64,000 bases of DNA from Octopus vulgaris (lineage: Eukaryota). The translations under genes were made by a program, and so were the position numbers. The notes beneath the pieces were generated by a model, which did not search any database, was not told the DNA's origin, and saw only the letters and a program-made list of their open reading frames with translations. The stretch is from NCBI GenBank assembly GCA_951406725.2, contig OX597823.1:47926001-47990000 (forward strand). Direction: 5' to 3'. The stretch's first letter is position 1, and each line of letters starts with the position of its first letter. This document shows positions 1 through 64,000 of the stretch, one piece after another.

Positions 1-200
1 CATCATCATCATCACCATCATCACCATCATCATCATCATCGTCGTCGTCGTCGTCATCCTTTAATGTCCATTTTCTATGCTGGCATGGGTCGGCTGGTTT
101 GACCAGAGTTGACAAGCTGGAGAGCCACATGAGGTTCCAGTCTGATTTGGCTTTGGTTTCTATGGTTGGATGCCCTTTCTAACAGCAACCACCGTACTGT
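1..200 (-). mobile_element. SINE-C (RTE-related SINE) 3' part with (GAT/GAC)n tail
   Basis: Reverse complement carries the family motifs 'agggcatccaacc..agaaacc' and 'cccatgccagcatagaaaatggacattaa', then a trinucleotide tail. Related copies near 490, 3460, 6432, 11268, 13200, 21950, 22128, 27620, 36220, 52175, 53840 and 55030. Confidence 0.8.
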
Positions 201-424
201 ATCAGTTGGTCCTGTAATGAAGAAGTTAGTCTTGTGATTATACTGTTTGTTCCAGGTTTTGATCGAACCCACAGTATGGCACTGTAGGCAAAAATGATTT
301 CTTTTATTGTAGCCGTGGATTAACCAATGCCTTGTGAGCGAAATTTGATAAAAATTACATGGAAACCTTTTACATGTATATATTCATGCACACATTCATA
401 CACACACAAACATACACATGTATA

Positions 425-780
425 TCATCATCATCATCATCATCATCCTCACCACCACCACCACCACCACCATCTTCATTCTCATCATCATTTGATGTCT
501 GTTTCCCATGCTGGCATTGGTTGGACAGCTTAACAGGAAATGGCAAGGCCAGGGGCTGCACAAGCTTCCAGAGTCTGTTTGGCTTGGTTTCTACAGCTGG
601 ATGCCTTTACTTGTACAAACCATTTTCCATATGCTCAGTGCTTCTTATGTGGCATCATCACTAGTACTCTTTACGAGGCACCAGCATCAGTGCTTTTTAC
701 ATGGCACCAGGACCAGCAATTCTTATGTGGTACCAACACCAACACCAACACCAATGCTTTTTTATATGGCACTTTGGTAT
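425..780 (-). mobile_element. SINE-C copy with (GAT/GGT)n tail
   Basis: 'atgtctgtttcccatgctggcattggttggacag...tttctacagctggatgcc...gtgcttcttatgtggcatc' matches the other SINE-C copies. Confidence 0.8.
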
Positions 781-827
781 TAGGATACCAATTCTGTTGT
801 GTTGGGGAGGTCTTCTTGAGTACGTAA

Positions 828-858
<31 letters not shown>

Positions 859-859
<1 letters not shown>

Positions 860-1157
860 CAATTGCAGCATGGAAGGTGTTTATAAGCCATTTAAAAACA
901 CACAAAAACTGTTAGATTCATTTCAACATTTAAATTTAATTTGCCAAAATATTTTCATCACTTTGAGACCGCAACCTATTCACTGACAAAATTACTTGTC
1001 AGTGAACAGGTCGTGGCCTCAAAGCAAAGAAAATATTTTGGCAAATAAAGTATAAATGTTGTGGTGAATCTAACATGTTTTGTGTGTTTTTAAATGGCTA
1101 ATAAATACCTTCCACGCTACAATTGTTTTTGTTTCAGCACACAATCTCAGATCAGGT

Positions 1158-1160
<3 letters not shown>
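859..1160. mobile_element. Penelope-like fold-back element (inverted arms of ~130 bp)
   Basis: 859-990 is the approximate reverse complement of 996-1126, and the body continues past the right arm. The same family recurs at 9940-10255. A partial inverted copy ahead of the body is typical of Penelope pLTRs. Confidence 0.7.
996..1044 (+). ncRNA. Hammerhead ribozyme-like motif, type I, G3-C8 core variant (stem II decayed)
   Basis: TTGTCA (stem I) GTGAACA G gtcgt-loop-gcaaa GAAA ATATTT TGGCAA (stem I'). Stem III is palindromic (AATATT). A mirror copy lies on the minus strand at 940-990. Confidence 0.55.
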
Positions 1161-1198
<38 letters not shown>

Positions 1199-1206
1199 AT
1201 GGAGGT

Positions 1207-1288
1207 TTAGTTCACTGATGATCTAAATGAATAGGTACACTGGTCAAGTGCTGTAACGGATTATCGGGGGTTCGAAGCTTTGAACTGA
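1207..1288 (+). ncRNA. Hammerhead ribozyme-like motif, type I, canonical CUGAUGA (degenerate)
   Basis: 8-bp stem I TTAGTTCA/TGAACTGA flanks CTGATGA (1215-1221) and GAAGCTT (1274-1280, one A short of GAAAGCTT). Domain II is long and decayed. Confidence 0.55.
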
Positions 1289-1392
1289 GATAGGAGATAG
1301 GAATTCATTTTAAGCTTCCAATTTAGTAGATATATATTTGTGAAATGCCTCTGTGTTTGTTGCCCTCTTTCACAAATAAATAAATATATATG

Positions 1393-1458
<66 letters not shown>

Positions 1459-1495
1459 AAAGAAGGTTTGAAAATGCAATTTTAAAAGGTGTTTA

Positions 1496-1543
1496 TTCAC
1501 TTGACCGGTTTCACTTTTTTAGAAAAAGATTGTCAAAAGTAAA
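1496..1543 (-). ncRNA. Hammerhead ribozyme-like motif, type I, U3-A8 core variant
   Basis: Minus strand reads TTTACTT TTGACAA t CTTTTT cta AAAAAG t GAAA CCGG TC AAGTGAA: 7-bp stem I, 6-bp stem II, palindromic stem III ACCGGT, GUC cleavage triplet. Confidence 0.65.
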
Positions 1544-2029
1544 ATGTAAAAGCTTTGTTGTGTTAAGTACTGGTTGTCACAAAATATTACAATACATATA
1601 TACATTCTTTGATAATAATAATAATAATAAGAAGAAGAAGAAGAAGAAAAATATTGAAACAGTTTACAAGGAAAAATCTTGAGAAAATATTAAAAAGTTC
1701 ATTGAAAATATTAAGATTTCATTAAAAATCATGTTTGCTTGAAAGTATCTATATATATACACAGAAAATTATAAGTTCAAAAAGATCATATTTTGGTGGT
1801 ATATATATATATATACAGAAGGAGATATATTTAGGAGTTTACAAAGAATTTGAAATAAACTGACCTGTTTTACCATTTTTCATTTTCTGTGAAGCTAAAT
1901 AAAGGCTGATTACTATTTTAAGGGACAGTGTGAGAGGTTGGTTTGGGTGGGTGGAAGGAGGCACAATGTGGAATTGAAAGGAAATTTTTGTTGTTTCTCT
2001 TTAGTCTTTCACGGTTCAGTGGGTTTTGG

Positions 2030-2260
2030 GACTGGTCTGAGAGGTCAGAATGGTGTGAGTGTGTGTGTCTGTGTGTATATACATGTGTTTGTGTTTCTGT
2101 ATGTGGGCTGTTTTTGATTGGTCCCAGGGTTTATTGTGGTGTATGTAAATGTGTCTGTGTGTGTTTAATATTTGGTAGAATGGTGTGTGTATATGTGTGC
2201 ATGTTTATGTGTGTGATTAATATTTGTTAGGGTGTTGCGTGTGCGCAAGTGTGTGTATGT
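2030..2260 (+). repeat. Unclassified GT-rich interspersed repeat (second copy at 59500-59778)
   Basis: Non-microsatellite words 'gtcagaatggtgtgagtg', 'ggtccca..gtttattgtggtgtatgtaaatgtg' and 'gattaatatttgtta.ggtgttg' are shared with 59500-59778. Confidence 0.75.
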
Positions 2261-2628
2261 GTTTCTTCATGTGTGCATATGCATGTGTCTGTGGGCGCAT
2301 GTGTATGCTTGTGTGTTTTTTTTGTTGGTGGGGATGTTATGTGTATCACTCTAAGAATATTTTAAGCTATGTCAGGCTAATAGCATTTTCTTTCCCAAAA
2401 GAGTTTATTCTAACCACCATTGTCCAGCATTGCTGCTACTGCTGCCTCCGGCATGAGCACTGGCATCATCATTGTCATCATCATTGTTGTCGTCATCGTT
2501 GTCTTCATCATCACTGCTGCCGCCGCCGCCATCACCACCATCACCACCACCACCACCATCATCATCATTATGTCATATCTATTTTTCCATGCTTGTATAG
2601 GTTGGTCAAGTTTCTTTGTAGCACCCTG

Positions 2629-2666
<38 letters not shown>

Positions 2667-2667
2667 A

Positions 2668-3155
2668 CTAGTATTTCTCAACCATTTTTTTCTACTCAAG
2701 GACCCTTTTGATTCCTGTTTTACTTGAGCGAACTCTCAAAGCCATTTGCTGTTTTCCTATTATACTTTTATAATTAAGTATTATTAGGAATTGTATAAAA
2801 ATTTTTTTTAATATTTTGTGTTTTATAGAAGTTTACATGTACAGTAAGATCACCATTATCGATTCACCACAGGGAAAGTTCACTACCATCAATTCACTGG
2901 GGATTATTTATAAATAAAATAGTTTTTAACTAATAATGGTGAGATACTATGGGATATATTTTCTTGGTAAACTTTACTCGCGGTGAACTTTCCTCATGGT
3001 GAACTTTCTTCCTGGCAAATTGATGGTGGTGAACTCTCCTGTGATAAACTGAAGATGGTGAGCTTAATTGCAATTGCAATTTAATGCTCATAAATTTTAA
3101 CAACAAAATCTTCCGTAGATCCCAAGGGTCATATGGACCCTGGCTGAGAACCTTA
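2668..3155. mobile_element. hAT-type MITE carrying a nested fold-back element
   Basis: Ends 'tagtatttctcaacc' and 'ggctgagaacc' resemble hAT (Charlie-type) CAGTGGTTCTCAA TIRs; subterminal ggaccc motifs are present. Confidence 0.55.
2843..3070. mobile_element. Fold-back/MITE with reiterated GTGAACT/AGTTCAC subterminal motifs
   Basis: Inverted arrays of 'agttcac..ccatcaattcac' and 'gtgaactt'. The same family occurs in the opposite orientation at 38304-38545. Confidence 0.6.
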
Positions 3156-3459
3156 GTATGGACTCAACAGAGAAAATTGCCATTCTTTGCTTATGTGTGT
3201 GCCACACATTTGTCATAACCATTATGGAGGCACTGAAGCAGTTGTCTTTGACAGGAATAAAGACCATCCTTGACTGTGTATCACTCAATGGAAAAATAGA
3301 TGTGAAATAATGATAATGGTGGTGGTGGTGGTGTGAAGTCTATCTGTGTCTGTTGTTTCTTCTTGGTTTGTTTGTTGTATAATAAGATGATGAAGTTTAA
3401 ATTTCACATGCTTCATAACCTATATGAAATAAAATTGTTACAACAACAACTGGTGTTTT

Positions 3460-3655
3460 GGAAGGGCAGGCATCCAGCCATAGAAACCCAACCAAATCAG
3501 GCTATGGTACCTGGTATGGTCCCTGGCCTTGCCACTTCCTGTCAAGCCATCCAACCCATGCCAGCATGGAAAATCAATGTTAAATGGTGATGATGATGAT
3601 GATGATGATGACGATGATGACGACGATGACGACGACGACGACGATGACGATGATA
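3460..3655 (+). mobile_element. SINE-C 3' part with (GAT/GAC)n tail
   Basis: 'gggcatccagccatagaaacc...ccaacccatgccagcatggaaaatcaatgttaaatg' plus trinucleotide tail. Confidence 0.8.
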
Positions 3656-4350
3656 CTGTATTTTCTGACATACAATTCAAATTTTTCAGACCAAAATTTA
3701 CAGTAAAAAATTCTTGGATGTTGTATATACCAAGACAAGTTTGGAGGACTGAAAATCCCAGGTGAAATATAACATGATTTGAAAAGATTGCAGTAATATT
3801 TGAATGTCTACACTATATACTACATTGGCTTGTATGTCAAGGAAATATGGTATACAGAGATAGTACGTTTATGAAAAGGAAAATACCAAACAACAAAATA
3901 TCTAAAAAATATTTATCATAGAATATAAAAAATAGCAGTAAAACAGTAAAAAAAAATGAATGAATGAAAGTGGTGTTTGAAGGCAAAGAAGAAAATATCA
4001 ACTTGTGTCTCAGGAATAACATTTGGTTATTGCAGTCAAGGTGAAAATATAAATTTCAGTCTAATGCCACATGTTATACTCATGAATAACTTATAGGTTC
4101 TTTCTGTGTTGAAGAAGAAGTGATATAGAAAAACGAAAGTTCAATGACTCTGATGAAATAAGGCATGGTATGGCTGTATGTTAAGAAATTTGATTGCCAA
4201 CCAAATGATTTTGGGTTCAGTTCTACTGCATGGTACCGTTGGCAAGTGTCTTCTGCAATATCTCTGAGCAAACCAAAGTGCTGTAATTGGATTTGGTAGA
4301 CAGAAACTGAAAGAAACCTTTTGTATATATACAAACACACACACACACAG

Positions 4351-4405
<55 letters not shown>

Positions 4406-4901
4406 TGTGAATGTGTGTGTATGTGTGTGCGTACACATCCTCACTTTCACCATTTGCCAAATATATGTGTATATACATACAAACCCACACACACACGCGC
4501 ACACCATAAAGGTTCATACACATGTCTATATATGCACAAGCACAAGAAAAAACAGGGCTAACGGTAACAATACAGAAAAAAGGGTTTAAGGGAGTATACA
4601 AAGAGTAAACCACGGCTATATATGTACATATCCTTATGCACACACACACACTCATATACGCACATACCCGCACACATCTATCTACACACACACACACAAA
4701 AAGGACAAAAATATATAACATATGTTATATATTTTAATAATTACTGGTATCTTTATATATTATATATGTAAAGCACATTATGTTATACATGTATGTATAT
4801 TGTTGTAATTGTCATTTTAGTAAATAAATAAATAAATTGACATAATATGATATCTGAAAGTTGATGAATATTACCTATCAATCCCCTCCATTTTCTTATT
4901 G

Positions 4902-4972
<71 letters not shown>

Positions 4973-5439
4973 CATACATATACGATGGGCTTCTTTTAGT
5001 TTCCGTCTACCAAATTCACTCACAAGGCTTTGGTCTGCCCGAGGTTATAGTAAAAGCAACTTGCCCCAAGTGCCATGCAGTGGGACTGAACCTAAACTCA
5101 TGTGCTTGGGAAGCAAGCTTCTTAACACATATACCCACACACACACACGTGCACATACACATGCACACATATACACACATGGACAATAGACTTCCACGTA
5201 GTTTCCATCTACTAAGTCCACTTGCAAGGCATTGAGCAGCTCAGGGCTATAGTAGACAAATATAATTGTCCTGGGTGCTGCACAGTGGGACTGAACCTGG
5301 AACTGTGTGGTTGTAAAATAGGCTTCTTAACCACACAGCCATGTCTGCAAATAATGGAGTGAATTTAGAGAACTATAATCTCTTGTATAAATTTATCTGG
5401 CAGCCTTATGGGTCCATGCAAGAAATTTATAGTGTCATG

Positions 5440-5700
5440 TAGAATGCTTAAGATTCCTTTGGTGAGCTTGTGTATCGGTCGCTCTATGACAGGTTAATGG
5501 TCAAGCTTGTGGTAGTTGAGACCTCTGGCATTCTTTGCCACTCCAGATCATATCCCTACCCACAGCTTTCAGGGCAGAGATTGCTGTCTGCAAGTGTAAA
5601 GTCTGCGAGTCAGAGTGGCTGTTCCGGTGCATCTCCCTTGCTGTCCTCTGAGACAATGCCTTTTCCATTTTGTCTGCTGGTGCCATGACAAATGTTTCTA
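5440..5700 (+). mobile_element. CRE-like non-LTR retrotransposon, C-terminal restriction-like endonuclease remnant
   Basis: Broken frames give '..VVETSG..' and 'ESEWLFRCISLAVL*DNAFSILSAG', resembling the CRE-type C-terminus (VETxG...QRISxAxxRGNA). Confidence 0.6.
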
Positions 5701-6249
5701 TTTTGTGAGAGGCAAAACTCTCCATTAACCATTTACCAATAAGTCTGAATAATAAATCATAAGAACTGGCGATGTTGGTTGGGTGGGGAGTGCTAAGCAC
5801 TAATAAGTGAAATTGTAATGTTATTATCAGTCCGAATATGTTTGATGCACGTTCAAACTAGGGAACAAGTAAAAGGAAAACGAATAATATATATAAACAG
5901 TGAAGTGTGGGTTTGCTCATTTATGTTCCTATAACTTAGCAGTCTGACAAATGAGACCAACATAATAAGTGCCAGACTTAAAACAGGTACTGGAGTTGAC
6001 TTATTCCACTATATCATTCAAGGCAGTGCCCCAGCTTGGCTGCAGCCCAAAGACTAAACCATGTAAAATGTAAAATATGTGCCTGTCGTTTATTTTATTG
6101 ACCAGAAGCAATAAAAAGCAAAATTGATTCTAGCAGGAAATGAACTCAGAATGCAACTTTATGATTTCATTTGCATCACACAAGCATAGACAAAATTCTA
6201 TAAAAGGAGTATTGTCAATTGAACCAACTAAAGATTATGTAACTGAAAT

Positions 6250-6432
6250 CATCATCATCATCGTCGTCGTCGTCGTTGTCATCTTTGTCGTCAACGTCGT
6301 CGTCGTTGTCGTTGTCGTAGTCTTTGTCATCAACGTCGTCGTCGTTGTCATCAATGTCGTCGTCGTTGTCGTCAATGTCATTGTCATCATCATCGTCGTC
6401 GTTGTCGTCAACGTCGTCGTCGTTGTCATCAT
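6250..6432. repeat. Degenerate (GTC/ATC/GTT)n trinucleotide tract (tail of the adjacent SINE-C)
   Basis: Direct reading. Confidence 0.9.
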
Positions 6433-7280
6433 TTAACATCTATTTTCCAAGGATTGGATGGTTTGACTGGAGCTGGCAAGGCTGGGAGCTGCACCAAGTT
6501 CCACAACGTCTGTTTTGTCCTGGTTTCTATGACTGGATGCATTTTTAAATTTCAACCATTTTACAGAGTGTGAAATAGTTGTGATGTTTGGTTTGGTTTG
6601 GTTTGGTTTGGTTTGGTCAATGACATTTGAACTGGAGGGAAATTAAACAACATGAACAATAACTGGTACCTATCTCACACAAAACAGCACAAATAAATAC
6701 ATAACTGCTTCTGTTTTTTGCCATCCATTTTTTTTTAAACTCATCAGCCACCCAACCTTCTTTTCTCTACAATTAATGTCAGTTGCTACACCAGTTCCAA
6801 TTGTTTTCTTTTTATGCAATCTCTTGAACTGTGATCCTTCTGTCAAGTATGCATTCATACAAAGTGTCACCTTCACTACTTTCCCATCTCTCCTTTTATC
6901 ACATACACATGGAGCAACTAAAAATATAACACATGATAAATAAAACACATATTCATTGCAAGAAAACCTCATTATTTTCCCATTGGGATTTCAGTTTCTT
7001 CATCTGCAAAATAATATTCAATTTCCCAATTCTTCAATAATTCAACTATATTATATTTATTGCTTAATGTAAAGAAAAGATAAATTTCATTCAATTTCAA
7101 ACTGTCATACTTGAGATACTGTAAAATAAATTATATATATATATATATGTATGTATGTATGTATGTTTGAATGTAAGTATGCATGTATGTATTTGTGTAT
7201 GTATGCATGCATATATTTACTTATGTACATATGTATGTATATGTGTGTGTGTGTCTGTCTGCATATATATATATACATGC

Positions 7281-7328
<48 letters not shown>

Positions 7329-8373
7329 GTATGTATACACATATACGGAGGATGTAAACACACTAACACTGGTTGTCAAGCTGGAAATGGTGACCTAACA
7401 CTGACACAAAAAACACACAAACACACACATACAACAGGTTTCTTTCAGTTACAGTCTTCCAAATTTACTCACAAGACTTTGGTCAGCCCAAGGTTATTAT
7501 AGAAAACATTTACCCAACCCAAAGTGTTACCCAGTGGGACTGAACCCAGAACCAAGTGGTCAGGAAGCATGTTTCTTTTCATACAGCCATGCCTGCACTT
7601 CTATGCATGTGGCATTAAATTTAAGATGCATCGGAGTATTATAATTTCTACCATACCATACCATACCAGGAAGGTGGACAACAGTACTGTTTATGCACAT
7701 ATGAGACACTTAAAATCTTTATGAAAGATAATTATTACTTATTTAATAAATAAAATGAATTAATCATCGATTGTAAACACAGGATGGAGTGGTTATTTAG
7801 TAACTATCTTATTAATAATTTATAATTAATAATTAATAGATTAAATGCATTCTTGATAACGCATAATTCAATTAGATGGAATGAGAGTACACAGTAAAGT
7901 GTATGTATTTCTTCGGTTCTTTCTTCTTTTCTTTCTGTTCATCCGTTTCATATTTTAATTGGAAAGATCATGAGGAGAATGACCCGCATGGAATGATACA
8001 TAGGAAGGATGTGGCATCTAAGTAGACCTATAACTAATAATATTTTAGTGACAGAAATAATTATTACTATAATAATAGTTAATAGTAAATATTTTCATTA
8101 TCTTCTATTTTTAATCTTCTACTTACTCTCTGGACATGCTGGAGTAGCCCTTTAAAGGGTTTAGTTGAATGAATTGTTTTTTAAGTTTGGTACTTATTCT
8201 GTTGGTCTGTTGCTGAACCACTAAGTTACAGGGATGTAAACAAACCAGCACCTGTTCTCACATTGTCACATGGTGAAAGTGAGAACATGCACAAGCACAA
8301 AGACACACAATCATACACACACACATACATGCACACATGCACACACACACACATACATACATACATACATACA

Positions 8374-8407
<34 letters not shown>

Positions 8408-8414
8408 CATACAT

Positions 8415-9210
8415 ACATCTGACATAATAGTTTGGGTTAGAGAAGAGAAACTGTATACAGTTGTGGAAATCAGCTGCCCAGCAGATGTTAATATAAGGTG
8501 GCGAGCTGGTAGAAACGTTAGCACGCTGGGCGAAATGCTTAGCGGTATTTCGTCTGCTGCTACGTTCTGAGTTCTGAGTTCAAATTCCACCGATCTCGAC
8601 TTTGCCTTTCATCCTTTCAGGGTCGATTAAATAAGTACCAGTTACACACTGGGGTCGATATAATCGACTTAATCCGTTTGTCTGTCCTTGTTTGTCCCCT
8701 CTGTGTGTAGCCCCTTGTGGGTAGTAAAGAAATAAGATGTTAACATAAAGTTAAAGATCAGCGAAAAAGAAAATACCTACATTGAACTAGTGAGGAATCT
8801 ACAGCTACTCTATCCAGATTACAAGTTCGGATTTACACCTATAATTATTGGGGCACTGGGATATGCAACACACTGCCTAAATACCAACCTTGGGAAATTA
8901 AGCTTCTCAAAACCAGAAAGGAGAAAGCTGATTCAAAGACTACAGATCCAAGCCATCACTGGAACTGTAAAAATCTGTAAAACTTTCTAGAAGTTTATCA
9001 TTTAAGTATATATGAGCCTGTCTAGACATGCAACTATATGCATGAGAATGCATACATAAAACAAAACATATAAATGTGAACACATACATACATACATACA
9101 TACAAAAATACCCTGTTGATGTTGTTGAAATTCCAGTGAACCTTGGATCTATGTTAAAAACCAACTCTTTTGCTATTGGCAACAAATCTTGAAATAAAAC
9201 TGAATAATGA
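8415..9210 (+). mobile_element. R4/Dong-like LINE 3' fragment (RLE domain + 3' UTR) in (TACA)n, interrupted by SINE-B
   Basis: DIIVWVREEKLYTVVEISCPADVNI | KISEKENTYIELVRNLQLLYPDYKFGFTPIIIGALG...IQAITGTVKICKTF; (TACA)n on both sides. Confidence 0.8.
8497..8736 (+). mobile_element. SINE-B, full length, with target-site duplication
   Basis: 'ggtggcgagctggtagaaacgttagc...gagttcaaattcc...agtaaagaaataag', flanked by agatgttaa(t/c)ataa on both sides. Confidence 0.9.
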
Positions 9211-9228
9211 CATACATACATACATACA

Positions 9229-9259
<31 letters not shown>

Positions 9260-9260
<1 letters not shown>

Positions 9261-9475
9261 CGCAGAAAATTCCAAACATTCTCCATGTGAGATTCTTATG
9301 TGAATAGATACACACACTTGCATGTAAACATTGACAGTCCAACCAAAATACCATCCCAGCCACATATTTACCAGGAACTCTTTTAACTCAAAAAGTCTTG
9401 TTGCTTTGTTAGCAACCAGCTCACACACTCTCTAGAATAATTGAAATCAAACACAATGAAAAATCTTACATACAT
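9260..9475 (+). mobile_element. 3' end of a second (TACA)n-associated R4-like LINE family
   Basis: Similar to 59940-60130, where the same sequence directly follows an RLE-coding fragment. Ends in tacataca. Confidence 0.7.
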
Positions 9476-9502
9476 ATATGTGTATATGAAAACATATGCA
9501 TA

Positions 9503-9905
9503 TAGGTGCAGGCATAGCTGTGTGGTAAGAAGCTTGCTTCCTAACCACATAGTTTGGGGCTTAACCCCATTGCCTGGCACCTTGGGCAAGTGTCTTTTAC
9601 CATAGCCTCAAGCTGACCAAAGTCTCGTAAGTGGACTTGGTAGATAGAAACTGAAAGAGGCCTGTCATATATGTGTATGCGTGTGTGTCTGCATGTCTGT
9701 TTGTCTGTCTCTGCCTGTGTTTTCCACCCACCATTGCTTGACAACCGATGTTGGTGTGTTTACATACCTGTAATCTAGCAGTTTGGCAAAAGAGACTGAT
9801 CGAATAAGTACTAGGCTTACAAAGAATAAGTCCTGGGATCAATTTCTTTGACTAAAAACCCTTTAAGGTGGTGCTCCAGCATGACCACAGTAAAATAATA
9901 AAAGA
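9503..9905 (+). mobile_element. SINE-A, near full length (tRNA-derived head, internal microsatellite)
   Basis: 'ggtgcaggcatagctgtgtggtaagaagcttgc...ggcaccttgggcaagtgtc...gaaactgaaaga...ggtgctccagcatgaccacag'. Confidence 0.9.
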
Positions 9906-9907
9906 AT

Positions 9908-9939
<32 letters not shown>

Positions 9940-9940
<1 letters not shown>

Positions 9941-10015
9941 CAATTGCAGTGTGGAAGGTGTTTATAAGCCATTTGTGTGTTTCTTAAATGACTTATAAAC
10001 ACCTTCCACACTGCA

Positions 10016-10056
<41 letters not shown>

Positions 10057-10255
10057 CTGTGTATTCTTTTATTATTTTACTTGTTTCAGTCATTTTACTG
10101 TGGTCATGCTGGAGCACCACCTTAACCCCATTGAATATCTAACGGTTTTGTGTGTTTCTTAAATGGCTTATAAACACCTTCCGCACAGCAATTGTTTTCG
10201 TTCCAGCACAAGATCTCAGATCAAGTCACTCGCTATGCAAGTACATCTCCGTAAT
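9940..10255. mobile_element. Second, rearranged copy of the Penelope-like fold-back family
   Basis: 'caattgcagtgtggaaggtgtttataagccattt' and 'aaatggcttataaacaccttcc..caattgtttt.gttccagcac...tctcagatca' match 859-1160. Confidence 0.75.
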
Positions 10256-10289
10256 ATATATATATATATATGTACAAATTATAATGAAA

Positions 10290-11110
10290 TAGATAATACT
10301 TTGATAAACTGGTAATGCAAAATAGAATAATTCCTGAAAGAATGTTGAAGTGCAGATGTCAAAAGTGACCACAAGTTGGTGATAGAGATATTTCAGTTAG
10401 AAATGAAAGAAAGAGAAGAGAAGGAAGGGTTTACCAGATTTGGTAAAAGAAAGTTAAAGGATGATAGAGAAATAGATGAATCTGTAACCGAAAGTTAGAA
10501 TCGATAGCACGTGGAGAATATTAAGCAAATATACCGAAATGTAGACAAAGCTGTTATGGTCAGAAAAAAAGATAAAAAGAAGGAAATGGATTTTGGATGA
10601 AACATGAGTTATTGAGGTACAAAGGGAATGAAAAGAAATTGTTGGAAGTCAGAGAAGGAATAAATGGAAGTAAAAGCGGAAATGGCAAAATATTGGTGTC
10701 TCAACAGAGAGGTGAAAATGTGTCCAAAAAGAGATAAAGGAAGATTCTTGGAAATGAATGCTGATGAAGGAGATAAATTACTTGATGCAGGAGGCAGTGT
10801 ATGAATCAAAAACACTTATAGAAAAATACTTTGAGATTACATGCAATGTAAAGAATCAAATAGGTTATGTTCAGAATTGATGGGAAACTAATAATATCTG
10901 ATATAAACATCCAGGGAAGATGGAAATAGCATTTTGATACAGACATAAACAAGGTTTAGTGGGAGGAATGTGTTGGTAATTCCCAAATCACATGAGACAC
11001 TGGAAGTGGTTATACATAAAATATCTGTTGGAGAAATAGGTTGAATCATTAAACAATTAAAGAATTGCAGAACGGCTCCTAGATTTGATGAGGAATATTA
11101 AAAACATGAG
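10290..11110 (+). mobile_element. Highly decayed APE-type LINE (RTE-like), endonuclease-to-RT linker region
   Basis: Broken frames retain 'NEID', 'ADVKSDHKLVI', 'IQGRWK*HF' and 'IIKQLKNCRTAP'. Confidence 0.55.
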
Positions 11111-12697
11111 AAATATTAAAAACATATAAACATGACTGCAGGAATATCATTACTGTTTTATAACTTCTGAAGAATTGAAAAGATGCCTGAAGTTTGGATG
11201 GTTGGTGTAAAGAACAGGCCACCATAACATAGGGTATCTCAGAGACTGTGGTAATCATCATCATCACTTAATGTCCGTTTTCCATTTTGGCATTGGTTGG
11301 ACAGTTTGTCAGAAGCTGGTAAGGTCATATGCCACACCAGGTTCCACGGTCTGTTTTGGCTGGGTTTCTATGGCTAGATGCCCTTTCTAATGCCAACCAC
11401 TTTACAGAGTGTACTGGGTGCTTTTTTATGTGATACCAGCACCAGAACATCATACTGAAAACATTTAGTTTCCACCATCCCTTCATCTTCTCCAGCCACT
11501 ATTCCTAAGAGAGTTGTGCAGATAGAGACCTTGGGCACCTCTTCTGTGGAGCCCTAACAGAAGCAACCATCATTACACACTCAAGCTAGATACCCAGGCT
11601 TGACCAACAGAGATTATGGATAGCATCCAACCATCTCATCCAATGGATCAGTTTGAAAAATTCATCTTGTGATCTTGCATATGGATGAGGACAGCTGCAT
11701 AAAGAAATGGAGAGTACTTGTGGAAAGGGTATGCCTATTCTGAGGCAGTGCCTTAAAGAATTTTTTAGTCAAATGAATCAACCCCAGTACTTATTTTTCT
11801 TCAAAGTCTGATACTTTTTCTTTCAATATCTTTTGCCAAACCACTAAGTTACAGAGATGTAAATACACCAACATCGGTTGTCAAGCAGTGGTGGGGTCTA
11901 AACACATACACAAACACACACACATGCGCATTCACACACACACACACACACATGACAAGCTTCTTTCAGTTTTCATCTATCAAATATCCTCACAAGACTT
12001 TGGTTGACCTGCTGTTATAGTAGAGGACACTTGCCCAAAGTGCTATACAGTAGGACTGAACCCAGAACCATGTGGTTTAGAAGCAAACTTCTTACCATAC
12101 AGCTATAACTATATAGATGACTGATTATTTAGCCAGTAGGCTTCCAGTCATTATGAGGTTATAGCATTATACAACAACCATGTCATTATTCAAGTAGAAT
12201 TTGTTGAGGCAGATTTTCTACAGCTGGATGCCTTGCCCATTGCCAACAATTAACTGTTTCCAAGTAAGGTAATATGTCCCGATGATGGAACAGGTTTTCA
12301 CGGAAGACTATAAACAACACTGCTTGTATGACAGTGATGTTCCTTTACGATCATAATATTGATGTCAAGACAAAGGTACACATATGCACACACATACACA
12401 CATGTGTGCACACACACACACACATGTGCATATGCATGCGTGCACACACACACACACACATGCATATGCATGTGCACACATGCACACATGCACACATACA
12501 CACACACACACGCACACACACACACACACAACACAAAGTTTCATCTACCAAGTTAATTCACAAGGTTTCAGTTATCCTGGGGCCATAGTAGAAGGCACTT
12601 GCTCAAGGCGCCATAGAGTGGAACTGAACCTGGGAGGAACATAGCTGAGAAGCAAGCTTTTTAAATTCAGAGCCATACCTGTACTTATATCCATAAA

Positions 12698-12908
12698 AGG
12701 CACCCATGCTGGTGACACATATGAGGCACCCATGCTGGTGACAAATGTGAGGCACCCATGCTGGTGACACATGTGAGGCACCCATGCTGGTGACACATGT
12801 GAGGCACCCATGCTGGTGACACATGTGAGGCACCCATGCTGGTGACACATGTGAGGCACCCATGCTGGTAACACATGTGAGGCACCCATGCTGGTGATGA
12901 CATATAAA
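12698..12908. repeat. 26-bp minisatellite, 8 copies (aggcacccatgctggtgacacatgtg), at the head of a SINE-C
   Basis: Eight near-identical units counted, continuing into SINE-C sequence 'aaggtacccagtgtactc..gagtggttgg'. Confidence 0.95.
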
Positions 12909-12949
12909 AGGTACCCAGTGTACTCTATGGAGTGGTTGGTGACGGTGGA

Positions 12950-13195
12950 AACACATGGCTTAGTGGCTAGAGTGTTGGACTCCTGATTCTAAGATTGTGG
13001 TTTCGATTCCTGGACCAGGCTATGCATTGTGCTATTGAGCAAAACTCTTCATTTCATATTGATCCAGTCCACTCAGCTGGTAAAAATGAGTAATCTTGTG
13101 AGGCACTGGTGTCCCGTCCTGGCAGGGAATTTATACATCATGGAAACTGGGAAACCGGCCCTTATGAGCAGGCAGGAGATGAGAAGGTTTACCTT
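12950..13195 (+). mobile_element. SINE-D (tRNA head) nested in SINE-C
   Basis: A box 'tggcttagtgg', B box 'gtttcgattcc', conserved 'ttgagcaaaactct'. SINE-C resumes at about 13200. Confidence 0.75.
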
Positions 13196-14288
13196 TTAGT
13201 GGTCAGCGTTATGAAGGACATCCAGCCATAGAAATCAAGCCAAAACAGACAGGACCCCAGTGGAGCTCTCTGGCTTACTAATCCCAGCCAAACCCTCTAA
13301 CCCATGCCAGCAAGGAAAATGGACGTTAACTGGAGATGATGATGGTGTGTGTGTGTTTGTATGTGTTGTATGTTGGTGTGTGTACGCATACAAATATGAA
13401 AATGGAAGTCATTTTGCAAATGTAAAAAAATGTCAGACAAGATAGATGATACGTTTGTTCATATATTTCCTCATAAGTAGCCTTCCATTTGTTTTTTTCA
13501 CAAACGTTTACACATCATATTCTCTCTACACATCAATGCTAATACAGCCAATGCTGAAATACAGTAATTTTATTTTAAAAATTTATTTAAAATTCTTAAT
13601 ACCACAATAATAACGTTTCTTATCTTTTAAGTCTCATATTTAATAGAAAATAATTCTTAATTTAATATTTTATTAATATCATTAAAAAAACATTCCTTAT
13701 CTTTTAAGTCTCGCATAATAAGTCAATGTACAGATAATAGTAGCAAATACATTTATTTCTTTTTATTGTTTTTCGAATGGAAACATGAACAAATTCCGCA
13801 AATGCTGAAAACATAGGAAAGTGATCTCACAAACCATTAACAAGAAACTTCCCAACGATAATTAATTAATGTTCATATTATCAATCTTTCTTTCACTTAG
13901 CTCTTTCTATTTTTGTTTTACTTTCGTAGTTTCTTCCTTTCTGGCATGAACATATGTGTGTGTGTATCAGTATGTGTGTGTGTATGTGTGTGTGTGTTTG
14001 TGGTGAAGATAAGTTCTAATTTAGGCACAGAGTTAGAAATTCTGAGGGAATAAGCGATCAGTTAAATCGGTCCTAATACACAACAGGTACTAAATTTATT
14101 GACTCTAGAAGGATGAAAGGCAAAGTTCATCTTGACAGGATTTCAACATAACAAGTTGGAATCAACAGAACATGTACATGTATGTGAGTGTCTATATATG
14201 TGTGTATGTGTGTCCGTTTGTATGTCTATATGTATGTATGTATGCATGTATATATGTATGTATGTGTGTGTGTGTGTGTATGTATGTA

Positions 14289-14321
<33 letters not shown>

Positions 14322-14552
14322 GTGTGTGTATGTATGTATGTATACATTTATGTTTGTATGCATGTATGCATTTATGTATGTATTAATGCATGTATGTACA
14401 TATGTATGTATGTATTCATGCATGCATGCATTTATGTATGTATGTATGTAAGCATGTATGTATGTATTTAACATTAATCTGTATGTATGTATGTATGAAT
14501 ATATATTTACCTTAGGAACGAAAACTCAGAGTTGGGTTTAAAATTCCACCAG

Positions 14553-14598
14553 GACACCTGATGAAGGCTGGAGAGTAAATCAGCTGAAACGTTGTGGT
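14553..14598 (+). ncRNA. Hammerhead ribozyme-like motif, type I, Penelope-type minimal form
   Basis: gaCAC CTGATGA a GGCTG-loop-CAGCT GAAA CG TT GTG, followed by AATAAA. It has an extra nucleotide after A9 and a minimal ACGT stem III, as in PLE hammerheads. Confidence 0.7.
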
Positions 14599-15110
14599 AA
14601 CAATAAACAAGATGAGGACACATATCCATCCAATGTAAATAATGTAAATAATATACTTTATTTCATGTTGCTCCAGTCCTTGACAGATTTTGTATCAAGC
14701 TGAATCTCCCAGAAAACTATTGTAAGGATGTACATGCCTGTGGAGTGCTCAGCCACTTGCTTGTTAATTTCATGAGCAGGCTGTCCCATCGATTGGATCA
14801 ACCGGAACCCTTGTCATTGTAACTAACAGAGTGCCATATGCCGAGGTGCTGGAAACAGTTGCTATTAAGTCCAGGATTGGTGAAATATGCAGTGGAATTT
14901 CCAGCATAGGGTATGGACAGCTGTATCTTCACTTGCTGGAATGCGGGCAGCCAGACTGAGGACTGCTGGACCTTTGCTTGCTGGACTGCGTGCAACTAGA
15001 ATTTTGTTCAGGTGATGTCTGGAATATCCCCCAGGCAGGCTAAACCCTTGCGAGTGAACCTAGTAGATGAAAACTGAAAGGAGCCTGGCTTATGTAGATA
15101 TGTCTGTGCA

Positions 15111-15160
<50 letters not shown>

Positions 15161-15544
15161 TGTGTATGTATGTGTGTGTGTGTGTGTGTACACATATACA
15201 TATATGTATACTCACTGTTAATACATTGGTATATATCAAACACGTATTGTCTGTTTGTGTATATATCTTCCTAGCTATCAGTCTATCTCTACACACACAG
15301 ATATATATATATATATATATATTGTAAAATATATATATATTATATATAGTAAAATATATATATATATATATAGTAATATATATATATATATATATATACA
15401 TATATAAATATATATATCAAAATATTATTAGAGATAGAAACACCCACAATTTCATCAACTCCAAATGATATTAACTCAATCAAGCTATAAAATGTTAAAT
15501 AATATACTTACTATTTATATTCATAATCCCCAAATTTTCATATC

Positions 15545-15646
15545 ACAGACTACACGTGTTTCATGAGGATATGTATGGTATTGTTAAGACACAAAGTCTC
15601 ATTCCAAAACTCATTATGTTTAAGCACTTCCAATCATCAGGTCTAC
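15545..15646 (-). ncRNA. Hammerhead ribozyme-like motif, type I, with ~70-nt domain II
   Basis: Minus strand: GTAGAC CTGATGA [~70 nt] GAA ACACGTGT A GTCTGT. 6-bp stem I, 8-nt palindromic stem III, GUA triplet. Confidence 0.65.
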
Positions 15647-15701
15647 TTTCCCCACATTTATAAATATAACTATGTAACTACTCATTAAATATCACTATGT
15701 T

Positions 15702-15741
<40 letters not shown>

Positions 15742-15769
15742 TGTATGTATATATGTATGTATATATAGT

Positions 15770-15806
<37 letters not shown>

Positions 15807-16111
15807 CAAGAAGTAAATGTAAAGGTAAGCAAGTTAGGCAGGTCATTATACAAAGTGTATTAAATACATGAATTACAAAAAAAATGTATATATGTTTACA
15901 TAGAAAAAGGTCTGACTGACACAAAATAGAAATGATATCAAGAATGAAAGGGGTTGAAGAAAAGTATTACAAATCCAACAGCTACATCTAAGTATATTCC
16001 GTATCGTGGATATTTGATTCTCATGTATGAACTATATATAAGCATATTTTTACATTACATCATATGTAAAAAAACATAGGATTGTTTTTGAAGTGCTGAA
16101 ATTTATTGTAG

Positions 16112-16349
16112 TATAAGTAGAAAGATATATTTTTTTCAACGTGTAAGTACTGATAGAACAGCATATATGGGATGAAATCCTTACAGAGCAGAAAAATATG
16201 TCAGCAACCAGCTATGAGATTTGAACTCAAACTCTTTGAGTCTCATGGCTGATTGCTGACAGATTTTTTTCTGCTCTGTAAGGATTTCATCCCATATATG
16301 CTGTTCTATCAGTACTTATGCATTGTAAAAATATATCTTTCTACTTGTA
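16112..16349. repeat. Long hairpin (~105-bp arms, 53-bp perfect core) around a tRNA B-box-like loop
   Basis: 16144-16196 is the exact reverse complement of 16266-16318. The loop on the minus strand reads gagttcaaatctc. Confidence 0.9.
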
Positions 16350-16371
16350 ATATATATATATATATATATAT

Positions 16372-16403
<32 letters not shown>

Positions 16404-16544
16404 GTAGGTAGGTACATACATACATACATACATACATACATACATACATACATACATACATACATACATACATACATACATACATACATACATACATACA
16501 TTCATACATATATACATACATACATACATACATACATACATACA

Positions 16545-16576
<32 letters not shown>

Positions 16577-16929
16577 CGAACATAAACAGACAGACAGATA
16601 GATAGATAGATAGATAGATAGTGTGTGTGTGTGTGTGTGTGTTTGTGGGCACCTCTGTGTGCATGTATTTGTCATCATACATAACACTGACAGAAACACA
16701 TCTGTCAGCAAATATCAGTTGCAAAATTTCACATTTCAAAAAGATTGTTTCCATTCTGAGAAGACAGAAAGAAACCATAGAGGAATCTCCATGAACATTT
16801 TCAAAAATGTAACTGTATCAGTGCTGTTGTCATGCTCAAAATTACTTGGTGATATACTGATGGTAAATGTAAAGGAACTCCATAGTTATATGTTCAGTAT
16901 ATAGAGACTGAGATAAATTAAGTTTGTGC

Positions 16930-17334
16930 CTTTGTGGTAAGAAGCTTGCTTCCCAACCATATGGTTCAGTCCCACTGTGTGGCACCTTGGGCAAGTGTCT
17001 TCTACTATAGCCTCAGACTGACCAAAGACCTGCAAGTGGATTTGGTTGGCAGAAACTGAAAAAAGGCGGCGAGCTGGCAGAAACGTTAGCACACTGGGTG
17101 AAATGCTTAGCGGTATTTCGTCTGAGTTCAAATTGCACCGAGGTCGACTTTGCCCTTCATCCTTTCGGGGTTGATTAAATAAGTACCAGTTATGCACTGG
17201 GGTTGATATAATCGACTCAATCCATTTGTCTGTCCTTGTTTGTCCCCTCTGTGTGTAGCCCCTTGTGGGCAAGTAAAGAAATAAGAAACTAAAAGAAGCC
17301 CATCATGTGTGTGTGAGTGTGTGTGTGTGTATGT

Positions 17335-17385
<51 letters not shown>

Positions 17386-17700
17386 TGTGTGCCTGTGTTT
17401 GTCTCCTACTTTTATGAATGGATTTGGCTGATGGAAAGTGAAAGAAACCTATTATGTGTGTGTGTGTGTGTGCACGTGCATGCCCATGTGTGTTTGTGCC
17501 CTACTACTGCTTAACAACCGGTGTTGTTGTGTTTACATCCCTGTAACTTGGTGGTTCAGGAAAAGAGACTGAAAGAATAATTCCCAAGCTTATAACAGAA
17601 ATAAGTACTGGGATTGATTAATTCATCAAAAAATATATTCTTCAAGGCAGTGCTCCAGTATGGCCACACTCTAATGACCGAAACAAGTAGCAGATAAGAG
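16930..17700 (+). mobile_element. SINE-A interrupted by a full-length SINE-B (17064-17285)
   Basis: SINE-A breaks at 'agaaactgaaa' and resumes at 'agaaactaaaagaagccc' (a TSD); SINE-B lies between. Confidence 0.85.
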
Positions 17701-17759
17701 AGAAAAGAGAAAAGAGAAAACCTCTCCAAACTAGAATCAGTGTAAATCGATTTGGACTG

Positions 17760-18430
17760 AATTCTTATTCAGCGACTTAATACACTTTGTCTATTGAGAA
17801 GTATGTAGAACAGATGCCAAAACTTGCAGGCTTGTATATCTGCAATCATATATCAATAAGGCCATGGAACAAATCATCAGGGAGAAATTGGTTATAAAAT
17901 CTTGATCATGTTCAAATCATTGTTGCCCAAGCAGAAGCTACCTTACGCAGTGGCTGAAGCATCATGACAGGATGCAAAATCAGTTGTTTTAACCAATCAA
18001 ATGGAGAATGTGATATATTAAGAGTCTGCAATGATTTCTGCCAATATTGATTACAGAAGAATATACCGCAAAATTTCGTGACCTCGGCATAGTGGGTAAA
18101 TTAGAAGAGTAGCTTTATAACTTCCTAAAGGACAGATGTCAATTTGCTGCAGCTGACGGAGCTGTCACTGAATAGTCAATTATCCAGAACAGGATGTTAC
18201 AAGAGACTATCGGAAAGAAATTATTCTTTGTAATAGCTCTAACAATCTTATCTTTCACCCTCATATGCTGTGCGTATGATAATGTGATATCAAAAGGAGT
18301 AGAAGTCATCAAATCTATTGAAAATCCACAGGAGGGCTTCAATGTCTTATATGGATGTGTTAAATACAATATAAAGCTCATTGCAAGAAAGTTTCTAGCT
18401 GTCTACTATGAGTACTCCAACAAATAAACA
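17760..18430 (+). mobile_element. Decayed CR1/Jockey-group LINE reverse transcriptase fragment
   Basis: 'KFRDLGIVGKLEE*LYNFLKDRCQFAAADG' resembles the KL..GI.G....WI..FL..R.Q segment upstream of the PQG motif. Confidence 0.55.
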
Positions 18431-18694
18431 AAAGAAAAGGAAAAAAAAAAACCCACCACGATTCACAAAACCAGAAGCAGTTGCAGCACATTAGTTGGCA
18501 AGCTGGCAGAAAATATAGCATGCTGGGAAAAATTTCATCTATTCTTACATTCTGAGTTCAAATTCCACCAAGGTCGACTTTGGCTATCATCCTTTCAGGG
18601 GCTGATAAATCAAGTACCAGTTGAGTACTGGGGTCGATGTTATCGATTGTCCCCTTCCCCACAAAACCCAGGCCTTGTGCCTATAATAGAAAGG

Positions 18695-18759
<65 letters not shown>

Positions 18760-19429
18760 CATCATTATTATTAAGGTGAATTGTTAGCATGCCAGGCAAA
18801 ATGCTTAGCGACATTTCGTCCACCATTACGTTTTGAGTTCAAATTCCACCAAGGTTGACTTTGCCTTTCATCCTTTTGGGGTTGATTAATTCATCTAAAA
18901 ATATATTCTTCAAGGCACTGCCTCAGTATGGCCACAGTCTAATGACTGAAACAAGCAACAGATAAGAGATAAAAGAGAAAGCCTCTCCAAACAAGAATCA
19001 GTGTAAATCGATTTGAACGGAATTCTCATTCAGTGACTTAATACAATCTGTCTATTGAGAAGTATGTAGAACAGATGCCAAAACTTGCAGGCTTGTATAT
19101 CTGCAATCATATATGAACACTAGAGTCAATCTAATTGACTTACCCTACCCCTCACCCCACCCGAAACGGCTGGCCTTGTACAAAAATTTGAAACCAGTAT
19201 TATTATGGTGAGCTGCCAGAATCTTTACTATACCAGGCAAAATGCTTAGCAGCATTTTGTTCATCTTCACATTCTGAGTTCAATTTCCACTGAGGTCAGC
19301 TTTGCCTTTTATCCTTCTGGGGTCAAATAAAATAAGTACCAGTTGAGTGAGTAACACTTGATTGTAAGCTGAATATCCTAACCAATACGTAATATGCCTT
19401 CACTCTGGCATATAGATACAAACATTTAT

Positions 19430-19920
19430 CATAATAATAATAATAATAATGAAATTATTGTATACAGTGCTCAGGTGCACCACAACTTGTCAAAAGTGCA
19501 TATAAAGCATATGCAGCAATGTACAAATGTCTGGAAAGTGAACAGTGTATGAGTCAGATACATGCTTGTGTGTGTATGGAGGGGAGAAAATCAGGTTTAG
19601 TGTTGGCGAATCTCAGGAAGCATGGAAGTTTTGAAGGATGCAGTGCTCTGACAACTAACAACTGATGCTGGCAGTTTGTTCCATGCTTCGGCAACTCTCA
19701 GCATGAAAAAATGTTTCTGAAAGTCATGGGAGCTGTGCTGTTTTCCGACTTTGTAAACATGTCCACGGGTGTTAGACAGGTGGAGTTTGTAAGGTGCTCA
19801 GAGTTATTGTTAGTAAGATGGTTTATAATTTTATGGGTGTCTGCCAAGTCAGCTGCCAGACGTTGGAGTTTCAATGTATCCATGCCCAGGGAAGTAAGGC
19901 GTTCAGAATATGGCAAATGC
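19430..19920 (-). mobile_element. CR1-like LINE 3' end with (TTA)n tail
   Basis: PYSERLTSLGMDTLKLQRLAADL...TRGHVYKVRKQHS...RVAEAWNKLPASVV, with frameshifts. Confidence 0.85.
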
Positions 19921-19954
19921 TCTTTACATATATATGCATATAATGTATAGTCAC

Positions 19955-20160
19955 TCTTTTACTCTTTTACTTGTTTCAGTCATTTGACTGCGGCCATGCT
20001 GGAGCACCGCCTTTAATCGAGCAACTCGACCCCGGGACTTATTCTTTTGTAAGCCCATTACTTATTCTATCGGCCTCTTTTGCCGAACTGCTAAGTAACG
20101 GGGACATAAACACACCAGCATCGGTTGTCAAGCAATGCTAGGGGGACAAACACACACACA

Positions 20161-20196
<36 letters not shown>

Positions 20197-20356
20197 TATA
20201 CGACAGGCTTCTTTCAGTTTTCGTCTACCAAATCCACTTACAAGGCTTTGGTCGGCCCGAGGCTATAGTAGAAGACACTTGCCCAAGGTGCCACGCAGTG
20301 GGACTGAACCCGGAACCATGTGGTTGGTTAGCAAGCTACTTACCACACCGCCACTC
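19955..20356 (-). mobile_element. SINE-A, near full length, CpG-rich (young)
   Basis: All family blocks are present, CpGs are retained, and there is an (aaaagagt)n tail. Confidence 0.9.
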
Positions 20357-21004
20357 CACACTCACACATAAGCACTTCCACATTTTGGCTATTCTTGACT
20401 CACATCTTTGAATCACCCACTTTCACCTGTCAGTGCTATCTGACTGCTGCTAACTCAACAACCCCCTAACACCCTCTCCCACCAGCACATATCCATGATC
20501 ACATTCTTACTCTGTTTTCCTCCCTTTGTACCAGCTCTTCTCTCAAAAGAGACCAATTTTGTTCTCTCTTCCTTCTGTCGGCCAAGTTCCTTCTTTCCAA
20601 TGACATATGTGTACCAACATCCTTACATCTTGTTTCTTTTTTTTTTTTTAATCTTCTAGCATCTTCAGTATTTACCTTTTTTTTGTAAATTTTTATCACC
20701 TTCTTAGATTTTCGTCTTGTCTTGGAAAATTACCAGCTTGAGCATTATTTGACTTTAATCTCATGTTCAACTTTTAGAATTTTGAACTGTTTTAACCCTT
20801 CAGTGTTAACTTCACAGCTGCATATCTGGAAAACATATTCCAAGCCATGCTTGCTGTTCTTTATGCACAAGCACAAACAGATATCTTCCACTTTGTACAT
20901 GCCATTTTATAGTGCTTCCTCAACACTTTTACAGACACACACCATACACACACACATGTATATACATATATATATATAAGTATATACATATATATATATA
21001 TATC

Positions 21005-21412
21005 TTTTTTACTCTTTTACTTGTTTCAGTCATTTGGCTGCGACCATGCTAGAGCACTGCCTTTAGTCTAGTCGAGCAAATCGACCCCGGGACTTATTCT
21101 TTGTAAGCCTAGTACTTATTCTATTGGTCTCTTTTGCCGAACCGCTAAGTGACGGGGACATAAACACACCAGCATTGGTTGTCAAGCAATGCTAGGGAGA
21201 CAAACACAGACACACAAACATACCCATACACACATATATATATATATACATATATATACAACGGGCTTCTTTCAGTTTCCATCTACCAAATCCACTCACA
21301 AAACTTTGGTCATCGTGAGACTATAGTAGAAGACGCTTGCCACGCAGTAGGACTGAACCTGGAACTATGTGGTTGGTAAGCAAGCTACTTACCACACAGC
21401 CACTCCTATGCC
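21005..21412 (-). mobile_element. SINE-A, near full length
   Basis: Same blocks as 19955-20356. Confidence 0.9.
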
Positions 21413-21424
21413 TATGTATATATT

Positions 21425-21459
<35 letters not shown>

Positions 21460-21460
21460 T

Positions 21461-21507
<47 letters not shown>

Positions 21508-22659
21508 GCTCATACAGCTTCCCATACATGCTTCCACACCACCTCCTCCACAATTACTCAAGGACACACACACACATCATTTTACATCTCACAAACCAGC
21601 ACCCCCAGACTTCTATGCAGGAGTGGGTGCATGCTCATAAAATTTATTTTGCAACCACTTAGCCTCAGACTGGGTCCAACAGCATGGCATCTTTGGCAAG
21701 CCTCATGGGTTGACCGATACCTTTTAAGTGAATTTGGTAGACAGAAACTGTGTGGAAGCCCATCACATATTCAGTGGAACTTTGGTTTATGAATGATTCT
21801 CATCATCAACAAATTGGTTTATGAACAATTTTCAAACATAAAACATCTTGGATGATGAATGGTGTTTTGAATAACAAACATGCAAAATGACAACAACAGT
21901 TGGTGACAAGCTAGAAATATCAGTAGGAGAGTGTCAGTTGCTCTCTAAGAAGAGCATCCAGCTGTAGAAACTCTGCCAGATCAGATCAGATTGGAGTCTG
22001 GTGCAGCCATCTGACTCGCCAGATCGTCCAACCCATGCTAGCATGGAAAGCGGACGTTAAACGATGATGATGATATATATATCACCACCACCATCACCAA
22101 CACCACCACCATCATCATCATCATCATTTAATGTCTGCATCCTATGCTGGCATGAGTTGTATGGCTTGACAGGAGCTGGCTAGGTAGAAGACTGCACCAG
22201 GCTTCAGTGCCTGTTTTGGCATGGTTTTTACAGCTGGATGCCTTTCCTAACACCAACCACCCTACAGAATGGTATTATAAATATTTTGTGTCCAACCCTT
22301 GCCAACATGGAAAACGGGTCTTAATTGATGATGATTATACATATTATGTATCTATATGTATGTGTGCGTGTGTGTGTGTATGTTTGCATTTATGTATGTA
22401 TGTGTATGCATGTGTATCCTTGTTTTGACATCACATGACAATTCTAAATGTGTTTCACCATCACACCAATGATGTCATACATTTCTAGTCTTTTACTGAA
22501 GCAAATATGGCCATGAGAAATTATTACCTTCATTGGAAACAAGTGAGAGTTAGTGACAGGAATGGTGGGATCTTCTCCAAACAACAAATTCTGCCCAATC
22601 TACCCAGGCATGGAAAGTGGGCATTAAATTGATTATGTTGATGCATGTATAAACAGTAA

Positions 22660-22997
22660 AGGATAAAGACCCCCTTCGGTCATGAATGACCATAGGATTG
22701 CACCTAGAAAGTTAATCTCTGAGGTACAAGTCCAGGCAAGGTTGTTCATGGAAGACCATCAGTCGCTCATGCAAACCAGCCTCCCTTCTCCACACGACCG
22801 ATGTTATCCAAGAGTAAGGCAAAGGCCAGTACAGCTTGGCACCAGTGACGTCGCAACTCATTTCTATGACTGAGTGAACTGGAGCAACGTGAAATAAAGT
22901 GTCTTGCTCAAGAACACTACTCACACAGTCTGGTCCAGGAATCGAACTCACTACCTCATGATTGTGAGCCTGACTCTCTGACCACTGAGCCATGCAC
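22660..22997 (-). mobile_element. SINE-D, full length
   Basis: Head 'tggctcagtggtcagag...gagttcgattcc', 'ttgagcaagacact', 3' 'gaccgaagggggtcttta'. A similar copy lies at 46858-47095 (+). Confidence 0.85.
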
Positions 22998-23890
22998 CTT
23001 CATGTATATGTATATGCATGTATATATGTATGTGTGTATGTGTATGTATGCATATGTGTGTGTGTGTGCATGTATATATATGTATATCTGTGTGCACATG
23101 TGTGCATGTGTGTGTGTGTACATGCATATATAAGTGTGAGTGTGTACATGCATATATGTTTGTGTGTGTATGTGCATATGCATGTGTATTTCTGCACAGA
23201 ATTTTTCATATGACTTTAAGCACTCGTATGTCTGTATGTATGGATAGATTTTTTTTCTGTCTTTCCTAATTCTTTTTTTCCATTTTCTATTTCTTGAAAT
23301 GTCAATAGTTCTTCTTTGGTTTCCATTTTTAGAAGGCAGTTCTTAGTCAAACGGTTTTTGTAATAAAAATATTCTTCTTCAAGGTCGGTAATACAAATAT
23401 TTAGTAATTCTAAGAGTCTGTTCTACATGGCCATCAATTTTACAATAAATCTTGATGAGAAGACAGCACTCACAAGTCATTCCCTTGCCTGCTTTTGCAA
23501 ACATCAAAACTATTTTGTCATCCAGCAACGATCTCAGGGATATCTCTTGAGAAAAAAAAAAAACAGATTCTATATAACAAAAATGCTTAGGTGATAGCTC
23601 TCATGTCTCATGTTATTAGATCAAATTGTGCCAAAATATGTCTTATTGCTTTTACCTTCTTTCAAAAGTACACAAGCTGGTGCTTGTATGAGGCATCTAG
23701 TGATAAAAGAAAATATTTAGTTGAGATATTTAATCTTCAACATTGATTTTTTCGTTTTTTATTTATTTATTTTTTGTCGTTGATTAAATAAGGAAAAACA
23801 AAATTTGAAAATACCTGTCTGCAAACAGTACTGAGAAGAATTGTTATAATGTAGAAAACTTGTATGTGTAATGTTATGTTTGAAACTATT

Positions 23891-24122
23891 ATACAAGGGT
23901 GCGGGTGCTGAAATGTTCCTGGTTTTAAGGGTATCGCAAAAAGCCTGGTAGGAGGCCCAAACTTCCGAATTCTTTAAAAGGGCTTAGAAAAACTGAAGGT
24001 GAAAGACTGCTGTAATAAGTGTGTGAATCTGAGAGGGGAATATGTTTAATAAAATCATAATTAACTGATCTTCCTGTATTTTCTTTTACTCAAAACCAGA
24101 AACTTTTCAGCACCCCCTCATA
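23891..24122 (+). mobile_element. Mariner-derived MITE
   Basis: TIRs 'ta..gggtgctgaaa.gttcctgg' / 'ccagaaacttttcagcaccccctcata'. Retains the transposase tail GLEKL...KCVNLRGEYV. Confidence 0.85.
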
Positions 24123-24429
24123 ATGGAGGTATATAAAAATATTCACGATGAAGCATACACAATTAATTGTACACACACTTATGAAGGCAGTTTAATTTCT
24201 GCTTCCATTTCAACTAAATTTTTATGTGTCATGAAATTGAGTTCACGGTACTAATAGCTTTAATCATTAATGTAAACATTGAACTTAAAAGACAACAGAT
24301 AATATACCTAGCTAACATCAAAATCATAGTCATTTGCTAGGCTCCTTGGAAAATTTTTTTTTACAAAGAATTTGAAATCATTTATATTTTTTCATTTAAT
24401 TATCAATATTTATACATTTTTATACAAAG

Positions 24430-24720
24430 ACCAACTTAAAACAACACTGGAAACCACTACACTTGAGCCTAAATCATTTGAAACACAAGCATAAGACCTT
24501 ATCAAGTGGCAGTGTTCCATCACCTTCAAAACCAAAAACTTTACAACTACTAGAAGAGAAAAGGAAGAAATCAAACGACAGGAAAGAAAGGCTCAGCAAA
24601 ATCAATGTTGTCCTCCACCAACATTGCCATGAGGTTAATGTCATTGACTCATTCATCCATGCCAGAATTGGTCTACATAGTCATCAACACTATCACCATA
24701 AAGGAAGCATTCAGCAATGA
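24430..24720 (+). mobile_element. RTE-type LINE 3' coding remnant
   Basis: LEEKRKK..RKER ... ARIGLHSHQHYH, an RTE/BovB-like C-terminus. Confidence 0.65.
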
Positions 24721-25158
24721 AGAAACTAAATTCTTAGATACAAGATAAAGCTGATGCCGACTTCCTCTACACAAGTGGTATATCCTTGGTAAAGAAAAGA
24801 TATAGTCCTCTCATGTATAGAATGGAAAGAAAGTTGTATGCAAAGAGCTGGAAGTAATAAAGTGCTGATATGTAAGGAACAACTATTGTTTGTTCCTTCT
24901 CGAGCCACGCCTGACTCATTAGGGCTGGTTTCCCGGTTTCCATGGTATATAGGTTCCCCACCTGGATGGGACGCAGGTCCATCGCAGGTGACCTGCAAGA
25001 TGCAGGAGGAAAGAGTGAGAGAAAGTTGTGGCGAAAGAGTCAGCAAAAGTTTGTCATTACCTTCTGCTGGAACTTCATGGAGCTTAGATGTTTCGCTCAT
25101 AAACACACACATCACCCGGTCAGAGATTTGACCACTAGGCCATGTGCCTCCACTAAGG

Positions 25159-25283
25159 AACTATTATAGTTGAGATATAAATAGAACTGCTATAGTGGTC
25201 TTATATAGTGAACTATTATAGTTGTGGTATATAGGGAGCTGCTATAATGGTGCTATGTAGTGAACTATTATAGTTGTGATATT
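25159..25283. repeat. 26-bp tandem repeat, ~5 copies, alternating A/B variants
   Basis: gaactattatagttg... alternates with ga(a/g)ctgctata(g/a)tggt... Confidence 0.8.
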
Positions 25284-25847
25284 CAGAAAAGTCACTTATG
25301 ATAACATAATCATTTAGCATTAACCAAAAGACAGACTCTAGTATTGTAATAAGTTTGATTAATATAAATTTATTTTCAAATTACTTCTGAAACAAGTATG
25401 AAAACATAAAACAGTATGTGTCACAGGAAAATTGTCTGAGACTGTCAGCAAAAAATTGTTTATACTTGAATTAAGATCTCTCTAAAAAATAAAAAGTCTT
25501 ACTGTAACGTAAATAACATTGTAAAATATTCAATTTAGTCAATGCCAGCAAACTATACCAATATATAAAGTTAGAGATGTTTTACTAAGACCCTCCAAAA
25601 TCTTAATTACATTGAAAATTAATTGAAACTCTGCAGCAATCTAGTTTGAATTGTAATCATTAAAGGGCTTTAACACTAAATGGTGATCATTAGTCTAAAA
25701 TATTATAATCATTGTGTCAGTCTCCTAGTGAAGAAACGTATTTCTTTCTGATCAAAATATTTGCTCTGAATTCAAGGTTGAGCATCTAATAAGGGGAAGA
25801 TATTTATTAATAAAGTCCTCTAACCTGGTATTAAGTACTTGTCTAGA

Positions 25848-26315
25848 TAGGCACAAAAGTGGCTGTGTGGAAAGAAGTTTGCTTTCCATAGATATGGCTC
25901 TGGGTTCAGTCCTACTGCGTGACACCTTGGGCAAGTGTCTTCTACTATAGCCTTGGGCAAACCAAAGCCTTGTGAATGGATTTGGTTGACAGAAACTGAA
26001 AGAAGCCCATCATGTGTGCATGTGTGTCTGTGTCTGTGTTTGTGTTTGTGTATGATTGTGTCTGTGCTTGTTACCCACCACCACCACCACCACCACCACC
26101 ACCATTACCACCACCACTGCTTGACAGCTGGTATTGATGTGTTTACATCCTCATGACTTAAGGATTCAGCAAATAAGACCGATAGTATAAGTACTTCAAA
26201 GATAATAAGTGTTGGGGTCAATTTGTTTTGACTAAAAACATTTTTCAAGGTAGTGCCCCAGCATGGCCACAGTCTAATGACTGAAACAAGCGAAAGATAA
26301 AATATAAAATAAAAG
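25848..26315 (+). mobile_element. SINE-A with internal (CAC)n expansion
   Basis: Family blocks are present in order. Confidence 0.85.
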
Positions 26316-28039
26316 ATTTTGATAAAGGACCCAACAAACTATTTCACTCATAACAACATGTAAAAAGAAAACAACAAAAAACTGAAAATAAATTGCTATA
26401 TCAGCGTTACAGAAACAATTTGAAAATATTTTCTCTTCTCATAAACAATTGTCTTTATTGGTGTTTGCTTTGTCTTTATCTCCCACTTCCTGTCTATAAA
26501 GCCTTCTCCACTACATTTATAAATCACCACTTCAACTTGTGGCATTTAAATGTTCTATGATATTTGTCACCCAACATATTGACATTTGAGGAAAATTTGA
26601 TATTTTCAATGTTAACATCAATTCCAACATTTAATATTTAGCAATCTTTTGTTTTGTTTTCACACTATTAAGGGACATCTTATTTGGAACTGATTTGTGG
26701 AATTTTATTCTCAAAAACAATTACATCATCCAGAATATGATGCTAACATGGGTTGAATAGGTCGTCTACAGTGCAGTATATTAAGATTTCTTCCAGTCTC
26801 ACCAGTGAGGCCAAGCATTTTGAGATGTAACTTCATCTCTTTGTCTTGAGTACATTCCATTACCAGCATCCAGCACTTGTCCCGCTCCATTGATTATCCA
26901 TTCATATCACATGTCTATATTAATGCTATCATTTCTCCTGCATTCTTCTGGCCAATGTCTTTATAATTTCATGCTTACTTATATCTTGCCTCCATTTTGA
27001 TTCATATTTACTAAGACAACAGATCATACACAATTCATTTTTACTCAGCTTCTCCCCAAATTATTAATCCATAATTCTTATGTCTGACACTCAAACAATT
27101 ACTTCACAGCTTTAAGGATCACACTGCCAAAAATATGGATGCCCGTTATTATTATTATAACTGGGTTCCAACCCAGGCCACAGCAACAGAGTCCAGTTGC
27201 CACACTTCAAAGTCCAATATCACTGCCCCAAGATCCTGGATTCATTCCAGGCCAATGTCTGCGATCGAGTTGTCAATGTACATATGATGATGTTCTCTTG
27301 TTACATCACCATGAAGTGAGTTCCACAAGACTAATTTGGATACTTTCCAGTCCAGGTTAGCACATGCAGTGACCAAATAAAGCAAAACAGCTTGAAAAGA
27401 GACACATCACTTGCATCTTCCATTCTAGAATCAATTATTTACACCTTAAACATATAAGGTGTAAACATGTGCCCAAATAAACATGTGTCCAAATAAAAAG
27501 GCACACATGTTTATATGGACTTTTCATAAACTTATCACATGGTTTTGAGGTTTTCCATTTCAGTACCCGTTTCCTTCTTCAGCTGAGCATTCCTAGTCTT
27601 GCAGGTTTGTAGGTGCTAGTATCACATAAAAAGCACCCATACTAGTGTCATGTAAAAGCATCCAACACACTCTGTAAGGTGGTTAGTGTTAGGAAGGGCA
27701 TCCAGCCATAGAAACCCTGCCAAAACAGACAATTGGAGCCTGGTGCAGCTCTCTTGCTTACCAGCTCCTGTCAAACCGTCCAACCCATGCCAGTATGAAA
27801 AATGGACATTAAATGCTGCTGCTGCTGCTGATGATGATGATAATGATGAACTGTGGGTATATATTGCACATTTCATATTTCACTTTTTACTTTCATTTGT
27901 TTACATTGCATTTCTTTTGGTTTTACATTCTATTTTATTTCATGCCTGTTCTTTACATACACCAACACAAATATCAACACGTTGTATCTACCATATTCTT
28001 ACATTCTTTTTCATACACTTTAAATGCATAACTGTTGTA

Positions 28040-28892
28040 AGAGCTGGATGCTCTTGAATAGCCATGTTGAGTCATTCCATCTGTTGAACATAGAGCTCCG
28101 CGTTGACCATTTGGTTCCGTTCAAGCAATTCGTAATGGATAATCCCTTCCCAGTCCCACCATATGCACAACATCGTTTTATGCAGAGGAAGATCTTGTTT
28201 TACACATGGTGTCACTTGTTTACCAGGGCTAAGCCATTCCTTACACTGCTTCATATTGATGTACAGGCACCATTTTTCATAGCCAGTAATTATTCGGTAA
28301 AGAAATCGTTACTTGTGTCCATGAGTTGAGCAGTGACGAGCAAGCAAACCAGCGGAGATTGTGACTCCTTGATTTTTGTTGTTGTCACTTAAAGTATGCA
28401 GAACCCATGCTCCATACTTCTGAACCTTTCCCATTGAGTGAAGATGCTTCTCTATAGCAGTGTGGAAGCATTCCATTTTCTCTGCCAGTTCCCTTGTCGT
28501 TTGACAAGAATTTTCATGCAAAAGTTGGTTTAATTGCTCTTCATCGAACTGAACTGGACAGCCAGAACGAGGTGCATCTTTGAGGTCAAAATTTCCATTT
28601 TTGAACTTGGTATACCAATCAGGAGTGGTTCTTTCAGCTATGGCACCCTCTCCATACACAGCACAAATGTCATGAGCAGCTTTTGCAGCCTTAGAACCTT
28701 GATTAAAAGCAAAAAGAAGGAGGTGTCGAAAATGCCTGTTTTTCTTAACTTGATCACTTTAATGATCTGAAAATAAACAAAAATTAACTAAAATTAACTA
28801 GAAAAAAAAAAGCAAAATAGATTCCAAAATTTAAAAACACAATGAATTCCAAAATTTTTGAAAACGGCCGGAATTTAGTTGCCAACCCAATA
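28040..28892 (-). mobile_element. Mariner transposon, 5' TIR plus N-terminal two-thirds of the transposase (inactive)
   Basis: TIR TA-TTGGGTTGGCAACTAA. A single frame reads HFRHLLLFAFNQG..CAVYGEGAI..DAPRSG..WVLHTL..*RFLYRIITGYEKW..LCIWWDWEGIIHYELL..*. It has two stops, the catalytic TGDEKW is changed to TGYEKW, and the 3' end is missing. Confidence 0.95.
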
Positions 28893-28911
28893 TATATATA
28901 CATATACATAC

Positions 28912-28962
<51 letters not shown>

Positions 28963-29882
28963 AAAAATAATAAATAAAACTTATGGAACCAATGTTCCCC
29001 AGAAATATTGATTTCAGATTTTGGCATAAGGCCAACAGGTTTGGGAAAGGGGCTAAGTCGATTACATCGACCCCAGTGCTCAACTGGTACTTACTTTATC
29101 GACCCGGAAAGGATGAAAAGCAAAGTGAATTTTGGCGAATATATACTCAAAATATAAAGATGGACAAGATGCCACTAAGCATCCTGCCCAGTATGCTAAC
29201 AATTCTGCCAGCTCACTGCTTTGTTCCTTAAAAATATTAAGTCTTGGACTAAGTTTTTTTTTTGGCAGGGAGTACATTCTGCCTATTCACATCAGATGTT
29301 ATTTTTCATTTTTCATATTTAGAGTATCCTCATCCCACATAGGGGTCAAACAAGCTAAGCAACTTTCTACATTATCTTAATATTTATTCATTCTGCTTTA
29401 TAAATGTTTATCTTTTCTTTACTTCCACATCTGGAAGTTTATCACGTTAAACATAGCCTAGACCAATATTGGCCACCCAACTAAATTTATATCTTTGAAC
29501 TCTGCAGTGAACCATAGATTTTTCCATTTGGAAAATGTTTGGAACTAAATATCTAATGAGGTTACTTACTGTCTGCTGATACATTTATTAAAAATATGAT
29601 ATAGTTCTTATCGAAAATCAAAACTGAGTCATTGGCATCTGACCTAAATTATGTAAACAGAGCAGGAATTAATATGAAGAAAATAGGGCTATACTATAAA
29701 GAATGTCATGGCTTATTTATGGAGTTATGATAGAGGGTATGATTTGTAGGAAATCTATTGAGACATTCATTGATTCACTGTTTGTAGTACTGTATGAGAG
29801 TGAGTGTTATACTGTATGGCAGTGTGATTTAGAATCTGACAACAACGTATACTGCAATGGGTGGTTGCTTGATGCATGTATG

Positions 29883-30065
<183 letters not shown>

Positions 30066-30216
30066 GCTTAGTAAATTAATTACTTTGCCACATACTGAAC
30101 TCATTAGAAATAGCAGCTAAAAAAAATATATATATATAGATATATATATATATACATACATGCATATATACATATACATGAATACACAAACACACACACA
30201 TACATATATATTATTA

Positions 30217-30286
<70 letters not shown>

Positions 30287-30957
30287 GCTAGCATGTAAAA
30301 CGGATGTTAAAAAATGATAAAGATGATGATGGCGATGATATGTGTGTGTATGTATGTATGTATGTAAATATTTGTGTGTGTGTATGTATATATGTGTATG
30401 TATGCATATATGTACGTATGCATATATATAGATGTGTGAGTGTGTGTGTGTATATATATATACATATATATACATATACATGCACATATATATATACTTA
30501 CATGCATATATATATGTATATATATATATGTGTATATATATATGTATATATATATATATATATATATACATACATATATATATATACATACATATACACA
30601 CACATACACCTACACACATACACACACATAAAGAGTTCATCTGAAGTTGTTAAGAACATGTAGTACATCTCTTCCATCATCGTTTGGAGATATAATAAGA
30701 AAAAGAAAAGAAATAAATGATGAATTTAATAACCTGCTGTCTTTCGATGAGGAGGAGGAGGAGGGGGGATTAGGAGGATGGTGGTGGCAATCGTAACGTT
30801 GATGATGATGATGATGATGATGATTACTCTTATACACCACTAGGACCGTGGATGAGAGAGAGAAACAATCGCAAAGACATATATATAATATGTGGGCAGT
30901 TACATAAAACAATTTGAACAAGGAAATGGAAAAAAAGCAAAATGAGCTACAAATAAA

Positions 30958-32187
30958 CATTGTATAGAAATAAATCCTTTCTGTTGTAAGCACAAAGCCT
31001 GAAATTTTGCGGAGGAGTGAGCTAATAGATTAGTTCAACCCCAGTGCTCGTTCGATACAAATGTCACTGACCCCCGAAAGGATGGAAGGCAAAGTTGACC
31101 ATGGAAGGGTTTGAACTCAGAACATAAAGACAGGCTAAATACTGCTGATCCTTTTGTCTGGCAAGCTAACAATTCTGCCAACTCACAGCCTTATGGTATA
31201 CAAATAAGGGAAGGTGGTGAGCTGGCAGAAGCGTTAGCACACCAGGCAAAATACTTAGCGGTATTTCGTCTGCCGCTATATTCTGAGTTCAATTCCACCG
31301 AAGTCGACTTTGCTTTTCATCCTTTCGGGGTCGATTAAATAAGTACCAGTTATGCACTGGTGTTGATATAATCAACTTAATCCGTTTGTCTGTCCTTGTT
31401 TGTCCTCTCTGAGTTTATCCCCTTGTGGGTAGTAAAGAAATAGGTATACAAATAAGGGCTTCAAATTTTGGCACAAGGCCGGTAACTGTAGGGGAAGTAA
31501 AGGTAAAGGTAAAGTTAATTTCTTAAGTCATACTGAATCATAAGGGCCGGTCTCCTGGTTTCCATGGTGTAAAAGTTCCCCACCTGGATGGGATGCCAGT
31601 CCATTGCAGGATTACTCATTTTTGCCTGCTGAGTGAACTAGAGCAATGTGCAATGAAGTGTTTTGATCAAGAACACAATATGTTACCAAGTTCAGAAATC
31701 AAAACAATAATCTTACGATCATGAGTCCAACACCTAACCACTAAACCACATATCTCCACATTGCAGGGGAGGGGGTAAGCTGAATACATCAGCTCCAGTA
31801 CTCAACTGGTACTAATTTTATTGACCTCAAAGGGAAAGGCAAATTTGACCCTGGTGGTATTTGCACTCAGAATGTGAAGATGGATGAATTGCCACTAAGC
31901 ATTTTGACCAGCATCCTAACAATTCTGTCAGCTTATTGCTTTATGGTATACAAATAAGCCTTTCTACTAAAGGCACAAGGCCTGAAATTGTGAGGGAGGG
32001 GGTATGTCGATTACATTGACTCCAGTGTTTCACTGGTACTTAATGTGTCAACCCCAAAAGTATAAAAGGTAAAGTTGACCTTGGTGGAACTTGAACTCAG
32101 AACATAAAGACAGACAAAATGCCACTAAGCATTTTTCCTAGCATGCTAACTATTCTATGAGCTCATCACCTTATGGTATACAAATAA
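30958..32187. mobile_element. Array of four SINE-B copies (one with a nested SINE-D) separated by a reiterated target sequence
   Basis: (at)ggtatacaaataa at 31192, 31443, 31942 and 32172, with a diverged copy at 30958. Confidence 0.85.
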
Positions 32188-32399
32188 TCAAAGATGATGC
32201 AGTCTCCATGATACAGGGGCCCCTCCATTCAGAGCCAATGAAAGAGCCTCACAGATCTCAGTTCATTTTGAACAAGAACAAATGCCCTCTCCAACTGTTA
32301 TCATCCAATTTACAAAGGCTACACTGAATAATTACTCTTTTTTGATACTCTCAATTATTCAATAAGTGACACTCTCACTTATTCAATAAATTCTCTCAA

Positions 32400-33760
32400 G
32401 TACAATATTCCTTTCTTTATACATACTTTTCTTTTTAAGTGAAACATAAAAAAATCAATGTAGTACATTTTGTCCTCAGACATTTCACTATTATCCAACC
32501 CTCATATATCCACAAGACAAGGGAAAACTGACTTCTGGTTAAAGGATGGTGACAGGGCAATCTTTGCAATGGATTCAGCTGATAGTTGGGTCCATCCCAC
32601 GTATGACAGTAGCCGTTTGACATAATCCCACAAGTCTTCAATGTTTGAACACTGAAAATCTGCATGTGAAATGGTCTCATTACTCTGTGTAAATCTTTGA
32701 CAGATCTATCCAATGACACTTCTGTGCCTGTAGAGTTTGTCTCATACAAGTAGAGCTCTTCATTAGCACTACCTGGACAAGAACATCTGGATGTTATACA
32801 CTGTAATCACCAATCCAAAAGTTTTTCAGAACAGACTATCCAGTTCATTTTGTCACAACATAGAGTTTCCCTAAGAATGTCATCACTCTCTCCCAACACT
32901 AACCCTCTAAACATTGTTGCTACAATGGAATATCCTTCAACCCAGTTGCTTGACTTGTAAGAGGTAATGATAATTGTAGTACCAAATGATATTTTAGATG
33001 TCAGTCACCTAATGTTGCTCTGCTTCATCTAAAACTATGGCTCCATCTAGGAGATAAACTGTGAGATGATGTACCTTATGGATGTTGCTGGCATCTGAAC
33101 ACCATCGTGGTGTCTCTACAGGTATCACAGCCTTGGTGCATGTCTGAACTTCAGCTACCAAAGGAATATCTAACCTGCCAATGCAGTGGGTGCTGGCAGC
33201 AGATAACTGCCTGACCAGTGAAATTCATTCCTTCATCAGGAGATCAAATAGCAAATGCTCCAGTTTGATCATGTGGTAATCAGAGCAAGACACGATGGTC
33301 AGTAAGGAAGCAATATAGAAGCAATTTAACCATTTGCCATCTCTAACCGACTTTTCAAGAAAGTTTCTATTTGGCCCATTACTGGATATGACTGGCCACC
33401 TTTCTCATTATCTTGCCCTAGTTCCAGCTTATTTGAAAGTCTGGACCAAAGCAAACCCAAAGCAATTTAACCGGTTCATTGGGCTAGCCTCCTGTGATGC
33501 TGTCTACTGGCATGGACTCACTTCACTAGGCACAGAGCTGCAAGCCCACGGACTTTGCCAGGCTGGTCTTAACCCTGCAACTATCACATTTTTGTCTTGA
33601 ATGGTACCAACCACTTCCATTTCAGTGGCATGCTGGTGACATCTGCAAACACCAGCATGGCCCTCCCTGACCTCAGTTCAAATGGAATGCCTCTCAACTG
33701 TTCCAACAAATGTAGCAGTGGCTCAAGAGCCAGCATGTACGTCAGCAGTCTTGTTCTTCA
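32400..33760 (-). mobile_element. Decayed Tx1/L1-group LINE ORF2 (RT and C-terminal region)
   Basis: 'YMLALEPLLHLLEQLRGIP...VFADV' (the LY.LALEPL and YADD motifs), 'EPVKLL..FGPDFQ' and 'KLS*KVG/RLEMAN'; many stops and frameshifts. Confidence 0.7.
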
Positions 33761-33899
33761 ATATCAAAGCACCCTTGTAATGATTCACTGTTTATTGGTA
33801 TAAACTGAACTGTTGGAGGACTGTTTGTTGTATTTAGTAGAGATTGATATTGCTGTGGTTGTAACTGTGGTACTGATAGTGTTCTCAATGATGATACTG

Positions 33900-34430
33900 C
33901 CACTGCCTTGTGCTGCAGTGTGAACAGTTACCAGTGGTGGTGGTGATGGTGGTGGTGATGGTAGAGGGGATGGAGATGGTGTAGGTGGCAGTGGTGTCGG
34001 TGGTGGATGGGATGGAGGTGGTGTAGGTGGCAGTGGTGGTGGTGGTGGTGGTGGTGGCAGCAGCAGTGATGATGATGGCTGCAGTGGTGGTTGGTGGTGG
34101 CAACAGTGATGCTGGTTGTGATGGTGGTTCTGGTTGTGGTGTCAGTGGTAGTAGTGGTGGTGGTAGTGGTGGTGGTGGTGGTGGTAGTGGTGGTGGAAGT
34201 GGTGGTGGAGAAAATTCATCCACTGATGTCCCCAATATGCTGCTGCCATTTGTTCTTGTTGATTGCACTGCCAATGTTGTTACTTCACTCAGAAGGTGTC
34301 AAATGTGAGAAATCTTTGTTGAAGTTGAATAAATTTTCATTTGTCTTCTTACCTTTTCCATTGTTGTTGGTGTTGTTGTTGTTGTTGTTGTCTCTGTTGT
34401 AATTATAGTTGTTGTTGTTGTTGTTGTTGA
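33900..34430. repeat. (GGT)n and (GTT)n low-complexity tracts, possibly a remnant of the Tx1-like ORF1
   Basis: Direct reading. Lies upstream of the RT on the same strand; 'ICFK' near 34460 may be a decayed zinc knuckle. Confidence 0.5.
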
Positions 34431-35039
34431 CTTTTCCTTCAGACTCACTGAGTTGATTTGAAGCAAATGACAGCCATTTTTTTTACTCTTTTTTTTTTCT
34501 GGCATCATCTGCTGTTGTCATAGGAACAACACTATGTTATTTGTTAAGCAGATGCTTGACACAGTCATCTTTTTGCCTCTTTCTCTCTCTCTTCCTCCTC
34601 CTCTCCCACTCTCTTCTCCCTCTCTCTCTCTCACTCTCCCCTTCTCTCTCTCTCTGTGCTTGTGTTTAATTCAATTAAACACTCTTTTCATACCCTATGT
34701 GGGTTAGATTTGACCCCAGTGAATATTATTAAACCTGATAAATCTCAATTGCTGGAGCAAAATGAGCGAAAAATGGGAAAAAGATTCACAATAAAGAAGT
34801 AGATTCTGTCTTTTATACAGAAAACAAAAAGAATTTTAAACCACATCCCAGTTTGAGCATGCCTTTATGGTCAATGTAATAATATCGACCTTGGAAGGAT
34901 AAAAAGCAAAGTTGACCTTGGCAGAATTTGAACTCAAAACACGAAGACATACGAAATACTGCTAAGCATTTCGCACAGCATGTTAACAATTCTGCCAGCT
35001 CACTCATTAGTAACAACAACAACAACAATAATAATGATA

Positions 35040-35640
35040 ATGTTTTATTATTAATGTTATTTCCATATACACTCAACAGATTAGACTATTGGAAAAGAAA
35101 AAAATCCTTACATCGGGCTACAAGTAACCTTAGATGCAAAGAACCCTCCTAAGTATCCTAGCTCTCCCTAATAACACTGTTTTCTGGAGCTGTACTAAAT
35201 TGGGTTTTATGCCTATTTCCTCCATCCATCTGTTCCCAATGCACCCATAACTACTGGGATACATTTTACTAAGACTTTCCATAGTCCCTGTAATTCAATA
35301 GCTAGGGCCTGGTACTTAGCTATTTTTTCTATACTTTTCATATTAATGTTTAGATTATTTGGGACTGTAAAATCTATTATCTGGCACTTTCTATTCTCTT
35401 TATCTACAACTACCAAATCAGGCCTTCTATTTGTTGAAGTCCCACAACATCTTATACTTCTTATTTTCTAGTATTTTACTAGGTTCATGTTCATACCATT
35501 TATCAGTATGTTCAAATCCTAGCTTTTTACACAACTCTCAGTGGATTACTCTCCCTAGATTATCATGTCTTTTCTTGTATTCTTTCTGTGCCAGCATGCT
35601 ACATTCATTTTCTCTTTGATTTGCATAATCTACATTGGGA
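35040..35640 (-). mobile_element. R4/Dong-like LINE 3' fragment (RLE)
   Basis: KMLWDF..RPDLVVVDKENRKCQIIDFTVP..EKIAKYQALAIEL..IPVVMGALG. Confidence 0.85.
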
Positions 35641-36404
35641 ATCTGCTTGGATTTTGTCTAAAAATATCACAAAAATATAAATTTTAAGAAAGAATAATTT
35701 CCTAAAAGAGGGAAACTACCTAGGGCTGCTTGTTGAAACCTTACAAAGCCATGGAGGCCCTGACCGCTAGGGCAAGTACCCTCTCCACATCATCTACAGG
35801 AGCATGTTTAGAGTAGAGCCTGCTCACTCATAACATTCTGGCCACATTCTCTCAACTTTCAACAAAATTGTTGGAGAGGGGCAGCACTTCCCTATCTCCC
35901 CTCACTTTCCATTACAAGTAATAATAACAACCCTTTCTATAATAGGCACAAGGCCTGAAATTTCTGGGGAGGGGTCAAAACGATTACATCGACCCCAGTG
36001 TGTAACTGGTACTCATTTCATCGACCCTGAAAGGATGGAAAGTAAAATCACCCTCAGCAGAATTTGAACTCAGAATGTAAGGACTGACAAAATGCTGCTA
36101 AACATTTCACTAGGCATGTTAATGATTCTATAAGCTCACCTTAATTATAACAGTCATAATAACAATAATAATAATGATAATAATAATAATAATAATAATA
36201 AGCACCCAATAGTAAGCATAATAAAAAGCACACACTACACTCTTGGAGTGGTTGGCATTAGGAAGGGCATCCAGCTGTAGAAACTCTGCCAAATCAAGAC
36301 TGGAGCCTGGTGCAACCATCTGGTTCACCAGCCCTTAGTCAAAATCGTCCAACCCATGCTAGCATGGAAAGCGGACGTTAAACGATGATGATGATGGTGA
36401 ATAA

Positions 36405-36897
36405 TAAATGCCCTGATTCAATATCACGCACTGACTCTCATGGCTTTTGATCTTAATGGATTGAAAGGGTTATCATGTATATGTTTTGTCTTGATATAAA
36501 AGATGGGTTTCAGCAAATATTGTGCTCAATTCCACAGATTTGCTTGCCAGTTAATTGACCTTAACCAGTTGAGCATGTCCCATTGTGGCTTATGATCTGT
36601 GCATCTCTGATCATGAGCATAAGTAATGGGGGATCATCATAATAATGTGTTGAGAGGAATTCTCCAGGGTTTGAATAATTCACCTCTGGAAGCATGGGTG
36701 TTTCATTCATCAACCTTAGGTAACCCTTATTCAAAGAACTTTTGAGTGAGATGGGCTACTTGACCAGAAGAAAATTCTAACTGGGCCCCATCTGTAAGGT
36801 CATGTGCTATTAATCTGGATATGAAATCACCATGTCGTGCACATATGGTTGTGATGTATGTGCCTAGTGTACCCTTATCAGACGGGTAGTCACAATG
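36405..36897 (+). mobile_element. ~600-bp non-coding interspersed repeat, truncated (second copy at 55552-56057)
   Basis: Colinear high similarity with 55552-55980. Both copies are embedded in (AAT)/(GAT) repeats. Confidence 0.85.
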
Positions 36898-36908
36898 ACG
36901 ATGACATC

Positions 36909-36945
<37 letters not shown>

Positions 36946-37429
36946 TTGATGATGATGACAACAATGATATGATGATGATGATGATGATGACGACAACGAC
37001 AATGACGATGATGATGATGATGGTGGTGGTGGTGGTGGTGGTGGTGATGATGATGATGATGATGATGACGATGACAACAATGACAATGATGGTTATGATA
37101 ATGATGATAATTGTCTCTACATTTAAAATAATGGCTTCAAATCTTCACCAATTTTTCTAAAATAATGATTTTTAATGAGGAGCAATGGTACCAACTCACT
37201 GGGGAGTGAGGACAATGACGAATTAGTAAAAGGAACAAAGCAATCGAACTGTAAGTGACTAGAGCAGCAACCCTAACAGGTTTACATAGTGAGGAGGATG
37301 ATATTATTGGGGTTTTTTTTTATTCTATATTTGATCACCCAGCAGGAGAGAAGACAAAATCTGTGAAAGGGCAGGTGACTTCAAAAGAGCCAATGACCTT
37401 CTATTATATATTGAATCAATTAGGTTACT

Positions 37430-37792
37430 TACCAACCACATAGTTCTGAGTTCATTTCCACTGTGTGGCACCTTGGGCAAGTGTCTTCTACTATAGCCTC
37501 GGGCTGACCAAAGCCTTGTGAGTGGATTTGATAGACAGAAACTGAAAGAAGCCCATCGTACATATGTATATATATGTATGTGTGTGTGTGTGTGTGTGTG
37601 TGTTTATGTGTTTGTATTTGTCCCTCCAACATCGCTTGACAACCGATGGTGGTGTGTTTAGTCCCCATAACTTAGTGGTTTGGCAAAAGACACCGATAGA
37701 ATAAGCCCTGGGGTCGATTTGCTCGACTAAAGGTGGTGCTCCAGCATGGCCACAGTCAAATGACTGAAACAAGTAAAAGAGTATAAAAGAGT
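37430..37792 (+). mobile_element. SINE-A
   Basis: Family blocks are present. Confidence 0.9.
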
Positions 37793-37849
37793 AGAGCACA
37801 TCAAATAAATGATGAGAATATAAATTCATTAATTAGGAGAAATACTTAA

Positions 37850-39100
37850 TTATCTGAGAATACTGAAAAGTGGCTAAATTAAAAGTACAGAAATGGAAGA
37901 AGTCCTCAATAAAGAATATTTTCGCTGAATGAAGATTTTAAAACCTAAATTGAATGTGGGAAACATCATGCAAGAATCAACTTGAGGGCGGTATCCCTAA
38001 TAAGGTCTGAAAGAAAGAATTATTGAATGAAGAAAGTATGAACTGAATAGTACTAGCAAAGAAGTGAGGAAGCACAGCAGCGCGTGTGGACTGGTTTGAC
38101 TGGAAAAGAGAAAAGGCAGAAGAGGGTTAATGAGTGTTTAAAAGATAGTAGAACTAGAGAAGACAAGCCAAGGTCACTATCTAGAAGAAAAAGAAGAAAT
38201 GCTCCTTAGTGGGTAAATGGAAATCTATTTATAAAATGTGTAAATCTCAAAAAAAAAAAGAGGAAACAAGAAAATGCAAAAAAGTGGAAATTAAACCGAT
38301 TACAGATAAGTTCACTGCCATCAATTCATCACAGCAGAGTTCACTGCCATCAATTCACCAAGTGGAAAGTTTAACAAGAAAATATATCCATAGTATCACA
38401 CTGTTAATAGTTAAAAACTATTTTATAGAAAAAAAAAGAAGAAAAAAAACAAGAGAAAAATTGAAGTTGGAAAACTATGTAAAAAAGTTTGTACTGTGAA
38501 CTTTCTTCGCTGTAGTGAATTGATGATGGTGAACTAACCAGACATGAATTAAACCTTGAAGATTAGAAGTTCCACTTAGTGTTTTTCAAAACCACAAGAT
38601 AATGGAAGACAAGGATAGCTGACTATGGCTAAAGAAAAGAATGTTCAAGAAAGTCATCAAAGGAATGATTTTAGCAGCACAGGAACAGGCCTTAAAGGAT
38701 CAAGTGAGTGAGAGATCAGTAAGATTGTTCATCCAAATATACAATGTGCAATTATTCCGATGAAACTGTAGCTCATATTTTATCAGCTATTTTAAAGATG
38801 TTATTAGACTGCTGCAAAAATTGGTTGGAATTTTCGCAAGAAATTTGGTTTTATGGGAAAAGAAATGTAACCCCTTGACAACGATGAAGTGAAGTTGTGA
38901 AACTTTTCCATACATGCTGAAAGAAGAAGAGAACAACAGGCTAGACATTGCTGTCATTGATAAGAAGAAACTATATATTGTAATCAATGTGGCACATCTA
39001 TTTGACTCCAAAGTAAAAGAAAGAAAAAGAAAAAGTAAAGCATAATACTGACTTGAAAAGTACAAAATGCTCAGGTTTTGGAACAAAGAAGTTAGCAAAC
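37850..39100 (+). mobile_element. Decayed R4/Dong-like LINE (end of RT to RLE) with a nested fold-back element at 38304-38545
   Basis: Broken frames: 'KEYF', 'KLNVGN', 'AVSLIR', 'GMILAAQEQAL', 'DETVAHILS', 'RLDIAVIDKKK'. Confidence 0.75.
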
Positions 39101-42100
39101 ACATGAAATCCAAAAATATCAGAAGGGCAAAAAATTGTTTTCATGGGTATAGTTCACATCCTAAGGAAAATACTATCAACCTGAGAATTCCTGAATCTTT
39201 AAAAAATTTTCAAAATGATAAACTTTTAACAAATTATTATTTCTCAGTATTTGGCCATCTTTCCTTCTAGCAATTCTGAAATCAATTACATCAACCCTGG
39301 TACTCATCCTGAAAGGATGAAAGGCAAAGGTTACTTTGGTGGAATTTGAACTCAGAACGTCAAGACAAATGAAATGCCACTAAGCATTTCACCTGGTGTG
39401 CTAATGATTCTGCCAGGTTGTCACTTTACTGAAAATAGTAATATATTCCTGAGAAAATCACTTCCCTTTTTAATCATAAAAAAAATGCCATATAATTTAT
39501 TAAAATCAAAATCAGCAAAAGAAAGAAAAGAAAGAAAGTAAGAAAGAAAGAAGAAAAGAAAGAAAGAAAGAAAAAAAGGAAAGAAAGAAAGAAAACTAGT
39601 AATTATTGCAAGAGTAGTCAGATACTGTAGAGCAATACAGCAATACTCCCACTTTATTGAATTTTGCTTGGAGGAACATATATTACTCGTAGGCCTAATC
39701 AATTTTGAATAGTATTATAGGCTTCTAATTAGTCTAATGAATTATAGATTTGCATTATCACTTGTATATCTCCTCTGGTAGTTCAATAGTCAAATAAGAG
39801 AAAGACAAACTCTTGACTAATATATCATATGGAAATTGAGGGTTATGACAGGAATAACCTTGACTATAGCTACCTACAGTTTCTGGAAGTTCATTAAGCC
39901 GCAGGTATAAATATTACAGACTGTGAGTTAGTTATATAATGATAGTAAAGAATTATGCAATGTATTCCATGTAAAGTTTGTGCTGAAAGTTCACATAAAT
40001 TAGTTTGTATATGATACAGAGATTATTCGTATAATAATGTAGAAGATATTAAACTACATTCCACTATAATAGGAAAGTATTAAATATCAACTTGAAATTT
40101 AGATATTTAAAAACAAAAGGTACTCAAAGTTAAGAAGCAATGTGATATTTGTACTTCAAGACTGTTAATTACCATTTAGTTATATTAAATAATTTGAAAG
40201 CATTGATATAGAGATAGCAAGACAAATTTTTTTCTTTCTTTTTTTTTTTGATGACTTTGTTTTTATTAAAAACATATTTTACAGGGAAAAAAAAAGAAAG
40301 AAAAACATTATAAATATAAAAGCTCAAATTATCGAGGTTGGAAAACATACCTACCTCATCAAAGAAAGAAAGAAAAAAGAAAGAAAATGGGGTGGGGGTT
40401 TAACAGCAAAAGATGGAGTATTGCGTTGTACACCCTAGAACAAATGGTATGTTTAGCTGCACCTCATAGACATGATTGCAAGGGTCTTATCATGGAGAAT
40501 GACCATTGACACTAACTATAGCAGCCATCTCCCCTCATAGGGGTTATTTCTCAGATGGGCCACAGTTATCCTGATTTTGCAAAGGAAATCAGCAGTGGAG
40601 AGTCCAAGAAGATCTGAGGTCTCAATGGCAATCAGCACAAATTGATGGCAGCTGATCAGGCTCCTGTATTAACAGAAATTATGACTAACTTATTGAAATC
40701 TCTCAAGAATTTTTATATCCTTGAAAATATATTTCTTGATTTGCCTAATAGAACTTTAAGCAATTAGTGGTTTTGGAAATGAGATAATGCTGATAATTAG
40801 GATCAGGGTAGCAATAAAATTTGCTAGAGGGAAGAAGAATGGTATTGGACATTAATTGATCTCCACTCATTGTAGTTAGTCAAAATCTCCTATTTTATAC
40901 ATTTGTATCACCTTGGAAGGAGACACCCATTCATTGCATATAATTGAGTACTTTAGAGGTCTACTTGAAGTGTAAACATCTACAAATGCCAACATTTCAA
41001 CTTTTGGAAGGAGATTTCAGTTTAAAAAATGTTATCCTGAAAATGTCTGAGACATAATCAAAATTAATGTCATACTTGAATGAGAAGGAGTGAGTCTTGT
41101 AAGCAGTGTAAAGAATGGTTTGAATATAAGCAGGATGTGATGTAGAAACAGTAAGTAGAGTAGCACAGACAAGCACTAGTTGAAGCAGTATTGATTTAAA
41201 GACGTATAAAAATGAGATTGTTTACCAATCAATAGCCCAAGGGTAGAAAGTGATGCTTAAAGAGGACTGGATTATTGATTATTGTATGACTTCATTTTGG
41301 GCTTTGGTTGAAGATCTCCAATCATTGTTAATAATACATTGTTTACAGATAGAAATGCAAGGTCTTGATCTAACTTGGATAACACATTTAAATCAACACC
41401 AAAAAATGTATAATATATATATATTATGCAAAAAAGAAAAGAAAAATCTATGACAAACAGGTAATTATCTTTTCAGAAGAATCAATATACTTTTTTAATT
41501 ACATAGCTCAGAAAAGACAAGTAACAGAAATCGTGTGGTTTGTCAAATGCAACCACAATGCAATTACTGGTATATTTATTCGTTTTGGGTCACAGATAAT
41601 TCTCACAATATTATTGGGTGGATTCGCATTTATTGAAAATCTTAATTAACCAATCGGAACCAATGGATCTGCTTAGGGACCAGAACATCAACAGTGATGA
41701 CAATCCAATTAAATCCTTATTAAATTGAAACTATTTATCATCAGAATGGTTAAAAATCAATTTGAAAATCTTTGGGGTCCTTTTTTTTTTTTTTTAGGCT
41801 TTGCATTCAATATTCATTAATGATCTCACTAGTGACCATCTTGGAAGTTCCAATACCATTTCCCAGGAAAGCAGTTAGTTATGTTCTTTCATCGAACACT
41901 GTCTTATACGAACAGTTTCAAATAATTTTGCACCGTTATTGTCTATAATAAATAAATACCACTGAATTCTGTTATTTGTTTCTGTTGCTATAAAGATTTC
42001 TATTTCGAACTCATATTAAACAACATATTTCTGAAATTAACATTGTGACACATATTTTATAAATGGCAACTGAACTGCAAGAAATTCTAAACCTAATAAA

Positions 42101-42192
42101 GGTTGAGGCTGTTGACTGCTTCAGAAACTTCTGGTAAACAACTTGCTTGGGAGAAATCATTTTTTTTAGTATTGAATTAAATCTTGGATTTC

Positions 42193-42224
<32 letters not shown>

Positions 42225-42243
42225 TTTTAGTTAATCTCCAGCT

Positions 42244-42454
42244 TTAACCCTTTGGCATTCAGATTAATCTATCAAATGTAATGCTTAGCTATTCACATGG
42301 TTTTGAATTAAGCATACATTATCTTATGGCTTCAAGACTTCGATGATGTGATTGTTAATTTTTTCCCAAGAGATCCTGGGTCTGGTCAGTTTGAACATAA
42401 AACTGGTAGAATATTTTCACTGGATTATGGCCAGTTTAAATGCTAAACAGTTAA
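42244..42454. mobile_element. piggyBac-type MITE (TTAA-flanked)
   Basis: TTAA-CCCTTTGGCATT ... AATGCTAAACAG-TTAA. A homolog lies in reverse orientation at 47258-47876. Confidence 0.75.
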
Positions 42455-42889
42455 AGAGGGAAATATGATATGCTGTGATCACTTCATAATGTTTAGTATG
42501 TCCCCTGGACACTTTGAAATATAACATATTTGGGTTGCAAACAAACATTATAGAGTTCTTGAGCCAATTTAGGGTCCTCTCAGGCAATGATGACAAGAAC
42601 GCTGGTCATCATTCTGAATGTGTTGCACAGCCCCTTAACAGCTCATCCATTGACTACATCAGTGTTTCTTCTTGTGATGTTGGCATGTGGCATAGTGGTT
42701 AGGTAGTCACTTCATGATCATAAGGTTGAGAGTTCAATTGCTGGTGGTATGTTGTATCCTTCAGCAAGACACTTTATTTCATATTATCCCAGTCTTCTCA
42801 GATGGCAAAAATGAGCAGTAATTCAAAGGGTCAGCTTTGTTTTATTCTGTGTTATGCGTAATTTCCCTGAGAACTATCTTAAGTGTACA

Positions 42890-43024
42890 CGAACCACATG
42901 GTACTGGGTTCAGTCCCACTGCATTGCACCTTGGGCAAGTGTCTTCTACTATAGCCTCGGACTGACCAAAGCCGTGTGAGTGGATTTGGTAGACGGAAAC
43001 TGAAAGAAGCCCATCGTATATATG

Positions 43025-43059
<35 letters not shown>

Positions 43060-43282
43060 GTTTGTGTGTCTGTATTTGTCCATCCAGCATTGCTTGACAA
43101 ACGATGCTTGTGTGTTTACGTCCCTGTAACTTAGAGGTTCGGCAAAAGAGACTGATAGAATAAGTACTAAGCTTACAAAGAATAAGTCCTGGGGTCGATT
43201 TGCTTGACTAAAAGGTGGTGCTCCAGCATGGCCACAGTCAAATGACTGAAACAAGTAAAAGAGTAAAGAGTAAAAAAAGAGT
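42890..43282 (+). mobile_element. SINE-A nested in a SINE-D-like element (starting at ~42685)
   Basis: Family blocks are present; the host element resumes near 43283. Confidence 0.85.
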
Positions 43283-44148
43283 ATGTGCGTGAAGTGCTCA
43301 ACTACTTGCGCAAGTAAAAATACAAGATCAATTTTAATACAAGCATCATAACATCACTATTAGTTTAATTTTCATGATGGTAACAGAAAAAACTTAGTTT
43401 TTTTTTTTTGTTTTGTTATTTTTCTTGTGAGGATGTTTGAGCAACTGAAAAAATAGGTGTTCTACAATTATATGGCAAATCAGTATTTCCATTACATTTT
43501 AATCAAGATGTCAGCTGATAATAGGGCAGTGAGCTAGCAGAATCATTAGCATGCTAAGCAAAATGCTTAGAGGCATTTTATCCATCTTTATGCTCTGAGC
43601 TTGAATACCAGCAGGGTCGACTTTTGCCTTTCATCCTTTCAGGATTAATAAAATAAGAACCAGTTGAGTACTGGGGTTAATGTAATCAACTTACCCTTAT
43701 CCCAAAACTGCTAGCCTTAACCAAAAATCTGTAACCTGTACTCTAATGGATGATGTTTTTCAGAATGGATCTGATTGATACAAGTGTGGGTGTGGTTGTG
43801 GGTTGAGAAGATCACTTCCCAACCACATAGTTCCAGGTTCAGTCCCACTGTATGATGGACCACATGGTCTGGTGGGGTTTTTTTCCAGCCATATAATGAT
43901 GTAATGGCTTGCATGCCTCAATAATCTTTCTTGTTATGCTAATGGAACACACGTTCTTGATAAAGTCTCTTGTATTGGACAGGCTAAAGAACAAAGGCCA
44001 GACTTATATGGGCTACCATTTCCAAGAGACAAAAATGGTTTGTGTAGGGTCAGCACTCCTACCTAGAAAAAAAAAGGCTAAGTTACAAGAAGCATCACAG
44101 ATAATTTAAAACCAACAAGACCCAGGAGGGGAGGGCTTTCACTTAGGG

Positions 44149-44833
44149 CAAGGGTTAAGGAACTTTTTTTAGCCAATAACCTAAAATATATTTATTTACA
44201 CTGACATTACCCCCTTGATTCAAAAGGGAGAAAATCATAGATTCCTTGAATTCAAAAGGCTTATTGCATCTGTTTATACGGAGAATACAATTATAAATAT
44301 AAAAAGCATAAAATAAACACGATAAAATAAATTAATATCCTCGTTATGAAACAAAAGAATTTTTCTAGAAAATTTCACTTCAGGTTTTGGAGAAATGATA
44401 GTTTCATTTTTGTTACAATTACATCTAAAAATTGGGGCATTTTGATGCCAGAGCAATGTAGATACAGTCTTCAGGGTCCAAACAATTTCAGTAAAGGGTT
44501 GAATTGAATAACTACTTAAACGTACTTAAAAAAAGCAAAAATTTGAATGTCAAAAAATAAGGTTAAGGCAGGTAATAGACAACTCACAAGTAATATGTTT
44601 AGTTATTCACAACACCTTAGCGACCAAATTGTCTGTAGTTCAAAATGACGTGATGACTCCTAAACACGTCCATTATATTAGACAGATGCAGTGTTGCCAG
44701 AAGAAAAATCTCTGCCATAACAAGGAACAAGATTTTTGTATAATTTTATATAATTTTACCTATGTTTAATGAGTCCTCATTACCCCCATTTTTACCCCAC
44801 TTGGGGCAATTTACCCCAATTTACCAACCCTTG
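44149..44833. mobile_element. hAT non-autonomous element
   Basis: TIRs CAAGGGTT/AACCCTTG, imperfect 8-bp TSD acttaggg/ccttagag, subterminal ttacccc repeats. Confidence 0.75.
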
Positions 44834-45154
44834 CCTTAGAGAAACATATGATGTGGTTCAGTGAAGTCCAAAAGGAAATCAACATCCTGCATTATTTGTC
44901 AGGTTCTTACTTAGAACCTACAAGAGAGGGTTGAAGAGAGAATACCTTAAAAATAGCAGGAGGCAGAATATTGACTGAAGCAGAGGAGATAGGCCATAAA
45001 TTCAGAACAGCAGAAGAGAGTTGCTGCTGGCCTATGCTGCAGAGGGAGTGAAGGGTTTAAATAAATGAGTTGGGAAAAAGTTTGGGAGCCACTGTGGTAC
45101 AGTATCTAGTCTCTGCGTGTGCATGTATGTGTTATATGGGTTCTTGTGTGTGTG

Positions 45155-45197
<43 letters not shown>

Positions 45198-45892
45198 ATA
45201 TGAGTTTGTGTGTGTGCACGTGTGTGTGTATCTGTATGTATGTGAGTTTGTGTGTATGTGAGTGTGTGTATGTGTGTGTGCTTATGTGTGTGTGTGTGTG
45301 TGTGCATGTGTGTGTATGTGCACATGTGTGTGCATGAGTATATGGGTGTGTATGTGAGTTTGTGTGTGTGAGAGAGTGTGTGTGTGAGTGTGTGTGTATG
45401 TGTGTGTGCTTATGTGTGTGTGCTTATGTGTGTGTGCTTATGTGTGTGTATATGTGTGTGTGTGCATGTGTATGTGTGTGTTTATATATGTGCATGTGCG
45501 TGTGTATGTGTGTGTGTGTGTGTGTGTTCAAATGCCATTAAAGTAAACTTTTACATCCAATCATTTCGAATGCAGTTAAATAGAAACGACATACTGATCC
45601 CAGTGCAAATGATTATCTCTTCTCTCCAAACAAAAAGGGGGCTTTATGCCTAGTGAAAAAAATTCATTATATCTTCTTTCTCATTTTTTCATTATTACTA
45701 TATTATACTATTAATTTTATTTTTGTTTTAGGTTTCATATAATCACCCCTTTGAACTGCTAAAAATATAAATAAATAATTGAACAATAATTTGCATACAA
45801 CTTTTCTTCAAACCACTCTGTATGTAAATTATAATTACTTGATTAATCGATTTATTTTTTAAATCTATTTTTTAATTTCATTTTTGTTTCAG

Positions 45893-45919
45893 CAAACTAG
45901 TAGTCAGTAGTCTCCTTTG
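45893..45919 (+). other. Candidate 27-nt microexon
   Basis: Acceptor ttttttaatttcatttttgtttcAG and donor TTG|GTAAGT. One frame is open (KLVVSSLL, phase 2/2). No supporting coding neighbours were found. Confidence 0.25.
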
Positions 45920-46183
45920 GTAAGTAGTTTTTATATCTTTTAGAGTCCATTGGAGCCTATTCCATTCAGTATTGATAATGATAACACTAGACATGAATAT
46001 AAGCTTTTCAGAATAGTTACACACTTTAGCACCAACCAAAATTGGCTCAACTTAAATTCTAAAATTCGTAAGTTAACTAGAGATTCCAATCGTTTGTAAA
46101 TGTGGGTCAACAACAGAGTCTCTATGCAATCACTTGAATTGCTAGAGAAAGCAGCAATTCATTTCTCAACTAACACCCTAAAC

Positions 46184-46378
46184 CAGTGGTTCTCAACCTT
46201 TTTAATATCCAGGACAGTTCTAAAGCCAGGATCTGTTTTAGGGGTCCCGTGCCATAAAAAGTAAAGCACAAGTCAATTAAAGATAAATTTATTGTATTTA
46301 TAAAGAGAAGACCATTGGAGGCTGTCAGAAAAATGCATGAAGGATACATGCAACCCCGAGAGCCCTGATTCACAACTG
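46184..46378. mobile_element. hAT-type MITE
   Basis: Begins CAGTGGTTCTCAACC and ends with a degenerate '...acaactg'. Confidence 0.55.
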
Positions 46379-47257
46379 TATTTGACTTTCCCCCCTTTTC
46401 CTTCAAAATTACTGACCTTGCACCAAGATTAGAAAGAATTATTTCAATGACACAGCAACTGCATACAAAATTTCTATCCATGTCCAAACACACTAATCAA
46501 ATTCAAACCATGCAACTAATAAAGTAGATATTCCAATACATTCCCCAATCTCATTTAAATATTAAATATTTGTCTCACATACCACAGAATACATGCGCTT
46601 TTTCTTTAGGCTTTCTACATTCAGAGTTCAAATCCACACCAACGTCAACTTTGCTATTCATCTTTCCAGGGTTGATAGAATACCAGTCAAATATTGGGTT
46701 GATACAATTTACTGTCTCCACTACTCACAATTTTTCTTGCCTCACTTCTTATATAAAAATTTAATAAGATAATTATTTTCAAAGTATTAACTTCATCTTT
46801 AAAGAGTTTAAACATTTTTATTAATATTTACAGCAGTGCAATACTTTGATTATGTGAAGGCACATGACTCAGTGGTCAGAGCATCAGGCTCACAGTCATG
46901 AAGTAGTGAGTTCGATTCCCAGACCAGGTTGTGTGTTGTGTTTTTGAACAAAACACATTATTTCATGTTGCTCCAGTTCACTCAGCTGTAAAAATAAGTT
47001 GCAACATCACTGGTGCCAAGCTGTACCATTGTTTAGAGGGGAACTTTCACGGTACAATCCTATGGTCATTCTTGACCGAAGGAGGTCTTTACCCTATACT
47101 TTGATTAGTGATGCCTCCAATAGTCATCAGGTGTCCTATTTTTTTTATATGCATATAACAAGGGACTGAATTCAAATCAGAAGCCTTTTATTTCTAAATT
47201 AAAGATTAAAATAATGATATATTGGTAGCCCAGTGGAGAAGAGTAATTTCTGAAGGG

Positions 47258-47876
47258 TTGAACCTCTTTAACATTTAAACTGGTTGCATCCAACCAAAAT
47301 TTTCAACCAATTTTATGTTCAAACTGGCCAGATCTGGCCTCTCACACCTTTCCTACAATGTCATTATAAAAATAAACAATCATATCATCGAAATCTTGAG
47401 GCTCTGAGATAATCTCTATATGTAAAGCTGAAGTTGTCTGTGTATGGCAGGTTTGGTAGCCTTCAACTAACACTATCTCCTCCGAGACCCTGCGGTGCAA
47501 GTTGACCAAAATTGAGAGTATGATAGAAGAAGGCTTGCTCTTCCTTCCGTAGAAGAAAAATTCAAATCGGACCATGTTAACACCAAAAATTATTTACATT
47601 AAAACGGTGCTTTTTTCCTATGAAAATCCCTGTTTTTTACGATTTTTCGACTGCTGTGTCGCCATTTTTTGGTGTATTTCAACCAGAAAAATGTTCACTT
47701 AAAGAGAATAACAAGCTACATAATGCAAAATTTTTACTTTTCAAAAATTCCAGTTCTAAAGGGTCGAAACAAACCTGAGCAACGCCGGGCGATACTGCTA
47801 GTACATGAGTAATTGAAAACAATATGAATAGATAAGCATTACGTCTGATAGAGTATTCTGAATGTCAAAGAGTTAA
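47258..47876. mobile_element. piggyBac-type MITE split by a Helitron
   Basis: The two halves join to give the reverse complement of 42244-42454. Confidence 0.75.
47413..47801 (+). mobile_element. Non-autonomous Helitron (389 bp)
   Basis: 5' TC, 3' GC-rich hairpin cctgagcaacgccggg then CTAG. Inserted between A47412 and T47802 with no TSD. Confidence 0.9.
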
Positions 47877-50800
47877 AAGCCATGAAATTTTATAAAAAGT
47901 CGTAAACAGTGGGAAGGAAATGAACTGTCTTCAAGATACATCAAATGCTATTCTGAAATATCTTCAACATGAAATTGAAACACTGTTGCAATCTCTTCGT
48001 GTTTGAAATTTACTTCTTATTCTACATTCCTTACCCCGAATCATTTAAATTAAGTTTATGGTCAATGCCATATTTTGTCATTACAATCCCTGTTAGAGTT
48101 GCATTAATCTTAAACAGCTGAACTTTAAATGTCATGTTCACTAATGAATTCATAGTTTCACTCTTAATTTAACCTTTCATTTATATACTGCAGGTTTTCA
48201 CTATGACATATTTTTCAGTCTTAGCCTGTATCATATAGACTATACCTACCGTCTTCAGCAGATCATCCATTTCATTGTAGGTGGTGGGGTAGAAGGAGTT
48301 CTTCTTTTCATTTACTTGTTTCAGTCATTAAACTGCAGTCATGCTGGGGCACCACCTCAAAGAGTTTTTGTCAAACAAATCAACTCCAGTACTTAATTTT
48401 TAAAACCTGGTACATATTCTATCAGTTTTATTGGCTGAACCACCAAGTTACGGGGGCATAAACATACCAACACTGGTTGTCAAGCAGTGGAGGGTGACAA
48501 ACGCCAATACAAAAACACACACACATGATGGGCTTCTTTCAGTTTCTGTCCACAAAATCCATTCACAAGACTTTGGTCAGCCTGAGACTATAATAGAAGA
48601 CACTTGCTCAAGGTGACATGCACTGGGACCTATTTTTCAAAAATATTGACTAATATGATGCATAATTCTTATGGTTTTATCTCAGCATTCTGTAGAGTAT
48701 TAGTAATATGCAAGCATGGGTTACAAATTGAGATGCCATTGTGAGTACTATATTGCTGGTTATTAAGATACATGAACATCTATAAACATTTACTACTTAC
48801 GCTTACGTCCATAACTTTAGAAACGCTAAGTGACAATAGTTTTAACATTATTCTTTACTTTACATTTTCACTTTGAAAAATATTCCAGTACATGTCTGTG
48901 AAACCTGAAAAATCTCTTATAGACCATTTAATGACTCTTACAGCTGCAAAGAGAAAACCAAGAACATTTGCTGCCTTCACATTAGAAACCCTACATTAAA
49001 TGAATGCTTTTGTTTTTAATATCTTCTTCTTGCCAAATTGTCTTCCACCCACATGATATAGAATGAAATTAGTGATATCACACAGTATATATCATATAAT
49101 CAACATTTCCCATACAGTTAAATGGCTTTTATTCCATAATCTATTCTATATTTATTTCGAAAATCAAATAATAGTTTTCTTGTGATCTACAGTAAAATAA
49201 TATAACTTATCTCTTTCAATTCTAGTGAAGAAGTCTTCATTAAGAAAACATTTCCAAATTAAGGCAATTTTTCTAGAAAAACTCCAATATCTTCTACACA
49301 TGGCAATTGACTTTTGCAGATTTTTCTTTAAAATTATCTTTTAGTGGGGGTAATTCTCTTGTTTCATTGTTTCTTTGGCTTATAAGAAGAAATAAAATGA
49401 CTGCTGTGTTATGGGGCCTAATTGATACACATGCCAGTAACAGGATCAAGATCAAAGTAGATAATAAGAATTGATGGTATCAATCCATCTTGAAGTCAAT
49501 AGGGTGTCCTTAACAAGCAGAGTAAAAACATTTAAGCAGCCAACTTCCTTCCTGCCATCATCTTCCTAACAAAATGAATAAAACTGATAATAAGATGATT
49601 TTGTAGAATAATTCCCCTGTTCCTCAATTCGTATCTAATTTCTTTGCTTGATTTTGAAATCTTTCATGTCAATTTTTCTGAAGTATATATTACCATTTAG
49701 GTATTTTCTTCTGAATATATATAAAACAACGATGATCAGTTTAAACTGTAAGGTAGGTTAGGTATGTTACATACCATTCTTTACTGCTTGCACTAAACAA
49801 TTCATATTGTCTGAATATAACTATTATTCATGCTCATAGTACTTGTAAGAATTGTTAATGCAGTAGATAATTTATTGAAGTTTTATATATAATTTTATTT
49901 TATTTTAAGTAAATCACTTTAAAAAAAAAACAAAGAGCTAATTAAATCTAATATTGATATAGTTAATCAGAGAAAATTTGCTATCATTTAGTCAAAATAT
50001 GTTGGTAGCTTTTAAATTTCTTTATACTTTAATATATATTTTGCCACCATATTTTCTTAAAATTTATCCTCTTTTTCTTCTTTTTAAATTGATTTTCATT
50101 TTTATCTTTCTTCAAATCAACTTAAAAGTGTCCACACAGTGCTTTTATTTCAACTTTTAGGCATTAATCCTATTTTCTTTCTATAAGTTTTTCATTCTTT
50201 TAATGAAACAGAAATTTAATAAAAAGTTCCAAAATTCCTCAAACTACAAATTTACTTCACTTAGTATCAATATATGGTTATTATATACAAATAAAATATT
50301 ACAGAAGGTCCAGGATAACTTCAAATGACTTTGGTCATTTAAGACATTTTTATAGTAATTGGAATGTTCGTCAAATCATTGTGAGAAATTAGCTTTGTAA
50401 TTTAATATTATAAGTTTAAGATTTTGGCTGTCAAAAACCAAATAAAGCAATATCTTAGCAGCTTAAAATTGAATTCCTAATCATCATTTTAGTCACATCT
50501 AAGAATGGTTATTAATTTTTATTTATTTTTGTTTTTAGATAACTTTTTTGTGGAAACATTTATTAATGACAATAAAGTATATATTGAATGGAAGTTTACT
50601 TAATTCATTTATAGGCCTTAGTCAGTACGAGAGTTTTAGTTTTGATGTTTTTCACACTAATTTTCTCTTTTGATATCTAAGAGTTTGATCAAGATAATTT
50701 TTATGAATTCAAATCTTCAAAGAAGAAACTTTTTAAATGGATACTTCACTTTTATTGTATAGTTACACTTTGCCAAACACCTTTATTTCCGTGTGATTTT

Positions 50801-52174
50801 TGAAATATAGTAGACTTCTTCATTTAACTACCTTTCCCACTTCTCACACAGGATAAAAATAAAGATAATAAACTTTATTAGTGGACAGTTATTCTTTGTT
50901 AGAAATAACATCTTGGAATAACATGGTATGTGAATAAAATGAACTAGTGATTTAGACTGAATTGAGATGAGCTATGCAAAGCGTTAATTGCTTAAAGTAT
51001 TCAAAGATGTAACTAATGACCAATCATAATAAATGTAATTGATGTAAACTGAATAAAATTGAAGTGTTATGTACTCTGAGGCTCATCAGCATTGAAATGA
51101 ACCAGAGATTTTGACTGAACCAGAAAGTTGCGAGTTTAGAGAATTATAGTTTACAAAATAATTGACAAGGATAGAGAGCGTCTGTAAGAGACACAATTGT
51201 ACTCTTATCCAGCTTATGGCAGTAAGTAAATCTGATAATTATGATAATGATGATAAACTATATTTTTCCATAAGGAGCATGACATTTAATAATAGACATT
51301 CACTCTTACTGTTTAGTTTTGCCAATTGATAGGAAAGTTTAATGTTTGCAAACTAGTTATTTATATAGAGTCAGTGTCAAATACTAAATAAAACTGATAA
51401 ATGAGAAAAGAATGGTTTATAACTGAATACTGAATAATAATATTTGAAATTGGTGCCTTAGTTGATAACTTAGAAGAATGCTTTACGAAAATCCATAACT
51501 ACTAAATGTGACTGAAATCTATTGCTTTAAGTTTATTATTTGTGTATTTGAGAAATTTAATTAGACTTTAATAGTTCATTTTGTGTATTAGAACTATTAG
51601 TAGGTTAGGAATAATCACAGAAAGTTCCAAAAACATGTGATAAATCTTTTGAGAAACATAATTAATAAAGCTATAACTCACCTTTGACAAGAGGTCCTAA
51701 AGTGTTAGCAAGAAGACAAAGAGATGCTAATGTGTTCTAATGTTGTGACTTACTGGCTCTCTGGTCTCTTAGCAATGGAAACATCAGTTAATATATCACC
51801 AAAGTTGAACAAGGTGTGTCATTTTAGTGTTGAAGTTAATGATAGTGAATCAAATTTTGCATGTAATTAGTTGATGTATTTAGACCTTGTTGGTCTCAGT
51901 CTCAGCTGAAATTCTTGAGAAGGCATTAGACACAGCCCTTTTTCTAAATAAAATACAAAATAAAAATGTTAAAAGTATGAAAGCATCTAGCTAGGTTGAG
52001 ACAAGAGAAGAAAACTTTGGGGAAAAAGAAGTAAGATTAAGAGTGGTAGAAAACAGATATTTTAGTAGTGATACAGAAATAAAAGTTCTGTTCCACTTGT
52101 ATGATATGTGTAAATTTCATTTCAGAGTTGGGAAAAAAGAAAAAGAAAAAGAAAATCTCTTCATAATTTTAAGT

Positions 52175-52690
52175 ATTGTGCTGCTTGCGAAGACCTGTTG
52201 AGGCAAGTGAAATCGAAATTGAAATCAAATTCGATGACTGGCATCTGTGCAAGTGGAGCACTAAGAGCACCATCCGAGTATGATTGTTGCCAGAGCGGAT
52301 AAGTGGCTTCCATGCTGGTGGCACATAAAAAGCACCATTCGAGCATGATCATTACCAGCATCACCTTACTGGCCCGTGAAAAAACATTCAAGCGAGGTCG
52401 TTGCCAGTGCCGCTGGACTAGCTCGTGTGCAGGTGGAACATAAAAAAACACCATTTGAGCGTGGCTGTTGCCAGTACTGCCTGACTGGCCCTCGTGCCGG
52501 TGGCATGTAAAAGCACCCACTACACTCTCAGAGTGGTTGATGTTAGGAAGGGCATCCAGCTGTAGAAACTCTGCCGTATCTGATTGGAGTCTGGTACAGC
52601 CATCTGGTTCACCAGTCCTCAGTCAAATTGCCCAACCCAGGCTAGCATGGAAAGCAGACGTTAAACGATGATAATAATGATGATGATGAT
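52175..52690 (+). mobile_element. SINE-C long form with four internal ~60-70-bp subrepeats
   Basis: Reiterated 'gtgc.ggtggcac.taaaa.gcacc' modules, then the standard 3' end and (GAT)n. Confidence 0.8.
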
Positions 52691-53064
52691 GTTTGATAAG
52701 AAGACTAGATAAATTTTAGCCTTAATCGATAGTCTGATGTAATATGACCAGTTGTGATTTAATGAGAATAATATCACAAAAATTTTGACTAATGAAATCA
52801 CCTTATTCATATTATTCAAATTACCTTAGTCATACAATTCTGATACCCAAATAATATTCCTTCATTTTGCATACAAAATTAATAATTTTGAGAAAGTTGT
52901 GAATGTTTCAGATTTTCAATTTAAGCATTCTTTAAAAAGGAAAAATGTTACTTCAAGCCTTTGAGATGGAAGAACATTTTCCTGAGAAAGATATTATTAT
53001 TATTATTATTATTATTGTTATTATTATTATGATGATGATGATGATGATGATGATAATAATAATA

Positions 53065-53127
<63 letters not shown>

Positions 53128-53132
<5 letters not shown>

Positions 53133-53550
53133 CAAATATAAAGATCTTGAAATAGAAATCAGCAAAATGTGGAACCTGAAGACTAAAACAATGCCTGTTG
53201 TCATAGGTGCCCTGGGAATGATAGCAAAAGGGACTGATAGCTACCTAACTCAGATACCAGGAAACCCAAAAATGGTAGAAATTCAAAAGATAGTGCTCAT
53301 GGGAACTGCTCATATCCTACGCAAAATACTTTCTATGTAATCTCAAGGTTTAAAACAAACATAATTTTCGGTTTTTAAAAAAAAAATTTTTTTTTTAGAC
53401 ATTCATTAGTACAACACCAAAAACTCCCCCACCCAAATATATGGCACACTAGGCATAACAACAACATGAACTTCCAACCTGTTGTCTCTTGAGGTCTCTG
53501 GGTGAGACTTGGAGCCAACTTGTACAAATATAAAGCAAAAGTCAAACATA

Positions 53551-53552
<2 letters not shown>
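53128..53552 (+). mobile_element. R4/Dong-like LINE 3' end inserted in (TAA)n
   Basis: SKYKDLEIEISKMWNLKTKTMPVVIGALG...EIQKIVLMGTAHILRKILSM* plus 3' UTR, with (TAA)n on both sides. Confidence 0.9.
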
Positions 53553-53601
<49 letters not shown>

Positions 53602-53616
53602 TAATAATAATAATAA

Positions 53617-53647
<31 letters not shown>

Positions 53648-54638
53648 GAGAAGAAGAAGAAGAAGAAGAAGAAGAAGAAGAAGAAGAAGAAGAAGAAGAA
53701 GAAGAAGAAGAATAGTAATTATGATGATGATGATGATGATGATGATGATAATAATAATAACCTGGTCTGATTTCCAAAATAGAATTGCTTTCATACATCA
53801 TCATCATAACTATCATTATCATCATCATCATCATCATCACTCAACATTTTTTCCATGCTGGCATTGGTTGGACGGTTTGACACAAGCTGACCAACTGAAG
53901 GGCTGTTCAGGTTCCATGTCTATTTTAGCATGGTTTCTACAGCTAGATGCCCTTCCAAACACAAACCACTTAACAGAATATACCGAGTGCTTTTACACAG
54001 CACTGGCATGGGTACATTTATGTGACCCCAGCATGGGTGCTTTTTAAGTGGCACCAGCATTCACAAGGCCACAAGATTAGGAATGTTCAGCTGGAGAGGG
54101 ATGCTGGGGGCAAGCCTGTATGCAAAAACAACCACGTTTTTACTTAGCTTGACATGTTTTCTCAAGCACAGCAAACCATCAGGAGTTCCAGTCCCTTGTC
54201 ACCCTCTCTGTGAATCCCAGCATTTGCAGATCCTTTCCCACCAATTTGTCCCACATCTTCCACATGTTCCCTAAACAATTAGTGATTGGCACCTCTTGAC
54301 ATAACTTCTTCATTCATATGCATTATGGAAAATAATCCATGCCTATTAAAACATCGCTACTCCTTCAACTAGAATACTAGAAACATTAAATCTATAGATG
54401 CAGGTATGAGTGTAAAGGTGACAAATACATTTAACAACCATGTGGATCTGAGTTCAATCCCACTGTACAGCACTTTGAGCAAGTGTCTCCTATGTGTGCA
54501 TATATATGGTTATATTATTGCTTTGAACATGAATAATCATTATCGTATTAATTGAGCTCTCTGCTAAAAATGTGTTACACAAAGAACTACTTTCATTGTA
54601 TTTGGGAGATATGTTATTTTAAGTGTGTGTATGTGTTT

Positions 54639-54709
<71 letters not shown>

Positions 54710-54712
54710 AAC

Positions 54713-54744
<32 letters not shown>

Positions 54745-54750
<6 letters not shown>

Positions 54751-55030
54751 AATCCCTTAAAGTTTGAAATAGGAAGAATTTGGAGCATGTGAACATTAAT
54801 GGTTGTACCTATAATAATTGTTGCATTGGGAACAGTAAGCCAAGATATAAACAAATGGCTGGAGGAGATTGAAATAGAATGCCAGACAGAGTTCCTACAG
54901 AATATTTGTCTCTTAGGGACAGCAAGGATTATCAGGAAGGTTCTAAGTACTTGAAAGACTTACCTGTTATCCGCATAATTCCTATCAGGAATAAGACTGA
55001 ACCTGAGCCAAACCAAAATAATAATAATAA
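54745..55030 (+). mobile_element. R4/Dong-like LINE 3' end in (TAA)n
   Basis: YNPLKFEIGRIW..VVPIIIVALGTV..LQNICLLGTARIIRKVL*, flanked by TAA. A shorter relative lies at 55300-55520. Confidence 0.8.
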
Positions 55031-55551
55031 TATATAAAAGCATCCAACCCACACTGTAATGTGGTTGGCATTTGGAAAGATGTTCCACTGTAAAAATCAT
55101 GCTGAAACTAACCTCGCCTGTGCATAAAAATCACTGAGTCCTCTTTGCAGAATGGTTGGAGTTGGGAAGGTCATTCAGCCATAAAATTTCTGCCGAAACA
55201 GACACAGTAGCTTAGGGTAGTTTTTCTACCTTTCAAGCTCTTGTCAACCATCCTACCCATGCATAGAAGATGGATGTTAAACGATGATGATGATAATAAT
55301 GATAGACAAGTGGTTGAAAGAGATTGGAACAGAATGTCCTGTAGAGCTTCTACAGAAAGTTTGCCTCTAAAGGACAGCAAAAAATTATCAGGTTCGTTTT
55401 AAACACCTGAAAGATTATTGATAGCTTGTAGATACCAAAGGTTATAGGTAGTAACCCACTACCCACATAAATTCTTATCAGGAATAAAAACGAACCTTGA
55501 ATCAAATCAATCAGTAATAAGGATGAAGATGATGATGATGATGATGATAAT

Positions 55552-56057
55552 AACATTGTTTTGTCTTGGTATAAAAGATGGGCTACAACAAATATTCTGC
55601 TCAATACCACAGATTTGCTTGTCAGTTGTTTGACCATAACCAGTTGAGCATGTCCTTTAGTGGCTGACGATATGTGCATCTCTAATCATGTACAGAAGTA
55701 GTGGGCAAGCATGATAGCCATGTGCTGTGAGGAATTCTTAGAGATTTGAATAATTCACCCCTGGAAATATGGGTGTTTCATTCAACACCCTTAAACAACC
55801 CTTATTCAATTATTCAAAGACTTTTTTGAGCAGGATGGGCTACTTGACCTGAAGAAAATTCTAACTGAGCCCCACCTGCTAGGCCATGTACTTTTTATGT
55901 TGATATGAGATCACCATGTTGCACACATATGGTTGTGATGCTTGTGTCTGGTGTACCCTTATCAGACGGGCAGTCATGATGGATATGTAGGGCTTTGTAT
56001 ATTTTATCCCAGTGTCACTTTGATGGCATGCACTGCTCTCTTACTCAATAATAATAA
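55552..56057 (+). mobile_element. ~600-bp interspersed repeat with (AAT)n tail
   Basis: Similar to 36405-36897; ends 'cactgctctcttactc-aataataat'. Confidence 0.85.
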
Positions 56058-57122
56058 TTCTTTCTACTATAGATACAAGGCCTGGATTTTGTGGGGAGGG
56101 GGACAGTCGATCACATCGATCCCAATGCTCAACTTGACTTATCGACCCTGAAAGGATGAAAGATAAAGTTAGCCTTGGCAGAATTTGAACTCAGAATATA
56201 AAGACAGACAAAAATACCACAAAGCATTTTGCCCAGCATGTTCATGATTCTGCCAGCTCATCACCTTAATAATAATGATAATGATAATGTGCATGTAATG
56301 CGTTTGTGTTAATAATAACAATCTGATTCAATTAGTTTTAATATTTAAAAAAAAATTAAACCAAGTATTTATGAGAACCTTGTATAAACCTGACACAACT
56401 TGAGATTATGCACACCTTGGAAGGCCATGACAAAAACTTCCTTATTTAAAAATGATAACATCTAATTCAATGGAAAATCAATATTTCAGAAATAAAATCA
56501 ATTTTAAATATATACATTAAGAAAAAAAAATACCCGAAATTCTCTTAGAACAAATAAGCATTTCAATGATGACAACGACGATGATGATGATGATGATGTT
56601 GATTACGACGACGACGATGATGATGATGATGATGATGATGACGACGATGATGTTGATGATGATGATTATGATGATTATGATGATAATACAGCTCTTTAAT
56701 CAGATAAACAGATTAGAAATTCTCTTGTTAAGCCTTAGGGTTTTACCATGTTAATGGAGTATCTGCTGCAAAAGGGAAGATGCAGATCAATGCTGTCATG
56801 CTTATAGTTTGAAAGGATAAGCAAGTAATCCCAGAAAAGATACAATACAATAACATATTAAACCCATACTTTGGCTTAGTTCATCTAAAGCTTAGTCTGA
56901 AGAATTCAACTTGCACTATATAAATTTAGCTTTTGCTGAAAACACAAATATTACTTTCAATTCTTGCAGTAAAGATGTAAGTCAATGTTAATCTGAAGAT
57001 TATCAGGAAAGCAACTTCTTACCAAACTGGCTGTTAAGAAATTATAATTGCATTCTTAGGGACCATTCAGGAGATAGAATCACAAATGTAAAAGCTGGAA
57101 ATATAAACGTTTTACATATATA

Positions 57123-57225
<103 letters not shown>

Positions 57226-57226
57226 G

Positions 57227-57260
<34 letters not shown>

Positions 57261-57336
57261 TATATACACATTCATATATATATATATATGCACACACACA
57301 CACATATCATTACTTCTATAGATATGTTTGTATGTA

Positions 57337-57426
<90 letters not shown>

Positions 57427-57550
57427 CAGATATGTCTATATATATATATGTATATATATATATATACATATGCATATATATACATATATATATATACACA
57501 CATATATATACACACATACATACATATCTATATATATAGATATGTATGTA

Positions 57551-57637
<87 letters not shown>

Positions 57638-57640
57638 CAG

Positions 57641-57686
57641 ACAACTAATACTCAGAGTTTCACGCTTCCTTTCATCAGACAGTTGT
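57641..57686 (-). ncRNA. Hammerhead ribozyme-like motif, type I, compact
   Basis: Minus strand: ACAACTGT CTGATGA aaggaagcgt GAA ACTC t GAGT A TTAGTTGT. Stem I is 7/8 paired, GUA triplet, stem II has one mismatch. Confidence 0.6.
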
Positions 57687-58155
57687 AATAAATACATATC
57701 TTTGGTATTCAAGTACTATTTATTCAACCATGCTTTTGCACTTATGTAGTCACCTGTGTATATATAAACAAAGCTAGTTGCACATAGTTCCGGGTTCAGT
57801 CCCAGTACATGGCATCTTGGCCAAGTGTCTTCTACTAAAGCCTCGGGCTGACCAAAGCCATGTGAGTGGATTTGGTCAACGGAAACTGAAAGAAGCCTGT
57901 CGTATGCGCGCGTGTGTGTGTGTGTGTGTGTGTTTGAACCCCCAACATTGCTTGACAACTGTTGTTGTTGTGCTTACGTGCCTGTAACTTAGTGGTTCAG
58001 CAAAAGAGACTGATAGAATAAATACTAGGCTTACAAAGAATAAGTTCTGGGGTCGATTTGCTCAACTAAAAGGCGGTGCTCAAGCATGGCTACAGTCAAA
58101 TGACTGAAACAAATAAAAGAATATATATATGTATGTATGTATGTATGTATATATA

Positions 58156-58645
58156 TAAACAGCTTAGAAGATTAAGTAAATGTCCTTAGAAGACAGAAAA
58201 AGTGGCCAGCAAGCTGTTCCAGACCATCAAAGCTTGTACTTTTGAAATTTCAGCTGAGATATTTACCCAATCTTCTAAGCTGTTTTTACAGCTATTCTGC
58301 ATATGAAATTTACTTTATTTTCTTTCACTCAGTGCTTCTAAGTTTGTTTATAAAAAGAAACAAAACTGTTCTCACATTCTAAAAGCTATTATTTAACCCT
58401 ATAAAAAGATGATATTAGTCGTCAGCGGTTGCTTAGCTTAGTGGTACAGAGCATTAAGGTGGAAATTGGGAGGTGCAGGGCTTGAGCCCATATAATAGCT
58501 TGCTGGATACTTCTTTTTCCATCTTCTGAAGGTATTTATCTGATCTTCTAAGCTGTTTTGCAGTTATTATTCTGTGTTTGAGAGTTACTTTATTTTCTAC
58601 TAAATACCAACACCCTTGGTGCTTCTAAGTTTGTTTATAAAATAT
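58156..58645 (+). mobile_element. Inverted-plus-tandem (pLTR-like) element with a tRNA-like segment
   Basis: 58156-58218 is inverted relative to 58496-58558. 58258-58354 is a direct repeat of 58532-58643. A box 'tagcttagtgg' at ~58434 and B-box-like 'ggcttgagccc' at ~58479. Confidence 0.65.
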
Positions 58646-59777
58646 GTGTGTATGTATGTAGTCACAATTCTAAAGGAACATGCAGTGAGAATCATGCATA
58701 GAGGCCAGTTGTCTTTTGTTTATACATCACAACTAACATACCTCACACCAAAACAGAGGCACACACACAAACACATGCACAGAGTTGTACACATCTACGA
58801 AACTTGAATTTTATAGGTCTTAGTTCTTTTTATATTATTTTACATCTATGATGAAAAGTTTGCTTCAAGTAAATATCAACAAGTAAACTAAAGCAACAGG
58901 TGGTTGGTTAGAGAACCCAATGGCAATATTTGTACAACATTTTGTTACAAACTCTCCCTTATCATTCTTGCTGCCAAAAATGAAATGTAGTGAACTAATC
59001 ATTGACCTGGGGTAATCCATAACAAATGACTAAGTAAATGAGCAAAACAAATAAATGAATGAACCAATAAATAAATAAATAAATAAATAAATAAAAGTTG
59101 AAGATTTATTCTCAAGACATCATGTTTAACTCTATATTCCATGCTTTAAAAATACATCTGTCATTAATTCTATTTTGCAATATCTGTGATGTGATTGTTA
59201 AAGGTTACACTTGTTGCATTTGTTGCTTCAAAACCTAACTTGTCTTGTTTTACTTGTTGGTCATCTCGTCAGGACAGAGTTTGGTTTTTGAATGAAGATA
59301 ATTTTCAAAATTTTTTGTATATTTAAGTTCTACAATTTTGTTTAGAATGATTAACATTATTTTCTTTTTTTTTTGTTATATTCTTTTATTGTGTATTTGT
59401 TGTCACCCATGATTGACCAGAAATATCATAACATGCTATACAAGTTATGACCATCCGATATTTTTACAAGAGAAATTTGGGGGATCTTTCCAGCAAGTTG
59501 CTGGTCTTAGAAGTCAGAATGGTGTGAGTGTGTGTGTCTCTGTGTACGTCTCTATGTGTGTGTGTATAAACATGTGTTTGTATTTATGTGTTGGGGCCGT
59601 TTTTGACCGGTCCCAGAGTTTATTGTGGTGTATGTAAATGTGACTGTATGTGTTTTATATTTTGTAGGTGTGTGTATGTGTGCCCGTTTGTGTGTATATG
59701 TGTGCACGTTTGTGTGTGTGTGTATGTGTGTGATTAATATTTGTTAAGGTGTTGTGTGTGCACAAGTGTGTGTATGT

Positions 59778-60135
59778 GAACTTTCATTTGCACCCATCAT
59801 CAAAAGTGCATTAGGTTATGTACATACAAATTTGCACAAAAACGTAGAAACACTTGGTATCACAGAAAAAGAACAAAAGAAACTGATGCGGATTCTCCAA
59901 AACCAATCTATTAGTGGCACTGTGAAGATCAGTAAGATATTTCAGAAATTCTCCAAGTGAGATTCTTATGTGAATAGATACATGCACTTGGATGTATGCA
60001 TCGACAGTTCAACCAACACATATTCACAAAAACTGGGAACTCTCTTGAATCAAAAAGCCTTGTTGTTTTGTTGGCAACCAGCTTGAACTCTCTGAAGAAA
60101 AGCTTAAATTAAACCTGAAGAAAAATATACATACA
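59778..60135 (+). mobile_element. (TACA)n-associated R4-like LINE 3' end
   Basis: FAPIIKSALGYV..LQNQSISGTVKISKIFQKFSK*, then a 3' UTR and tacataca. Confidence 0.8.
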
Positions 60136-60379
60136 TATATTCATATCTATCATATCATAACATAACATATATCATACCTTTTGTTTAAATTCATTCATTT
60201 TCACTTCATCCTTATAGAAACTTTTACTGATGAGCTTGTGTGGAGAAACTCATGAATAAATTTTCCTTGGGGTATTGAAATCAGACTTCTGTACTACATG
60301 CTAGAAATAATTTCTCAAGGATAATAAGATATTGTAGTTCTCACTTGAAGAATCAAAAAATTTCAGCATACTCTACATA

Positions 60380-60775
60380 GTGAGACGTTATATTTACCTG
60401 TGAGCTGATTGGCCTAATAAAGTAACCGTGTGTTCTGCTTTGTATTAATGTCAGATATTTGTGCTTCTGTATATTCATTGGCCATGAGTGTGACTATTTT
60501 AACTTTGTTATTTACTGCAATATCACACTTAATGAATTTAAGTTTGGTTTTAAGTTCAGATGTAGGATCACTTTTGATTGGAGAGCATTTTGTTCTGTCA
60601 TTTAGAATGTTGTACAATTTAGTGATGTAGTTGCTTGAGTGAAATTTAATAAATGTAGTTGACATATCTGTCTTACTGATGCTGGTGTCTTTGCTTCATT
60701 GTGTGCAAGTTCGTGGAGAGGAGAACTTGTTTGAAATTCTTTTTCAGTGGAACACTCTTGAAAGAGAAACTGCAC
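60380..60775 (-). mobile_element. Penelope-like element RT N-terminal fragment
   Basis: 'KTDMSTTFIKFHSSNYITKLYNILNDRTKCSPIKSDPTSELKTKL' matches the PLE pattern (ADK...Y..K....L.D...Y/F.....DPT). Confidence 0.75.
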
Positions 60776-60867
60776 CTCATTTAGTCAAATACACATACAT
60801 ACATACATAGATGCATACATACATACATACATACATACATACATACATACATACATACATACATACA

Positions 60868-60898
<31 letters not shown>

Positions 60899-60950
60899 GC
60901 AGACATACATATACACACACACATGTAAGTGTGAGTATATATACATACAT

Positions 60951-61000
<50 letters not shown>

Positions 61001-61532
61001 ACATATATAGGCATATACATTGTTATACATATATGCAGATATCTATCTATCAGTCTACCTATCAATCTATTTATCTCTCTCTCTCTCTTTCGTTATATAT
61101 ATATATGTATATATATATATGACACCATAAAATAATTACAGGTGACACAATTTGAATAGGAATTATTCAACTTAAGTTAGATTACGCCACCTGTTATTTA
61201 AACTTATTGTGTTACAGTACTTTATCTAAGTGTTGAACACTACACAACTTTGTAGCTTATTTGTAAATTATTACAAAGGATTTATTATTATTACATACAA
61301 AGGCGACGAGCTGGCAGAATCATTAGCATATCCGACAAAATACAAACAGCATCTTTACTGCCTCTGTACATTCTGAGTTCAAATTCTACCTAGGTTGACT
61401 TTTTTCTTTGGAGTTGATAAAATAAGTACCAGTTGATGTTATCAACTAGACTATCCCCTTAAAATTTCAGTCTTTGAGTCTATATTAGAAAGGATTATTT
61501 TTACATCCATGCATATATACACACAAACACAA

Positions 61533-61752
61533 ATGAAAGGGTGCTGAAAAGTTCCTAGCTTTAAGGGTATTGCAAAAAGCCTGGCTGGAGGCTCAACCTT
61601 CTGAGGTCTTTTACAGGGTTTAGAAAAACTGAAGGACCGCTGCAATAAGTGTGTGGATTTGAGAGGGGAATATGGTTAGTAAAATCATAATTAACTGATT
61701 CTCCTGTATTTTCTTTTAATTAAAGTTAGGAACTTTTCAGCACACCCTCGTA
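61533..61752 (+). mobile_element. Mariner-derived MITE (same family as 23891)
   Basis: TIRs gggtgctgaaaagttcct / aggaacttttcagcacaccctcgta. Confidence 0.85.
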
Positions 61753-62091
61753 CACGTATATTTATTAAATACGTACAAATATTTACAATCATGCATATAT
61801 GCATGTGTGCATGTGAGTATGTGTGTGTGTGTGTGTGTGTGTGAGTATGTGTGTGTACATTGAAAAGAACAAGAAGAAATGGGGATGTAGAACTCTCAGG
61901 TTGTAGTAATAGTCATAAGCTCAGAGAAAGAGGATACTGGAGGTGCAAGTGCAACCACTAAAATATTGTGTGGGGCAAAAATCTTTGAACATTCTCCTGA
62001 AAATCTTCATTGATAAGACAAATGAGCATAGAAACATTTTTGGACTAATTTGAAATTATATATACATACACATATATTTATACATATATAT

Positions 62092-62490
62092 AGGCGTAGG
62101 AGTGGCTGTGTGTTAAGTAGCTTGCTTACGAATCACATGGTTCTGGGTTCAGTCCCACTGTGTGGCACCTTGGGCAAGTGTCTTCTGCTATAGCCTCAGG
62201 CCGACCAAAGCTTTGTTAGTGGATTTGGTAGACGGAAACTGAAAGAAGCCCATCATATATATGTATATATATATGTGTATGTTTGTGTGTTGCTTTTGCC
62301 CCCCTCCCCCAACATCGCTTGACAACCGATGCTGGTGTGTTTACATCCCCGTAACTTAGCAGTTCAGCAAAAGAGACTGATAGAATAAGTACTAGGCTTA
62401 CAAAGACTAAGTCCTGGGGTCGATTTGCTCGACTAAAGGCGGTGCTCCAGCATGGCCACAGTCAAATGACTGAAATAAGTAAATGAAAAT
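62092..62490 (+). mobile_element. SINE-A, full length
   Basis: Complete from 'ggcgtaggagtggctgtg' to 'gactgaaataagt'. Confidence 0.9.
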
Positions 62491-62724
62491 ATATAAACTT
62501 ACTTATATATGTGCATATATATTTGTATATATATTATTAATATACATATACATATATAAACTTACTTATATATGTGTATGCATATTTATACATCTATATA
62601 TATAAACTTACTTATATATGTGTATATATATATTCCTTTTTATTATTTTATTCTTTTAATCTTTTACTTGTTTTAGTTATTTACCTGCAGCCAGTTATCA
62701 TAATCATTATTACACCTGCATTTA

Positions 62725-63150
62725 AGGTGACAAGCTGGCAGAATTGCTAGCACACCAGCCAAAATGCTTAGCAACATTTTGTCAATCTTTACATCCAGAG
62801 TTCAAATTCCACTGAGGTCAACTTTACCTTTCTTCCTTTCAAGATTGATAAAAAAAAGTACATGCTGAGCACTGGCGGCTATTTAATTGACTTATTACCT
62901 TCCTGAAAATCAATAATAATATTGGTTTTAAAATTGACACAGTGTCAGCAATTCTGGGAGAGGAGATAAGTTGATTATATTGACCCCAGTGCACAAATGG
63001 TACTTATTTAATAGATCCTAAAAGGATAAAGGCAAAATTTTATCATCCCCGAAAGGATGAAGGGCAGAATTTGAACTCAGAACATGAAGCTGGACGAAAT
63101 GTTGCTAAGCATTTTGCCCAGCATGATTACAATTCAGCCATCTTGCCACC
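62725..63150. mobile_element. Tail-to-tail inverted pair of SINE-B copies
   Basis: Plus copy at 62725-62905 and minus copy at 62920-63150. Confidence 0.8.
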
Positions 63151-63415
63151 TTCCATCATACTAAAATTAATTGACCAATTATGAACACCCAATCAGAACA
63201 ACCAATATATATAAAAAACATTCAACCCAATATATATGTAAGATCGAGAAATGGACCTTTTTAAAAGCAAAAACCAACACACATTTTGTGAAATCTCTTC
63301 CTAAGGGTTATTGTCTTTCTACTTTCTAAAAAGGTTCTTTTCTCGATCTTAACTCCTTGAGAAAAAATCTTCTCTCCAAATATTATAACTGTATCAAGGA
63401 ATTTCCAAAGCACTC

Positions 63416-63464
<49 letters not shown>

Positions 63465-63897
63465 TTTATTTAAAGCAGCAGAAAATTCAACATATATGCA
63501 TGTGTGTATATTATATAAATACATATGTAAATATATACATGACCTTGATGGTCCACTGGCACTAATCAGTCAATGCTGTTGACTGTATCTTAGTTAAAGC
63601 TATAGCTTTATTAGGTCTGTCCAGACTTGCCTCTCTTCAATAATTTCCATTGATAATGGCTAAGAAGCTAAAAACATCAATGTCTGGAAATCCAGCAGGT
63701 GGCAGCACTGGACAGATATGATGTTTTTAAACCTATTTTTTTTACCATAAGAGAGAAACTTTTCTCCGCGGTCACTGCAGTGAATTTGCCTTTAGCACTT
63801 GAAATATGTCACAAAGATATTTTAACTAATCTAAAGTTTGCTTATGCCTACACACTACTAGCCTCTGATATTACTGTAATATATATATATATACACG

Positions 63898-64000
63898 TAC
63901 AAGGGGGCACTGAAAAGTTTCTGGCGTTAAGGATATCATGAAAGGCATGATTAGAGAACCAACTGTTTGAGTTCTTTTACAAGGCTTAGAAAAACTGAAG
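63898..64000 (+). mobile_element. Mariner-derived MITE, cut by the window edge
   Basis: 'tacaagggggcactgaaaagtttctgg...ggcttagaaaaactgaag'. Confidence 0.8.

What the first reader, a model, noticed from the sequence alone, without database searches (positions are those of the whole stretch)
940..1543. Hammerhead cluster showing three Watson-Crick variants of the catalytic 3:8 pair within 600 bp
Seen: four hammerhead-shaped motifs close together. The cores are GUGAACA (G3-C8; 996-1044 +, mirrored at 940-990 -), CUGAUGA (C3-G8; 1207-1288 +) and UUGACAA (U3-A8; 1496-1543 -). Each has its own closing stem I, a GAA(A) box and a short palindromic stem III. Known: positions 3 and 8 form a tertiary pair that tolerates compensatory swaps, and Penelope-like elements carry minimal hammerheads with palindromic stem III that are thought to cleave as dimers. 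Inference: this genome hosts several distinct PLE/retrozyme-like families with non-canonical cores that CUGANGA-only searches would miss. These particular copies are partly decayed.
Basis: partly seen in the sequence, partly recalled or inferred. Interest (0 to 1): 0.78.

Follow-up and report, generated by a model that had tools for sequence, protein, structure and literature searches.

The report
Transposon hammerhead with swapped core pair
Three jumping-gene fragments sit side by side in one TA repeat; one carries a hammerhead RNA motif, present in thousands of copies, whose normally C-G core pair is flipped to G-C, which likely still allows slow self-cutting (untested), while one of the reported motifs is a chance look-alike.

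Summary
Partly confirmed. The stretch holds ends of three Penelope-like retrotransposon (PLE) families inserted into one (TA)n tract of an octopus genome; the clustering reflects a shared target. Motif 1 and its mirror are two arms of one family-F1 insertion. F1 (7,993 exact pattern matches against 6 for the control) is the pLTR of an RT + GIY-YIG element and carries a minimal type I hammerhead with G3-C8 (94 of the first 100 listed). Sister families have the homologous hammerhead with C3-G8 and compensatory stem changes, so the swap is a real natural covariation, though a single event. Both window arms are damaged. Motif 3 (family F3, 796 matches) has U3-A8, a published variant, with an unpaired U-U closing stem II. 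Motif 2 is not a hammerhead: its CUGAUGA occurs in 1 of 29 other copies and its GAA box in 0 of 29. F1 copies were made from uncut RNA; cleavage is untested. I found no natural G3-C8 in the papers I could read, but key papers were not held. The scan noted G3-C8 PLE motifs before in two other genomes.

The parts
827..854 (.). (TA)n target tract at the 3' end of the inverted F1 arm
855..990 (-). F1 PLE pLTR fragment, inverted arm, ending at the family's first (tail-less) 3' end
   Evidence: inverted repeat; mapping; family ends
940..990 (-). F1 minimal hammerhead, damaged: core GUGAAUA (C8 changed to U); G3 at 983
996..1156 (+). F1 PLE pLTR fragment, direct arm, ending inside the ~60-nt tail
996..1044 (+). 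F1 minimal type I hammerhead with G3-C8 core: stem I 996-1001/1039-1044, core 1002-1008, extra G 1009, stem II 1010-1014/1024-1028 (two pairs lost in this copy), GAA 1029-1031, palindrome 1032-1037, predicted cut after 1038
1094..1156 (+). first ~21 codons of the F1 reading frame (inferred from likeness to the start of the intact sister-family ORF)
   Evidence: read
1157..1192 (.). (CA)n(TA)n tract between F1 and F2
1193..1345 (-). 3' end of family F2 (likely PLE; sense on the minus strand), cut off before its own hammerhead-like motif
1207..1288 (+). reported motif 2: not a hammerhead; chance core made by changes private to this copy, on the antisense strand of F2
1345..1382 (+). short inverted F2 piece
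1383..1456 (.). (TA)n tract between F2 and F3
1457..2344 (-). F3 PLE 3' part: CA-rich 3' untranslated region, pLTR, 3' end on (TA)n
1496..1543 (-). F3 hammerhead-like motif with U3-A8 core (1536-1530), U-U at 10.1/11.1 (1529/1513), palindrome ACCGGU, predicted cut after C17 (1503)

Best explanation
The stretch is three Penelope-like retrotransposon ends inserted into one (TA)n tract, and family F1 carries a minimal type I hammerhead whose core 3-8 pair is G-C where its sister families have C-G, a compensatory swap that likely kept a slowly cleaving ribozyme predicted to work as a dimer. Shown: family membership, link of F1 and F3 to RT/GIY-YIG coding sequence, two sharp 3' ends, inverted 5' partners, homology and pair-keeping changes between F1 and its sisters. 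Inferred: RNA starting about 15 nt before the hammerhead is reverse-transcribed from one of two internal start sites into a nick in (TA)n; template switching gives the inverted arm; two RNAs pair through AAUAUU to build stem III and would cut after U17. Since most copies hold the whole motif, the template was uncut RNA, so cutting is slow, conditional or acts on another RNA pool. F3 is an independent U3-A8 motif of doubtful activity; motif 2 is chance; both F1 arms in the window are likely dead.
For: F1 pattern 7,993 matches vs 6 control, G3-C8 in 94 of the first 100 listed; in copies chosen by a downstream 25-mer G3 62 of 65, C8 59 of 65. Long F1 copies carry an ORF with RT (YVDD), CX3CX2C and GIY-YIG about 1 kb upstream (Pfam GIY-YIG E 2.6e-5, above cut-off). 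3' ends at two sites, 37 and 51 of 90; inverted partner 50 of 90; TATATA within 12 nt of the end 54 of 90 vs 8.5% background. Sister family F5, found by protein (53% identical to F1), has the homologous motif with C3-G8 before intact 1311-aa ORFs. A pattern barring G3 gave 2,273 matches (control 5); 18 of 24 non-F1 loci fetched are C3-G8. On 36 distinct rows: 3-8 C-G 17 / G-C 10, 10.4-11.4 A-U 18 / G-C 13, 15.2-16.2 A-U 14 / G-U 13 / G-C 5; 85.9% of cells paired vs 27-56% for slid controls. The nine F1 columns with a minor letter of 20% or more avoid the core. An undamaged F1 copy folds into the junction, z -3.1. The C3G/G8C double mutant partly rescues a PLE hammerhead in vitro (PMC11167929).
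Against: No cleavage data. The swap is one event, so the covariation counts are not independent; only 88 of 500 and 203 of 500 shuffles were needed to match the two measures that count pairs or types, and stem II and GAAA letters of most sister rows were fixed by the search pattern. Only 1 of 90 F1 copies starts at the predicted cut, 48 of 90 start 8-17 nt before stem I. The youngest sister family has fixed C at position 9 (40 of 48 identical), another young family has U6/C6 and F3 has U-U at 10.1/11.1 (98 of first 100), so PLEs here spread with damaged-looking cores; cleavage was dispensable for insertion in vitro. RNAcofold did not return the palindrome-paired dimer as the best fold. The extra nucleotide is G, where the published consensus has H. 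No full-length F1 copy was found.
Confidence: 0.7

Rival explanations
1. F1's motif descends from a hammerhead but no longer cuts; the core drifted after cleavage became dispensable, and G3-C8 is complementary by luck or kept only as a folded protein-binding or promoter element.
For: Copies come from uncut RNA; young families with C9, U6/C6 or U-U cores spread well; the swap needs an unpaired intermediate; hammerhead mutants still insert in vitro.
Against: Between F1 and a C3-G8 sister all nine other core letters stay while stem I, loop II and the palindrome change and still pair; subfamily changes in F1 avoid the core.
Confidence: 0.24
2. All four motifs are chance shapes in AT-rich repeats.
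For: Loose descriptor: 106 hits vs 103 +/- 13 shuffled; weak folding of the window copies; no Rfam hit. True for motif 2.
Against: Strict scan: 113 distinct hits in 1.04 Mb of fetched DNA vs 4.7 in shuffles (most are F1 copies fetched on purpose); F1 is homologous to canonical-core motifs at the same pLTR place; Rfam also misses those canonical-core motifs.
Confidence: 0.03
3. The cluster is a functional unit or retrozyme locus in which neighbouring hammerheads with different 3-8 pairs act together.
For: Three families lie within 600 bp.
Against: Each piece is a separate insertion bounded by (TA)n; the motifs lie on opposite strands, have different palindromes and no tandem units; motif 2 is not a hammerhead; other family copies also have PLE neighbours within 1.5 kb (F3 9 of 29, F1 7 of 60, F2 2 of 29, F5 1 of 30).
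Confidence: 0.03

Closest known systems
Minimal type I hammerheads (min-HHR) in pLTRs of metazoan Penelope-like elements (Cervera and de la Pena 2014, PMC4209133; main text parts 1-2 and supplement file 2 parts 1-2 read)
   Same: Place in the pLTR, extra nucleotide between 9 and 10.1, G10.1-C11.1, 5-bp stem II, palindromic 15.1-16.1 region, mostly single or inverted truncated copies.
   Different: G3-C8 core (none of the alignment rows read in their Fig. S3 starts with G; no cephalopod row); extra nucleotide G instead of H; longer stem I (7 bp) and 6-nt palindrome.
Natural U3-A8 hammerheads: Schistosoma mansoni Cercyon PLEs (PMC4209133) and examples in Perreault et al. 2011 (PMC3088659, passages)
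   Same: F3 has the same U3-A8 pair; F1 shows the same kind of pair-keeping change.
   Different: F3 closes stem II with U-U, which Perreault's criteria would reject; F1's swap needs two transversions.
Poseidon element PAc of Anolis and its engineered C3G/G8C hammerhead (Frangieh et al. 2024, PMC11167929, parts 1-2 of 4 read)
   Same: Hammerhead near the pLTR-ORF junction, two 3' ends defining a tail inside the ORF start, AT-rich target, uncut RNA as template; the double mutant is the state F1 has naturally.
   Different: F1 has a CX3CX2C linker (Neptune/Nematis type per PMC8557442 passages), a ~60-nt tail, and its start codon lies about 55 nt after the predicted cut, not in stem II.
Non-LTR retrozymes (PMC7229834 passages; bioRxiv 10.64898/2026.07.22.740005 part 1)
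   Same: Type I hammerheads in short high-copy animal repeats related to PLE pLTRs.
   Different: No head-to-tail arrays here; long copies run into protein-coding sequence.

Membership tests
EN+ Penelope-like element (F1) | ORF with reverse transcriptase and C-terminal GIY-YIG endonuclease | tested here: met
   530-aa open frame L280:6279-7868 with YVDD and GIY-YIG about 1 kb upstream of the motif; Pfam GIY-YIG on the L277 copy; homologues
EN+ Penelope-like element (F1) | optional 3' tail, inverted 5'-truncated partner, AT-rich target | tested here: met
   two 3' ends 37 and 51 of 90; inverted partner 50 of 90; TA flank 54 of 90
EN+ Penelope-like element (F1) | tandem pLTR-ORF-pLTR full-length copy | tested here: inconclusive
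   none among the F1 loci fetched (one candidate, L276, was a segmental duplication); seen in sister family F5
EN+ Penelope-like element (F3) | RT and GIY-YIG coding sequence upstream of the motif | tested here: met
   L151 endonuclease end, L313 RT + endonuclease, 80% alike over 1,847 nt; 2 of the loci extended, both with broken frames
EN+ Penelope-like element (F2) | RT and GIY-YIG coding sequence upstream | tested here: inconclusive
   the three longest copies read end within about 800 nt, without ORF; anatomy only
PLE clade Neptune or Nematis | CX2-5CxxC linker before GIY-YIG | tested here: met
   present in F1 and F3 frames; criterion from PMC8557442
PLE clade Neptune or Nematis | placement in an RT phylogeny with reference elements | not testable with these tools
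   no named reference PLE proteins on hand; calling F3 and the L153 family 'Neptune-like' rests on recalled motifs
Type I minimal hammerhead (F1) | U4 G5 A6, A9, G12 A13 A14, A15.1-U16.1, H17 | tested here: met
   28 departures in 765 core cells
Type I minimal hammerhead (F1) | literal C3 and G8 | tested here: not met
   G3 and C8
Type I minimal hammerhead (F1) | Watson-Crick pair between 3 and 8 | tested here: met
   94 of first 100; C-G in sisters
Type I minimal hammerhead (F1) | stems I and II, G10.1-C11.1, extra nucleotide, palindromic stem III | tested here: met
   met by the family, not by the right window arm
Type I minimal hammerhead (F1, F3) | self-cleavage after H17 | not testable with these tools
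   needs an assay; 1 of 90 F1 copies starts at the predicted cut
Type I minimal hammerhead (F3) | core letters with 3-8 pair, stem I, palindrome, NUH | tested here: met
   U3-A8 in 97 of first 100; 7-bp stem I, ACCGGU, GUC
Type I minimal hammerhead (F3) | base pair 10.1-11.1 | tested here: not met
   U at 10.1 in 98 of first 100, A in none; one locus, L307, has A-U
Type I minimal hammerhead (motif 2) | core and GAAA box kept in the family | tested here: not met
   CUGAUGA 1 of 29, GAAGC 0 of 29; no A15.1 in the window copy
Non-LTR retrozyme | head-to-tail tandem units each with a hammerhead, no ORF | tested here: not met
   3 of 60 F1 loci showed a second direct match within 1.5 kb, all split or partial pieces; ORF present upstream

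The most novel reading that the evidence does not exclude
F1 is a natural, active G3-C8 hammerhead, the state so far made by engineering, fixed in thousands of copies and shared by several related organisms; with its C3-G8, C9, U6 and U3-A8 relatives in the same genome it forms a natural series that lets one test directly whether and why Penelope-like elements need ribozyme cleavage.
Probability: 0.45. Interest if true: 0.6.

Novelty: new variant of a known kind. Interest (0 to 1): 0.43.

Why it matters
The 3-8 pair positions the general acid of the hammerhead. Nature is known to use C-G and, rarely, U-A; G-C was made in the laboratory and only partly rescues activity. A high-copy natural G-C lineage beside homologous C-G sisters is evolutionary support for the pair and shows that CUGANGA searches miss whole families (7,993 matches here). 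It also bears on the open question of what PLE hammerheads are for: the core looks selected, yet the inserted copies were made from uncut RNA. The cluster itself, and motif 2, do not matter.

Tried and rejected
Rfam: no match in the window at gathering scores and no hammerhead family among 133 weak matches in five loci, two of which hold canonical-core motifs, so the blank says nothing. RNA evidence: no RNA holder listed. A pile of 5' ends just after the predicted cut, hinted at by 6 of 28 score-ranked copies, did not hold in 90 pattern-chosen copies (1 at the cut, 6 at positions 61-70). A same-strand pair 3.4 kb apart (L276) was a segmental duplication, not a full-length F1. A possible second x3-C8 family (L360) gave only itself. 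No first exon was found for the acceptor-like sequence at F1's 5' limit. The scripted energy of the palindrome-paired dimer could not be evaluated, and RNAcofold gave other dimers. The predicted fold of F2's own minus-strand motif is not hammerhead-shaped and the strict scan missed it. Pfam found no family in two PLE fragments beside F2 copies. No PLE protein match in the window itself. Literature searches for natural G3-C8: searches found only engineered cases. Lunse et al. 2017, Przybilski and Hammann 2007 and three further papers asked for by recalled ids were not held.

Full report
Setting. The window is G000:C10:47926001-47990000 in a 2.8-Gb, microsatellite-rich genome. A protein that NCBI labels Octopus vulgaris matches this genome at 100% over 101 residues, so it is an octopus genome. 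Family names F1-F5 are mine.

Observation. Alone they are weak: a loose descriptor finds 106 such shapes in the window against 103 +/- 13 in 20 shuffles, their folding z-scores are 0.05, -0.44, -1.43 and -0.69, and Rfam has no match. Motif 1 and its mirror are the arms of one 135-nt inverted repeat. Each of the three pieces is a dispersed repeat bounded by (TA)n (40 candidates scored in each, 30 loci fetched).

Motif 2 fails. Among 29 other F2 copies CUGAUGA occurs once, CUGGUGA 18 times, and the GAA box never. The window copy has no A15.1, and its fold puts the core in a stem. F2 does have a canonical-looking motif, on the other strand about 245 nt from its end: the GAAACAGYYGU box in 13 of 29 copies, 6 with CUGAUGA before it. 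The window copy stops short of it. That motif's predicted fold is not clean and F2 was not linked to an ORF.

F1 is a PLE end. A 19-letter pattern with positions 3, 7, 8 and the extra nucleotide left free has 7,993 matches against 6 for the reversed control; 94 of the first 100 listed are G3-C8 and the other six form no Watson-Crick pair. I took the first 90 of 5,916 matches to a downstream 25-mer (all from one chromosome arm, including both arms of some pairs and one duplicate). Their 3' ends fall at two sites about 60 nt apart (37 and 51 of 90), 54 of 90 are followed by TA repeats against 8.5% background, and 50 of 90 have an inverted partner upstream. This is the tail and inversion signature of PLEs (PMC8557442 passages; PMC11167929 parts 1-2). 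A loose end in two other runs led to 497 copies with an upstream extension; long ones run through about 1 kb of CA-rich sequence into a frame with RT, CX3CX2C and GIY-YIG. The tail encodes about 30 codons resembling the start of the sister family's ORF.

The swap. F1's motif has every trait listed for PLE minimal hammerheads (PMC4209133): extra nucleotide after A9, G10.1-C11.1, palindrome at 15.1-16.1. An undamaged copy folds into the junction (z -3.1). Searching with part of a homologous protein found family F5, 53% identical to F1 over 519 residues, young, with intact tandem ORFs. Its pLTR has the homologous motif with C3-G8 but C at position 9. A pattern barring G3 and demanding A9 gave 2,273 matches (control 5); of 30 loci fetched, 6 were F1 mutants and 24 other families, 18 of them C3-G8, 2 U-G, 4 unpaired. 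On an alignment of 37 motifs the 3-8 pair is C-G in 17 and G-C in 10 of 36 distinct rows, and stems I, II and the palindrome also change on both sides; 85.9% of cells pair against 27-56% in slid controls. Limits: one swap event; two of five shuffle measures are not exceeded (88 and 203 of 500); the pattern fixed stem II and GAAA letters for most sister rows, though F5 was found without that bias. Within F1 the nine columns with a minor letter of 20% or more lie in loop II (4), flanks (4) and one stem I place that keeps a G-U pair, none in the core. Direction (C-G to G-C) is inferred from C3-G8 being the rule in other PLE motifs. Four coded runs of other organisms hold the family, with no listed variant of 10% or more at the 3 and 8 columns.

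Against activity. 48 of 90 copies begin 8-17 nt before stem I and one at the predicted cut, so the templates were uncut, as found for the anole element. Young families here carry C9, U6/C6 or U-U. Published minimal PLE hammerheads cut slowly even as dimers (review PMC6765202 section 11 part 2).

F3. 796 matches, U3-A8 in 97 and U10.1 in 98 of the first 100; copies are 97-100% alike; endonuclease and RT sequence lie upstream in two extended loci. No variant of 5% or more is listed at the core or at 10.1/11.1 in four other runs. U3-A8 is published (PMC4209133; PMC3088659 passages); a mispair at 10.1-11.1 would have been rejected by the latter's criteria. I call it hammerhead-derived, of doubtful activity.

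Genome-level claim. A strict scan of the 1.04 Mb fetched by then gave 113 distinct hits against a mean of 4.7 in 3 shuffles; about 80 are F1 copies fetched on purpose. The rest show several C3-G8 families, two U3-A8 loci outside F3, G3-C8 only in F1 and no A3-U8. This is a small, biased sample.

Clustering. All three families end on (TA)n, and other copies often have a PLE neighbour within 1.5 kb (F3 9 of 29, F1 7 of 60, F2 2 of 29, F5 1 of 30). A shared target explains it (inference).

Novelty. Natural G3-C8 did not appear in seven searches nor in the rows read from the 2014 supplement (file 1 and part 3 of file 2 not read, figures only as text); engineered G3-C8 did (passages). Lunse et al. 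2017, which I recall reports some 150,000 variants, and other relevant papers were not held, and their supplements may contain such families. PMC6155905, PMC10085705 and PMC7229834 were seen as passages only. Two earlier notes of this scan describe single G3-C8 PLE motifs in other genomes; they are unchecked and I had reached my reading before seeing them.

Verdict. Interest 0.43.

Noticed in passing
window 14551-14603 +: A genuine canonical C3-G8 minimal hammerhead copy of another family (also at L281, L133), with one stem II mismatch.
   Followed up: partly
L351-L353 (G000 C18, C5, C19); L321-L350: Young PLE family F5 with intact 1,311-residue ORFs in tandem, whose hammerhead has fixed C at position 9 (40 of 48 identical copies), while older relatives (L363, L368) keep A9.
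   Followed up: partly
L153 about 3480-3520; L019, L109, L252: Another young PLE family with cores CUGUUGA, CUGUAGA, CUGUGGA or CUGCUGA, that is A6 replaced, with otherwise perfect stems.
   Followed up: no
L246-L275, just upstream of the F1 motif: F1's sharp 5' limit falls in a stretch that looks both like an intron acceptor (branch-point-like motif, pyrimidines, CAG) and like an initiator; no first exon found.
   Followed up: partly
L259 (minus strand, about 2820) and L007 (minus strand, about 1198): Two U3-A8 minimal hammerheads unrelated to F3, with G10.1-C11.1 and 6-8-nt palindromes.
   Followed up: no
L360:1488-1535 -: A diverged F1 relative with A3 and C8 and a sister-type loop II; an exact pattern found no second copy.
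   Followed up: partly
window 9922-10020 and 10137-10256; 59501-59777: Further F1 3' fragments without the hammerhead, and an F3 untranslated-region fragment.
   Followed up: no
L276 (G000:C2:171240000-171249500): Tandem segmental duplication of about 3.45 kb containing an F1 copy.
   Followed up: partly
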